A stretch of 64,000 nt of DNA from Prevotella sp. (GTDB taxonomy: Bacteria > Bacteroidota > Bacteroidia > Bacteroidales > Dysgonomonadaceae). The translations under genes and the position numbers were made by a program. Shown here piece after piece: positions 1 through 64,000 of this stretch. Location of the stretch: positions 1 through 64,000 of the forward strand of contig JAITVV010000092.1 of the NCBI GenBank assembly GCA_031285625.1, given 5' to 3'. The notes under the pieces are model-generated. The model did not search any database and had not been told where the DNA came from. It worked only from the letters and a program-made list of their open reading frames with translations. Numbering within the stretch: position 1 is the stretch's first letter; the number at the start of each line of letters is the position of its first letter.

Positions 1-231
1 GGGGAATGGGGTAACTGGGGAGCCACCAAGGCAGGCAGGGTTATCGCTAACGGCGGCAGGCTGGTTATCCGGTCTAATGATTTGATACCTTGCTCCGAAG
101 CCACGAATATAGCCACGGCGCTGTCCAGCGTGTCTGTATATGTTCCCGACAACCTCGTGGCGGCATATAAGGCCGCGACTAACTGGAGCGCGATAGCAGG
201 AAATTTTAAACCTTTAACTCAATTAGGATAG
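1..231 (+). CDS. 3' end of a BspA-type (LRR_5) leucine-rich-repeat protein, probably a prophage tail/receptor-binding protein (partial)
   Basis: Frame +1 is open from base 1 to TAG at 229-231. It ends in VYVPDNLVAAYKAATNWSAIAGNFKPL, matching the YVP-x4-AYK-x-A-x-NW C-terminal cap of BspA-like LRR proteins. GC content is visibly higher than the rest of the window. Confidence 0.65.
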   Translation, partial: GEWGNWGATKAGRVIANGGRLVIRSNDLIPCSEATNIATALSSVSVYVPDNLVAAYKAATNWSAIAGNFKPLTQLG

Positions 232-232
232 T

Positions 233-484
233 ATGGAAGAAAAAGACATTAAACCTAAAGTGATTCATATAGATGATGAAGTACTTATTGAAACAGGAGA
301 ACCCGGCCTGCCTGCTCCCGAAGCAGGTAAGGCGTGGAAACGAAAATATGACGGGCTGGTGTTCTTCGGCGCGGTGTATCTGGGGAAACGATTTGTTTCG
401 TACACAGGGAAGCTGCTTAAAACGCCGGCGTATGAAACTCCGGAAGATTTCGAGTTGGTGGATGAACCGATAACAGAAACGTAA
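233..484 (+). CDS. Small hypothetical phage protein
   Basis: 83-aa ORF starting 1 nt after the LRR gene stop. The pattern A-x-x-GK-x3-R-x2-DG-x2-FG-x2-YLG...ETPEDFE resembles small proteins found behind tail-fibre genes in Bacteroidales prophages. Confidence 0.6.
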   Translation: MEEKDIKPKVIHIDDEVLIETGEPGLPAPEAGKAWKRKYDGLVFFGAVYLGKRFVSYTGKLLKTPAYETPEDFELVDEPITET

Positions 485-490
485 GAAATG

Positions 491-521
491 GCAGGATAGT
501 GAAAAACTATCCTGCTTTTTT
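491..521 (+). terminator. Intrinsic terminator between convergent phage gene and integrase
   Basis: GCAGGATAGT-gaaaa-ACTATCCTGC hairpin followed by TTTTTT. Confidence 0.8.
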
Positions 522-1698
522 ATAAAAGTCCATTATGCTTAGTAATAATTGGATTTGCTGATTTTCGTTCCACTCTTGTATATTTATTGGTCATCTCTAT
601 ACTGGAGTGACGTGCCTGATCCCTCACAGTCAATATGTCATAACGTTCCAACATATCTGTTATCCCTGTATCTTTCAAAGAATAAAATTGGTAACGTTCA
701 GGAAATTTCAAATCTTTGCGAACATGATATGACCAGAAGTCAGTAAATTGCTTCTCGTGTTTTCTATTCTCTCCCGGTTGAAAATTACCAGAGAACAAGT
801 AAAAGTCATTAGGATAGTTGAAGACTTTTAAGTCAATCATCAAATGTATTATTTTCTCCGGAAGAGTCACAATCTCACTTCCTCCGTTTTTTGATATATC
901 AGCAGGAATAAATAGTGTTTGTTTTTGCAGATTGAAATGTTTTAATTGTATATAACTCATTTCTTTACGTCTAACAAAACAGTAATGAAGAATGTAGCAA
1001 GCCAACAGATAATGCTTATTTTTATGCGACAAATAATCGCACAAACGTACAATATCCTTCTCTTCGATAACAGATCTCTTCTTCTTGACATGTTTAGTGC
1101 TTATTGCATTAATTCCGTTAGACGGCTTAACTTTCATGTACTGTTTATCAACAAGAAACTGACTGAAATTACTGGTAAAAAGCAAATAATTATTTCTGGT
1201 TATAACAGAACGCTTGAGATCTTCATATACATAATCAAGAAACTCAGTTATAAATTCCCGATCGAACTGATAAATATAAAATATGGGAATTTTACGCTTG
1301 GCATTCCATTTCTCAATATTTTGTAGCTGCGATTTATAAGACCGATGTGTATCCTCTCTAAGTACTCCATCATTCAGCAACTTCTGGATATATTTTCTGT
1401 AATGTTCACAGGTTTCGGCAAAGGTTTTATAGGCCTTTTCATTTTCCGCTTCAATCCATGGATTCCAACCTTTCTCTAATTTTACAATAAGGCGTCTTAT
1501 TAGTCCATCAGCATACTGTCTGCGTCCACCAATCTTTTTTATATGATTTAATTTGATTTTTTTTCTACGCATAGATTTACTTGCCGGATCGAAAGCATTG
1601 AAACCGACATACCATTCCTTACCTGTATAAAGTTTAGGGTAAGAGAAAGCTTTAATCTCTTCTATTGCGTTGTTTTCCGAATTTTGATGTAAGTCCAT
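520..1698 (-). CDS. Tyrosine recombinase / phage integrase (Bacteroidetes type)
   Basis: 392 aa. N-terminal arm-binding-like region (PKLYTGKEWYVGF), SAM-like core and catalytic motifs VRRKE, SKNG, FYSLKDTG, ARHSS and TNKY. Lies next to a tRNA 3' end. Confidence 0.92.
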   Translation of the reverse strand: MDLHQNSENNAIEEIKAFSYPKLYTGKEWYVGFNAFDPASKSMRRKKIKLNHIKKIGGRRQYADGLIRRLIVKLEKGWNPWIEAENEKAYKTFAETCEHYRKYIQKLLNDGVLREDTHRSYKSQLQNIEKWNAKRKIPIFYIYQFDREFITEFLDYVYEDLKRSVITRNNYLLFTSNFSQFLVDKQYMKVKPSNGINAISTKHVKKKRSVIEEKDIVRLCDYLSHKNKHYLLACYILHYCFVRRKEMSYIQLKHFNLQKQTLFIPADISKNGGSEIVTLPEKIIHLMIDLKVFNYPNDFYLFSGNFQPGENRKHEKQFTDFWSYHVRKDLKFPERYQFYSLKDTGITDMLERYDILTVRDQARHSSIEMTNKYTRVERKSANPIITKHNGLL

Positions 1699-1763
1699 TT
1701 TTTTTTACTCCTTTTGATTTTATTCTCAAAAAGCGTAAAAATGGTAAAGCGATTTTTTTTGTG

Positions 1764-1781
1764 TGTCCCGATTCTGTCCCG
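1764..1781. repeat. TGTCCCG direct repeat, candidate integrase arm-type binding sites
   Basis: TGTCCCG at 1764-1770 and 1775-1781 (11-bp period), between the tRNA end and the integrase start. Confidence 0.5.
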
Positions 1782-1794
1782 GCACTATCGCCTA

Positions 1795-1830
1795 AAATGG
1801 CGAAAGTCCTTTTTGGTAAAGGACTTTCGC
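1795..1830 (-). terminator. Terminator downstream of tRNA-Met
   Basis: Perfect 13-bp stem GCGAAAGTCCTTT/AAAGGACTTTCGC (1800-1830), followed on the minus strand by CATTTT. Confidence 0.75.
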
Positions 1831-1839
1831 TGATCTCAG

Positions 1840-1911
1840 TTGCGGAGACCGGATTCGAACCGATGACCTCCAGGTTATGAGCCTGGCGAGCTACCACTGC
1901 TCCACCCCGCG
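1840..1911 (-). tRNA. tRNA-Met(CAT), initiator type
   Basis: Minus strand reads CGCGGGGTGGAGCAGTGGTAGCTCGCCAGGCTCATAACCTGGAGGTCATCGGTTCGAATCCGGTCTCCGCAA. Cloverleaf with CAT anticodon, TTCGAAT T-loop and C1:A72 mismatch; CCA not encoded. Confidence 0.95.
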
Positions 1912-1923
1912 ATATTGTGAGTG

Positions 1924-1955
1924 CAAAAGTATGGAAATAATTATAACAAACCAAA
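1924..1955 (-). promoter_or_regulatory. Bacteroidetes sigma-A promoter for tRNA-Met
   Basis: -7 element TACTTTTG (1931-1924) with TTTG 20 nt upstream (1955-1952). Confidence 0.7.
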
Positions 1956-2036
1956 TAAAACAACGGAAATAAAATAAATATCTTCTATACTCGCATACTA
2001 TTTATTGACTATAAGTATCTTAGACTTGAATATTTT

Positions 2037-3539
2037 TTACCAAGTGTAAGTCAAACCAAAACGAAGCATTTCGTTATAATTGAAAAATTTGAATTTAGGA
2101 TCCCTATTTTCAGGTAAAAGGGAATCGTCATATTTAATATATAGATATACTGTGGTAGATAAATATCTGTTTAATGCGAAATTCATTGAATTTTCGCACT
2201 CAATATATACCTTCTCATAATTAGTAAAATATTTGATACGTGACGTGAAGTTAGTATACCTGTTTCGGCTATACGATAAATTTACATTAAAGGTAGAACC
2301 ATATTCGGTTATAGCTTTATGCCCTTCTTTTATGCCAAATTGATTTCTATCCACTCTCTGATATCCTACATACTTATAATTAAGGGACAGTACAGATAAA
2401 TCGGCAGCCACATTGAATTTTCGATATTTATCAACCTTTGATATATTTTCGGTATTATAACGCATACCGACCCCAAGATTCAATTCGAAAGGTGAAAGAA
2501 TAGCTCTTTGTACAACGTCCGGTTCATCAACCTTTTTCTTTGTAAAAAGAGGGGTTCTCATCTCCAGATTGGTAGAATATGACCATTTCTTGAAGGCTTC
2601 TATACTGAATGTACTATAAGTTCTGAAATAATCATCAATAATATTTATTTTGCTCATTTCCTTATCCTCCTCCTTGCGGGAGCCTGTCATCTGCTGAAGG
2701 TTCAAACGCCATTCAAACAAGTTGTTAAAGGATATTTTTTTCTTTTTATAGTTCGCATTAACTAAGTGATTGCTATAGAGATTAAAATTATTATCACTAC
2801 CCCATTTTTCAGAAAAACTATTTTGCGACACTTGCAATTCATGCTTGCCATTAATGATCCAATATACAGGCTTAATCTGTATCTTCTCTACCTCAGGCAT
2901 ACTAATACCTATCGGATCATCTGTGGTCAATAGTTCTTTGAATATATTTCTTTTCTCCACAAAGTTTTCTGTAGGTGTAGGCGCATCCTTAAAGTCAAAT
3001 ACATTTAACTTTATCTTTAAAGGATTATTCATATAATATACTCTTCTAGACTCATCGATCTGTCCGGTACGGGCAAGCTGAGGGGCAAATGTACTGTCTG
3101 CCGGAATTAAATGGAAATCCGGAGCAATATCATTACTCTTGCTTTTAGATAAGAAATTTATATCGGAAGGCAATATTTTACCATCAAATATCACAGGAAG
3201 AAAAACAGGATCGATAATAACAGTATCCCTAAAGCTAGTTCGTTCATCGAATGGAGCCCAATTATTTTGTAATACGATCAATCCTTTTTTATTGCGTTGC
3301 AATTGCAAATTAGCATCATTAAGCTTATTTGCAAAAGCTGTATCTATCCTAACCGGAGCAGAGAAACCCGTAGTATTATTCCTATCTGATATTTTCTTCA
3401 ATTGCCTGTCAATATTTGTAATATTGTTCAATATACTATCCTTTCTTTGTCTTGCATAGCCGATGTTTTGGGCATTCAAGGATGCAAATACAAACAAAAA
3501 TAGAATAAGGACAAGGAAGAACTTATTTAGTCTCATCAC
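2037..3539 (-). CDS. DUF3078-type outer-membrane beta-barrel protein
   Basis: Signal peptide, C-terminal amphipathic strands, NYNEMLRFGLTYTW terminus, SQNSFSEKW and DDYFR motifs typical of DUF3078. TAAATTTG promoter at 3602-3595. Confidence 0.75.
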   Translation of the reverse strand: MMRLNKFFLVLILFLFVFASLNAQNIGYARQRKDSILNNITNIDRQLKKISDRNNTTGFSAPVRIDTAFANKLNDANLQLQRNKKGLIVLQNNWAPFDERTSFRDTVIIDPVFLPVIFDGKILPSDINFLSKSKSNDIAPDFHLIPADSTFAPQLARTGQIDESRRVYYMNNPLKIKLNVFDFKDAPTPTENFVEKRNIFKELLTTDDPIGISMPEVEKIQIKPVYWIINGKHELQVSQNSFSEKWGSDNNFNLYSNHLVNANYKKKKISFNNLFEWRLNLQQMTGSRKEEDKEMSKINIIDDYFRTYSTFSIEAFKKWSYSTNLEMRTPLFTKKKVDEPDVVQRAILSPFELNLGVGMRYNTENISKVDKYRKFNVAADLSVLSLNYKYVGYQRVDRNQFGIKEGHKAITEYGSTFNVNLSYSRNRYTNFTSRIKYFTNYEKVYIECENSMNFALNRYLSTTVYLYIKYDDSLLPENRDPKFKFFNYNEMLRFGLTYTW

Positions 3540-3747
3540 ACTTATCTTTTTCAGAAAAAGTTCCCTTTTTATCGTTTATTTTTATATTAAACTGCAAATT
3601 TAGCAATTTATTCTTAGATTTTATTTCTATTTAATAAAGGATATAATAAAAAATCTATTTATATCAAATTATTAGTTAATTAGTTAACGATTATAAACAA
3701 AGGGTTCAGAGCAATCCAAACCCTTCTTCTAAACACTAAACTTATTA

Positions 3748-4260
3748 TTACCACATCAAAACTATATGAAATATTTTCGCCTTATCAGGACGTAATTGAG
3801 TATTGAAGTCCGAATATGTAAGGTAGAATCCCACACCTCCGGGATAAAAATCAAAATCGGCTGTCTCTGTCCACAGAAATTCTCCTTTATCATCTTCTCC
3901 ACCCATATGCAGCACATATGGTAATCCGTTCTTCACCCCGCTAACGTTTTCGATATATCCGATGACTGCACCTTCTTTATATATAAACTCGCTCAGATTA
4001 CTCAACGGCTTATCTACAAAGAAGTAAGAATTTAAATCTCCAGCTTTCCCTACTAGCTCCCACTCATTAGGTTGTATAGTAAACGATGTCACATACCAGT
4101 TGGTACCATTTTCGCCATCTTTACCATCCAGACCGTTTTGTCCATCTTGGCCATTCATCCCATTTTGCCCATCATGCCCGGAAGGGCCCATTGGTCCGGT
4201 TGGACCTTCACATGCTATGAATGTCACAGCAACTAAAACTAATAGTAATAACTTTTTCAT
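3748..4260 (-). CDS. Collagen-like lipoprotein
   Basis: Lipobox FIAC, then 12 consecutive Gly-X-Y triplets (GPTGPMGPS...GENGTN) and a globular C-terminal domain. Confidence 0.85.
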   Translation of the reverse strand: MKKLLLLVLVAVTFIACEGPTGPMGPSGHDGQNGMNGQDGQNGLDGKDGENGTNWYVTSFTIQPNEWELVGKAGDLNSYFFVDKPLSNLSEFIYKEGAVIGYIENVSGVKNGLPYVLHMGGEDDKGEFLWTETADFDFYPGGVGFYLTYSDFNTQLRPDKAKIFHIVLMW

Positions 4261-4292
4261 AATTATATAATTTAATAATTCAGTTTTATATT

Positions 4293-5567
4293 TTAACGTC
4301 GGCCTCCTTGCCTTGTACTTTCTGCTTCACGTCTACTACGCTCCTGCTGTTCTTGTTGCTCCCTTTGTCTGCGACTTTCAGCTTCTCGACGTTCTCGTTC
4401 CTGTCTCTCTTGAGTTTCACGCTGCCTACGGCTTTCTGCTTCACGTCGTTCCTGTTCCTGTCGTTCCTGTTGCTCTCTTTGTCTGCGACTTTCAGCCTCC
4501 CTACGTTCTTGTTCTTGCCTTTCCTGAGCTTCACGTTGTCTACGGTTCTCAGCCTCGCGTCTTTCCTGATCTTGTCGTTCCTGTTGTTCTCTTTGTCTGC
4601 GACTTTCAGTCTCCCTGCGTTCTTGTTCTTGCCTTTCCTGAACCTCACGTTGTCTACGGTTTTCAGCCTCGCGTTTTTCCTGATCTTGTCGTTCCTGCTC
4701 TTCTCTTTGCCTACGGCTTTCTGCATCACGTCGCTCCTGTTCTTGCCTTTCCTGTTGCTCTTTCAGTCTGTGGTTTTCAGTTTCCTGTATTTCGCGTTGT
4801 CTACGACTCTCAACATCACGCTGCTCTTGCGCTTCACGCTGTCTACGGCTTTCTGCCTCGCGCCGTTCGCGTTCATTAGCCAGTTCCGGTTGTTTTTCAG
4901 TCTGCCGGCGAGTATCCGTTACCCGACGCTCCCTATCACCAGACTCAGGCAATGGTCTTAATGATGGTTCAGGCCTCATAGATGTCCCAGGTTGTGGTCT
5001 CTGAGGTGGCCTTGTACCTTCGGGAGACTCCGGTCTCCCGGGATTTGGTCGTGGCTTAGACGGTCTTGGCCTATTTGGTTTATGTCCCCATACAGGAGGA
5101 ATTATATTATAGTCCGGATATGAATCCGGATATGAATAAAAATCAGAATAAAAAAAATCAGAAAAATAATTATCTGTATAAAGCGGATAATCATTATAGT
5201 AATTGTTCTCTATCGGATAGTCATCATAATATTCAGTATAATAATAACTATTATCATTATAATAAGACATTTCGTTCAAAGAACTATATTCATGTGGATA
5301 ATCATATTCAGGGGAATATAAATGACTACCGTTGCCTATTGAGTCATGCTTATACTCATTAATGATGCCAGCCGAATGGCTATTTAATTTTTTACTACTT
5401 AAATGCTTTTTTAAATAAATTGTATCATCCGATTTCAACAGCTTACTTGTTGTATCTGTTTGAACTTGTCTTACCAGACTATCTGCCGTGGTGCTAATCT
5501 CTTTTTTGCAACCAAATTGTACCAAAAGGGGAACAATAATAGTGGATAAAATTATAATTCGTTTCAT
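4293..5567 (-). CDS. Low-complexity lipoprotein with Tyr/Asp-rich, Pro-rich and E/R/Q repeat regions
   Basis: Signal peptide with QFGC lipobox and the longest ORF over the region; C-terminal 19-aa repeats. Confidence 0.75.
   Translation of the reverse strand: MKRIIILSTIIVPLLVQFGCKKEISTTADSLVRQVQTDTTSKLLKSDDTIYLKKHLSSKKLNSHSAGIINEYKHDSIGNGSHLYSPEYDYPHEYSSLNEMSYYNDNSYYYTEYYDDYPIENNYYNDYPLYTDNYFSDFFYSDFYSYPDSYPDYNIIPPVWGHKPNRPRPSKPRPNPGRPESPEGTRPPQRPQPGTSMRPEPSLRPLPESGDRERRVTDTRRQTEKQPELANERERREAESRRQREAQEQRDVESRRQREIQETENHRLKEQQERQEQERRDAESRRQREEQERQDQEKREAENRRQREVQERQEQERRETESRRQREQQERQDQERREAENRRQREAQERQEQERREAESRRQREQQERQEQERREAESRRQRETQERQERERREAESRRQREQQEQQERSRREAESTRQGGRR
4300..4765 (-). 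repeat. Coding tandem repeat, 57-bp unit with a 114-bp higher-order period
   Basis: CTTTGTCTGCGACTTTCAG recurs at 4363, 4477 and 4591 (114-bp period). Protein unit AESRRQRExQERQEQERRE is 19 aa, about 7-8 copies. Confidence 0.9.
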
Positions 5568-5956
5568 GATAGTAGATATTAGTTTATATTAAGACAAGTA
5601 TGTCGTCTTTTTCTTTTAGTCTGTATCTCTCATTCCATAGTGTATAAACATTGATTTATAATTTTTAGACTTAAAACCGTAAAATTGGTTTAACTAATCA
5701 AAAATTATTTGTCATATTTATTTCATATTTGTTCAATAAATTTCAATTTAGTATTATCTACTACAACTTCCATTTATTATCAATAAAATAAATATGGAAG
5801 CTATAAAGATTAACTTTGCTCCCATTCTATCGATAAAATAGATAATTTCTACAACAACCTCACCTCTTAGCATCACAACTTCTACTTTTTGCCAAACAAA
5901 TGTTATTTGAAGTGTAAAAAATGTTAAACAACATATTTTTGTCGGAAACAATTCAT

Positions 5957-5985
5957 ACTTATTATATGTACACTTATTATATTTG
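5957..5985 (+). promoter_or_regulatory. Promoter -7 element with overlapping direct repeat (candidate MarR operator)
   Basis: ACTTATTATAT at 5957-5967 and 5972-5982; TATATTTG at 5978-5985. Confidence 0.6.
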
Positions 5986-6025
5986 CAGCCAAATTAAAAT
6001 AAAATAGAAATTAAAGTAATTTTAA

Positions 6026-6493
6026 ATGGATGGAAATTGTAGCAAGTTAGGAAACCCAAACGAAGATGTTGGGTATTTGATCTGGAGAGTTTCCAAGTAT
6101 TGGCAAAGAGGAAAGCATAAATTATTAGATGAATTTGGTCTTACAGGCTCACAACTAGAACTACTGGGAGCTATTTATCAAATGTCGAAACGTGAGATAG
6201 AAGCCACTCAGATAATTTTATCTCAGGAGACTGATATTGACCCTATGACAACCTCAACAATACTGAGAAATCTACAGAAAAAAGGATTGATCAGCCGGCG
6301 TGAGAGCACAACGGATACCAGAGCCCGCATTGTAGAGGTTACAGAAGCAGGAACTGAACTTTTTGAAAAAGCAATTATAAAAGTCAAAGAAGGTCAGAAC
6401 ATGTTATTTGAGAATATTGATAAAGAATCATTAAAAATTCAGTTGCAGGTTCTTTTAAAAGAAATGGACAGGTTAAATAAAATAAACAATTAA
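6026..6493 (+). CDS. MarR family transcriptional regulator
   Basis: wHTH pattern (LSQETDIDPMTTSTILRNLQKKGLISR...DTRAR) and position at the head of an efflux operon. Confidence 0.92.
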   Translation: MDGNCSKLGNPNEDVGYLIWRVSKYWQRGKHKLLDEFGLTGSQLELLGAIYQMSKREIEATQIILSQETDIDPMTTSTILRNLQKKGLISRRESTTDTRARIVEVTEAGTELFEKAIIKVKEGQNMLFENIDKESLKIQLQVLLKEMDRLNKINN

Positions 6494-6505
6494 TAAATAT
6501 TAGGT

Positions 6506-7618
6506 ATGAAAGTTAAGAAGATTGTTTTTGGAGCAACAGCACTTTTGGTTATGTCATCTTGCGGTGGTGGCTCTACCCCAACAGGGCAAGAAACAGAACG
6601 ACAAGAATACAAAACGACAGTATTAAGCGAGGAAAGCGTAGAGTTAGAAACTGTTTATCCTGTAACAATTAAAGGACAGGAAGATATTGAAATAAGACCT
6701 CGCATAGATGGATTTATAGATGCTATACATGTAGATGAAGGATCTGTAGTAAGAAAAGGACAGCCTTTGTTTAAAATCAACTCTCCGGCATCAGTTCAGG
6801 CTTTGGCAACAGCGCAGGCTGCAGAAGCCAGTGCACAGGCCCAAGTACAAACTGCAGAGCTAAATGTGGAAAGGTTTAAACCATTGGCAGCGCAAGGTAT
6901 TGTCAGCCAGGTACAACTAGACACATACCAGAATGCGTTACGTTCATCACAGGCAACACTAAACCAAGCTAAAGCTCAAGTGGCAAACGCTCAGGCTCAA
7001 ATTGGCTGGACAAATGTATTAAGCCCCGTAGACGGAGTGGTTGGAACAATCAATTATCGTCAAGGTAGTTTGGTAAATAACGGTAATGTATTAACTACAG
7101 TATCAAGTACAGGAAATGTTTTTGCTTATTTCTCTCTTAATGAGAAAGAACTTGTTACTTTACTGGCTGATCTACCTGGTAAGACTCAAGCTGAAAAAAT
7201 AAATAATCTGCCTGATGTTACATTAAAAATGGCTGATGGAACGATTTATCCGGAGAAAGGTAAGATAAAAACCATATCAGGGCAGGTAAATGTATCTACC
7301 GGTACTGCAAACTTCAGAGCTGAATTTACAAATCCGCATGGTATTTTACGAAGTGGCTTCAGTGGGAATATATCTATCCCTAAACATATGGATAAAGCCA
7401 TTGTAATCCCTCAGGCAGCCACATTTACTAAACAGAATAAATATCTGACTTATAAAGTAGTAAATGATTCTATAGCTGTACAAACACTTATTGATGTTAC
7501 AGCTACACCTGATGGTAAAAGTTATGTAGTAACAAGTGGTCTTTCAGCAAATGACCGGATTGTAACAGATGGTATTGCCACACTAACAGACAGTACTAAG
7601 ATTATAGTAAAAAAGTAA
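6506..7618 (+). CDS. RND efflux periplasmic adaptor (AcrA/MFP family) lipoprotein
   Basis: Lipobox MSSC, EIRPRIDG...VDEGSVVRKGQPLF, SPVDGVVG motifs. Confidence 0.95.
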   Translation: MKVKKIVFGATALLVMSSCGGGSTPTGQETERQEYKTTVLSEESVELETVYPVTIKGQEDIEIRPRIDGFIDAIHVDEGSVVRKGQPLFKINSPASVQALATAQAAEASAQAQVQTAELNVERFKPLAAQGIVSQVQLDTYQNALRSSQATLNQAKAQVANAQAQIGWTNVLSPVDGVVGTINYRQGSLVNNGNVLTTVSSTGNVFAYFSLNEKELVTLLADLPGKTQAEKINNLPDVTLKMADGTIYPEKGKIKTISGQVNVSTGTANFRAEFTNPHGILRSGFSGNISIPKHMDKAIVIPQAATFTKQNKYLTYKVVNDSIAVQTLIDVTATPDGKSYVVTSGLSANDRIVTDGIATLTDSTKIIVKK

Positions 7619-7652
7619 GATAATTTATCTAATAAATTAAAATAAAGAAATA

Positions 7653-10600
7653 ATGTTAAAAACATTTATAGAAAGACCAGTACTTTCTACTGTTATTTCT
7701 GTCATCATTGTAGTATTAGGAATCATTGGTCTGGCAACTTTGCCCGTAGAACAATACCCGGATATTGCACCACCGACAGTAGAGGTTAGGGCCACTTATC
7801 CGGGTGCAAATGCGGATGTGGTATTAAATAGTGTGGTTATTCCCCTCGAAGAACAAATCAATGGTGTAGAAGGGATGACATATATGACATCGTCTGCCAG
7901 TAGTGGACAAGGTACTATCAGGATATTCTTTAAACAAGGAGTTAATCCGGATATTGCGGCCGTAAACGTACAGAATCTTGCAGCACGTGCAAACCCTTTA
8001 CTACCTCAGGAGGTAACTCAATTAGGGGTAACAGTATCAAAACAACAGAATAGTACATTGTTAGGATTAACGTTAAGTACAAGCAATCCTGATTATGATG
8101 GAGAGTTCCTTCAGAACTATGCTAATATCAACATATTACCGCAAATTAAGCGTGTATATGGAGTAGGTAATGCCAGTGTGTTCGGAGCCAGGGACTACTC
8201 TATGCGTATATGGCTGAAACCAGATGTAATGGCTGCCTATAAGATTTCTGTACAGGAGGTAACTGCTGCCCTGATAGATCAGAATATAGAAGCAGCTCCC
8301 GGTGAATTGGGGCAAAATAGCGATCAGTCTTTCCAATATACAATGCGATATACAGGAAAACTAAAAACCGAAGAAGAATTTGGCAATATTATATTGCGTT
8401 CTCAGGATGGTCAGATCTTAAGATTAAAAGATATCGCCAGAGTTGAATTGGGATCATTGAACTATAGTGTTGTTTCCCAGACTGACCGAAACGAGTCTGT
8501 ATTTATTATGATCAACCAGACAGCTGGATCAAATGCACAGGAAGTAATTACGAATGTAAAAGCTGTTTTAAATGATGCAACAAAATCATTGCCATCAGGT
8601 GTTCAGTTCATTTACATGATGGACTCCAGTGAGTTTTTGGATGCATCTATCGAAAAGGTTATACATACACTTATCGAAGCCTTTATTCTGGTATTTATTG
8701 TAGTGTTTGTATTCTTACAGGATATAAGATCTACCATTATTCCTGCTGTGGCCGTACCGGTTGCTATTGTAGGTACCTTCTTCTTCCTGCAAGTATTTGG
8801 ATTCTCGATCAACTTGCTTACATTATTTGCATTAGTACTCGCGATTGGTATTGTGGTCGATGATGCCATAGTCGTCGTCGAGGCTGTCCATGCACAGCTC
8901 GACGCAGGGGAGAAAGACCCTAAGCAGGCAACCATGACTGCGATGAAAGAAATTGCACCGGCTATTGTTTCCATTACACTGGTTATGTCAGCGGTATTCG
9001 TTCCTGTCAGCTTTATTGGCGGTACTTCGGGTATATTCTTCAAACAGTTTGGTTTAACCTTAGCGATCTCAATCCTTATCTCAGCAGTAAATGCTTTGAC
9101 ATTGAGTCCGGCTCTTTGTGCCCTGTTCTTAAAAGCTCATGATGAAGAACATCAGAAGAAAAACTTCATGCAGAAGTTCTACTATTACTTCAATATGACT
9201 TTCAATAGTGCAACTCAGAAATACAAAAACAGTCTGCATTTTCTTGGTAGAAGAGGACATCGCTGGATTACAGTAGCTATTATACTGGTTGCTTCTGTTG
9301 TCTTATTCGGACTAATGAAGATGTTACCAACAGGATTCGTTCCAAATGAGGATAGTGGTGGTGTTATCGGATTTGTAACATTACCTCCGGGCTCATCACT
9401 GGAAAGAACAGACTCTATCGTTAGCCAGGTTGTACACATGTCTCAAGAGATAGAGGGGGTACAGAGTGTAACAAATATTTCGGGGGTTAACTTTATGGCC
9501 GGTATGAATAGTTCTTATGGTACTATGATTGTGAAAATGAAGCCATGGAATGACCGTAAGTTATCTACAAATGAAGTATCTGCTATATTAAAAGAAAAAA
9601 CGAGCCATATTAAGGAAGCAACATTCTTCTTCGTAGCTACACCAACCCTTCAGGGTTTCGGATTAGGAGCCGGAGTTGATATGCAGTTACAGGACCGTAC
9701 CGGAGGTGACATTAATAAATTTAATGACATTGCGCAAAATCTTTTACAAAAGCTAAGAGACAGAGATGATGTGGTAATGATGGCAATGACTAACTTTAAT
9801 CCTGCCTTCCCACAAAAAGAGATATCTGCCGATCTACCTAAAATCAAGGCAGCAGGATTAACTCTTAATGATGTAATGGGATCGCTACAGGGTTATATTG
9901 GTAGCTCGTATGCCTCTACCTTCAACTTATATGGTAAGCAATTTAGAGTAGTATTACAGGCATCTCCTGAATACAGACGGAAATTAGACGACTTAAATGG
10001 TTTATTCGTACGAACAGCATCTGGAGAAATGGCACCTATTACAGAGTTTATCCATGTAGAAGATATAGATGCGCCTCCCACATTAAGCCGTTTTAATATG
10101 TATTCTTCTATAGATGTTACCATTGTACCTAATTTTTATGGAGGAAAAAGTACAGGGGACGTTCTTCAATTAGTAGAAGAAATGTCGACAGACAAAACAA
10201 TCTTCCCTGATGGATATACTTATGAATATGGAGGTATGACCCGTGAGGAAGCAGGTAGTGGAAGTCAGACAATATTAATTTTTGGTATCTGTATTATATT
10301 CGTTTACTTGCTTTTATGTGCTCTATACGAAAGTTACATTATACCACTGGCAGTATTGTTCTCTTTACCTGTAGGTTTGGCCGGTGTATTTATCTTCCTG
10401 ATGATATTCGGGGTATCACAAGGTATTGTAAATAATATCTATGTACAGATATCGATGATCATGTTGATCGGGCTGTTAGCGAAGAATGCCATCCTGATTG
10501 TGGAATACGCTATCCAACGTCGCCAGCAAGGTATGAGTATCGTCGAAGCTGCCGTTAACGGAGCTGTGGCCCGTCTTCGTCCTATCCTGATGACATCTTT

Positions 10601-10820
10601 TGCATTCATCGCCGGACTATTCCCGTTATTCATTGCTTCGGGAGCCGGAGCTATTGGTAACCGTTCTATTGGTATCAGTGCTATTGGAGGTATGTTTATT
10701 GGTACAATGATAGGAGTTTTGGTTATTCCATCACTATATATCATATTCCAATCATTACAGGATAAGGTAAGTAAATCGGGAATGATTAACTCAAATGATG
10801 AGTTTATTAATAAAAAATGA
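7653..10820 (+). CDS. RND efflux permease (AcrB/HAE1 family)
   Basis: 1055 aa; LPVEQYPDIAPP, AIGIVVDDAIVVVE, LAKNAILIVE, RLRPILMTS. Confidence 0.97.
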   Translation: MLKTFIERPVLSTVISVIIVVLGIIGLATLPVEQYPDIAPPTVEVRATYPGANADVVLNSVVIPLEEQINGVEGMTYMTSSASSGQGTIRIFFKQGVNPDIAAVNVQNLAARANPLLPQEVTQLGVTVSKQQNSTLLGLTLSTSNPDYDGEFLQNYANINILPQIKRVYGVGNASVFGARDYSMRIWLKPDVMAAYKISVQEVTAALIDQNIEAAPGELGQNSDQSFQYTMRYTGKLKTEEEFGNIILRSQDGQILRLKDIARVELGSLNYSVVSQTDRNESVFIMINQTAGSNAQEVITNVKAVLNDATKSLPSGVQFIYMMDSSEFLDASIEKVIHTLIEAFILVFIVVFVFLQDIRSTIIPAVAVPVAIVGTFFFLQVFGFSINLLTLFALVLAIGIVVDDAIVVVEAVHAQLDAGEKDPKQATMTAMKEIAPAIVSITLVMSAVFVPVSFIGGTSGIFFKQFGLTLAISILISAVNALTLSPALCALFLKAHDEEHQKKNFMQKFYYYFNMTFNSATQKYKNSLHFLGRRGHRWITVAIILVASVVLFGLMKMLPTGFVPNEDSGGVIGFVTLPPGSSLERTDSIVSQVVHMSQEIEGVQSVTNISGVNFMAGMNSSYGTMIVKMKPWNDRKLSTNEVSAILKEKTSHIKEATFFFVATPTLQGFGLGAGVDMQLQDRTGGDINKFNDIAQNLLQKLRDRDDVVMMAMTNFNPAFPQKEISADLPKIKAAGLTLNDVMGSLQGYIGSSYASTFNLYGKQFRVVLQASPEYRRKLDDLNGLFVRTASGEMAPITEFIHVEDIDAPPTLSRFNMYSSIDVTIVPNFYGGKSTGDVLQLVEEMSTDKTIFPDGYTYEYGGMTREEAGSGSQTILIFGICIIFVYLLLCALYESYIIPLAVLFSLPVGLAGVFIFLMIFGVSQGIVNNIYVQISMIMLIGLLAKNAILIVEYAIQRRQQGMSIVEAAVNGAVARLRPILMTSFAFIAGLFPLFIASGAGAIGNRSIGISAIGGMFIGTMIGVLVIPSLYIIFQSLQDKVSKSGMINSNDEFINKK

Positions 10821-12235
10821 TAACTATGATTAGAAAATATATAAAAGGTGTAGTTCTATTGGGAGTAATACTCTCAATGGGATTCACCTCCTGCGGGGTA
10901 GTTAGTAATTATAAAGCTCCCGAAATTGATTCTGACGACTTATTCAGAGAAGAGAATCCGATAGATACAACTACAATTGCAAATATTCCATGGAGAGAAT
11001 ATTTCACAGATCCGGCACTTCAGGCCTTGATTGATGAAGGGTTAACAAATAACTTCGATATGCGGATAGCTTATACTCGCATACAACAAGCTGAGGCAGG
11101 ATTAGTCGTTGCTAAATCTGCATATTTCCCAACAATTGCATTAGCAGGTCAGGTAAATCATACCCAAATAAGTTATAAGAATGGGAAAGAAAGAGTGCTA
11201 GGTTATGATGGAGGTACAACGTTTGCTTTAGGGTTTGCAGTACAATGGGAAGCAGATCTATGGGGTAAACTTAGTAGCAAATCGAGAGCTCAGTATGCTA
11301 ATCTGATAAGTACTCATGCGTATCGCAATCTGATTCAGACATCACTGATATCTAATATCGCTACTACGTATTATTCATTACAAGCTTTGGATGAGCAACT
11401 AAAGATTACTCTGGAAACAATTGAGTTATTGAAAGAGAGCACTATCACTATGGATGCTATGATGCAGGCAGGACTATTGAATCGTGCCGGAGTAAAACAA
11501 AGTGAGGCTTTACTATATAGCACACAGGTTAGTGTACCTGCTTTAGAAAGCCAGATCAGGCAGTTGGAGAATTCCCTGTCTGTATTAGTTGGACGTAAAC
11601 CCGGCCCTATTTACAGGACTTCTATTAAGGAACAATCTGTTCCGGCTCATTTAGCATTTGGTGTCCCTACACAGATGTTATCAAAACGTCCGGATGTATT
11701 ACAAGCCGAGATGGGATTCAGATATGCATTTGAAATGAAGAATGTAGCACAAAGATCTCTATATCCATCAATAACTTTGAGTACACCATCATCTGTGGGT
11801 TATGGCTCTAATACATTGTCTCAATTCTTCAAGCCAACAAATATATTAGCTAACATAGTCGGAGGACTTACACAGCCTATATTTGCAGGAAACCAATTGA
11901 GAGGACAGTTAAAGGTCGCCAAAGCTCAACAGGAAGAAGCATTACTTACTTTCGAACAAACTGTATTGAAAGCGAGTCAGGAAGTGTCTGACATTATGTA
12001 TACTTATGAGTCTTCGCTCCGCAAAAATGAAAACAGAGCTAAGCAAGTAGATGCTTTATTTACGGCAGTTAGCGATACTAAAAACTTATTAACGGCAGGT
12101 GAAGCAAATTATACGGAAGTATTAAATGCTGAACAAAGCTTGTTACAAGCCCAACTTGGACAAGTAAATGATAAACTCGAACAGCTTCAGGCATCTGTAA
12201 ACCTATACAGAGCACTTGGTGGCGGTATTGAGTAA
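10817..12235 (+). CDS. Efflux outer-membrane factor (TolC/NodT family) lipoprotein
   Basis: Lipobox FTSC, WEADLWGK, RPDV and LYRALGGG terminus; ATGA overlap with the permease. Confidence 0.95.
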   Translation: MITMIRKYIKGVVLLGVILSMGFTSCGVVSNYKAPEIDSDDLFREENPIDTTTIANIPWREYFTDPALQALIDEGLTNNFDMRIAYTRIQQAEAGLVVAKSAYFPTIALAGQVNHTQISYKNGKERVLGYDGGTTFALGFAVQWEADLWGKLSSKSRAQYANLISTHAYRNLIQTSLISNIATTYYSLQALDEQLKITLETIELLKESTITMDAMMQAGLLNRAGVKQSEALLYSTQVSVPALESQIRQLENSLSVLVGRKPGPIYRTSIKEQSVPAHLAFGVPTQMLSKRPDVLQAEMGFRYAFEMKNVAQRSLYPSITLSTPSSVGYGSNTLSQFFKPTNILANIVGGLTQPIFAGNQLRGQLKVAKAQQEEALLTFEQTVLKASQEVSDIMYTYESSLRKNENRAKQVDALFTAVSDTKNLLTAGEANYTEVLNAEQSLLQAQLGQVNDKLEQLQASVNLYRALGGGIE

Positions 12236-12260
12236 AACAATCTGATCACATACTAATTAT

Positions 12261-12292
12261 AAAGGGTATCCAAACGGATACCCTTTTGTTTT
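12261..12292 (+). terminator. Intrinsic terminator, probably bidirectional
   Basis: AAAGGGTATCC-aaac-GGATACCCTTT followed by TGTTTT. Confidence 0.85.
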
Positions 12293-12294
12293 CG

Positions 12295-13059
12295 CTACTG
12301 GTTCTCTATTATAAAATCAACGACGGTTTTTGGATCATCCAGACTATGCGGATGGTGCCCCACCCCTTCTTTCATTATTAGTTCGACTCTCCCATTCAAG
12401 CCCTTGTAACGTTCATAGACAACACCCATATTTTCCTCATAAGGCACAATATCATCACTATCACCACAAACAGCTATAATAGGAATATTAGCCTTGGCAA
12501 TCGGTTCCAGATTATCGATTGGGTTTCCTCTAAAATTATCAGCTTCCTCATCGGTTATTTTCCATTCATTAAGGAAGTCATTCCATAGTACTTTATCTTT
12601 CCTTCCCGGCCAACTAAACACATCACAAACAGGTGCATCTACATAAATACATGCAACCTTATCAGGATTTTGGGCTGCCCAGTTAAAAACAAATAAACCA
12701 CCCCTACTAAAGCCTTCAAGGGTTACTTTTCCTGAAAGGCTATAATGTTCCCTTATATAATTATAATATTCCGAGCCAAGGTCTAAAGACTGGGGACTAC
12801 CGTACAAATGAGTAAGATCATAATATACGACATGAAATCCTTTTTCGAGTAAAGCCAGATCAACACTGGGAAAAGCGCAAAAAAATGCCGGGCGCCATAT
12901 CCAGGGGTTACCTTCTGCCGCTACGTTAGGGACAACTACTATTACCTCCCGGTCGTTCAGCGTAAATCTATCGATATGATACTTACCCCATGCATCCTCT
13001 TTTTTTGTGCATCCTATCAATAAAAGTAACAGGAAAGATATTAGTATAATTCTTCTCAT
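12295..13059 (-). CDS. Alpha/beta-hydrolase fold lipoprotein (esterase/peptidase S9-like)
   Basis: Lipobox LIGC, nucleophile elbow GFSRGG, GDSDDIVP (Asp) and GVGHHPH (His). Confidence 0.85.
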   Translation of the reverse strand: MRRIILISFLLLLLIGCTKKEDAWGKYHIDRFTLNDREVIVVVPNVAAEGNPWIWRPAFFCAFPSVDLALLEKGFHVVYYDLTHLYGSPQSLDLGSEYYNYIREHYSLSGKVTLEGFSRGGLFVFNWAAQNPDKVACIYVDAPVCDVFSWPGRKDKVLWNDFLNEWKITDEEADNFRGNPIDNLEPIAKANIPIIAVCGDSDDIVPYEENMGVVYERYKGLNGRVELIMKEGVGHHPHSLDDPKTVVDFIIENQ

Positions 13060-13105
13060 TATTATTTTAATATTAATAACCAGAGAATAAAGATATATAA
13101 TTATA

Positions 13106-13139
13106 AATAAAAAAGCCAGAGAGTATAACTCTCCGGCTC
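13106..13139 (-). terminator. Terminator after trxA
   Basis: Imperfect hairpin AGCC-GAGAG/CTCTC-GGCT followed on the minus strand by TTTTTTATT. Confidence 0.6.
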
Positions 13140-13174
13140 ATATTATAACTTATCAAATAAGTCAGAAAAACTTA

Positions 13175-13489
13175 TTACAATAATTTTTCTATTTTCTCTA
13201 CCAATACAGCTTTCTGAGCTGCACCAACTTGCTTGTCAACAACCTCACCATTCTTAATGAATAATATTGTCGGGATATTGCGGATACCATACTTAGATGT
13301 AATTTCATCATTATTATCCACATCTACTTTTCCGATGGTTACTTTTCCATCATATTCTGCAGCTAGTTCTTCTACAATCGGGCCTACCATACGGCATGGA
13401 CCGCACCATTCTGCCCAAAAATCTATAACGAGTGGTTTGTCTGATTTCAATATATCTTCAAAACCTGCGTCTGTAATCTCTAAAGCCAT
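13175..13489 (-). CDS. trxA: Thioredoxin
   Basis: WCGPC active site; TACCTTTG promoter at 13555-13548. Confidence 0.97.
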   Translation of the reverse strand: MALEITDAGFEDILKSDKPLVIDFWAEWCGPCRMVGPIVEELAAEYDGKVTIGKVDVDNNDEITSKYGIRNIPTILFIKNGEVVDKQVGAAQKAVLVEKIEKLL

Positions 13490-13582
13490 AACTTTTGTCT
13501 ATTAATTTATATATTATATTTATTTAGTCTATCTTAATTTTGCACTGCAAAGGTAAAAAATCTATTTTATATATGAAAATTT

Positions 13583-16500
13583 TCAATTTACCCTAAAAAC
13601 AAAACTTTCGTTTTCTACCAGATAATCAATCAATTCTCTCTTTACATTTATTTTATAATTACGTGAGAACAGATCAACTTTCATATTTCGTTCACCATCA
13701 ACTACCTCAAAATATAACAACGAATTACCCGGATTGTTTTTAGTTAATGTCGATAATTCTTCAACCATCTGGGTATTCATATCATGAAGAGGTAATGTAA
13801 TGGTAATCTTCTCTATTAACGAATCTTTTACGTCAGGTAATAGTTGAATTGAGTGAATCTTTAGCTCCATTTGGTTTGCATCATATTTACGGCCTTGCAC
13901 ACGTCCTTTAATAAATATATATAATCCTTGCCGGCCATATTTTCCGAAATTGATATAGTCGTCTCCAAAAAACGGAATTTCCCCACTACCTGTAAAATCT
14001 TCAATACGAAGTATCATAAAAGGCTTACCGTTTTTGGTTATACCTTCTCTTACATTAGAAACCAATCCGCCTATCATTACTTCTTTATTCTTCAAAGCAT
14101 CTTTATCTTCAATTTCAGACATCCCCACATTACATACATAACTAAGGATTATACGGTATTCGTCAAGAGGATGAGCCGATAGATAAATACCGATCAATTC
14201 GCGTTCTTTATTCAAACGTTCAAGATCTGACCATTTCTCCACTTTAGGTATATCAGGACGTGCAATATCGAAAGAAGAATCATCACCAAATAATGAAGTT
14301 GCAGCTTCGTGCTTGTCTACCTGATATTTATTCCCATAACGGATAAGCTGATCTATAAAAGTTTCGCCCTTATTGTTGATACCAAAGAACTGCTCCCTAC
14401 TAACTTCCGGAAAAGCATCGAATGCCCCTGCTAAAGCCAAAGACTCAATATTTTTCTTATTGCAAGAACTAAGGTTTACACGTTCAACAAAATCAAATAC
14501 ATCTTTAAACGGTCCGTTCCTTTTTCGTTCTTCAATAATATTCATAACTGCTCCCTCTCCTACTCCTTTTACAGCAGCGAGACCAAAGCGTATATCACCT
14601 TCCTTATTTACCGAGAATTTAAGATATGATTCATTTACATCCGGACCAAATACATTCAAGCCCATAGCTTTGCATTCATCCATAAATTTAGTGATTTCCG
14701 TTATATTCGATAAGTTACGGGAAAGCACGGCAGCCATGTATTCTGATGGATAATTAGCCTTCAGCCAGGCAGTCTGGTAAGCTACCCACGAGTAACATGT
14801 TGCATGCGATTTATTGAAAGCATATGAAGCAAATTTTTCCCAGTCGGCCCATATTTTCTCAAGCGTCTTTTTATCATGACCGTTCTTAGTTCCACCAGCC
14901 AGAAATTTTTCTTTCAGGGCATTCATTTTATCGATGAGCTTTTTACCCATAGCTTTACGCAGCTCATCTGACTGACCACGTGTAAAATCGGCAAGCAAAC
15001 GTGATAATAACATGACCTGTTCCTGATACACGGTAATACCATATGTATCGTTCAGGTAACGTTCCATAATAGGTATATCATATGAAATCTCCTCACGTCC
15101 ATGCTTACGGGCAATAAAGGATGGTATATAATCCATTGGCCCCGGACGATAAAGAGCATTCATGGCAATCAGGTCTTCAAACTTAGTTGGTTGCAGTTCT
15201 TTTAAGTATTTCTGCATACCGGCAGACTCAAACTGGAATGTCCCTGTGGTTTTTCCAGCACTGTACAACTCATAGGTTTTTGTATCCTCCAGTGAAATAG
15301 TATCAATATCTACATCTACTCCGGTTGTATGTTTTATATTCTCAATAGCTTCTTTTATAATCGAAAGAGTTTTGAGTCCAAGGAAGTCCATCTTAATAAG
15401 GCCTGTTTCTTCAATAACAGTACCCTCATACTGCGTAACCAGAATATTTTCTCCTGTTTCTTTATCTTCCGCTGTACTTACCGGTACAATATCTGAAATA
15501 TCCTGTTGGCCAATGATAATACCACATGCATGCACTCCGGTATTCCGCACATTTCCTTCCAGCATCTGTGCATATTTTAAGGTATCACGCATCACAGGAT
15601 CATGGCTGTTAGCTGCATCTTTGAGTTCAGGAACATATTCAATAGCATCGCGCAGGGTAACCTTCTTTTTATCAGGAATACGATCCGGTACAAATTTTGC
15701 TAACCGGTTGGATTCTGCCAATGGTAATTTCTGAACACGGGCAACATCCTTTATTGCAGACTTTGTTGCCATAGTACCATAGGTAATAATATGCGCAACT
15801 TTATCCTGTCCATATTTATCAGTAACCCATTTCAAAACTTTCCCCCGTCCGTCATCATCAAAGTCGATATCAATATCGGGCATAGATATACGGTCGGGAT
15901 TAAGGAAACGCTCAAATAGCAAATCATATTTAATAGGATCAATATCTGTAATACCTAAACAATATGCTACAGCAGAACCGGCAGCAGAACCCCGGCCGGG
16001 GCCTACTGCAACACCCATACTACGGGCTGCAGCAATAAAATCCTGTACAATAAGAAAGTATCCCGGAAACCCCATCGTCTTCATTACGTCTAATTCAAAA
16101 TCAAGACGCTCGACAATCTCAGCATCACGATCTTTACCATAACGCTTATCAGCACCGATCATAGTGAGGTGCTTCAGATAATCGGATTCAAGCTTTATAC
16201 GAATGACCTTATCATATCCCCCCAAGCGAAAATACTCTTTCTCGCCAAATTCCTTAATGAGGTCTTCTTCCGAGTACATGATTTTATATCCTTCTTCTGT
16301 ACCAAAAGATGCATCAATAGTAAAGAATGGCATTAATGCATCCGAGTCGATAGAATAATACTCTACTTTATCCGCAATTTCCAGTGTATTACTTAATACT
16401 TCAGGATGATCCGAAAATATCTGATTCATTTCAGCAGTTGTCTTCAACCACTCCTGCTTTGTATAACGCATTCTTTTAGGATCGTCAAAATCCTTTCCCG

Positions 16501-17332
16501 TGCTCAGGCATATAAGCCGGTCATGTGCATCTGCATCTTCTTCATCTACAAAATGTACATCATTGGTTGCAATCACCTTTACTCCAAACTTTTCACCCAT
16601 ACGAAGCAATTCTGCATTTACTTTCTGCTGTAAAGGATATGCTTCTGTATTAGCATCCGGACGGTTAGTCTTATGACGTTGGAGTTCGAGATAAAAATCT
16701 TCACCAAACAGGTCTTTAAACCATTGAACAGCATTTTCAGCTTCGTCAATGTCTCCTGCCATTATTTTTTTATTTATTTCACCTCCGAGACATGCGGAAG
16801 AAACAATGAGTCCTTCGTGATATTTCTCAAGTAGTTCTTTATCTATACGGGGACGCATATAAAAACCCTCCGTCCAGCCATGAGACACCATTTTAATTAG
16901 GTTTTTATAGCCTTTCAGATTTTTGGCCAATACTACAAGATGCCATCCACTCATATCAGGTTTTCCATCTTTCAGCTTTCTGCCTCTGCGGGCAACATAA
17001 CACTCACAACCAATAATAGGCTTGAAGCGTTTAGCTTCTTCTTCCTTTATTTTGGTCTTAAGTTCTCCTATTTGTGCAGAATTATCATTTGATTCATCCT
17101 TCTCCAGTTTTTTTATCTCAGACTTCAATTCCTTTATGGTTCCGTCATATTTGGAATTTTTCTTTTTCACATAATTGAAAAACTCTTTGATCCCAAACAT
17201 AGCACCATGGTCTGTCAGTGCAATTGCTTTCATCCCATCAGCCATAGCTTTGTCTACTAAGTTAGGGATACTTGCCTGACCATCGAGAAGTGAATATTGT
17301 GAATGGACGTGTAAGTGTACAAAATTATTCAT
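13583..17332 (-). CDS. dnaE: DNA polymerase III alpha subunit
   Basis: PHP domain HLHVHSQYSLLDG, GPGRGSAAGS, MPDIDIDFD, YAFNKSH. Confidence 0.98.
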   Translation of the reverse strand: MNNFVHLHVHSQYSLLDGQASIPNLVDKAMADGMKAIALTDHGAMFGIKEFFNYVKKKNSKYDGTIKELKSEIKKLEKDESNDNSAQIGELKTKIKEEEAKRFKPIIGCECYVARRGRKLKDGKPDMSGWHLVVLAKNLKGYKNLIKMVSHGWTEGFYMRPRIDKELLEKYHEGLIVSSACLGGEINKKIMAGDIDEAENAVQWFKDLFGEDFYLELQRHKTNRPDANTEAYPLQQKVNAELLRMGEKFGVKVIATNDVHFVDEEDADAHDRLICLSTGKDFDDPKRMRYTKQEWLKTTAEMNQIFSDHPEVLSNTLEIADKVEYYSIDSDALMPFFTIDASFGTEEGYKIMYSEEDLIKEFGEKEYFRLGGYDKVIRIKLESDYLKHLTMIGADKRYGKDRDAEIVERLDFELDVMKTMGFPGYFLIVQDFIAAARSMGVAVGPGRGSAAGSAVAYCLGITDIDPIKYDLLFERFLNPDRISMPDIDIDFDDDGRGKVLKWVTDKYGQDKVAHIITYGTMATKSAIKDVARVQKLPLAESNRLAKFVPDRIPDKKKVTLRDAIEYVPELKDAANSHDPVMRDTLKYAQMLEGNVRNTGVHACGIIIGQQDISDIVPVSTAEDKETGENILVTQYEGTVIEETGLIKMDFLGLKTLSIIKEAIENIKHTTGVDVDIDTISLEDTKTYELYSAGKTTGTFQFESAGMQKYLKELQPTKFEDLIAMNALYRPGPMDYIPSFIARKHGREEISYDIPIMERYLNDTYGITVYQEQVMLLSRLLADFTRGQSDELRKAMGKKLIDKMNALKEKFLAGGTKNGHDKKTLEKIWADWEKFASYAFNKSHATCYSWVAYQTAWLKANYPSEYMAAVLSRNLSNITEITKFMDECKAMGLNVFGPDVNESYLKFSVNKEGDIRFGLAAVKGVGEGAVMNIIEERKRNGPFKDVFDFVERVNLSSCNKKNIESLALAGAFDAFPEVSREQFFGINNKGETFIDQLIRYGNKYQVDKHEAATSLFGDDSSFDIARPDIPKVEKWSDLERLNKERELIGIYLSAHPLDEYRIILSYVCNVGMSEIEDKDALKNKEVMIGGLVSNVREGITKNGKPFMILRIEDFTGSGEIPFFGDDYINFGKYGRQGLYIFIKGRVQGRKYDANQMELKIHSIQLLPDVKDSLIEKITITLPLHDMNTQMVEELSTLTKNNPGNSLLYFEVVDGERNMKVDLFSRNYKINVKRELIDYLVENESFVFRVN

Positions 17333-17614
17333 ATCGTATATTTTCTTAACATGTAAAGTTACAACAATTAGTAACCTTTATCTAAAAAATCATCATGCAG
17401 TTTTCAACAGCTAATATTTTTTATACTTTCTGAGAGCGTATAAACAGGAATATTAAAAAAATGTTGTCAGAGTTTATAAATATTAACGAAGTATCCAATC
17501 TTTAGATATACTTTTGGATTGTCATCAGATTCTAATCTAGAATGAATCTATAAAATACAACTTTAGCACGGATTGATGTTGCAATCAATTAAACAAACTT
17601 CACAAAACTTGAAT

Positions 17615-17650
17615 AAATGGTAAATTTTCAATTTACCATTTTTCATTTTT
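17615..17650 (+). terminator. AT-rich 12-bp inverted repeat with T tail
   Basis: AAATGGTAAATT-ttc-AATTTACCATTT followed by TTCATTTTT. No upstream gene is evident, so the role is uncertain. Confidence 0.4.
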
Positions 17651-17707
17651 GCCCTTATTGGTTTCATATCCTATAAATTAATAACATCTTTGAAGAAAAC
17701 TTCATAT

Positions 17708-17845
17708 ATGGCAGCTACTATAGATCTGAGCAATATAAGTGACGGTGACTCTAAAGTATATGAAAGTAAGCATGGAACTGGAAAATGGGAATTTGAAGAA
17801 AATGCTCCCTCCTTTATCGAATTTATAAAAAAACTCATCAATTAG
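17708..17845 (+). pseudogene. C-terminal fragment of an SMI1/KNR4 (SUKH)-like immunity protein
   Basis: 45-aa ORF MAATIDLSNISDGDSKVYESKHGTGKWEFEENAPSFIEFIKKLIN, resembling the SUKH C-terminus. In-frame TAA at 17621 leaves no N-terminal half. Confidence 0.55.
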
Positions 17846-18045
17846 TTCCCTAAGATAACAAACTGATACAACCTGCTCCGGAGAAAAACCGAAGTAATTT
17901 TTCAGGTGACGTCATTATACTATCTATATAGTTGATTACATTGACAATAGATGTTTACGCAACTATAAAAAATACAATTATATAATACATTTTCCATATT
18001 AAAAGTATACCTTTGTATATATAAATAAATCAAAAAGTAACCCTC

Positions 18046-28030: not shown

Positions 28031-29176
28031 TTATTTTCTGATAGTCAATATTTCTTTAATCACATCAGGGGTAATGTTTTGACGTTCACCCAGTTTCCAA
28101 CCACGACTTGCCAGACGCTCAGCCACTTTTATTATAGCCTCATCTCCCAATCCGTAATCAGACAGATGTGTCTTTACACCCATTGATTCAAAGAAATCTT
28201 CAACAGCCTTTATTGTCTTATCAATCGCATCATCACCTTGTATACCAAATACTTCTTTGCCCAAACGGGTTATCTTTTTCCCTTTTTGCTCTTTAAGCAC
28301 AGTCATAACTCCCGGCAAAACTATAGCAAGGGTTTGTGCATGATCTAATCCGTAAAACGCAGTTATTTCATGTCCTATCATATGTGTAGCCCAATCTTCC
28401 GGCACACCACATGCAATCCATCCATTCAGAGCCCATGTAGAAGCCCACATCAGATTGGCACGAACATCATAATTAGTTGGTTCTTTCAGTGCTTTAGGCC
28501 CTTCTGCAACCAGTGTTTTTACAATTGCCTCAGCCATATTGTCTTGTAGCAGGGAATCCCCTTCATTATATGTCAGGTATTGCTCCATTACATGTACAAA
28601 TGCATCTACCACACCATTTGCGGTTTGACGAGGAGGCAAGGAGTATGTTACAGTGGGATCAAGTACCGAAAATTTAGGATAAGTAAGAGGTGATGCAAAG
28701 GCTAGTTTTTCTGTTGTTTCGGCACGTGTAATCACGGCACCGTTATTCATTTCCGAACCAGTAGCAGGTAAAGTGATAATATCACCAAAAGACATTGCTT
28801 TCTTTATTTTTCCTCCTTTTAATATCATCCACGGATCACCTTCTTCAAAACAAACAGCAGCAGATATAAATTTAGTAGCATCGAGCACTGATCCTCCACC
28901 TACTGACAAGATAAAGTTAATTCCTTTCTCTTTTATCATAGCAACAGCTTTCATACATGTCTCATAATGAGGATTCGGTTCGATTCCGGAGAATTCATAC
29001 CACTCAAATCCGCTGAGAGCTTTTACTGCCTGATCATATACTCCATTTTTCTTTATACTGCCACCCCCATAAGTCATCAGCACTTTACTGCCTTGAGGTA
29101 TCTCATTTGCTATATTTTTGATTGTATCTTTCCCGAATATTATTTTTACAGGATTTGCTAATGAAAAGTTTTCCAT
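28031..29176 (-). CDS. Iron-containing alcohol dehydrogenase (YqhD/BdhA-like)
   Basis: GGGSIKKNG, GIEPNP, GGGSVLD, ATGSEMN, DWATHMIGHE. Start moved to 29176 because a TACCTTTG promoter (29210-29203) overlaps the longer start. Confidence 0.93.
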   Translation of the reverse strand: MENFSLANPVKIIFGKDTIKNIANEIPQGSKVLMTYGGGSIKKNGVYDQAVKALSGFEWYEFSGIEPNPHYETCMKAVAMIKEKGINFILSVGGGSVLDATKFISAAVCFEEGDPWMILKGGKIKKAMSFGDIITLPATGSEMNNGAVITRAETTEKLAFASPLTYPKFSVLDPTVTYSLPPRQTANGVVDAFVHVMEQYLTYNEGDSLLQDNMAEAIVKTLVAEGPKALKEPTNYDVRANLMWASTWALNGWIACGVPEDWATHMIGHEITAFYGLDHAQTLAIVLPGVMTVLKEQKGKKITRLGKEVFGIQGDDAIDKTIKAVEDFFESMGVKTHLSDYGLGDEAIIKVAERLASRGWKLGERQNITPDVIKEILTIRK

Positions 29177-29273
29177 AATTTGTTTTCTTTTTTTAATGAT
29201 CACAAAGGTATATCTATTTAGCGTGATAAGTTGATACCGTATTATTAAATAAGCTAAAAATGATCATTGTGGC

Positions 29274-31688
29274 TTAAAACTCAGCCATTAATTTGAAATT
29301 TAGCTGACGTCCGGTTAAATAATTAGGTACAGCATACTGATGGTTATATACATCGGTTACCCAATAGTATGTGTTGGTATTCTGCATATCGAAGATATTG
29401 AATACATCCATTCCCAACCATATATTTTTAAAGGCCTTGCAGAATGAGTTCTTATTGCGAATAGCAAAGTTCTCACCTAATACCTGCCAAGAGAAGCCTA
29501 TATCAACACGCTTATATGCAGGGGTACGGAAATACCCTGATTCGTAGCCTCTATAGGGTGCTGATACAGGTAAACCTTGCGACCACAATCCGCGTAGGCT
29601 CATTCTAAGACGTTCATATCCCGGCATATAGTCCTGATAGAAGAGTGCAAAGTTGAATCGCTGATCGGTTGGTAGAGGAACCTTTATTCCATCTATTTCC
29701 TGCTGTGCCTTCATTAGTCCGAAACTAACCCAACTATCGACTCCCGGTATAAATTCACCATACAATTTCATATCCAATCCCATAGCATATCCTTTAGCAC
29801 TATTCTCTCCAGAATATCTTATTTTTACATTATTCACTGTGTAGGGTACGAGGTCAGATAGCTTTTTATAATATATTTCCCCAGATAATTTAAAAGGTGC
29901 AGAATTACGTTCACCGCCTCCACCAAAGTAGTAGTCGGTACCTAAAACGATATGGATGGATTTTTGCGATTTTATATCTTTATTCAGTTCTATTACATTA
30001 TTTCCATCAACATTCACTATACGTTGAAATTCTTTATAAAAAGGAGCCTGATAATATATTCCTCCTGCCAGTCTTACCGAGAAATTTTCCTTTCCGGCCG
30101 GAACAAAAGCTATCGCTCCGCGCGGGCTGATTATCAGTTCTTCATTGAAGCTCCAGTAACTCGCTCTTACACCCACATTCAGTATAAATAATCCTTTATC
30201 TGTATTGAATCTGTATGTATCTTGTATAAACCCCGAAAAACGTGAAGGTTTAAGTCTGTTATCCGATTTCAGGTTCGAATATAGATTTAGATCTGTACCG
30301 TTATTCGGTAAGGAATAGCCGGCCGAATCCCGCATTTCCCATTCTTTGATTTTATCGCTTACATTTTCTTTTTGGTATGTCATCCCCCATTTAAGGAGGT
30401 TACTCCCTATTTTCAAATCTCCAAAATGACTGATTGTATACACTTCCGATTTCACCTTATTTCGGGCATGTTCTATATAAGAGCCTATTCCGAGTAAGGA
30501 CGAATCGTCTACTGCTACGTTCTCTCCTGATAAGTCGAGTTCTTTTAATATATAACTACCTTCTATATCATAGCGTTCGCGTTCATCCGACGAAAAAGTT
30601 GATCCTGTAATCCCCATATTCAGGTTTTCTTTTATTTTCCCTTTAAGGGTTAAGGCTGCCTGATATGTTATGAATTTATCTTTTTCCCATCCATCAAAGT
30701 GTACAGTAAAGTTTCGGGGTGTATCTAGCGTCCCAAAGCTTGTGCTACGTGTTTTGGGAGTGTATTTATATGTATTGTGGGAGTAATTGCCCAACAGGCT
30801 TATTTCCCATTTGGGAGACAGATCATATGTTATATATGTCTGAGCATCGATAAAGGAGGGATCATATTCAGCCTTCGTATCTGTAGTACTGAGTAATGAA
30901 CGTATCGTTTTGTAACGTATACCTGTAATCTGAGAAAACCGTCCCGTAGAGTTTCCTATATGAATATCTCCACCCAGAAATCCGGCAGAGACCGAACCTT
31001 CAAATTTTTCAGGCTTCTTATATGTTATATCCAGCACTGACGACATCTTATCTCCATATTCGGCACTAAAGCCTCCGGCAGAGAATCCTACTGTCTGAAT
31101 CATGTTAGGATTTATAAAACTTAACCCTTCCTGCTGGGATGAACGCACTAAAAGAGGCCTGTATATCTCAATTCCATTCACATAGACAATATTCTCATCA
31201 AAGTTGCCTCCACGTACAGAATATTGCGAACTTAATTCATCTTTTGAGGTTACTCCGCCCATTGTAGCCAACAAGGATTCGATACCTCCCCATGGGTTCG
31301 AAGCTCGTCTGGTTGCCAGATAATCAACGCGTTCAATAACAGTGGTTACTGTTTTTTTCCCTTCTACGGTTACTGCACCCAGTTCATTATCTTCCTGCAT
31401 TACAATGTTTAAGGTTATATCTTCCTTCGGGCGAGGGATAATATATTGTCGTTGCTGGTGTCCTACTAACGAAAAGATGATTTTCACAGAGTCTTTACTG
31501 ATGACATTCAGTAAATAATTTCCTTTACTGTTTGTCATCACTCCATTCCTGCTATTTGCTTCGGAAACGGATACCTGTTCTAATACCTCTTTTTGTTGGT
31601 TTGTAACCTTTCCCGTAATCTTTATTTGCTGTGAGTATACCAATGAGGAAGCCAATATAAAGACTAACAGCATGCTTTTCTTAATCAT
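29274..31688 (-). CDS. TonB-dependent receptor with N-terminal carboxypeptidase-like domain
   Basis: Plug motif YSVRGGNFDEN, FSAGGFSAEYGDKMSSVLDI, C-terminal Phe. Confidence 0.92.
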   Translation of the reverse strand: MIKKSMLLVFILASSLVYSQQIKITGKVTNQQKEVLEQVSVSEANSRNGVMTNSKGNYLLNVISKDSVKIIFSLVGHQQRQYIIPRPKEDITLNIVMQEDNELGAVTVEGKKTVTTVIERVDYLATRRASNPWGGIESLLATMGGVTSKDELSSQYSVRGGNFDENIVYVNGIEIYRPLLVRSSQQEGLSFINPNMIQTVGFSAGGFSAEYGDKMSSVLDITYKKPEKFEGSVSAGFLGGDIHIGNSTGRFSQITGIRYKTIRSLLSTTDTKAEYDPSFIDAQTYITYDLSPKWEISLLGNYSHNTYKYTPKTRSTSFGTLDTPRNFTVHFDGWEKDKFITYQAALTLKGKIKENLNMGITGSTFSSDERERYDIEGSYILKELDLSGENVAVDDSSLLGIGSYIEHARNKVKSEVYTISHFGDLKIGSNLLKWGMTYQKENVSDKIKEWEMRDSAGYSLPNNGTDLNLYSNLKSDNRLKPSRFSGFIQDTYRFNTDKGLFILNVGVRASYWSFNEELIISPRGAIAFVPAGKENFSVRLAGGIYYQAPFYKEFQRIVNVDGNNVIELNKDIKSQKSIHIVLGTDYYFGGGGERNSAPFKLSGEIYYKKLSDLVPYTVNNVKIRYSGENSAKGYAMGLDMKLYGEFIPGVDSWVSFGLMKAQQEIDGIKVPLPTDQRFNFALFYQDYMPGYERLRMSLRGLWSQGLPVSAPYRGYESGYFRTPAYKRVDIGFSWQVLGENFAIRNKNSFCKAFKNIWLGMDVFNIFDMQNTNTYYWVTDVYNHQYAVPNYLTGRQLNFKLMAEF

Positions 31689-31945
31689 ATAGTCAAATTT
31701 GTGCTGGCAAATTTATAGATATATTTTCTGTGAACCAAGACTTTAATATTCTAATACTTATTTAAGAAGCATTTTTCTAAAATAAGTAAAGCTATATCTT
31801 TAAATCAATATCAAAAGCAGCAAAAACAACACTTATCAATATTTTTTGTTTGCCATAATGAACAGGAAATATTACAATAACTCATTATACATAAAACCTC
31901 AGCCCGTAATATATTTTTATTACTTTTGTATCCAAATAAAATGAC

Positions 31946-33460
31946 ATGGCAGGAGGTGGAATGAAGAATTTGGCAAAAGATACTGCAATCTATGGATTGA
32001 GCAGTATTATCGGCCGAATTTTCAATTGGTTACTTGTTCCGTTGCATACATATATATTTACAGATACCGTAGAATACGGTAAAGTAAGCTATATATACGG
32101 ATATACAGCCTTGTTTATGGTACTACTCACCTATGGTATGGAAACGGGCTTTTTCCGTTTCATGAATAAGAAAGACGAAAACCCCGATAAAGTTTATGCG
32201 ACTTCCCTCATTTCATTAGGTACCACATCTCTCCTATTTATATTATTTTGCTTTAGTTTTATTACTCCCATATCGTCATGGATGGAATATACAGAGCATC
32301 CAGAACACATATGGATGATGGCTATAGTAGTTGCTCTAGACGCCTTTATGACAATCCCGTTCGCTTACTTGCGATACAAAAAGAGACCTATACGTTTTGC
32401 CTCACTAAAACTCGTATTTATAGGTCTTAATATATTCTTCAATTTGTTATTCCTAGTGGTCTGCCCTTGGGTATACAAATCATATCCCGATTTTGTATTG
32501 AATAAGTTCTATCATCCTGATATCGGAATCGGATATATCTTCTTGGCTAACTTACTTTCAACATTGGTACTCCTTCTGTTATTGATTCCTAATACAATGA
32601 GGGGACTGAAATTTCAATTTGACAATAAACTGTTGAGGAGAATATTAAAGTACTCTTTCCCTTTGCTTATTTTAGGACTGGCGGGGGTAATTAACCAGAC
32701 AGTTGCCCAATTGACTTATAAGTATCTATATCCAACGCCGGAAGAAGCATTCAGTCAACTTGGTATTTATCAGGCCTGCCTCAAAATCACCGTAATTATA
32801 ACGATGTTTACACAGGCATTCCGTTACGCTTACGAACCGTTCTTCTTCAATAAAAACAAGGAAGATGGCAGCACAAAGCCATATGCAGATGCGATGAAAT
32901 ATTTTATCATTTTTGCATTATTGGTTTTCTTAGGCGTCGTTTTCTATCTGGATATACTGAAATATATCATCAGTGAAAATTATACAGTAGGCACCATAAT
33001 AGTACCAATAGCAATGCTGGGAGAAATATTCTTCGGTATATATTTCAACCTGTCTGTATGGTACAAGTTAACAGATAAAACAAAATACGGGGCTTATTTC
33101 TCTGTCTTCGGTTGCTTCCTGCAGGTTGCAATCAATATAATCTTTGTTCCTATCTACGGATATATAGCTAGCGCGTGGGCTACCTTCTTCTGCAATCTGA
33201 TTATAATGACAATATCATACTTTATAGGACAAAAATACTTCCCTATAAAATATGACTTGAAAAATATACTCTTCTATTTCATACTAGCCATTGTATTCTA
33301 TATTGCGGCTATGTACCCTCAAATAGACAATGAAGCTTTAAGGTTAGCTTACAGGACTGTATTCCTTGTTATCTTTACAGCAATTATAATAAAGAGAGAC
33401 CTGCCATTGAAAGAAATGCCGGTAATAGGTAAATATTTTGGCAACTCTAAAAAGAAATAA
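31946..33460 (+). CDS. Oligosaccharide flippase (Wzx/MOP family)
   Basis: LAKDTAIYGLSSI, YGMETGFFRF, AFRYAYEPFFF; many TM helices; TACTTTTG at 31921. Confidence 0.9.
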   Translation: MAGGGMKNLAKDTAIYGLSSIIGRIFNWLLVPLHTYIFTDTVEYGKVSYIYGYTALFMVLLTYGMETGFFRFMNKKDENPDKVYATSLISLGTTSLLFILFCFSFITPISSWMEYTEHPEHIWMMAIVVALDAFMTIPFAYLRYKKRPIRFASLKLVFIGLNIFFNLLFLVVCPWVYKSYPDFVLNKFYHPDIGIGYIFLANLLSTLVLLLLLIPNTMRGLKFQFDNKLLRRILKYSFPLLILGLAGVINQTVAQLTYKYLYPTPEEAFSQLGIYQACLKITVIITMFTQAFRYAYEPFFFNKNKEDGSTKPYADAMKYFIIFALLVFLGVVFYLDILKYIISENYTVGTIIVPIAMLGEIFFGIYFNLSVWYKLTDKTKYGAYFSVFGCFLQVAINIIFVPIYGYIASAWATFFCNLIIMTISYFIGQKYFPIKYDLKNILFYFILAIVFYIAAMYPQIDNEALRLAYRTVFLVIFTAIIIKRDLPLKEMPVIGKYFGNSKKK

Positions 33461-33483
33461 TCCAACAATTAATAACTAAAACA

Positions 33484-35619
33484 ATGAGAAAACTATTTTT
33501 ATTATTAGCCGTTTTCCTCACCGTCATGGGAGCAAAAGCCGATGAAGGTATGTGGCTGCTAAAAGAATTGAATAAACAAAGTATGGCCCGTATGAAAGAA
33601 CTGGGCTTTAAATTTCCGACAGACAGTATATATAGTGAGACCAACCCTTCACTAAAAGATGCAGTTGTTATTTTCGGAGGAGGTTGTACAGGTGTTGCAG
33701 TATCCAGCCAAGGTCTGATCTTCACCAACCACCACTGTGGCTACGGTGCTATCCAGAAACTAAGTTCGGTTGAACATGACTACCTCAAGGATGGCTTTGT
33801 AAGTCAGACTTTCCAAGAAGAACTTCCAGCCGAAGGTCTTACTGTTTCTTTCCTACAAAAGACAGAAGATATTACCGATTTTGTAACCTCTACAATTCTA
33901 GCCGATGACAGTGAAGAGGTTCGTGGTGAAAAGATAGATTCTTTATCTGAAGTATATCTGGAACAATATAAAGGGAACAGCTTCCTTAGAGCACAAGTTA
34001 TCCCTTTCTACTCCCACAACAAATACTATGCTGTAATCTACGAAGTATTCAAAGATGTAAGACTTGTTTTTACACCACCATCTTCTGTAGGTAAATTTGG
34101 AGGAGAAACTGACAACTGGATGTGGCCGCGTCATACAGGGGATTTCTCAGTATTCCGTGTATATGCCAACAAAGATAATAGTGCTGCCAACTACAGCCCC
34201 GATAATGTGCCTTACCAACCTAAATATTCAGTACCTGTTTCGCTAAAAGGGTATCAGGAAAAAGATTATGCTATGACTATCGGTTATCCAGGTAGTACAG
34301 AACGCTATATGACATCATGGGGTATCAACCAGATGGTGGAATCTGAACATAAACCTCGTATTGAAGTACGCGGTGCTAAGCAAGATGTATGGAAAAAAGA
34401 TATGAATGCCAGCGATGCAATCCGTATCAAATACGCATCTAAGTATGCCGGAAGTTCAAACTACTGGAAAAATGCTATGGGTATGAATGAAGCAATTGCA
34501 AAACTGGGTGTGATCAAAGATAAAGAACAACTGGAAGATCAATTTGCGAAATGGGCATCATCCAAACCGGCTATCAAAGCAAAATATGGAGAAACGTTAT
34601 CTTTACTGAAAGATGGTTATACTGCTACAATGGATGTAGCCAAAGTACAAACTTATTTGTTTGAGACATTCTACAATGGTGTAGAAGTTACCCGTTTTGC
34701 AAATACAGCTGTATTTATCAACAAAATGGAGGATAAAACAGCTGAAGATAAAGCAAGCGATCTAAGACGAAGATTGGAATCTCTTTATAAAGATTATGAA
34801 CCGACACTAGACCGTAAAGTTATGCCTGCACTATTGAAGATATATGCAGAAAGAGTTCCGGCTGAATATCTACCTTCTTTTTATAGTACCATAGCCGATG
34901 AATTTGGAGGCGACTATGACAAATATGCTGAATGGTTCTATAACAATACTAAATTTACAAATCTTGATGCAGCTATTGCACTGATAGGCAGTGAGGATCA
35001 GGAGGCTATAAGTAATGATCCTGCTATTGCTTTTGCAAGGTCTATCGAGCCATGCCTGAATAAACTACGTGAGTCATTTGCACCTTACTATCCGCAGATT
35101 GATAAGGGTAGCCGCTTGTTCATGGCTGGACTAATGGAGATGGAACCAAGCAAGACGTTCTATCCTGATGCTAACTTCACTCAGCGTTTGAGTTATGGCT
35201 CTATTGGGGGTTATAAACCTGCTGATGCTGTTATTTATGATTATTACAGTACATCTAAAGGTATATTGGATAAACAAGTACCTAACGATCCTGAATTTAA
35301 TGTACAACAGTATATTTTGGATGATCTTGCAGGAGGAGACTTTGGTGAATATGCAAACAAATCTGATGGTAAGATGTATGTAAACTTCTTATCGAACAAT
35401 GATATTACAGGAGGTAATTCAGGTAGTCCTGTATTCAATGGCAATGCACAATTGATAGGTCTTGCTTTTGATGGTAACTGGGAATCGCTGAGTGGTGATA
35501 TCCTGTTCGAACCAGACTTACAACGTATGATCAGTGTAGATATCCGTTATGTATTGTATACAATAGATAAGGTAATGAAATGCCCTCGATTAATTAAGGA
35601 ATTGAAAATTGTAAAATAA
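33484..35619 (+). CDS. S46 dipeptidyl peptidase, DPP7-like
   Basis: ADEGMW, TNHHC, NWMWPRHTGDF, TGGNSGSP. AFDGNWE has Gly rather than the Arg of DPP11. Confidence 0.93.
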   Translation: MRKLFLLLAVFLTVMGAKADEGMWLLKELNKQSMARMKELGFKFPTDSIYSETNPSLKDAVVIFGGGCTGVAVSSQGLIFTNHHCGYGAIQKLSSVEHDYLKDGFVSQTFQEELPAEGLTVSFLQKTEDITDFVTSTILADDSEEVRGEKIDSLSEVYLEQYKGNSFLRAQVIPFYSHNKYYAVIYEVFKDVRLVFTPPSSVGKFGGETDNWMWPRHTGDFSVFRVYANKDNSAANYSPDNVPYQPKYSVPVSLKGYQEKDYAMTIGYPGSTERYMTSWGINQMVESEHKPRIEVRGAKQDVWKKDMNASDAIRIKYASKYAGSSNYWKNAMGMNEAIAKLGVIKDKEQLEDQFAKWASSKPAIKAKYGETLSLLKDGYTATMDVAKVQTYLFETFYNGVEVTRFANTAVFINKMEDKTAEDKASDLRRRLESLYKDYEPTLDRKVMPALLKIYAERVPAEYLPSFYSTIADEFGGDYDKYAEWFYNNTKFTNLDAAIALIGSEDQEAISNDPAIAFARSIEPCLNKLRESFAPYYPQIDKGSRLFMAGLMEMEPSKTFYPDANFTQRLSYGSIGGYKPADAVIYDYYSTSKGILDKQVPNDPEFNVQQYILDDLAGGDFGEYANKSDGKMYVNFLSNNDITGGNSGSPVFNGNAQLIGLAFDGNWESLSGDILFEPDLQRMISVDIRYVLYTIDKVMKCPRLIKELKIVK

Positions 35620-35620
35620 G

Positions 35621-35659
35621 AAAAATAAGGCTGCACACAGTGTGCAGCTTTTATTTTTT
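35621..35659. terminator. Bidirectional terminator
   Basis: A-rich flank, GGCTGCACA-cag-TGTGCAGCT stem, T-rich flank. Confidence 0.85.
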
Positions 35660-35671
35660 ACATTAAATAAA

Positions 35672-36124
35672 TCAGAAATATAAATACCAAAAGAGAATTA
35701 TTGCAATAAGCAATAAAGATAGGATGGTAACTCCAATATAAAAAAACTCTAATATTTTCGTATGACTATGCTCTTCCCTCTTTTGATGAAGCGTTGAAAA
35801 TAACATAGCATCTTCATCAATATTATCCAATATTTTCTCTTCTATCTTCCTCATCACTTCACTACAAGCTCCAAATAACTCTTTAATTCTTTTATCGATA
35901 AAATAGAATAAAATGGATATAGCAGTAATAATCAGTAGTATTGAGATCGAAAAGATAATTTTTCCACTATCAAACATCTCAAAAAACAACCTAAGAAGAA
36001 AATATATTGCAACGACATAACCAGCAAATGAAATTTGCCTCCAATTAAGATAATACTTGTGGTGCTCACAAGCTTGCTTATATAACATCTTCAAATTCTC
36101 TATTCTATCTTTAGAATCTTCCAT
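35672..36124 (-). CDS. Hypothetical three-TM membrane protein
   Basis: 150-aa AT-rich ORF with three hydrophobic segments. Confidence 0.65.
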   Translation of the reverse strand: MEDSKDRIENLKMLYKQACEHHKYYLNWRQISFAGYVVAIYFLLRLFFEMFDSGKIIFSISILLIITAISILFYFIDKRIKELFGACSEVMRKIEEKILDNIDEDAMLFSTLHQKREEHSHTKILEFFYIGVTILSLLLIAIILFWYLYF

Positions 36125-36191
36125 AATTTAGATTAGTTACTGTTTTGAAACATAAGGTTAAGCTGTATCACACAATTATTATATCGGAAAT

Positions 36192-37523
36192 TTATATCAA
36201 CCCCCTTGCCTTAAATTCAAGATATTTATTTATAGAATCTATCGTAAGGTTTTCCGGCTTGGACAAAATAGTATAGATACCATATCTATTTAGTTCTTTT
36301 ACAATCAGATATTTATCATTCCATAACTTCTCAGCCATACCTTTTCTAAATGTTTCTTCCAGGTTGGTAGGTGGTGTTTCCAATACTTCATTAAATTCCG
36401 AATTAAGGAAGAAGCAAACCAATACTAAATGATCCTTTGCCATATGGCTCAGATACTTTAGCTGACGACGCATACCATTCACCGTTTCAAAGTTAGTATA
36501 TAAAATAATCAGGCTTCTTTGAGACAGCTTGCGACGTACAGTAGCATATAAACGCTCATAATCGGATTCTTTAAAATCTGTTTTCTGAGCATATAAAGTT
36601 TCAAGTATTTTATTACGTTGGCGTCGTTGTTTATCGGCCGGGAGGATTTCGTCTATATCTTTAGAGAAAGTGATCAATCCGGCTTTATCACCTTTATTTA
36701 GTGCTGTACTACATACCATCAAAGTCGAATTGATCGCATAGTCCAACAAGGTCATTTCATTGAAAGGCATTTTCATTGTACGCCCTTTATCAATAAGACA
36801 ATATACAGGCTGAGACTTTTCTTCCTGATATGTATTCACCATTAATTGATTCATACGGGCAGTTGCCTTATAATTGATCGTACGGGGATCATCTCCCATC
36901 ACATAATGTTTTATATGATCAAACTCTGTGGCATGCCCTATCCGTCTTATTTTCTTCACCCCATAGTCCGTCAATCGGTGCGATGCAGCCAATAGTTCGT
37001 ACTTATGCATCTCGATAAAGGACGGGTATACGGCAATATCTTTTCCTTCATCAAAAATATAACGTCTGGTTACCAGACCAAATAGTCCGCTCGCATAAAT
37101 ATTTACAGCGCCGAATTTATAAACTCCACGCTCGGTAGGACGAAGGTCATAATACAAAGTTTCAGAACTATTTACTCCTAAAGAGGTTTTAAACATCAAA
37201 TTCCTCTTTTGAAACTGGAAAGGGACTTCTTCTATGATTTTTATACCTGCTCTGAATGGATACTTATTTGTAATAGATAACGATATGGTATTCATATCCC
37301 CATTCGATAATCTTTCAGGGCAATTACGGGATGCAATTATGCCTTTCGACTGCCTGAATAGAGTGAACATATCAAGCAAAAGAAAAACTCCTACTACACC
37401 CAATATGATGAGCATAATAAAAAAGAAATTATCGAAAATAAAGCATGCAAAAAGCCCCAGCACACATACAATGAGTGCAATAAAGAAACGATCTGAAAGA
37501 TATAAGCTCTTAAAGAAACGCAT
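36192..37523 (-). CDS. DUF58 domain (vWA-like) protein
   Basis: G-x2-TEFDHIKHYVMGDDPRTINYKATAR and LIDKGRTM. ATG at 37523 overlaps the MoxR stop (TAATG). Confidence 0.9.
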   Translation of the reverse strand: MRFFKSLYLSDRFFIALIVCVLGLFACFIFDNFFFIMLIILGVVGVFLLLDMFTLFRQSKGIIASRNCPERLSNGDMNTISLSITNKYPFRAGIKIIEEVPFQFQKRNLMFKTSLGVNSSETLYYDLRPTERGVYKFGAVNIYASGLFGLVTRRYIFDEGKDIAVYPSFIEMHKYELLAASHRLTDYGVKKIRRIGHATEFDHIKHYVMGDDPRTINYKATARMNQLMVNTYQEEKSQPVYCLIDKGRTMKMPFNEMTLLDYAINSTLMVCSTALNKGDKAGLITFSKDIDEILPADKQRRQRNKILETLYAQKTDFKESDYERLYATVRRKLSQRSLIILYTNFETVNGMRRQLKYLSHMAKDHLVLVCFFLNSEFNEVLETPPTNLEETFRKGMAEKLWNDKYLIVKELNRYGIYTILSKPENLTIDSINKYLEFKARGLI

Positions 37524-38497
37524 TACCGGGGAACCTCCGCTTTGTCTATTAGCTGACATATAATTGTATCGGTAGATGTGCCATCCATCTCCTTTTCGGG
37601 TGTTAATAATATCCTGTGTCTAAGTACTGGCACAGCCACTTCTTTAATATCATCAGGCGTTATAAAATCACGTCCTCTGATAGCAGCTAATGCCTTCGAA
37701 GAGTTTAATATAGCCAAAGATGCACGCGGTGACGCTCCTAATGTAATCCATGGGCTTTGACGTGTTGCAGCTACAATCTGAGCAATATATTCAAGCAATT
37801 GGTGTTCTACCTGAACCTTCTCTACTGCCAGACGCAAGCTGTTTAGTTTTTCGGCTGTCAATACAGGTCGTATACCGATTTCAGCAGACAATTCACCTCT
37901 GTTTTGTCGATCAAGTATATTGATTTCATCAACAATATTGGGGTAGTCAACAACAATTTTGAATAAGAAACGGTCTAATTGTGCCTCAGGCAGACGATAG
38001 GTCCCCTCCTGCTCTATCGGATTCTGGGTTGCCATAACAAGAAACGGATAACTCATCTTATAAGTAACACCATCATTTGTTACCTGACGTTCTTCCATCA
38101 CTTCGAAAAGTGCTGCCTGAGTTTTTGCAGGAGAGCGGTTTATTTCATCGATAAGCACTATATTAGAGAATATAGGGCCTTTCTTAAATTCGAATTTTCC
38201 AGATCCCGGAAGGAATACACTTGTACCCAATACGTCGGAGGGCATAAGATCGGGAGTAAACTGGATACGGCTAAAAGCCACATCGACTGTCTTAGCCAAG
38301 AGCTTAGCAGATAAGGTTTTGGCAACTCCAGGAACACCTTCTACCAGAACATGTCCGTTTGCTAAAATAGCAATAATCATTTGTTCCACCAGCTGATGCT
38401 GTCCGACAACAACACGCCCTATTTCGCTTTTTATTTCCTGAACACTTTGGCTCAATTCGGAAAAATCTATTCTTGATTGAAATTCTAAATCTGACAT
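37523..38497 (-). CDS. MoxR family AAA+ ATPase
   Basis: GVPGVAKT, RIQFTPDLMPSD, DEINRSPAKTQAAL, ATQNPIEQEGTYRLPEAQLDRF. Confidence 0.97.
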   Translation of the reverse strand: MSDLEFQSRIDFSELSQSVQEIKSEIGRVVVGQHQLVEQMIIAILANGHVLVEGVPGVAKTLSAKLLAKTVDVAFSRIQFTPDLMPSDVLGTSVFLPGSGKFEFKKGPIFSNIVLIDEINRSPAKTQAALFEVMEERQVTNDGVTYKMSYPFLVMATQNPIEQEGTYRLPEAQLDRFLFKIVVDYPNIVDEINILDRQNRGELSAEIGIRPVLTAEKLNSLRLAVEKVQVEHQLLEYIAQIVAATRQSPWITLGASPRASLAILNSSKALAAIRGRDFITPDDIKEVAVPVLRHRILLTPEKEMDGTSTDTIICQLIDKAEVPR

Positions 38498-38508
38498 ATG
38501 TTCTGTTT

Positions 38509-39894
38509 TTATTTATTTTTCACGTTTCTATAAAACTCTTCCAGTAAATTATTATATTTCAGGAATATTTCGTTCGGCGCATATGGTAATATTATCAACT
38601 CCTGATATGCATCGAATAATTGTTTAAGTTTGGCCCTTTCCATTCCCGACTTCAGACTCAACACATTCAGAAACTCATCATCTATATTTTCGGTAGACAT
38701 GTAATAATTCTTTCTTATATAATCCAAAAAATAAGCATGACGCTTTTCTGCTATTGTTTTAAAATCTTTTTTCCTGTAATATAGATTACTGATCGTACTT
38801 AAAAATTCTAACGAGGAGTTTACAGGCGGATTTATAACAGGCACTATGCGTTGTGTCCGTTTTGCCCTAAATATAACAAACAGTAAAAGTCCGGCAAGGA
38901 TAATATACAGAGCTATACGCAATGGTTTGCTATTAAGCATTGCCCTGAATTCGCTGTCACTCTCTCCCATTGCACCCTGCTTCTGGTATTCATCCCATAT
39001 TACCTTACTATTCTTAGGCAGATATGATAGACTCCTGAATGCGAAATCATACTTTTCCGTTTGCAACATATTTACATTTACAAATGCAGTGGGAACCGTA
39101 TGAAGATAAAAATGTCCTTTCCCATATTGCACATCTACAAATACAGTGTCTCCTTTGTTATTTAAAGCCAATGGACGTACAGGTAAAAGACAGCTATCTG
39201 TATTCAATCGTGTTTGCCCATAAAGACTGCCAAAATCGTATTTCTTATTTGGAAAATCAACTAACGAATATATAGTGTCATTGGCAAAATATTCTCTTTT
39301 ACTCTTAATTTTTAATGTATCCATCAAACTAGAGGAGAATATTTCTGAAGCAATGAAAACATTATTACCCAATCCGACAAAATCAAGTAAATATTGTAGA
39401 TCAACTTTATCCAGAAGAAACTTAGAGTTGATAAAAATATACGATGTGGTATCTATCGAAGCCTCAATATCACGGTACCATGCAGTAGGATCTTCCTTGG
39501 TAATTGTATCCGAAATAAAAACCTCTTCTACAGGTATTGTATCTGATTTTATAGAATCTTCATCTTGATAATAATCGTAATAATCCCCATATGCTTCATA
39601 ATCTTTGTAATAACCTGAGCCATAAGAATCGTAATCTTCTTCATATGAGAAGTATTCCTCCATATCTTTTTTCAGATTATTATAGATCGGTCTGCGTGTA
39701 GAACGTATGTGCATTTTGTTGAATATATCACCCAACAATTCGTAAGTAATATACGTTCCGTACGGATCAGTTTTTGTATTATAAAAAGTAGGTTCCCAAC
39801 TTACACCTTTGGGACCTTTGCTGCTTGCATATGATAAACCGAACAGAAGGACGATAATCACAACAATCACTATTATTGTCTTTTTATCCTTCAT
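38509..39894 (-). CDS. DUF4350 domain membrane protein
   Basis: N-terminal TM, PYGTY, WDEY, C-terminal TM then KRTQRIVP and NSSLEF...NLY; canonical cluster position. Confidence 0.8.
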   Translation of the reverse strand: MKDKKTIIVIVVIIVLLFGLSYASSKGPKGVSWEPTFYNTKTDPYGTYITYELLGDIFNKMHIRSTRRPIYNNLKKDMEEYFSYEEDYDSYGSGYYKDYEAYGDYYDYYQDEDSIKSDTIPVEEVFISDTITKEDPTAWYRDIEASIDTTSYIFINSKFLLDKVDLQYLLDFVGLGNNVFIASEIFSSSLMDTLKIKSKREYFANDTIYSLVDFPNKKYDFGSLYGQTRLNTDSCLLPVRPLALNNKGDTVFVDVQYGKGHFYLHTVPTAFVNVNMLQTEKYDFAFRSLSYLPKNSKVIWDEYQKQGAMGESDSEFRAMLNSKPLRIALYIILAGLLLFVIFRAKRTQRIVPVINPPVNSSLEFLSTISNLYYRKKDFKTIAEKRHAYFLDYIRKNYYMSTENIDDEFLNVLSLKSGMERAKLKQLFDAYQELIILPYAPNEIFLKYNNLLEEFYRNVKNK

Positions 39895-40624
39895 GTTTTA
39901 CCATATTATTAAATTCATCCATCCTGCGGTTAATTTCCGAAAACTGTGATTCATCAAGTACAAATTTTCCGTACCATACATAATCGAAGATAAGTGTCGC
40001 CTCCAGAAATTTATTTCGTAATGAATTATTCTTTATTTCATACTGATAACTATAGTTTGTTTTATTCGTACTCCAATCTATAATCTCCTTATCAGACATT
40101 AGCTTCAGGTTTTTCAAATACAGAAAACGTACAACCAAACGATAGTCCCTATTTTTTAAAGCATTCGATATCAATTCATCAAAGTTCATATTATGAACAT
40201 TCTCTGTATAAATGTCAATTTCCGGTGTATCCAGTTTTTTCTTACCCATCAAAGTCCGATAATCCACTCCGATCAATTTCATTATTATGAGGCATACTAC
40301 CAGGATAATAATAAGAACGACAACCACACTCAGCATGCCAGATCCGGCAGCAACACGGAAAAGGCCATTAATAAAATCAGACACAGCATACCAGAACTTA
40401 TCCCACCAGGACAAACTGCGCTCCACTTTTTTATACTGAAAACGTGAATCTTTTTGATATTCTTCTATCTTACTTTTCTCAGGAATACGAAAATCTACCT
40501 CTTTCTGAGCAACAGGCACAGACATTTTGCTAGGATCTGTTTGTGCAAAAACAGTTGAACAAAAACAGAATAAGAGCATCACAAGAATGCTCTTTACTGC
40601 AGATATATTTATTTTTCTTATCAC
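39884..40624 (-). CDS. DUF4129 domain membrane protein
   Basis: DYRLVVRFLYL, KTNYSY, FDYVWYG. Confidence 0.8.
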   Translation of the reverse strand: MIRKINISAVKSILVMLLFCFCSTVFAQTDPSKMSVPVAQKEVDFRIPEKSKIEEYQKDSRFQYKKVERSLSWWDKFWYAVSDFINGLFRVAAGSGMLSVVVVLIIILVVCLIIMKLIGVDYRTLMGKKKLDTPEIDIYTENVHNMNFDELISNALKNRDYRLVVRFLYLKNLKLMSDKEIIDWSTNKTNYSYQYEIKNNSLRNKFLEATLIFDYVWYGKFVLDESQFSEINRRMDEFNNMVKHEG

Positions 40625-40639
40625 CCTAAATATAAAATA

Positions 40640-41524
40640 TTAGTACTGTGTATTCTGATCCGAATTATTTGTTGTACCAATCATATCTATCTCATCATAT
40701 GTACTTATTCCTTCCAGCTTATTCCTATAGCTGAAATAAATAACACCCAAAACAATACACATTATTGGATTAAGTAAAAAGCGTGCAACATAATTGATAG
40801 AATATGTAATATAAAGAAAGATATCACTGGTAAGGAAATCTATCTGGAAAATTGCGCCAACCATCGTTCCATAAACAGGCAATGTGAATATAAAACTTAC
40901 AGCGCCTATAATAAATGAAAAAACGAGCATGATACCCAGAGTTACCCACCAATTATGGTTTATCAGGTCAAAACTCCGTTGGAAAGTTTCCACAATTCCC
41001 CTTCTTTTCTCAACCAAGTATATATAGGAATATAAACAAAGATAAACCGCAGCAATAATACCCGGAATAAAACACAACATACTCCCTATGAATACTAAGA
41101 TAAAGTATATAATACCATACCCGAAAAGAGGTAGAGCCGATTGTTTTACTTTAGCCCAAACTTCTTCATTCTTTACAACACCATCTTCCGATTCAGCATA
41201 GAGTGCCATATAGCACATAGGATACAGATACATCAGATATGCTACTACAGATAAGATAATAAGGCCAACAAAGAATTTCCATGAAAAAATATAAAAAAAC
41301 ACTTCTTGTGGATCATCAAAAGCAGCCATTTCATTCATTCCACCCATAGTGGACATTCTCAATATATCTAAAAAGAAATATATAGCTACTAATAAGAAAG
41401 GGATGAATATTAATAAACCTTTTAATATCACTCCATAATTTTGTTTGATAAAGGATATCGAAGTATCAAAGTTTCCACTAAAATCACGACTCTGATATAA
41501 CCTGATCTTTTTCGGCTGTTCCAT
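40640..41524 (-). CDS. Conserved multi-pass membrane protein of the RDD/SpoIIM/MoxR cluster
   Basis: RDFSGNFDTSISFIKQNY N-terminus, CFIPGI, RSFDL...WW; about 6 TM helices. Confidence 0.75.
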   Translation of the reverse strand: MEQPKKIRLYQSRDFSGNFDTSISFIKQNYGVILKGLLIFIPFLLVAIYFFLDILRMSTMGGMNEMAAFDDPQEVFFYIFSWKFFVGLIILSVVAYLMYLYPMCYMALYAESEDGVVKNEEVWAKVKQSALPLFGYGIIYFILVFIGSMLCFIPGIIAAVYLCLYSYIYLVEKRRGIVETFQRSFDLINHNWWVTLGIMLVFSFIIGAVSFIFTLPVYGTMVGAIFQIDFLTSDIFLYITYSINYVARFLLNPIMCIVLGVIYFSYRNKLEGISTYDEIDMIGTTNNSDQNTQY

Positions 41525-42476
41525 TTAATTTTTTGTTTAAAGAATAAGGATAGTAAATAAAATACCATATAATAAATAAGGCCGACAAGCCTATTATTGC
41601 CAGATTAAAATAAACAGGCATCTCCGTTAAACGGGTGAGGTAACTTTCGATAAATGCTGCAATGAGGAATACAGGAACTAAAGCAACAACAATTTTTACT
41701 GCATCTTTAGCCGCATGTTGCAAAGAAACCATACGGCTGTATGTACCAGGAAAAAGCAAACTATTACCTAATAGCATACCTGCTCCACCTGCTATAATAA
41801 TTGCAGATATCTCGAGTGTACCATGCAGCCAGATAGAAATGGCAGATGAAAACAAAAGTCCCTTCTTGAAAAAGAAATACTGAAATACTCCTAACATGAC
41901 ACCATTAGAAAACATGATATAAACCGTAAACACTGAACCTAATACTCCCAATATGAATGCAAAGAACGCAACTTTTATGTTATTGGTGGATATAAAGAAA
42001 AACATCGGGGCTTCATCAGAACTTTTATATATTGCCATCGGATCACCACTCTCTATATTCTCAAGGGTTTGATTTACATAGCCTGGACCGAGAATAAGAC
42101 TGGCAAAACTAGAATCCTGCTCTAATGAGAATATACCCAAGAGAGCCCCTACAAACATAGCGATGAAAGAATAAAGCAAATATTTGCGACGCTTATACAC
42201 AATAAGAGGAATTTCTTCTTTCCAGAAGCGGAGAAAGCGGCCTTTCTCTTTTTTACGGTATTTGTAGATATTAATAAAATAGCGTCCCGCAAGCTGATTC
42301 AGGTATCTTACTGTTTGCGATTTTGGATAGAATGTACGGGCATAGGACAAATCATCGGTCAGTTCGATGAAATTATCCGCTAGTGTTTCAGCAGGGATGT
42401 CTCTCCCATTTGTTTCATTATCTATCTGCTGCCACTTATCCCGATTCTGTTTAACAAATGCGGCCTCTCTCATCAA
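41484..42476 (-). CDS. Stage II sporulation protein M (DUF95) family membrane protein
   Basis: MREAAFVKQN, DLSYARTFYP, NNIKVAF, NGVMLG, WLHGTLEI, AAFIES. Confidence 0.92.
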   Translation of the reverse strand: MMREAAFVKQNRDKWQQIDNETNGRDIPAETLADNFIELTDDLSYARTFYPKSQTVRYLNQLAGRYFINIYKYRKKEKGRFLRFWKEEIPLIVYKRRKYLLYSFIAMFVGALLGIFSLEQDSSFASLILGPGYVNQTLENIESGDPMAIYKSSDEAPMFFFISTNNIKVAFFAFILGVLGSVFTVYIMFSNGVMLGVFQYFFFKKGLLFSSAISIWLHGTLEISAIIIAGGAGMLLGNSLLFPGTYSRMVSLQHAAKDAVKIVVALVPVFLIAAFIESYLTRLTEMPVYFNLAIIGLSALFIIWYFIYYPYSLNKKLNGTAEKDQVISES

Positions 42477-42600
42477 GCTACAAGTTTGTATTTTTTAGAT
42501 TGTTTTGGCAAATATAGTTCTTTGAGTAAAAAGAATGAAGGAAATAGGCTAATAATCGCACAAAAAAATTAAATTTGTCCTTCATTTCTCATTTGTGATT

Positions 42601-43350
42601 ATGATTATAGAGGTTCAAACAACTCAAAACGTTACAATTGACTACGAAACGGCAGGTATAGGTTATAGATTATTAGCTTATTTCCTCGATTGGGTTATTA
42701 TCTTTATCTGGTATCTGGGTTGGGTTGGTATTATATCTATATTTTCAGAAGTAGGCCTCTGGTCTGCATTTGACGGAAATGGTATAATGATCTTTCTAAT
42801 TATTATAATTGCTTTTCCTATCTTGTTTTATGATTTGCTTTTCGAAACACTGAACAATGGTCAGAGTATCGGTAAAATGATTGTGAAAATAAGAGTAGTG
42901 AATGTGGATGGCACAGCTCCTTCCAGCAGTTCATTCTTGCTAAGATGGCTTTTCAGGCTAGTGGATTTTACTATGACCGAAGGATTTCTGGCGATTATTA
43001 TGATTGCAGTTACAAAGAAATCGCAACGGCTGGGCGATTATCTTGCCGGCACTACAGTTATTGACTTACGACTGAACTCAAAGAATAAAGAATTAAAACT
43101 ATCTGATCTTGATTTTCACGAAGATTATAAAGTTAGCTATAAAGATGTATTAGATAGATTGTCAGACAGGGATATTCAGACCATTACTTCCATTATAGAT
43201 GATCAACGGATGCAATATAATGAATATTTCAACCAGCGATTGGCAGACAGGATAAAGTCTATTACAGGGTATGAATATGATGGTCCGGATAGAATTTTCC
43301 TGCGTAAGATTGTTACAGACTACAATTATCTGGCTGTACAAGAGCAATAA
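42601..43350 (+). CDS. RDD family protein
   Basis: TTQNV, RLLAYFLD, NGQSIGK, QRLGDYLAGTTVI; divergent from the SpoIIM gene. Confidence 0.92.
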   Translation: MIIEVQTTQNVTIDYETAGIGYRLLAYFLDWVIIFIWYLGWVGIISIFSEVGLWSAFDGNGIMIFLIIIIAFPILFYDLLFETLNNGQSIGKMIVKIRVVNVDGTAPSSSSFLLRWLFRLVDFTMTEGFLAIIMIAVTKKSQRLGDYLAGTTVIDLRLNSKNKELKLSDLDFHEDYKVSYKDVLDRLSDRDIQTITSIIDDQRMQYNEYFNQRLADRIKSITGYEYDGPDRIFLRKIVTDYNYLAVQEQ

Positions 43351-43351
43351 G

Positions 43352-44443
43352 CTATTGTATTTCGCCTTCTTTTATCCGTTTCAGGTGGCAAAATAATAAT
43401 TTACCATTTTCATCGCGTAAATGCATACCATTTCCCTCACAGTAGCGAAAATACTTGCAATCCTTACATTCGTCTTTCCTCATCCAACTACGATCTCTGA
43501 ATTGTTGGTAGCGATTTGTCCATATATCCCAGAAATTGTCCTGATAAATATTCCCCTGTATAAAATTTGAACGGAGATTAGGGCACGCAGAAACAGAACC
43601 ATCTACTAACACAGATCCTATCTGAACACCTGCCCTGCAAAAAAAGAAGTTATCCCTAACTTCTCCTTCATAATCCCCGAGAAAACCTTCACAACCATAA
43701 TCTATCTTAATTAAACCTTCCTTACGTGTGGTCTTTATAAAATCAAATAACAGTTTAAACTCAGGAGGTGATAATTGAAGGCTTCTATGCTGTGTAGCCC
43801 GCCCGATAGGAAATACAGTAAAAATACGCCATTCCTTAACACCAGTATCAATAAGAAGTTTTTTCAGATCGTTTAATTGTGGAAAAGTATTTGCAGTAAC
43901 ACATGTTACCACATCATATACGATATCATCAGCTTTGGACAATAAGGAAATAGCATTATATGCCTGACGAAAGCTGTTTTTATTCCCACGCATCAGATTG
44001 TGAGCTTCTTCAAGTCCGTCAAGGCTAACTGTTACAGAACGTAAACCAGTATTTAAGAGACTATTTAATCTTTTTTCAGACAGGAATAATCCATTAGAAA
44101 CCATTCCCCAGGGATATTCCCTTTTGTACAGTTCTTGTCCACAGATTTCCAAATCGTCACGCATAAGCGGTTCGCCTCCTGTGATAACGATCATCGTTTC
44201 GTGAGGATTTACATGGGGTGTTATGCTATCGATTACATTTAGAAAATCCTCAAGAGGCATATCATTTTGTCGCATATCCTTATGGCAATCACTGCCACAA
44301 TGCTTACAAGCCAGATTACATCTCAAAGTACATTCCCAGAAAAGATAATTTAATTTATGAAGAGTAGCAGCATTCTTTTTATGTTGCCGGAATAGTTCCA
44401 GACCAATCCGTTTTCGAAAAGAAATATCTTCTACTCCCATCAA
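43352..44443 (-). CDS. Radical SAM/SPASM enzyme of the rSAM/lipoprotein system (TIGR04133-like)
   Basis: LFWECTLRCNLACKHCGSDC, TGGEPL, YGCEGFLG, SPASM cysteines (CRAG...SAC...CKDCKYFRYCEGNGMH...C). Confidence 0.9.
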   Translation of the reverse strand: MMGVEDISFRKRIGLELFRQHKKNAATLHKLNYLFWECTLRCNLACKHCGSDCHKDMRQNDMPLEDFLNVIDSITPHVNPHETMIVITGGEPLMRDDLEICGQELYKREYPWGMVSNGLFLSEKRLNSLLNTGLRSVTVSLDGLEEAHNLMRGNKNSFRQAYNAISLLSKADDIVYDVVTCVTANTFPQLNDLKKLLIDTGVKEWRIFTVFPIGRATQHRSLQLSPPEFKLLFDFIKTTRKEGLIKIDYGCEGFLGDYEGEVRDNFFFCRAGVQIGSVLVDGSVSACPNLRSNFIQGNIYQDNFWDIWTNRYQQFRDRSWMRKDECKDCKYFRYCEGNGMHLRDENGKLLFCHLKRIKEGEIQ

Positions 44444-44920
44444 TTAATCTTTCTTAGCTGAAGTTATTTTTATTGCTTGTATATCTTTTGTCGTTTCACC
44501 TGCATACCAACCATTGTTTCCATTAGTGAAGCTTGGGTCTTTAAATTCAACAGTTTCTATTTTAGTTTCAAAGGCTCCATTCTCATCACCATCAACATCT
44601 TCTATTTTTAATATAAACTCTTGCGATGTAGGAAACTCTACGACATTTAATTCAAATTTACCTTCACTATCAGTAAAAACACTATCAATATAATACGGTC
44701 GGTCTCCCAATTCCGTTTTATATGATTTACCCAGTACCGTTTTTATCTTTGTTATTGGCGCTTCTGATTCATCCACAATCGTTCCTTTTACCTTGAACTT
44801 AGCAGTTGGGGTACCATACTCTGCTGCACCGCCACCACCACTATCACAAGATGAAAATCCCAGCAACACAAGAAAGAAAGATAGAATTTTAGAATATACA
44901 GATAACATTTTCACTTTCAT
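44444..44920 (-). CDS. Radical SAM-associated lipoprotein (TIGR04134-like)
   Basis: LLGFSSC lipobox, then DSGGGGAAEYGTP, KVKGTI, EDVDGDENG, WYAGE; directly abuts the rSAM gene. Confidence 0.88.
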   Translation of the reverse strand: MKVKMLSVYSKILSFFLVLLGFSSCDSGGGGAAEYGTPTAKFKVKGTIVDESEAPITKIKTVLGKSYKTELGDRPYYIDSVFTDSEGKFELNVVEFPTSQEFILKIEDVDGDENGAFETKIETVEFKDPSFTNGNNGWYAGETTKDIQAIKITSAKKD

Positions 44921-44991
44921 AGTAATAATTTTAAACCATAATCCAGGTATCTATATATTATGATGCAGCATATTCTAAAAAAGTTGCATAT

Positions 44992-46563
44992 CTATCTCTT
45001 TTCCTTAGTTTTTGGTTTTGTTTCCGCCTTCGGTTTAGAAGTTGCTGGTTTAGCTTTTACTGCTGGTTTAGACTTAACCTCTGCTTTCGGGTTCGCTATT
45101 TTCGCCGCTGCCGGTTTTACTTCCGCTTTTGGCTTAGCTACAGCAGGAGTCTTAACTTGGGCCTTAGGCTTTACGTCTGTTTTTAGTTTTGCTTCTGCCT
45201 TTAGCTTAGAAGTTACAGATTTTACAACAGGTTCAGCTTTTTTAGTCGCAGGTTTTGGTTTCACTGTAGTTTTTGCTGCAACTTTCGGAGTTTTTGGCTC
45301 CAACTGTTTTAGTTTTTCTTCAAGCTTTTCGATCTCAGTAGCCTGATTATGAATTGTTGTAAGTAATGCATTCAGTTCCTCATTTTCGATAGAACTAGGA
45401 AACTCTGATTCAACACGTTCTTTGAAATCACTCAATACGTTCATATATGTATTAAAGGCATCATAAGGCGATGAATACGGGCTAAATGGCAATGCATTCT
45501 TGGTTCCCATATAATAAAAATGATCACTCGATTGTAAATATGTCCAATCTTGAAGAATACGTCTGGACTGGCTTAAACTTACACGTTCAGATATTTCGTA
45601 TAATTTATTAAATGCATCTTGTTGCAATGTATTACCTAACCATGCTGAAACATCCTTTTCTTCGCCAACCCACGAAATAGGGTGCATAGAAGAAATAGAA
45701 TCGATTGGTTTCATTGTTTTAAATATCTCGGAAGGCGTAGCAAAACCAATATTCTGTTCAGCCGCAAAACGAGGTAGAACCCGCATAAAATCAAAAATAC
45801 CGGAACTCTTTTTCTGAAAATTACCTAAAGCTTCATAATTCATAAAGAGATTTATAACCTGCTCCTCCTTAGGTGTTGCAGCAATCCAGTTAATAAATTT
45901 ATCAGCAGTTAAAGGATACTCATTCCAATCATAATTTGAAAAACGAGTTGCTATATCATCACTAAATTTAGCATTACGCAATAAGAGTTTCAACTTAGGC
46001 TGTTCAGCAGCCTGATACAGGTAATTGGGGCTTTTCCACCCCAGCGTACGTTTAGCGCCTTCGGTAAGCACCCCAGAAAAACCCATTTCGTATATTAGAT
46101 GAGCAATTTCATCCGAATAGATAAGTTCAGTATTACGGAAAGTTTTTGGTCGTTGGCCAAAGAGACTTTCTATCTTATCGCTATGCTCTTTTACTTGTTT
46201 TTTAAACTCTTCGGGGTCCACCAAAGAAGCTAAAGAATGTCCTTGTGTTTCTGCTAGAAATTCCACACAACCAGTATCGGCCAGCTCTTTAAATCCATCA
46301 ATAACTTCTGGTGCATAAATCTCCATCTGATCTAAAGCTACCCCTGAAATAGAGAAAGCCACCTTAAATTTACCATTATATTCGCGAATCATATCCAGCA
46401 TTAACCGGTTAGCAGGAACATAAGAAACCTCTGCTACCTGTTGCATAAAATCTTCGTTGGCAAAGTCATCATAATAATAATGATCACCGCCTATATTGAA
46501 AAATCTATAACGTTTAAGCCTGTGTGGCTGGTGTATCTGGAAGTAAAAACAAATATTTTTCAT
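44992..46563 (-). CDS. GH57 alpha-amylase-like protein with a long Lys/Ala/Pro-rich tail
   Basis: FQIHQP, SISG, ETQGHSL, FRNTELIY, LQSSDHFYYM. Confidence 0.9.
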   Translation of the reverse strand: MKNICFYFQIHQPHRLKRYRFFNIGGDHYYYDDFANEDFMQQVAEVSYVPANRLMLDMIREYNGKFKVAFSISGVALDQMEIYAPEVIDGFKELADTGCVEFLAETQGHSLASLVDPEEFKKQVKEHSDKIESLFGQRPKTFRNTELIYSDEIAHLIYEMGFSGVLTEGAKRTLGWKSPNYLYQAAEQPKLKLLLRNAKFSDDIATRFSNYDWNEYPLTADKFINWIAATPKEEQVINLFMNYEALGNFQKKSSGIFDFMRVLPRFAAEQNIGFATPSEIFKTMKPIDSISSMHPISWVGEEKDVSAWLGNTLQQDAFNKLYEISERVSLSQSRRILQDWTYLQSSDHFYYMGTKNALPFSPYSSPYDAFNTYMNVLSDFKERVESEFPSSIENEELNALLTTIHNQATEIEKLEEKLKQLEPKTPKVAAKTTVKPKPATKKAEPVVKSVTSKLKAEAKLKTDVKPKAQVKTPAVAKPKAEVKPAAAKIANPKAEVKSKPAVKAKPATSKPKAETKPKTKEKR

Positions 46564-46599
46564 ATATATAAAGTTTTTGTTATAAAATGGAGGTTGTAA

Positions 46600-47856
46600 T
46601 TATTGACAAAGATTATTGTATATATCTCTTACCTTCTGGCCTGCATATTCCCATTTGATATTATCCACTTCTTCTTTTCCTTCCTTACTCAGAAAATCAG
46701 ACATCGAGTCATATGTACAAATCGAGTAAATAGCATCTGCCATACCTTCTACATCCCAATAATCGATTTTAACTGCCTTATCAAGTATTTCGGCACAACC
46801 TGACTGTTTGGATATAATAGTAGGAATACTACACTGCATGGCTTCCAGAGGAGATATGCCAAAAGGTTCTGATACGGATGGCATTACATATACATCACTA
46901 CGTTTTAACATTTCATATACCTGCTTTCCTTTCAGGAATCCTGTAAAATGAAATTTATCAGACATTCCTTTTTCGGCAACAAGATATATCATACGTTCCA
47001 TCATATCACCGCTACCCGCCATTACAAAACGAATATGTTTTGCCTTTTCCAATACACGTGCGGCTGCTTCAACAAAGTACTCAGGTCCTTTTTGCATTGT
47101 TATACGCCCAAGAAAAGTAACAACCTTATCCTTCCCTTTTTTAGGTTCTATAGCTACTATATCCGCACTTAGCGGCTCCACCGCATTATGAACAGTCGTT
47201 ACCTTAGCCGGATTCTGATGATACTTTTCTATAACCGTATTACGTGTAAGATCACTTACACAGATAATATGATCGGCATAATCCATCCCATTTTTTTCCA
47301 TCTGATAAACCTGAGGGTTTACATTTCCCCTGCTACGGTCAAAATCAGTTGCATGTACATGAATTACCAGCGGTTTTCCCAGAATATTTTTAGCATGTAA
47401 TCCTGCCGGATAAGTAAGCCAGTCATGGGAATGGATAATATCATAATTGTGGCTGCGGGCAATAACTCCTGCAACTATCGAGTAATTATTTATTTCTTCA
47501 AGCAGATTATCAGGGTAGCGTCCTGAGAATTCGATACACCCGAGGTCGTTTGGATGCAGATAATTAAAATCCGCATAAATATGATCTCTCAAATTATAAT
47601 ATTCCTGAGGGTCCATATATTTTGATAATCTTTCACTTACATAGTCCCAATGAACATCTCGCCATGCTACAGGTGTATTACAAGCTCCTATTATTTTTAG
47701 AAAACTTTGGTCTTCGTCTCCCCAAGGCTTAGGAATTACAAATGTAATATCCATATCGGGCTGTAAAGACATTCCTTTAGTCAGCCCATAACTTGCCGTT
47801 CCAAGTCCACCCAATATGTGGGGAGGAAACTCCCATCCAAACATTAATGCTTTCAT
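46600..47856 (-). CDS. GT4 glycosyltransferase (putative glycogen synthase)
   Basis: MKALMFGWEFPPHILGGLG, HSHDWLT, GRITMQKGP, SVSEPFGISPLEA. Confidence 0.93.
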   Translation of the reverse strand: MKALMFGWEFPPHILGGLGTASYGLTKGMSLQPDMDITFVIPKPWGDEDQSFLKIIGACNTPVAWRDVHWDYVSERLSKYMDPQEYYNLRDHIYADFNYLHPNDLGCIEFSGRYPDNLLEEINNYSIVAGVIARSHNYDIIHSHDWLTYPAGLHAKNILGKPLVIHVHATDFDRSRGNVNPQVYQMEKNGMDYADHIICVSDLTRNTVIEKYHQNPAKVTTVHNAVEPLSADIVAIEPKKGKDKVVTFLGRITMQKGPEYFVEAAARVLEKAKHIRFVMAGSGDMMERMIYLVAEKGMSDKFHFTGFLKGKQVYEMLKRSDVYVMPSVSEPFGISPLEAMQCSIPTIISKQSGCAEILDKAVKIDYWDVEGMADAIYSICTYDSMSDFLSKEGKEEVDNIKWEYAGQKVRDIYNNLCQ

Positions 47857-47932
47857 ATATTCTAGTTTCAAGTTGAAAGTGTTATTACAAGAGAAATCTT
47901 ATAATAAACTATGAACTGATTGCTGATTTTAA

Positions 47933-49906
47933 TTAATATTCATCACTAAATGACTTCTGTGTATTCAACGCATTTATCACTCCGGCTACATTTGTAGAAT
48001 ACGAAATCGGGCCATGTCCGAAATAAGGAATACTACCATCATATACGGCAGATAAAGACCCGATTCCATCGTTAGACATCTCCTCTTCGACTCCAATTAG
48101 TAAACGATCCAGAAATGATATACCACTTCGTTGAAATATTTTTTGATACGCTTCCTGATATGCCCTTAACAACCAAGGCCAGGCAGCACCATTATAGGTA
48201 CTGTACAAACGTTCAGACAAAGGCCCTTCACATCTAGGCCTGAAACCAATACTTTTGGGACTTAAAGTACGTATACCTTTAGCTGTTAATAGTTCTTTGG
48301 TTATAATATCAATAATAGATTTACTTAGCCTTTTATCTAGTAATGGATAATCTAAAGCAATTGCTAATAACATATTTGGCCTGACACTCCAGTCAACAAA
48401 ATTACCGACAACATAGTCATATAAATAGCCACTATCGTTAAGAAATACTTCAAGAAATGATGTTTTGGTTATTTCTGCCAATAGCCCCATCTTTTTTTCT
48501 AATTTAGCATTTCCCTGATTATGGGCTGTCTCTTCATTAAATTTAAGTGCATTATACCAATACGCATTAATCTCAACCAAGCATCCTGTACGGGCAACTG
48601 TATAATAACCATCGGCCGATTTGTTATGCATCCAACTCGGATGCCCCTTCGTATTATCAACACTTAACAAGCCATTTGTTAAAGAAGTCAGATTTGGATG
48701 ATTTCCTTCCTGGATAAATGCAACTACTTTATTTACAAGTTCGGCATACTTTAGATAATAACGCTCAGTATCATGGTTTGCAAACTTTTTCAAAGCACGT
48801 AATAACCATAACAAAACATCACCATCTCCTATATCTTTCAAAAAGCCGGTTATTGGCTTCCCTTGCATAAATTCTTCTATAGCTGGGATAGCAGTATCCA
48901 CAGCTTCTTCAAAAGCATCACTTTTCCCTATACCTAAAGTTAAACCTTCTAAAGCCATAAATTGTTCTCTGGCCCGGACTTCACCCCATGGATATCCGTT
49001 TAAAAGGTAAAGTTCTTCTTTACTTGGACGAAAATAAAACTGATGAGCAGAATTCTTAAGGCAGTTATAGAATGAAGATCGAGGTGTTCTTTCTTTAATA
49101 CCTTCTTCAAAAAGTGTTATTAGCTTACTTGTATCTGCATGGACATCACTTGCCGAAAATATAATCGACTCTCCCTTTTGAATAGGTAATTCGAAATAGC
49201 CGGGCACATATAAGTCCTCTTTATATGGTAACCCCTGATCCATATCCTGTAAATATTCTATTCCTTTATACCAGTTAGGGTCAAAAATAAAATCCACAGG
49301 CTTGTTGAATTGCATAAACAGTTCGGGATAGCCGCTATACATACACATACTGATACCATTCTCCACTTCCTTATAACCATGTTCGGCTACAGAATTTTCT
49401 TTTGTAAGCTGATTGATATCACGGAATGCGAGAAACGGCTTAAAACGCATTGTTGTAGGAGAATGTGCATCCAGTAGCGTATAACGGATAAATATCATAT
49501 TCTCTTCTAACGAAAACATTTTCTCCTTCGAAAGGATAACTCCTCCTACCCTGTATATCGTACGAGGCAGAGAATCGCAATCGAACTCCCGGATATACTT
49601 ATGCCCCATCGGACTATAGTTATTCCCATCATATTTATGAATACCCAGATTGAAATCTGCGCCATGTTGTATTACAGTCTCATCAAAAGACGATAGAAGC
49701 ACATGGTTGGTATTTCCTAATTTAGGAACTGGCATAACGAGTAAGCCATGCTGCTTACGGGTATTACACTCTACTAATGTCGTACAATGATATGCTCCTC
49801 GCCTGTTTGTTCTCAAAATCTCTCTATTAAGGGAATATTCAAGGTTAACCATTCGGGACTTATCAAATTTTAAATAGGCATTTGTTTTTTTATAATTGTA
49901 ATCCAT
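47933..49906 (-). CDS. Glycogen debranching enzyme-like protein (GDE_N plus GH133-type amylo-alpha-1,6-glucosidase domain)
   Basis: CNTRKQHGLL, EDLYVPGYFE, VEINAYWYNAL, RPN, GIRTLSP, YNGAAWPWL. Confidence 0.88.
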   Translation of the reverse strand: MDYNYKKTNAYLKFDKSRMVNLEYSLNREILRTNRRGAYHCTTLVECNTRKQHGLLVMPVPKLGNTNHVLLSSFDETVIQHGADFNLGIHKYDGNNYSPMGHKYIREFDCDSLPRTIYRVGGVILSKEKMFSLEENMIFIRYTLLDAHSPTTMRFKPFLAFRDINQLTKENSVAEHGYKEVENGISMCMYSGYPELFMQFNKPVDFIFDPNWYKGIEYLQDMDQGLPYKEDLYVPGYFELPIQKGESIIFSASDVHADTSKLITLFEEGIKERTPRSSFYNCLKNSAHQFYFRPSKEELYLLNGYPWGEVRAREQFMALEGLTLGIGKSDAFEEAVDTAIPAIEEFMQGKPITGFLKDIGDGDVLLWLLRALKKFANHDTERYYLKYAELVNKVVAFIQEGNHPNLTSLTNGLLSVDNTKGHPSWMHNKSADGYYTVARTGCLVEINAYWYNALKFNEETAHNQGNAKLEKKMGLLAEITKTSFLEVFLNDSGYLYDYVVGNFVDWSVRPNMLLAIALDYPLLDKRLSKSIIDIITKELLTAKGIRTLSPKSIGFRPRCEGPLSERLYSTYNGAAWPWLLRAYQEAYQKIFQRSGISFLDRLLIGVEEEMSNDGIGSLSAVYDGSIPYFGHGPISYSTNVAGVINALNTQKSFSDEY

Positions 49907-50271
49907 AATTAACAGATATGCTTATTAATACATTTTATATATAACACAAATTAAACATAGATGTTTTCTATTGCTTGATTTCCGTTTTTAAAGATAGTGA
50001 AAATGTTAATGAATCAACCTTACTAATAAAGATGTTTATTAACATAAACGCTTTTTAAGATCAATTTATAAACAAAGCTTATTTAGAATAATTTTACATA
50101 ACAACATAATAGTAAAATATACTACATTCTTTTAAGGATAAAACATTTACATTAAATATGCCTTAAAATCGGCCTCAACTTATTTATATATTCTATCTCA
50201 ATTGACAAGTATTTTTATATATTTGTAGTCCGAAAAAGATTACTAACTAGTTTGAAATTAAAATAACTTAT

Positions 50272-51132
50272 ATGCTTTCATTTATCACATGGAATGTAGA
50301 TCCCGAAGCATTCTCTATATTAGGTCGGGAAATACGCTGGTATGGTATTTTATGGGCAGCAGGAGTTCTTTGTACCACTATGGTTGTACAGAGAATGTAT
50401 AAATCGGAAAAACTTCCGGAAAAATGGTTCGACTCTCTCTTTATCTATGTCCTCACAGGCCTTATCATAGGAGCACGTTTAGGACATTGCTTGTTTTATG
50501 ATCCGGTGTACTATCTAACCAATCCATTGAAAATGTTAATGGTATGGGAAGGTGGGCTATCCAGTCATGGAGGAGCTATAGGAATGACAATCGGTATATG
50601 GCTATACTGTAAACGGGTTTCGAAAAGAAGTATTATATGGGGATTAGACAGACTCATCGTTGGAGTAGCTGTAGGTGCAGCATCAATAAGATTGGGTAAC
50701 CTGATGAATTCGGAAATATATGGAGGTCCGACTACCTTACCATGGGGATTTAATTTTGTAAGAGATCCACACTGGCACTATCCGTTAACAGACGGAGGAT
50801 CAGGAGAACTACCCTGCCATCCTACTCAAATATACGAAGTACTTATTTACCTTGCTGTATTTGCTGTCGGATTATATTTATTCTATAAAACAAACGCTAA
50901 AGATAAACAGGGATTAATCCTGGGTATTTCATTAATAGGCATTTTCCTGTCACGATTCTTCATTGAATTTATTAAAAACATCCAAGAACCATTTGAAATG
51001 AACATGATAGCAACCTATGGGATCAACATGGGACAACTATTGAGTATTCCATTTGTTATATGGGGAATATGGCTTGTATGGAATGCCTTGAGAACGAAAG
51101 AAACTATTGAAACCAAAATAAATAAAAAGTAG
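50272..51132 (+). CDS. lgt: Prolipoprotein diacylglyceryl transferase
   Basis: IRWYG, GARLGH, WEGGLSSHGG, RLGNLMNSEIYG, HPTQIYE, RFFIEF. Confidence 0.97.
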   Translation: MLSFITWNVDPEAFSILGREIRWYGILWAAGVLCTTMVVQRMYKSEKLPEKWFDSLFIYVLTGLIIGARLGHCLFYDPVYYLTNPLKMLMVWEGGLSSHGGAIGMTIGIWLYCKRVSKRSIIWGLDRLIVGVAVGAASIRLGNLMNSEIYGGPTTLPWGFNFVRDPHWHYPLTDGGSGELPCHPTQIYEVLIYLAVFAVGLYLFYKTNAKDKQGLILGISLIGIFLSRFFIEFIKNIQEPFEMNMIATYGINMGQLLSIPFVIWGIWLVWNALRTKETIETKINKK

Positions 51133-51147
51133 ACATAATTTACCGAT

Positions 51148-52350
51148 ATGTTAAAACCAATTCCTATAAAAGAAGATCTTTATTACATCGGTGTAAACGA
51201 CCGTACGAAGCATCTTTTTGAAAATTTATGGCCGTTGCCCAAAGGTGTATCATATAACTCATATCTCATAGTAGATGAAAAGACAGCTTTATTTGATACT
51301 GTAGATGTGTGCTATTCTGATATCTTCTTCCACAAACTGGAAATAGCACTGGATGGGAAACCTTTAGACTATGTTATCATCAACCATATGGAACCTGATC
51401 ATTCGGGATCGTTGGGCCTTTTAAGAAACAGATTTCCAAATGTACAAATAGTAGGAAACAAGCGGACTGCCGATATGGTGCAGGGATTCTTTGGAATCAC
51501 TGAGGGCGTAAAGGTAATAGAAGATGGAGAAAACCTGTCATTAGGGAAACACAATCTCGTATTCCACCTGACTCCCATGGTCCATTGGCCAGAAACAATG
51601 ATGACCTATGATACACTCCACAAGATTATCTTTTCCGGCGATGCATTCGGTACTTTCGGAACATTGGATGGAGGAATAACAGATGCTCAGTTACATCCCG
51701 AACGCTACTACGATGAGATGATACGTTACTATTCTAATGTAGTCGGAAAATTCGGTTCACCTGTTCAGAAAGCATTGGAAAAACTAGGAACCCTTGATAT
51801 AAAATATATCTGTTCTACGCATGGCCCTGTGTGGACATTAGATGAGCAAATAAAAAAAGTAATAGGAATATATGATAAACTAAGCCGATACGAAGGTGAT
51901 GAAGGTGTTGTTATTGCCTATGGAAGTATGTATGGGAATACCGAACAAATGGCGGAAACTGTTGCATACGAGTTGGCTCAACAAGGTATAAAAGAGGTTA
52001 TACTGCATAATGTATCAAAGCGCTCACACTCTTATATCATTCGTGATATATTCAAATATAAAGGCCTTATCGTTGGATCACCGACTTATAATAACAAGCT
52101 GTTTCCTGAAGTGGAGTATTTGCTTTCTAAAGTTGAAGGGCGCGATATGAAACACCGCTATTTCGGCTATTTCGGTTCATTTACATGGGCGGGAGCTGCA
52201 GTGAAACGTTTGGCACAATTTGCACAGGATACCAAATTTGAAGTAGTGGGTTCACCTGTAGAAATGAAGCAGGCTATGCGCCTTGATACTTATGATGCTT
52301 GTATATCATTAGGAAAATCGATGGCTGAAAGATTGAAACAAGATAGATAA
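51148..52350 (+). CDS. fprA: FprA family A-type flavoprotein (flavodiiron protein)
   Basis: NHMEPDHSG, HWPE, SGDAFG, flavodoxin motif SMYGNT. Confidence 0.93.
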   Translation: MLKPIPIKEDLYYIGVNDRTKHLFENLWPLPKGVSYNSYLIVDEKTALFDTVDVCYSDIFFHKLEIALDGKPLDYVIINHMEPDHSGSLGLLRNRFPNVQIVGNKRTADMVQGFFGITEGVKVIEDGENLSLGKHNLVFHLTPMVHWPETMMTYDTLHKIIFSGDAFGTFGTLDGGITDAQLHPERYYDEMIRYYSNVVGKFGSPVQKALEKLGTLDIKYICSTHGPVWTLDEQIKKVIGIYDKLSRYEGDEGVVIAYGSMYGNTEQMAETVAYELAQQGIKEVILHNVSKRSHSYIIRDIFKYKGLIVGSPTYNNKLFPEVEYLLSKVEGRDMKHRYFGYFGSFTWAGAAVKRLAQFAQDTKFEVVGSPVEMKQAMRLDTYDACISLGKSMAERLKQDR

Positions 52351-52368
52351 AATATAAACGATCCTTTA

Positions 52369-52410
52369 TAATGAGTTGTAAGTCTATTGATTTACAGCTC
52401 ATTTTATTTT
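52369..52410 (+). terminator. Terminator-like hairpin after fprA
   Basis: AATGAGTTGTAA...TTACAGCTCATT followed by TTATTTT. Confidence 0.55.
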
Positions 52411-52437
52411 ATAGGTAAACATTCCAAAATAAAAACT

Positions 52438-52466
52438 AAAAAAAGCCGCTCTTATATAGGAGCGGC
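52438..52466 (-). terminator. Terminator for the beta-barrel gene
   Basis: GCCGCTC...GAGCGGC hairpin with a T run on the minus strand. Confidence 0.8.
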
Positions 52467-52491
52467 CTTATTATGTTAGAATATTTTATTC

Positions 52492-53079
52492 TTAGAATAC
52501 GATACTTACACCAAGTTCTGTTTGTCCAAGATCAAAATCAAATCCGAAATCATCGGTTTTAACACCATCGAATTTCTCATGTTGATAGCCTAAAAAACCA
52601 AATTTACCTGTTAATGTAATTCTCTTCGATACATTTACAGCAACACCCGGACGAAAACCAACTTCCCATGCATTTAATTTGATTTTTTCGTCATTCGCAT
52701 TCACAGCTTCACTTTTACCATAAGTATAACCTGCACCACCATCTACGAATAAGCTACCCATCTCACCTTTTAGGAAAGCCATACGAAGAAAAGGATTTAC
52801 TGTAAATGCATCTTTAGCATTAATACCTCTAAAGTTACCCATAACAGTTTTATTATGTGCATATCCCAATCTGATACCTACACCCATGTTTTCAGCAAAA
52901 GCATAACCGATTTCAGGAATGATACGGTAAGATGAAACTCTGTCACCGTCACCAACTTTAGTACTGTTGAAACCAACGCTACCGCCAATCCACATTTGAC
53001 CAACTTCTTGTGCAGAAACTGTTGTAGCTAAACCTAACATAATCGCTAGAGTAAAAAATAATTTTTTCATAATTTTCAA
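52492..53079 (-). CDS. Small outer-membrane beta-barrel (porin-family/OmpA-like barrel) protein
   Basis: Signal peptide ending VSAQ, WIGGSVGF, alternating strands, C-terminal Phe. Confidence 0.85.
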   Translation of the reverse strand: MKIMKKLFFTLAIMLGLATTVSAQEVGQMWIGGSVGFNSTKVGDGDRVSSYRIIPEIGYAFAENMGVGIRLGYAHNKTVMGNFRGINAKDAFTVNPFLRMAFLKGEMGSLFVDGGAGYTYGKSEAVNANDEKIKLNAWEVGFRPGVAVNVSKRITLTGKFGFLGYQHEKFDGVKTDDFGFDFDLGQTELGVSIVF

Positions 53080-53191
53080 TTTAGTTTGTGATTTACCTTA
53101 AATAATTAACTCAAATTTGTGATTTTCTCAAATCGCGGGGACAAAGGTCTTATAAATTAGTATATACAAAAAGTCCCAATAAGGATTAAAG

Positions 53192-53280
53192 ATGTTCTAA
53201 AGTTCCTTTTTCCGATAAAAACGTGTATATTCAGCCAACCACATCTGTCCATATATTCTTATCCTATGTTCAAAAGTTCC
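53192..53280. promoter_or_regulatory. 15-bp direct repeats, candidate AraC-type sites
   Basis: ATGTTCTAAAGTTCC (53192-53206) and ATGTTCAAAAGTTCC (53266-53280). Confidence 0.55.
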
Positions 53281-53354
53281 CGTACAAAATAAAATGATAA
53301 TAAAGAAAAAAGATTAAATTTGCATCTCCTGTAACAAAACGATATAAATACTAC

Positions 53355-54236
53355 ATGAAATTAGCGAAAATACAACTCGACGATATATCCGAACATATAG
53401 ATCCGTTTGCCATCAAAAACTTTATCATATCAGATAAAGCTGTAATATTCCCTCCCCTATCTTCAAACTTTCCATTTGTACTGGATGGTGTAGCTTTTGC
53501 CATTTGTATCGGAGGAAAAGCACGGATAAAGATAAATTTTAAAGAGTATGATATAGAGAAAAACATGATCATTACCATCATGCCCTATTTCGTTACCGAA
53601 TTTATAAGCAGGAGTGATGATTTAATGTTAGAATTTCTCATTTTCTCTATCGACTTTCTCACAGAGATGCCTACCGTCTCCAACTTTGATATATCAAAGA
53701 GCATAATGCAAGACTCATGCTTAAGAATTACAGAAGCCGATGCCGAAAAATATCTTGAGTTCCATACATTCATTGTAAAACAATATAAACGTAGGGATCA
53801 TCCTTTCAGAAAAGAAATGGCAAAAAGTTTATTATATGCAATGCTCGCCGAAATCGGAGGCATCTACTATAATACACTACAAAAAGATAACAATGAGCAG
53901 GATGTTATACCAACCTCACATCAGGAAGAGCTTATATCACGTTTCTTTAAGTTATTGTTATTGCATCACAAACAAGAGAGATCTCTTCAGTTCTATGCAG
54001 ATAAGATGTGCCTTACCACAAAATATCTATCCACAACAGTAAAAGAAAGAACAGGACGAACTGCCTTTGGCTGGATCAATGAAGCACTGATAGCATCATC
54101 TAAACATTTACTTAAAACCACTGATATGACTATATTGCAGATATCAGATGAAATGAGTTTTCCAAACGCTTCATTTTTTGGCCGTTTTTTTAAAAAGCAT
54201 ACCGGCATAACCCCTGTACAGTATAGAGAAAGTTAA
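53355..54236 (+). CDS. AraC family transcriptional regulator
   Basis: FYADKMCLTTKYLS...SFFGRFFKKHTGITP; TAAATTTG at 53315. Confidence 0.95.
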   Translation: MKLAKIQLDDISEHIDPFAIKNFIISDKAVIFPPLSSNFPFVLDGVAFAICIGGKARIKINFKEYDIEKNMIITIMPYFVTEFISRSDDLMLEFLIFSIDFLTEMPTVSNFDISKSIMQDSCLRITEADAEKYLEFHTFIVKQYKRRDHPFRKEMAKSLLYAMLAEIGGIYYNTLQKDNNEQDVIPTSHQEELISRFFKLLLLHHKQERSLQFYADKMCLTTKYLSTTVKERTGRTAFGWINEALIASSKHLLKTTDMTILQISDEMSFPNASFFGRFFKKHTGITPVQYRES

Positions 54237-54380
54237 CATGAAAAATTTACCTTTTATAGGAAATTTTTTTCTTTATATTTGGTAAATGTAATGATGCAGA
54301 ACTAATGTCACTAGGATGACTTGTATGTCAGCAGCTTGAATTATGCTATCTAATCAAAAACCTAAATTAAATATACAATC

Positions 54381-54692
54381 ATGAATAAATGTCCTAACTG
54401 CGATGCAGAACTAACAGATAATCTAGGAGTTTGTAAAAAATGCAATTACAGCCTGTATGAAGGACGGGTAATCGGATATGAAGAAATGTATCCCGAAAAG
54501 AAAGAATTAAAATGTCTACGTTGCAATATTAAATTATTCTTTGCCGGGAACTTTCAGTTCCACGAAGGGATGAGAGTAGGCATACTGGGTAATCTGCTCG
54601 AAGGCTTGGGAAACAAAGAAAGCTTCGATCTGTATGTATGTTCCAAATGTGGTAAAGTGGAATTCTTCCTGCCAAAAGAAAAATATTATTGA
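54381..54692 (+). CDS. Small double zinc-ribbon protein
   Basis: Four CxxC pairs (CPNC, CKKC, CLRC, CSKC) and CGKVEFF ending; TATATTTG promoter at 54274-54281. Confidence 0.8.
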   Translation: MNKCPNCDAELTDNLGVCKKCNYSLYEGRVIGYEEMYPEKKELKCLRCNIKLFFAGNFQFHEGMRVGILGNLLEGLGNKESFDLYVCSKCGKVEFFLPKEKYY

Positions 54693-54979
54693 ATAAATTT
54701 TCTTAACAGGGGATGCTTTTCCATATCCTCATATTTCCGTACTATTACACCTAGTTTCTCAAATAGTTTACGGATCAGGGGATCTATATCCATTACATAA
54801 ACCTCTTTGATACGTTTGGTCAATAACCAAAGTGCCAAATAATTGACGTCCTTATTTACGATAATATCTTTTTCAACTTCTACTATCGATTTATTATCCG
54901 TATGTAATACAATTATCGGAATTGTATCGGTATAGGACTCGTCAATCTTATTATCTTTAAGGAGTAGGGCTATTCTCAT
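54686..54979 (-). CDS. Hypothetical protein, possibly NifB/NifX-like fold
   Basis: MRIAL...LFEKLGVIV pattern; 97 aa. Confidence 0.6.
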   Translation of the reverse strand: MRIALLLKDNKIDESYTDTIPIIVLHTDNKSIVEVEKDIIVNKDVNYLALWLLTKRIKEVYVMDIDPLIRKLFEKLGVIVRKYEDMEKHPLLRKFIQ

Positions 54980-55149
54980 AAGACTAACTTTTAAGTAATT
55001 AAGTAAAGATCACTAATATAAACGGTTAACAAATGTCCCGATCTACGGAAGATATGTTCTAAAAGGGGCATAATTATACAATATGAACAAAATAGCTCTA
55101 TATAATGTTCTAAAAGTAAATATACTACATAAAATTAAAAAGAAACATT

Positions 55150-55422
55150 ATGAAGAAACTTTTAATTGGAGCAGCAGCAGGAATAGGTCTTGCTCTTGTA
55201 ATTTATAAATTGGCAGAGAGTGGAAAACTAGATTGTGTATGCGATGATCTGGATAAACTATCGGGCCAGGCTAAAAAGAAAATCAAAGATGGTATTGACG
55301 TTGGTAAAAATCAACTGGAATACTTAAAAGAGCGTGCTGCTTTCAAATCAGAACAGTTAAGCGAAATAGCTGATGAAGTAGAAAAAAAGGTGATGGATAA
55401 ACTGAATAAAGCTAAAAGCTGA
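55150..55422 (+). CDS. YtxH-like small membrane-anchored protein
   Basis: N-terminal LIGAAAGIGLA helix followed by a charged helical region. Confidence 0.65.
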   Translation: MKKLLIGAAAGIGLALVIYKLAESGKLDCVCDDLDKLSGQAKKKIKDGIDVGKNQLEYLKERAAFKSEQLSEIADEVEKKVMDKLNKAKS

Positions 55423-55448
55423 TTCTGTAATTACTTATTTATGGATGA

Positions 55449-55486
55449 TAAAAGTGGGTTATGCCAGATAGTATAACCCACTTTTA
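55449..55486. terminator. Bidirectional terminator
   Basis: TAAAAGTGGGTTAT...ATAACCCACTTTTA between convergent genes. Confidence 0.85.
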
Positions 55487-55507
55487 CTATTATGGTCAAA
55501 TCAAATA

Positions 55508-56524
55508 TCACATTACCACCCTAGAAAACGGAGCCGCCCCCATAGAGCAAAAATCATTGTCTAAATATTTGAAATAGCCGGATATAGCTATCATAGCTGC
55601 ATTATCTGTAGTATAGCCAAAGGGAGGAATATGTATCTTCCAGCCATATCGCTTGGCATGATCTTCGAATGCTGTACGAAGCCCTGAATTAGCAGAGACC
55701 CCACCGGCGACAGCAACCTCCTTTATGTTTAAGTCTTTAGCAGCACGACGCAATTGCTCCATTAATACATCTATGATTGTTTTTTGTAACGATGCACATA
55801 AGTCCTCTTTATTCTTTTCAATAAAGTCAGGATCTTTCTTTATTTCATCTCTCAATAGATATAGGAATGAGGTTTTCAATCCGCTAAAGCTATAATCATA
55901 CCCTTGTATATGTGGCTTGTTCAATTTGAACTTTGTAGGATCCCCTACTTTTGCCAGCCGATCGACAACAGGACCACCGGGATAACCCAGTCCCATTACT
56001 TTAGCACACTTGTCAAATGCTTCACCGGCGGCATCATCAATAGTTTGCCCTATAATTTCCATATCCTTATAAGACTTCACTAGTATAATCTGAGAATTAC
56101 CTCCCGATACCAGCAAGCATAAGAACGGAAACTGAGGCTCATGATTGTCCTCTTTATTCTCCTTAATAAAATGAGCCAAAACATGCCCATGCAAATGATT
56201 TACATCAATCATTGGAATATTTAATGCTGACGAAAGTCCTTTTGCAAAAGATGTGCCTACAAGTAAAGACCCCATAAGTCCGGGTCCACGGGTAAATGCT
56301 ATTGCAGACAAGTCTTCTTTATTTATCCCTGCCTTCTTTATTGCCTGATCCACCACAGGAATTATATTCTGCTGATGAGCCCGGGATGCCAGTTCAGGAA
56401 CAACACCACCATAGGATTCGTGTACCTTCTGGCTGGATATAATATTTGATAAAAGAACCCCATCCTGTATTACAGCGGCAGCTGTATCATCACAAGATGA
56501 TTCTATTCCTAGTATAATTGCCAT
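55508..56524 (-). CDS. tsaD: tRNA N6-adenosine threonylcarbamoyltransferase
   Basis: ILGIESSCDDT, GGVVPELASRAH, NHLHGH, DDAAGEAFDK, FSGLKT, TDNAAMI. Confidence 0.97.
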   Translation of the reverse strand: MAIILGIESSCDDTAAAVIQDGVLLSNIISSQKVHESYGGVVPELASRAHQQNIIPVVDQAIKKAGINKEDLSAIAFTRGPGLMGSLLVGTSFAKGLSSALNIPMIDVNHLHGHVLAHFIKENKEDNHEPQFPFLCLLVSGGNSQIILVKSYKDMEIIGQTIDDAAGEAFDKCAKVMGLGYPGGPVVDRLAKVGDPTKFKLNKPHIQGYDYSFSGLKTSFLYLLRDEIKKDPDFIEKNKEDLCASLQKTIIDVLMEQLRRAAKDLNIKEVAVAGGVSANSGLRTAFEDHAKRYGWKIHIPPFGYTTDNAAMIAISGYFKYLDNDFCSMGAAPFSRVVM

Positions 56525-56696
56525 TAATTATATTTATTACTGTTTCTTATTAAAAATTGCTTTCTATCTTTGTATGTATCTAAATAATATATAGTTGATT
56601 TTTCAGTTATAACATTATAGATACATACTCGAAAAGCAAAACAAAATTAGGAAATATAAATTATCTTCGCAAAGAAGAAATCTTAAAAGGAAATAA

Positions 56697-57689
56697 ATGA
56701 AAAATATAATTTATTTAGTGAGTTTTACTATAATATCTTTTATTGGTTGTTCGGGAACTGTTAAGGGTGACAGCAAGCAGATACAGCAAGACAAAATATC
56801 AATTATACGTTTTGATAAAGATGTATATAATTATTTACAGCAACCTGATACTGAAAAGGAAAATAATCTGAAAGAAAAATATACGGAACTACTTCCGGCA
56901 TTTGGACAGATAGCGATGGAGCATAATGATGGCACTACCCTCTTCCCTGCTCTAAGAGATTACTTTTCAAATCCGGTATTATTAAATATATATAAAGACG
57001 CGCTGGATAAATATAAGGATCTTTCGTCATACGAAAATGAACTTTCGTCAGTAAATAATATAATAGAAGATCAGTTTACAGGTAAGAAATTACCCCTACT
57101 GGCAATGCATGTGTCCGGATTCAGGGAAAATGTTATAATTACAAATAATCTGATATCTATATCTACCGACAGATACCTGGGTAGCGAATACCAGGCATAT
57201 ATGGAGTTCTTCCAACCTTACGAAAGACAGCAAATGCAGCCAAAATACATAGTTAGAGATTACCTCAGAGCATGGCTGATGAGTGATATCATACAACACG
57301 GATCTGACTCTGAGAATCTTTTAACAGCCATGGTAAATGAAGGTAAAGTTTTATATGCATTATCGGTTTTATTACCCAATTATGATATAAACGATGTTAT
57401 AGGTTACACTTCCGATCAAACTAAATGGTGTAAAGACAATGAAAAAAACGTATGGCAGACCATTGTAAAACAGAACTATCTGTATTCTACAGACCATATG
57501 CTTATTACACGACTGATTAATGATGCTGCATCTACTTCGGTGGTCTCTCCTCAATCTCCGGGACGCGTAGGAGTCTGGATGGGATGGCAGATAGTAAATC
57601 AATATGCAAAAAATAAAGGCTTCCTATTAGAAGACATTCTTTTGATGGATGCGCAGACAATACTGAAAGGAGCAAAATATAATCCGTAA
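56697..57689 (+). CDS. GldB-like lipoprotein
   Basis: Lipobox FIGC, IIRFDK, DRYLG, SPGRVGVWMGWQIV, AKYNP terminus. Confidence 0.85.
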   Translation: MKNIIYLVSFTIISFIGCSGTVKGDSKQIQQDKISIIRFDKDVYNYLQQPDTEKENNLKEKYTELLPAFGQIAMEHNDGTTLFPALRDYFSNPVLLNIYKDALDKYKDLSSYENELSSVNNIIEDQFTGKKLPLLAMHVSGFRENVIITNNLISISTDRYLGSEYQAYMEFFQPYERQQMQPKYIVRDYLRAWLMSDIIQHGSDSENLLTAMVNEGKVLYALSVLLPNYDINDVIGYTSDQTKWCKDNEKNVWQTIVKQNYLYSTDHMLITRLINDAASTSVVSPQSPGRVGVWMGWQIVNQYAKNKGFLLEDILLMDAQTILKGAKYNP

Positions 57690-57730
57690 CTACATGCACA
57701 ATAGTTATTTCTATAATTTGTTTTTTAATT

Positions 57731-58138
57731 TTGAGAGTGCGATCAGTAAGAAAGAACTAAGCCTGGGGCTTATCACTGTATTTTTTACTATGGATACTCT
57801 TTCTTAATATTCCGTTTATAAATATTTCGATCCCGATTATTTATTATATAGTTATTATTGCTACCGTCATTATTCTGCTATATGTGCCTTATATATTTGC
57901 TATTAAATATCATAAAGGTTTAGAATATACATCATCAGGCAGATTAACAGGATTAGGCACAAGTTTATTCTTCCCTGGCTTGATGTACTTACTTACGTTA
58001 TGTGGGTCAATAATAGAAAAAGGATCGAATAAAAACTATTACGGACTGGAACTATCTGAACAGATATTCCTTTCAATCTCATTAGCTGGAATATTCTTTG
58101 GTATAATATCTATCTATAACCTATTAAAACAGGAATAG
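57731..58138 (+). pseudogene. Interrupted membrane protein gene
   Basis: The hydrophobic reading frame extends upstream of 57884 to 57761. An in-frame TAA at 57758-57760 follows TTG/GTG starts at 57731/57737. Confidence 0.4.
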
Positions 58139-58168
58139 AAAAGTTCTGATCACGACTTTTTATAAAAA

Positions 58169-58213
58169 GTGACAAAAGTAACAGGTTTTTATATATTATT
58201 TCGCGTTACTTTT
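58169..58213. promoter_or_regulatory. Second copy of the GTGACWAAAGTAAC inverted-repeat motif
   Basis: GTGACAAAAGTAACAG (58169-58184) is the exact reverse complement of 22711-22726; partner half GTTACTTTT at 58205-58213. Confidence 0.55.
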
Positions 58214-58418
58214 TCTCATCTGTCTGTAATACTTAAAATTGTTTCATTATATCAAATATCTCTACATTAGATAATTTCCACAAAAAGATATAATGAATAA
58301 ATATTGCTGTTCTGATTTACAATAGTTATTAACATCTTGTTCAAAACTTAAATCTTTCTGATGCGTTATTTATTTTATCTTTGAATAAAATTAAGAGAGG
58401 GGGAACATAGATAAAAAA

Positions 58419-59936
58419 ATGGCAGATTCAAACAAGAACCAGGGAAGACGAAAACCAAAAGAAACAACATTAATCCCAGACATAGGAAAAATACAACCTC
58501 AGGCTCGAGAACTCGAAGAAGCAATACTCGGCGCCCTAATGCTAGAAAAAGATGCTTACTCGCTTGTCAGCGATATCCTGAAACCTGAAAGTTTCTACGA
58601 TAATATACATCAAACTATTTATAGGGCAATTGTAGATTTAGCTGTTCGTCAGGCACCGATCGATATGCTTACTGTGGTAGAGCAGTTAAAAAAAGATGGA
58701 GAACTAGAGGCTGTTGGTGGTCCTGTATATATAGCCCAGCTAACAGAGAAAGTTGCTTCTGCAGCACATATTGAATTCCATGCACGCATTATTGCACAAA
58801 AATACCTGGCACGGGAATTAATATCTTTTTCGTCACATGTTACCAATAAGGCTTTTGATGAAACATCAGATGTGGACGACCTCATGCAGGAAGCCGAAAG
58901 TAAGTTGTTTGAGATATCTCAGCGAAATGTAAAGAAAGATGTGACCCAGATAAATCCGGTTATCAAAGAAGCTTTGCATTTGCTCGAAATCGCAGCAAGC
59001 AGGGACGACGGTTTAAGTGGATTAGAGACAGGCTTCACACCCTTGGATAAGATTACCTCCGGATGGCAAAACTCTGACCTTGTGATTATTGCTGCCCGCC
59101 CCGCAATGGGTAAAACAGCATTTGTATTATCTATGGCTAAAAATATGGCTGTATCATACAAACACCCTGTTGCTCTTTTCTCTCTTGAGATGTCGAATGT
59201 ACAGTTAGTAAACCGTCTGATTGTAAATACTTGCGAGATTCCGGGTGAAAAAATCAAAAACGGGCAGCTACTACCATATGAGTGGGAACAGCTCGACTTC
59301 AAGATAAAAGAACTATACGACGCTCCATTATACATTGATGATACTCCCAGCTTATCTGTTTTTGAATTAAGAACCAAAGCCCGCAGGCTTGTCCGTGAGC
59401 ATGGAGTTAAAATAATTATTATCGACTACCTGCAGCTGATGAATGCCAGTGGTATGCAATATGGTAGCCGCGAACAGGAAGTAAGTATGATATCCCGTTC
59501 ACTAAAAGGTTTGGCAAAGGAATTGAATATACCGATTATCGCCCTATCGCAGCTCAATCGTGGTGTAGAAGGCCGTACAGGAGCTGAAGGCAAGCGTCCG
59601 CAGTTATCAGACTTACGTGAATCGGGTGCCATCGAACAGGATGCCGATATGGTTTGTTTCATTCACCGTCCCGAATATTACAAGATACTCGAAGATGACA
59701 AGGGTAACTCCCTGATAGGCTTAGCAGAAATAATTATAGCAAAACACCGTAATGGTGCCACCGGAGATGTCTTACTCCGCTTTAAAAGTGAATTTGCCCG
59801 TTTTCAGAATATTGATGACGATTACAACTTCGGCGCAGGCCAACAGTTCTCTTCCAAGATTAATAACGACCCCATCAGTTCCGCTCCAGAAGCACACCCT
59901 ATGCAAGGAGGAGGAAACGATTTTGTACCATTCTAA
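58419..59936 (+). CDS. dnaB: Replicative DNA helicase
   Basis: AARPAMGKT, FSLEM, IIDYLQL, LSQLNR, LRESGAIEQDAD, AKHRNG; no intein. TATCTTTG at 58376. Confidence 0.98.
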   Translation: MADSNKNQGRRKPKETTLIPDIGKIQPQARELEEAILGALMLEKDAYSLVSDILKPESFYDNIHQTIYRAIVDLAVRQAPIDMLTVVEQLKKDGELEAVGGPVYIAQLTEKVASAAHIEFHARIIAQKYLARELISFSSHVTNKAFDETSDVDDLMQEAESKLFEISQRNVKKDVTQINPVIKEALHLLEIAASRDDGLSGLETGFTPLDKITSGWQNSDLVIIAARPAMGKTAFVLSMAKNMAVSYKHPVALFSLEMSNVQLVNRLIVNTCEIPGEKIKNGQLLPYEWEQLDFKIKELYDAPLYIDDTPSLSVFELRTKARRLVREHGVKIIIIDYLQLMNASGMQYGSREQEVSMISRSLKGLAKELNIPIIALSQLNRGVEGRTGAEGKRPQLSDLRESGAIEQDADMVCFIHRPEYYKILEDDKGNSLIGLAEIIIAKHRNGATGDVLLRFKSEFARFQNIDDDYNFGAGQQFSSKINNDPISSAPEAHPMQGGGNDFVPF

Positions 59937-59938
59937 AA

Positions 59939-59967
59939 TTCTTTTCGGATTACAAATCCGAAAGAAT
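59939..59967 (+). terminator. Hairpin after dnaB
   Basis: TTCTTTTCGGAT-tacaa-ATCCGAAAGAA with a weak T tail. Confidence 0.45.
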
Positions 59968-60110
59968 AGAGTAAGTATGTGTACCTAACTAGTGTAAGTA
60001 TCTTGTCCGCGTTTATAAAAACCATTTTTGTTTTGCAGCACAGACTATAAACATATATGAGTAAGAATAATTACTATCTTTAAAACTTTACCATAAAAAC
60101 ACAAGTTATA

Positions 60111-60932
60111 ATGGACGCAAAACAATTATTCAGACTATATCAAAATAAATATCATTTGACAAACTGGTTAAATGAGAATGGTGAATTAGCCCAGAAAGAA
60201 GGTGATGTAAAATGGTCTTACTGCGGAGTTAGCAAAGATTTTAAAAGTGAAATTGTTAGTCAGGCAATAAACAATACTTTTACAGAGGATGAACTCTATT
60301 TGTGTATTTCTTCCAATAAAAGTTCATTGGTTTTAAAATCGATAGTTGTTGATGAAATTGGCAATATCCTACATAAAAAGGAAGTCGGTATAATGAATAA
60401 ATCGTGTACAACAATCCTGTTTTTTAGTCAATATGGAACATTTAAAAGCGGAATAATCAGAGAGTTTCCCGATAGTCGGCCAAGACCAACAGGAATTCCT
60501 TTAAAAGTAGCATTCCATGCAAACATGATAGAAAAAAGTACAAAGAAAGTTGCTGAAATCATTAGTAATCATTTTGGTAATCTTGAAATGGAGCTAAACA
60601 AGGATTATGGAGGGCCTATGGAACACCTCTGGATTGATGTAGAATTGGTTAGCAGTCATGATGCGTGGCCCTTTCGATTTCAGAAAAGAGTTAATAACCC
60701 AACTTCGTATACTGAATTTTACTCCTATAATGTAGGGCATTATAGTATTAAACCGAATTTTGAAAAGTTGAGAGAATTATCGTCCGATGAAGCAATTTGT
60801 TCATACGTATTTGGGTTGTTGTATGAATCTACCCAAATCTTAATTGATAAACAGAAAAAGCTAGAAGGATTTAATGCAACTGCATTTCGATTAGATTTCC
60901 TATCTGCTTGTAAGAATTGGGGTACTCTTTAG
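60111..60932 (+). CDS. Hypothetical protein; C-terminal half resembles polymorphic-toxin immunity proteins
   Basis: 273-aa ORF with LNKDYGG..EHLWIDVEL...KKLEGFNATAFRLDF pattern. Confidence 0.6.
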   Translation: MDAKQLFRLYQNKYHLTNWLNENGELAQKEGDVKWSYCGVSKDFKSEIVSQAINNTFTEDELYLCISSNKSSLVLKSIVVDEIGNILHKKEVGIMNKSCTTILFFSQYGTFKSGIIREFPDSRPRPTGIPLKVAFHANMIEKSTKKVAEIISNHFGNLEMELNKDYGGPMEHLWIDVELVSSHDAWPFRFQKRVNNPTSYTEFYSYNVGHYSIKPNFEKLRELSSDEAICSYVFGLLYESTQILIDKQKKLEGFNATAFRLDFLSACKNWGTL

Positions 60933-60965
60933 ATTCCTAAATATTATTACATTCACTATTATAAT

Positions 60966-61001
60966 AACAGAGGCTGATCAATCAAATGATCAGCCTCTGT
61001 T
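60966..61001. terminator. Perfect 15-bp inverted repeat between convergent genes
   Basis: AACAGAGGCTGATCA-atcaaa-TGATCAGCCTCTGTT. Confidence 0.75.
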
Positions 61002-61022
61002 CGAAAAGATAATATTTAAGTT

Positions 61023-63992
61023 TTATTTAGCCACGTCAACAACTTTATCTTGTTTTCTCTTCAGCATTGCCCAAGCAACAGGGGTTGCAACAAACAAAGA
61101 TGAATATGTACCGATAATGATACCAATAAAGATAGCAAATGTAAAGCTACGGATAGTATCACCTCCCAACAGGAAGATAATAAATACACCTAACAAGGTA
61201 CTCATAGCTGTATTTACTGTACGGCCTAATGTCGAGTTCAAAGCTTCATTTATAGTCTCTGTTACATTTCTCTTCGGATAAGTAGTTCTGATTTCACGAA
61301 TACGGTCAAAAATAACAACTTTATCATTGATAGAGTAACCTACTACTGTTAATATCGCAGCGATAAACGACTGGTCAATTTCCATTGAGAACGGCATGAT
61401 CTTATAAAGAATAGAATACAATAGGATTACAACAATAGCATCATGTGCCACAGCAACCAATGTACCTACCGAGAACGCCACATCGCGGAAACGAATCAAT
61501 ATATATAATCCCATACATAAGATAGCGAAAATAACCGCTATCGATGCAGATTGTTGTAAATCTTCAGCTACACTCGGTCCTACACGTTGAGAACTGATAA
61601 TATAGTTGTCAATTGTTGTACCAGGAGTAAGATCACTTTGCAGTGCTTTAGTCATCTTAGCTCTGATCTCAGCTTCTACATCATCTCCTGTCTCTTCTAC
61701 CTTGTAGTTAGTAGTAATACGTACCTGACTGGAAGTAGATGCCTGACTGGCAGAACCACTGGTCAATACAAGAACAGTTGATCCTTCAAATTCAGGTACT
61801 AATAATTTCTCAACTTCATCAGCATTTACATTTTTCTCAAAACGAACCAGATAGTTACGTCCTCCTGTAAAATCAATACCCCAGTTCAGGCTATTGATAA
61901 ACATTGAAGCAATACCGGCAACCGCAATAACAGCTGTAAGAATAAGAATTTTCTTTGTCAGACCCAGGAAGTCAATCTTGGTATTAACAAACAAGTTTTT
62001 AGTTATAGGAGTTGTAAAAGTCAGATTTCTGAATTTACCTCTGTTCAACATGAAATCGTAGAACAAACGGGTAAGGAATACTGCTGTAATAAATGAAGCA
62101 ACGATACCAATAATCAATGTGGTAGCAAAACCTTGTATAGCTCCGGTACCAAATATAATTAATATAGCCGCAGTAATTACAGAAGTTAAGTTGGCATCAA
62201 AGATAGCCGAAAATGCATGCTTATATCCATCCATTATAGCCACTTTAGTATTCTTTCCGGCACGTAATTCCTCTTTTGCACGTTCATAGATCAATACGTT
62301 TGCATCGACAGCCATACCCAGTGATAATACCAACCCGGTAATACCTGGTAAAGTCATTACAGCGCCAAATGATGCAAGAATACCCATCGTGAAGAACAGG
62401 TTAAGTAATAACGCACCATTTGCAATTAATCCAGGAATCACACCATATGCAAGACACATATATGCCATTACTATAATAAGGGCAAGAACGAATGATATCA
62501 TACCAGCCTGAATAGCTTCTTCTCCCAAAGAAGGCCCAACAATATCTTCCTGAACGATACTTACACCGGCTTTCATTTTACCTGACTTCAAGACATTTTC
62601 CAAGTCTTTTGCATCATCTACAGTAAATCGCCCTGTAATTTGAGAACGTCCCCCTTCAATTTTATTTTGCACATTCGGAGCAGAGTAAACAGATCCGTCA
62701 AGGACAATTGCAATGCTCTTACCTATTTCAGATTGTGTAATTGTAGCCCAACGCTGAGTTCCAGTAGAGTTCATTTGCATATCCACTTCCCATGCAGCAC
62801 TATGTTGTGACTGATCAGCTTTAGCTGAAACAACAACTTCTCCATCCAATGCTGCACCCTTCTTCAATCCGTCACCACGAAGAGAATATAGAGCAAACAA
62901 TGTTTCTCTTGGATCTTCAGCTTTAAAGCCCCAAGCAAATTTCAGATCGTTTGGATATAGATCCCTATATTTATATAAAATAGTATTTATTGCAGCTGTA
63001 TCATTCTTATTTACAAATCCGACTATAGATCCGCCAACAAATGTGTTAAATAAATCCCTGAAAGATTTATTAAAGCCTAACTTAGCCGGCACACTCGCTT
63101 TTAAAGAATCAACAACAGGAGTTCCTAAAGAATCGGCAGCAACAGTTGCAGAATTACCAACAGCAGCTAAAGCTTCTTTAGAGCGTTGATCTAAAGCCTC
63201 AATATAGCCTTGTATTTCCTGTAGGTTATAGGTTTTCCAAAATTCAAGATTTGCACTACCTTGTAATAGCTTTTTCACACGCTCAGGTTCTTTAATACCC
63301 GGCAATTCTATCATAATACGTTCTGCACGGTCTAACTTTTGAATATTTGGAGCAACAACCCCAAAACGGTCGATACGTGTACGAAGTACGTTGAACGAAT
63401 TATCAGCTATACTTTGTAATTCTGTTCTAAGAACACCTACTACTTTATTATCATCATCTGTTGGAGTAATCTGATCTCTCAATTTAGTTGTAAAAATAGG
63501 TGCCAGTTTATTATTCCCGTTATTAGCTTTGAACTTATCAACAAATATAGTGATATAGTCACGGTTACTACCTTTCCGGTTTTCATCCGAAGCTTGATTT
63601 AGAGCTGTAATAAATGCGTCATTATCTTCATCACCAAGTGAACGAAGTACAGCAGCAGCATCTACTTCCACGATAACACTCATACCACCTTTCAGGTCAA
63701 GTCCCAGTCCTATTTCTTTTTCGCGACATTCCTTAAGGGTATATCCTATACTGTCGTTTCTGATAGGCCAAACTTTCTCTGTAGACATTGAGTCCAGATA
63801 GCGATTGTATTCTTGATTGTACAACTCTTCGTACAATTGTTGATTGTCTTTTGCATGCTCCGAAGCATATGCAGTTGCAAATTTTTCTGCTTTACTTTCA
63901 TAACTTTTGGTTACAAATGTAAAAGACAAGTAAAATAAGCATACTACTGTAAGGAGTATGGCAAATGTCATTACAAAGCCTTTGTTTTGCAT
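61023..63992 (-). CDS. secDF: Protein translocase subunit SecDF (fused)
   Basis: LGLDLKGG, RIDRFGV, VGPSLG, GMAVDANVLIYER, GIDFTGG, GYSINDKVVIFDRIRE. Confidence 0.98.
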   Translation of the reverse strand: MQNKGFVMTFAILLTVVCLFYLSFTFVTKSYESKAEKFATAYASEHAKDNQQLYEELYNQEYNRYLDSMSTEKVWPIRNDSIGYTLKECREKEIGLGLDLKGGMSVIVEVDAAAVLRSLGDEDNDAFITALNQASDENRKGSNRDYITIFVDKFKANNGNNKLAPIFTTKLRDQITPTDDDNKVVGVLRTELQSIADNSFNVLRTRIDRFGVVAPNIQKLDRAERIMIELPGIKEPERVKKLLQGSANLEFWKTYNLQEIQGYIEALDQRSKEALAAVGNSATVAADSLGTPVVDSLKASVPAKLGFNKSFRDLFNTFVGGSIVGFVNKNDTAAINTILYKYRDLYPNDLKFAWGFKAEDPRETLFALYSLRGDGLKKGAALDGEVVVSAKADQSQHSAAWEVDMQMNSTGTQRWATITQSEIGKSIAIVLDGSVYSAPNVQNKIEGGRSQITGRFTVDDAKDLENVLKSGKMKAGVSIVQEDIVGPSLGEEAIQAGMISFVLALIIVMAYMCLAYGVIPGLIANGALLLNLFFTMGILASFGAVMTLPGITGLVLSLGMAVDANVLIYERAKEELRAGKNTKVAIMDGYKHAFSAIFDANLTSVITAAILIIFGTGAIQGFATTLIIGIVASFITAVFLTRLFYDFMLNRGKFRNLTFTTPITKNLFVNTKIDFLGLTKKILILTAVIAVAGIASMFINSLNWGIDFTGGRNYLVRFEKNVNADEVEKLLVPEFEGSTVLVLTSGSASQASTSSQVRITTNYKVEETGDDVEAEIRAKMTKALQSDLTPGTTIDNYIISSQRVGPSVAEDLQQSASIAVIFAILCMGLYILIRFRDVAFSVGTLVAVAHDAIVVILLYSILYKIMPFSMEIDQSFIAAILTVVGYSINDKVVIFDRIREIRTTYPKRNVTETINEALNSTLGRTVNTAMSTLLGVFIIFLLGGDTIRSFTFAIFIGIIIGTYSSLFVATPVAWAMLKRKQDKVVDVAK

Positions 63993-64000
63993 TTTGGATT

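Follow-up and report, generated by a model that had tools for sequence, protein, structure and literature searches.

A radical SAM/SPASM enzyme and its YGxP-bearing lipoprotein partner in Bacteroidales: a probable tyrosine-directed modification site and a possible splicease-type chemistry

What does a radical SAM/SPASM enzyme do to the lipoprotein whose gene adjoins its own? The question is raised by two genes (Table 1) in the window, i.e. the whole 64,000-nucleotide stretch of Prevotella sp. DNA analysed here. They represent a catalogued pair, TIGR04133/TIGR04134, whose families are NCBIfam hypothetical equivalogs, named but with no described function. Searching the literature by identifiers and product names returned no study of TIGR04133/TIGR04134 (the sole match was a mistyped accession, a T9SS domain). 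The literature searched also contained no mass-spectrometric or genetic data for any member, nothing joining spliceotides to lipoproteins and, in the excerpts available, nothing linking spliceases with Bacteroid- taxa.

Table 1. Coordinates of the lipoprotein gene, the enzyme gene and their parts in the window
Feature	Position	Strand	Basis or remark
Lipoprotein gene, presumed substrate	44444-44920	(-)	158-aa ORF, TIGR04134 'radical SAM-associated putative lipoprotein'
Signal peptide and lipobox, residues 1-25, ...LLGFSSC	44846-44920	(-)	Sequence; helix modelled over residues 3-23
Variable flexible linker DSGGGGAAE, residues 26-34	44819-44845	(-)	pLDDT <50 (AF2 model), lowest conservation
Y35-G36-T37-P38, YGxP motif, presumed modification site	44807-44818	(-)	Y, G and P invariant in 21/21 lipoprotein sequences
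Beta-sandwich domain, residues 41-151, transthyretin/CarboxypepD_reg-like	44468-44800	(-)	AF2 strands and Foldseek
Radical SAM/SPASM enzyme gene, TIGR04133	43352-44440	(-)	362 aa from ATG 44440; 363 aa from TTG 44443
CNLACKHC, CxxxCxxC for the radical SAM [4Fe-4S] cluster (C41, C45, C48)	44297-44320	(-)	Invariant in 5/5 aligned enzymes
SPASM region, auxiliary Fe-S clusters, seven invariant Cys	43388-43693	(-)	Alignment and PF13186
Intergenic stretch of 71 nt between the lipoprotein gene and the GH57 gene (44992-46563) upstream	44921-44991	(-)	Without terminator-like or promoter-like signal

The family assignment, proposed in an earlier note on this DNA, is borne out by an HMM search, in which the enzyme matches TIGR04133 over profile positions 1-350 of 350 (604.4 bits, E 5e-182, cut-off 425) and the lipoprotein matches TIGR04134 (134 bits, E 4e-39, cut-off 39.8). 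In scores above the cut-offs, gene order and tight coupling the two genes are like the family and differ from it in nothing, and are thus members. Pfam places Radical_SAM (PF04055) and, over residues 269-330, SPASM (PF13186) in the enzyme. Only ∼35 residues precede its cluster motif, and the invariant SPASM Cys are C250, C268, C286, C325, C328, C334 and C351. The best matches in a PDB sequence search with the enzyme are cytosylglucuronate decarboxylase, SkfB, anSME (4k37, E 2e-13), MoaA and PqqE, and the same search found no splicease structure. The Protein Atlas returned just 'Radical SAM protein' clusters (Bacteroidota, Fibrobacterota and Myxococcota) and gave no functional lead.

The TAA stop of the lipoprotein gene (44446-44444) is followed by TTG 44443 and ATG 44440, the latter being the likelier start of the enzyme because homologues begin MGVE.... 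The earlier note had described the two genes as abutting with no gap; they do adjoin, lipoprotein gene first, but 3 nt separate the stop from that ATG. Its further observations, that no terminator separates the pair from the GH57 gene 71 nt upstream and that no separate RRE/PlpY-type gene is visible, both stand: we found no terminator-like hairpin and no TAnnTTTG box in the spacer, and no PlpY/RRE gene among the pair's neighbours. A functional link of the pair to the glycogen-type operon was considered and rejected, as the synteny is recent: GH57 and GT4 genes adjoin the pair solely in the two closest of the 82 loci compared.

Roughly one in four of the Bacteroidales genomes sampled has the pair, which also occurs sporadically in Fibrobacter and Treponema; the control genome of Bacteroides thetaiotaomicron has it as well. 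The genome studied here contains it twice, with two TIGR04133 genes that each have a YGxP lipoprotein partner. Three weak TIGR04134 matches (21-22 bits) lie elsewhere in the same genome, inside ORFs of 695-1000 aa.

RNA-library contigs give a weak hint that the pair is expressed. One contig of 597 nt runs across the junction of the two genes, and metatranscriptome cover is limited to 44121-44682, DNA carry-over being possible for both; uncovered parts of the locus are uninformative in such contigs. Two longer contigs, one of 5.9 kb from a transcriptomic run and one of 9.8 kb from a run guessed to be RNA, may be DNA because they span convergent genes.

The lipoprotein begins with MKVKMLSVYSKILSFFLVLLGFSSC. 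It has a signal peptide and a lipobox Cys (Cys25, codon 44848-44846), at which lipidation is predicted. The earlier note's reading of this region, a lipidated Cys followed by a DSGGGGAA linker and EYGTP, with the EYG codons at 44821-44813, agrees throughout with the sequence, in which E34-Y35-G36-T37-P38 follows the linker and E34 is the X of X-Y-G. Among 142 family representatives, G21 is conserved in 98%, F22 in 85%, L20 in 82% and C25 in 97%; a Gly at position -4 is uncommon, occurring in only 55 of 992 lipoprotein-like ORFs of the same genome. The signal peptide is thus unusually conserved in the TIGR04134 family, and could possibly be a leader-like recognition helix. Conservation is lowest in the linker (mean 0.25 in the 142 representatives), and the spacing from Cys to Tyr ranges from 1 to 26 aa across the lipoprotein family. 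Within the linker, at 44829, the sequence of a related strain is shorter by 9 nt.

No Pfam family was found for the window lipoprotein in a Pfam search. Its AF2 model (mean pLDDT 80) has strands over residues 41-151 and the domain contains a conserved loop, D108-x-D110-G-x-x-N114-G115. Foldseek relates this domain to transthyretin-like sandwiches (e.g. 9hfj, 3e8v and 2g2n; E 2e-5 to 1e-3), and the partner of the paralogous enzyme in the same genome passes both PF13715 and PF13620. The modelled fold of the window lipoprotein is thus of the CarboxypepD_reg/transthyretin-like type. In the same model the YGxP site appears accessible, with the flexible linker before it and strand 1 just after it. 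One acidic residue is present in the six positions after Cys25, while 74 of 141 family members have at least two in that stretch; a surface-export signal is therefore doubtful for the window lipoprotein.

We then consider what ties the YGxP motif to the enzyme. Lack of YG conservation was one of the findings that the earlier note had named as refuting its proposal, and the opposite is seen: Y35 is conserved in 96%, G36 in 96% and P38 in 97% of the 142 representatives, among the best conserved positions of the protein. Among the best 150 of 3466 matches, 141 representatives contain YGxP, and none of the nine motif-less ones has F or W replacing Y. The flanking positions vary, with E, M, A, L, C, I or K before Y (Glu in 128 of 156 motif instances) and T, V, S, M, C, A, Q or even G or P after G. 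YGxP occurs 215 times in the 2,048,698 ORF residues of the genome, and 35 or fewer residues after a Cys in four of the 992 lipoprotein-like ORFs. Each of the genome's two TIGR04133 genes accounts for one of these four, its partner; the other two look spurious. Judged by these counts, the motif in the window lipoprotein is far beyond chance.

The association extends beyond the TIGR04134 fold, as the motif recurs in otherwise unrelated partner proteins of TIGR04133 enzymes. At least 700 nt of upstream DNA is readable for 75 enzyme genes, and in 69 of these cases a lipoprotein-like ORF with YGxP or YGxxP lies upstream; among the six exceptions, the locus encodes a YGxP protein at some other place in five and none in one (L056). 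The partners include disordered lipoproteins of 60-120 aa with up to three motif copies, often C-terminal, and the distance from Cys to motif ranges from 1 to ∼90 residues. Cys-Tyr-Gly-x-Pro stands right at the lipobox in all seven sub-cut-off relatives with a readable partner, and in the genome's own second pair, where it reads Cys-Tyr-Gly-Ala-Pro. In these comparisons YGxP tracks the enzyme, not the protein fold. Because it is present in whatever protein adjoins a TIGR04133 enzyme, short disordered multi-copy partners included, we consider it highly probable that YGxP is the enzyme's target and modification site.

What chemistry might the enzyme perform on this Tyr? By analogy, the likeliest is the splicease reaction, in which tyramine would be excised and an alpha-keto-beta-amino amide left (-C8H9NO, 135.07 Da); we put its chance a little below even. 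As described in excerpts of PMC11414181 and PMC9811515, spliceases belong to the rSAM/SPASM enzymes and act at XYG, where X can vary; the obligatory Gly right after Tyr is the hallmark of a splice site, and some systems are binary, having no Y protein and relying on a leader helix to activate the enzyme. Among type I splice tags, natural or engineered, are ...LYGLPI and ...MYGVVFPG (PMC10533398, in excerpt), and the same source cites a survey in which 27 systems were tested and 939 predicted (Scott et al., Chem 2022). The TIGR04133 system resembles both the type I spliceases (PlpX/PcpX with PlpY) and the binary type II ones (RhaX/RcsX/RasX) in several respects: (i) the rSAM plus SPASM architecture is common to all; (ii) the substrate has Tyr-Gly after a variable residue X, and x-Pro often comes next, as in the LYGLP of PlpA2-type tags and of a Nif11 precursor in a Nostoc TIGR04103 cluster, which ends ...IALYGLPPELF; (iii) there are 1-3 sites per substrate; (iv) binary systems have no separate Y/RRE protein; and (v) in trees the TIGR04133 clade adjoins, as a separate clade, the one that contains type I enzymes.

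The trees place the TIGR04133 clade (support 100/100) beside a group of PlpX-type enzymes, GDL-motif maturases and an Agathobacter rSAM enzyme, at 97/97 in a 40-row tree and at 87/94 in a 39-row tree with added sequences that include NirJ, PqqE, AcgM and part of an anSME. The spliceases in both trees are type I enzymes identified by their database names. A grouping away from spliceases, named in the earlier note as evidence against its proposal, is thus not what emerged: the enzyme joins the PlpX-containing clade, in both trees as a separate, long-branched clade (branch length 1.0-1.5 changes per column). In the 39-row tree the partial anSME, itself long-branched, shares this node, which is poorly resolved; its gene is split over two contig ends, only a 301-aa C-terminal part is in the tree and its placement is unsure.

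Other comparisons set the window pair apart from known spliceases. The PlpX-type model TIGR04103, which represents type I spliceases only, gives the enzyme 120.2 bits, far below the cut-off of 725, so that it is not a member; the score is no better than that of TIGR04053 (127.5 bits) or of heme b synthase AhbD (121.8 bits). TIGR04133 partners are Sec/lipobox lipoproteins, many with a folded beta-sandwich, and the recognition element would be the signal peptide, whereas the partners of spliceases are Nif11/NHLP-type leader peptides. Against splicing, X is mostly Glu in the lipoprotein family while natural type I sites have Met or Leu, and the DYG site of RcsA is not spliced according to an excerpt of PMC11626197. 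In the Cys-Tyr-Gly subfamily, to which the second pair belongs, the lipidated Cys would take the place of X, and Lgt and LspA would have to tolerate a rearranged backbone there. The taxonomic range of TIGR04133 (Bacteroidales, Fibrobacter and Treponema) also differs. The GDL-motif maturases (TIGR03913), the nearest relatives of the PlpX-type enzymes in the trees, belong to the same wider clade and share the signature WE(I/C)T..CN..C.HCGS. By contrast, TIGR03913 gives the window enzyme 109.5 bits against a cut-off of 592, and the partners of these maturases are DUF1843 peptides of 56 aa, cytoplasmic and lacking a signal peptide; one of the three read has YG. Since these peptides mostly lack YG, substrate type is not uniform in the wider clade.

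A further SPASM radical enzyme, anSME/ChuR, modifies one residue of a short motif in an export-bound protein, in the cytoplasm and before Sec. It is like the proposed system in these respects, and it is a PDB match of the enzyme (4k37). However, TIGR03942 scores 53.7 bits on the window enzyme, with a cut-off of 349, and the motif (C/S-x-P-x-R) and chemistry (formylglycine) of anSME are different.

Alternatively, the Tyr of X-Y-G-x-P could be targeted by other radical chemistry that leaves the product modified but unspliced, e.g. beta- or ring-hydroxylation, desaturation, epimerisation, a Tyr cross-link or Calpha-Cbeta side-chain cleavage. We regard this as a substantial possibility, clearly below an even chance. 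The motif and co-occurrence evidence applies to it equally, SPASM enzymes are chemically diverse (MftC, PqqE, AhbD/NirJ and sactipeptide maturase matches are of like strength), TIGR04133 forms a distinct long-branched clade, and the strict Tyr, never Phe or Trp, would suit any phenol-dependent reaction. On the other hand, an obligatory Gly right after Tyr is the splice-site hallmark in the excerpts cited above. Just Y, G and P are invariant, and in YGGP the third position has no C-beta; because the residues before Y and after G vary, a fixed cross-link partner beside the Tyr is unlikely.

It is improbable, in our judgement, that YGxP is instead a structural, sorting or processing element (a sandwich cap or an export/cleavage signal) and that the enzyme modifies another residue or substrate. 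In the domain-bearing family the motif does lead into strand 1 through the conserved residues A40 and F/Y42, and the post-Cys linker is acidic (385 D/E vs 75 K/R), like the Bacteroidetes lipoprotein export signals, which are described as acidic in excerpts of PMC5080379 and PMC6222051. The N-terminal sequence is therefore under other constraints too. However, the motif also occurs in domain-less partners, in disordered contexts, in two or three copies and at C-termini; in this genome it is nearly confined to enzyme-adjacent lipoproteins; and the nine motif-less members of the 150 keep the fold-forming residues. That the adjacency has no functional meaning, with the pair a mere passenger in the glycogen-type operon or an enzyme that serves an unrelated cofactor pathway, is very improbable. 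In favour of it, the spacer to the GH57 gene has no promoter-like or terminator-like signal, and L056 and three long-branched relatives (L100-L102) lack a partner; against it, enzyme and partner adjoin across Bacteroidales, Fibrobacter and Treponema in otherwise differing neighbourhoods, glycogen genes adjoin in just the two closest loci, and the lipoprotein-enzyme spacing is 3 nt.

Returning to the splicease reading, we infer that the cytoplasmic TIGR04133 enzyme would act on the pre-lipoprotein before export. It would modify the Tyr of X-Tyr-Gly-x-Pro (E34-Y35-G36-T37-P38) in the flexible stretch between the lipobox Cys and the beta-sandwich, and the signal-peptide helix (...LLGF..C) would probably be the recognition or activating element, replacing a RiPP leader or PlpY. 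A complex prediction of the enzyme with the full pre-lipoprotein scored 0.29 (mark 0.32) and counts neither way. After modification, Sec export and lipidation at Cys25 would follow and leave an electrophilic ketoamide near the membrane anchor. Any function of the modified product is one that we infer. We tentatively propose, at somewhat below an even chance, a splicease lineage that excises tyramine from Sec lipoproteins before export, with the signal peptide as the leader and the anchored ketoamide warhead as a tethered protease inhibitor or trap.

Because the pair belongs to a family already catalogued, what is of value is the site and the chemistry rather than the genes. The splicease reading makes a sharp prediction that is cheap to test, namely that one known tripeptide should become lighter by 135.07 Da. 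Were the enzyme a splicease, (i) backbone splicing would not be limited to secreted peptide natural products but would be part of routine envelope-lipoprotein maturation in dominant gut bacteria; (ii) a Sec/lipobox signal peptide would, for the first time, double as a RiPP-type leader; and (iii) the two genes would form a compact tool to put a ketoamide into exported proteins. If the chemistry differs, the family would still define a protein modification that is new, directed at tyrosine and known in its site. If the whole proposal is true, membrane-anchored proteins and lipopeptides, in many species probably surface-exposed, would bear an alpha-ketoamide beside the lipid anchor, and splicing would turn the very residue that is lipidated into a beta-amino acid in members of the Cys-Tyr-Gly subfamily. 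Such products would be genetically encoded inhibitors of, or covalent traps for, serine and cysteine proteases in gut ecosystems.

The lipoprotein and radical SAM/SPASM genes are the last two of five minus-strand ORFs that lie head to tail in the window (see table). The enzyme scores 604.4 bits against TIGR04133 (cut-off 425), matches Radical_SAM and SPASM in Pfam, and contains a CxxxCxxC motif (C41/C45/C48) and seven more invariant cysteines in its SPASM part; the lipoprotein scores 134 bits against TIGR04134 (cut-off 39.8) and matched no Pfam family. The pair described in the earlier note is thereby confirmed, and it is a typical representative of an already catalogued two-gene family. Both families are 'hypothetical equivalogs' without function in NCBIfam release 20.0, and our literature search found no paper on them. 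The central splicease survey (Scott et al., Chem 2022) is described in PMC10849128 as having mined rSAM/SPASM genes beside YG-rich ORFs in 189 genera, so the TIGR04133 family may already be listed there.

Genes of the head-to-tail series that ends in the lipoprotein/enzyme pair
Feature	Coordinates	Strand	Position
Glycogen debranching-type gene	47933-49906	-	first in series
GT4/GT5 glycosyltransferase	46600-47871	-	second in series
GH57 enzyme	44992-46563	-	third in series, upstream neighbour of lipoprotein
Lipoprotein, 158 aa	44444-44920	-	fourth in series
Radical SAM/SPASM enzyme	43352-44440	-	fifth in series

Behind the lipoprotein stop (TAA), a TTG precedes an ATG (44440); the latter is the likelier enzyme start because homologues of the enzyme begin with MGVE. 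Within the 71-nt spacer between the lipoprotein and GH57 genes, we found neither a terminator-like hairpin nor a TAnnTTTG box, the Bacteroides -7 element. The missing terminator, already remarked on in the earlier note, may mean co-transcription with the glycogen-type genes here; it does not extend to a functional link, because these genes adjoin the pair only in the two closest (L012 and L013) of 82 compared loci (L009-L090). Near-identical sequence occurs in public runs labelled termite or insect gut. A 597-nt RNA-library contig (44244-44827) bridges the lipoprotein/enzyme junction, and a small metatranscriptome covers only 44121-44682. These contigs, which are without transcript ends and may reflect DNA carry-over, are a weak hint that the pair is expressed. 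The RDD-family gene convergent with the enzyme gene ends at 43350 and belongs to a cluster (39884-43350; a plus-strand RDD-family protein and, on the minus strand, three membrane proteins, one SpoIIM-like and two that match no Pfam family) that appears unrelated to the pair. Lys, Ala and Pro abound in a C-terminal tail of ~115 aa on the GH57 enzyme (44992-45340, minus strand; ...KTPKVAAKTTVKPKPATKK...), which is reminiscent of histone H1-like or polyanion-binding tails; a 128-aa ORF at 44960-45346(+) is its opposite-strand mirror and probably no gene.

We compared the upstream neighbours of related enzymes. A scan of species-representative genomes with a five-enzyme alignment gave 595 relatives, from which 79 loci with 82 enzyme genes were kept, 75 of them with 700 nt or more of sequence upstream. 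A same-strand lipoprotein-like ORF lies upstream of 70 of these 75, and in 69 of the 70 YGxP or YGxxP follows the Cys. Six exceptions were read by eye: (i) the second of two tandem enzyme genes in a Fibrobacter MAG (L014), with YGVP-, YGTP- and YGAP-bearing lipoproteins on its flanks; (ii) and (iii) two Paludibacteraceae loci (L069 and L075), with a 260-aa partner that has a signal peptide and YGCP but no lipobox Cys; (iv) L084, whose partner (...IIAQ-YGAP) lies downstream; (v) L090, with YGMP but no Cys accepted by the lipobox rule; and (vi) L056, the only one without any partner. The partners differ widely, so that the motif goes with the enzyme and not with one particular fold: they are beta-sandwich proteins, at times from two or three tandem genes (L036, L066, L073 and L077), low-complexity lipoproteins of 60-120 aa with up to three motifs (e.g. 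...DM-YGIP-VM-YGMP-...EM-YGTP...), or small lipoproteins ending a few residues past the motif. The motif harvest of 98 ORFs includes four false positives by eye (three glycosidase-like proteins of ~600 aa and one junk ORF). YGxP occurs at 1.05e-4 per residue in the window's own genome, and within 35 aa past the Cys in just 4 of its 992 lipoprotein-like ORFs, namely the two enzyme partners, a sulfatase-like ORF and a probable non-gene.

For nine retrieved relatives with sub-threshold TIGR04133 scores (333-371 bits), all seven readable partners carry ...AAC-YG[TVAS]P, the other two being cut by contig ends. Tyr directly after the lipobox Cys also marks the second pair of the window's own genome (L006, contig C21), in which a 118-aa CarboxypepD_reg-type lipoprotein (1120-1476, plus strand; ...AFQAC-YGAP...), too divergent to pass TIGR04134, abuts with its stop a 351-aa TIGR04133 enzyme (1477-2532, plus strand; 482.7 bits). 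No YG lipoprotein partner was found near three more distant enzymes of 324-327 aa (L100, L101 and L102, in genomes G723, G618 and G493; 222-247 bits); their CxxxCxxC is followed by TC, not GS, and they sit on a long branch within the TIGR04133 clade. Taken together, the comparison of loci makes it very probable that X-Tyr-Gly-x-Pro is the element that the TIGR04133 enzyme recognises or modifies, and gives good support to an enzyme-substrate pairing at YGxP.

The TIGR04133 system is a patchy accessory system. TIGR04133 matches at E ≤ 1e-60 come from 4 of 401 genomes in a phylum-wide sample, all within the window's order, and from 94 of 401 sampled within that order (85 above cut-off; 66 of 236 genera); of two other searched genomes of the same genus, G553 has one and G127 does not. 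The system is also present outside Bacteroidota, in the Fibrobacter MAG and on the Treponema saccharophilum plasmid pTS1 (L106), where an annotated pair (...LTSC-YGMP) lies beside an invertase gene. Its occurrence in these groups points to exchange between bacteria of gut and rumen. Separately, an anaerobic sulfatase-maturating enzyme gene is split over the ends of contigs C57 and C92 (L121 and L120) of the window's own genome; this is an assembly break, and the gene is not broken.

The window lipoprotein reads MKVKMLSVYSKILSFFLVLLGFSSC-DSGGGGAA-EYGTP-TAKFKVKG..., which places the EYG codons at 44821-44813, as the earlier note had them. In its AlphaFold2 model (mean pLDDT 80.1), a signal helix (residues 3-23) precedes an unstructured stretch (26-34, pLDDT below 50) and a beta-sandwich (41-151), so that YGTP lies in an accessible segment just ahead of the first strand. 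Foldseek groups the sandwich with transthyretin/CarboxypepD_reg-like domains (e.g. the SusC N-terminal extension 9hfj, 3e8v and a teneurin domain), and the partner of the paralogous enzyme passes CarboxypepD_reg Pfam models. Three further stretches of the same genome (C14:11818-12036, C52:198588-198767 and C80:87318-87560), each within an ORF of 695-1000 aa, match TIGR04134 weakly (21-22 bits) and are probably such domains of large outer-membrane proteins.

M1, F22, C25, Y35, G36, P38, G46, T83, G87, F89 and Y139 are invariant in 20 homologues and the paralogue's partner. A profile search over 1.84 billion representatives matched 3466 proteins at E ≤ 1e-3 (1342 at E ≤ 1e-10), and 141 of the best 150 of the 3466 contain YGxP, 15 of them in two copies; with 142 members below 200 aa in length aligned, Y35, G36, P38 and A40 are conserved at 96-97%. 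The YG conservation that the earlier note proposed to check is thus borne out. The residue after the Gly is variable (T, V, S, M, C, A and others). In the same alignment, the linker ahead of the motif has a mean conservation of 0.25. In line with this variability, three codons (9 nt at 44829) of the Gly-rich segment that joins lipobox and EYG are missing from a related-strain contig of a public run. The signal region (mean 0.49; G21 98%, F22 85%, L20 82%) is conserved above the domain (0.42), and Gly at -4 of the lipobox Cys occurs in just 55 of the 992 lipoprotein-like ORFs; the signal peptide thus holds family-specific information. A D-x-D-G-x-x-N-G loop of the sandwich (44575-44598, minus strand; residues 108-115; D108 97%, D110 93%, N114 90% and G115 94% in the 142 members) looks like a calcium-binding loop.

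Two trees were used to place the enzyme. Tree 1 (40 rows) contains 13 TIGR04133 enzymes, six of the Cys-Tyr-Gly subfamily, three distant relatives, six TIGR04103 enzymes (Nostoc and five others) and other rSAM/SPASM enzymes (GDL-motif maturases, Agathobacter rSAM, MftC, TIGR04053, TIGR04347, PqqD-fused and further SPASM enzymes). Its TIGR04133 clade (22 rows, 100/100) joins that of TIGR04103, GDL-motif maturases and Agathobacter (99/95) at 97/97 (starred). Tree 2 (39 rows) drops the very long-branched L007 and six near-duplicates (L010, the second copy of L014, L092, L102, L113 and P0170) and adds NirJ, PqqE, AcgM, a Rhizobium enzyme, a Bacillus enzyme and a partial anSME; the join stands at 87/94 (unstarred), with the long-branched anSME in the same unresolved node. 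In these trees, whose splicease side consists of TIGR04103-annotated enzymes and not of experimentally validated ones as such, the enzyme appears to stand next to the splicease-containing clade and not apart from it, though in a separate, long-branched clade of its own; a position apart from spliceases would have counted against the earlier note's proposal. In the trees, PlpX-type enzymes have GDL-motif maturases as their nearest relatives, and YG is absent from most DUF1843 peptides of the latter; on Aureibacter (L105) and Azospirillum (L107) plasmids these maturases lie beside two or three tandem 56-aa DUF1843 peptides, the former locus also with a methyltransferase. TIGR04103 is the PlpX family. 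In a plasmid collection searched with the enzyme, a Nostoc gene annotated 'nif11-class peptide radical SAM maturase 3' (TIGR04103) is flanked by a Nif11 precursor (...GGRGSIAL-YGLP-PELF) and a 71-aa ORF in the PlpY position; a type I site thus has the X-Y-G-x-P form of the lipoproteins.

In the literature, splicease is the name for rSAM/SPASM enzymes by which a tyramine equivalent (C8H9NO) is removed at X-Tyr-Gly, with an alpha-keto-beta-amino amide left behind; X was Met or Leu in the first systems and can vary, type I enzymes require a small Y protein, and in hundreds of binary pathways without it a leader helix substitutes and activates the enzyme (PMC11414181, PMC9811515, PMC10533398, PMC11626197, PMC11002830, PMC10849128). 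Splice tags were derived from ...LYGLPI and ...MYGVVFPG (PMC10533398). By analogy, splicing is our leading, still tentative, hypothesis for the chemistry. Against it, (i) the enzyme scores only 120.2 bits against TIGR04103 (cut-off 725), level with TIGR04053 (127.5) and AhbD (121.8); (ii) X is mostly Glu in the lipoproteins (156 motif instances of the best 150: E 128, M 17, A 8, and L, C and I one each), whereas it was Met or Leu in those first systems, and a DYG site in RcsA is described as having remained unspliced (PMC11626197); and (iii) X would be the lipidated Cys in the Cys-Tyr-Gly subfamily. Another Tyr-directed radical reaction is only somewhat less likely than splicing: the invariant residues are just Y, G and P, the diversity of the flanks (YGGP among them) is too great for a fixed cross-link partner, and Phe or Trp replaces Tyr in none of the nine motif-less proteins among the best 150, which we count as favouring splicing. 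That YGxP is not where the enzyme acts seems improbable beside the tracking of motif and enzyme across loci.

Having no signal peptide and needing SAM and reduced Fe-S clusters, the enzyme would have to act in the cytoplasm, on the precursor before export. The conserved signal helix, still attached then, would be the obvious candidate for a recognition or activating helix. As the motif lies in an unfolded segment, the modified precursor could still pass Sec, after which Lgt, LspA and Lnt would process Cys25. The family linker after the Cys is acidic (385 D/E versus 75 K/R), resembling export signals that take Bacteroidetes lipoproteins to the cell surface and vesicles (PMC5080379, PMC6222051); 74 of 141 members have at least two acidic residues in the first six, whereas the window lipoprotein has a single Asp there. 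Ketoamide-type electrophiles are described as inhibiting serine and cysteine proteases (PMC11626197, PMC9811515), and it is speculation that an anchor-proximal ketoamide might act as a protease inhibitor. The interest of the locus lies in the sharp, cheap experimental prediction that it offers.
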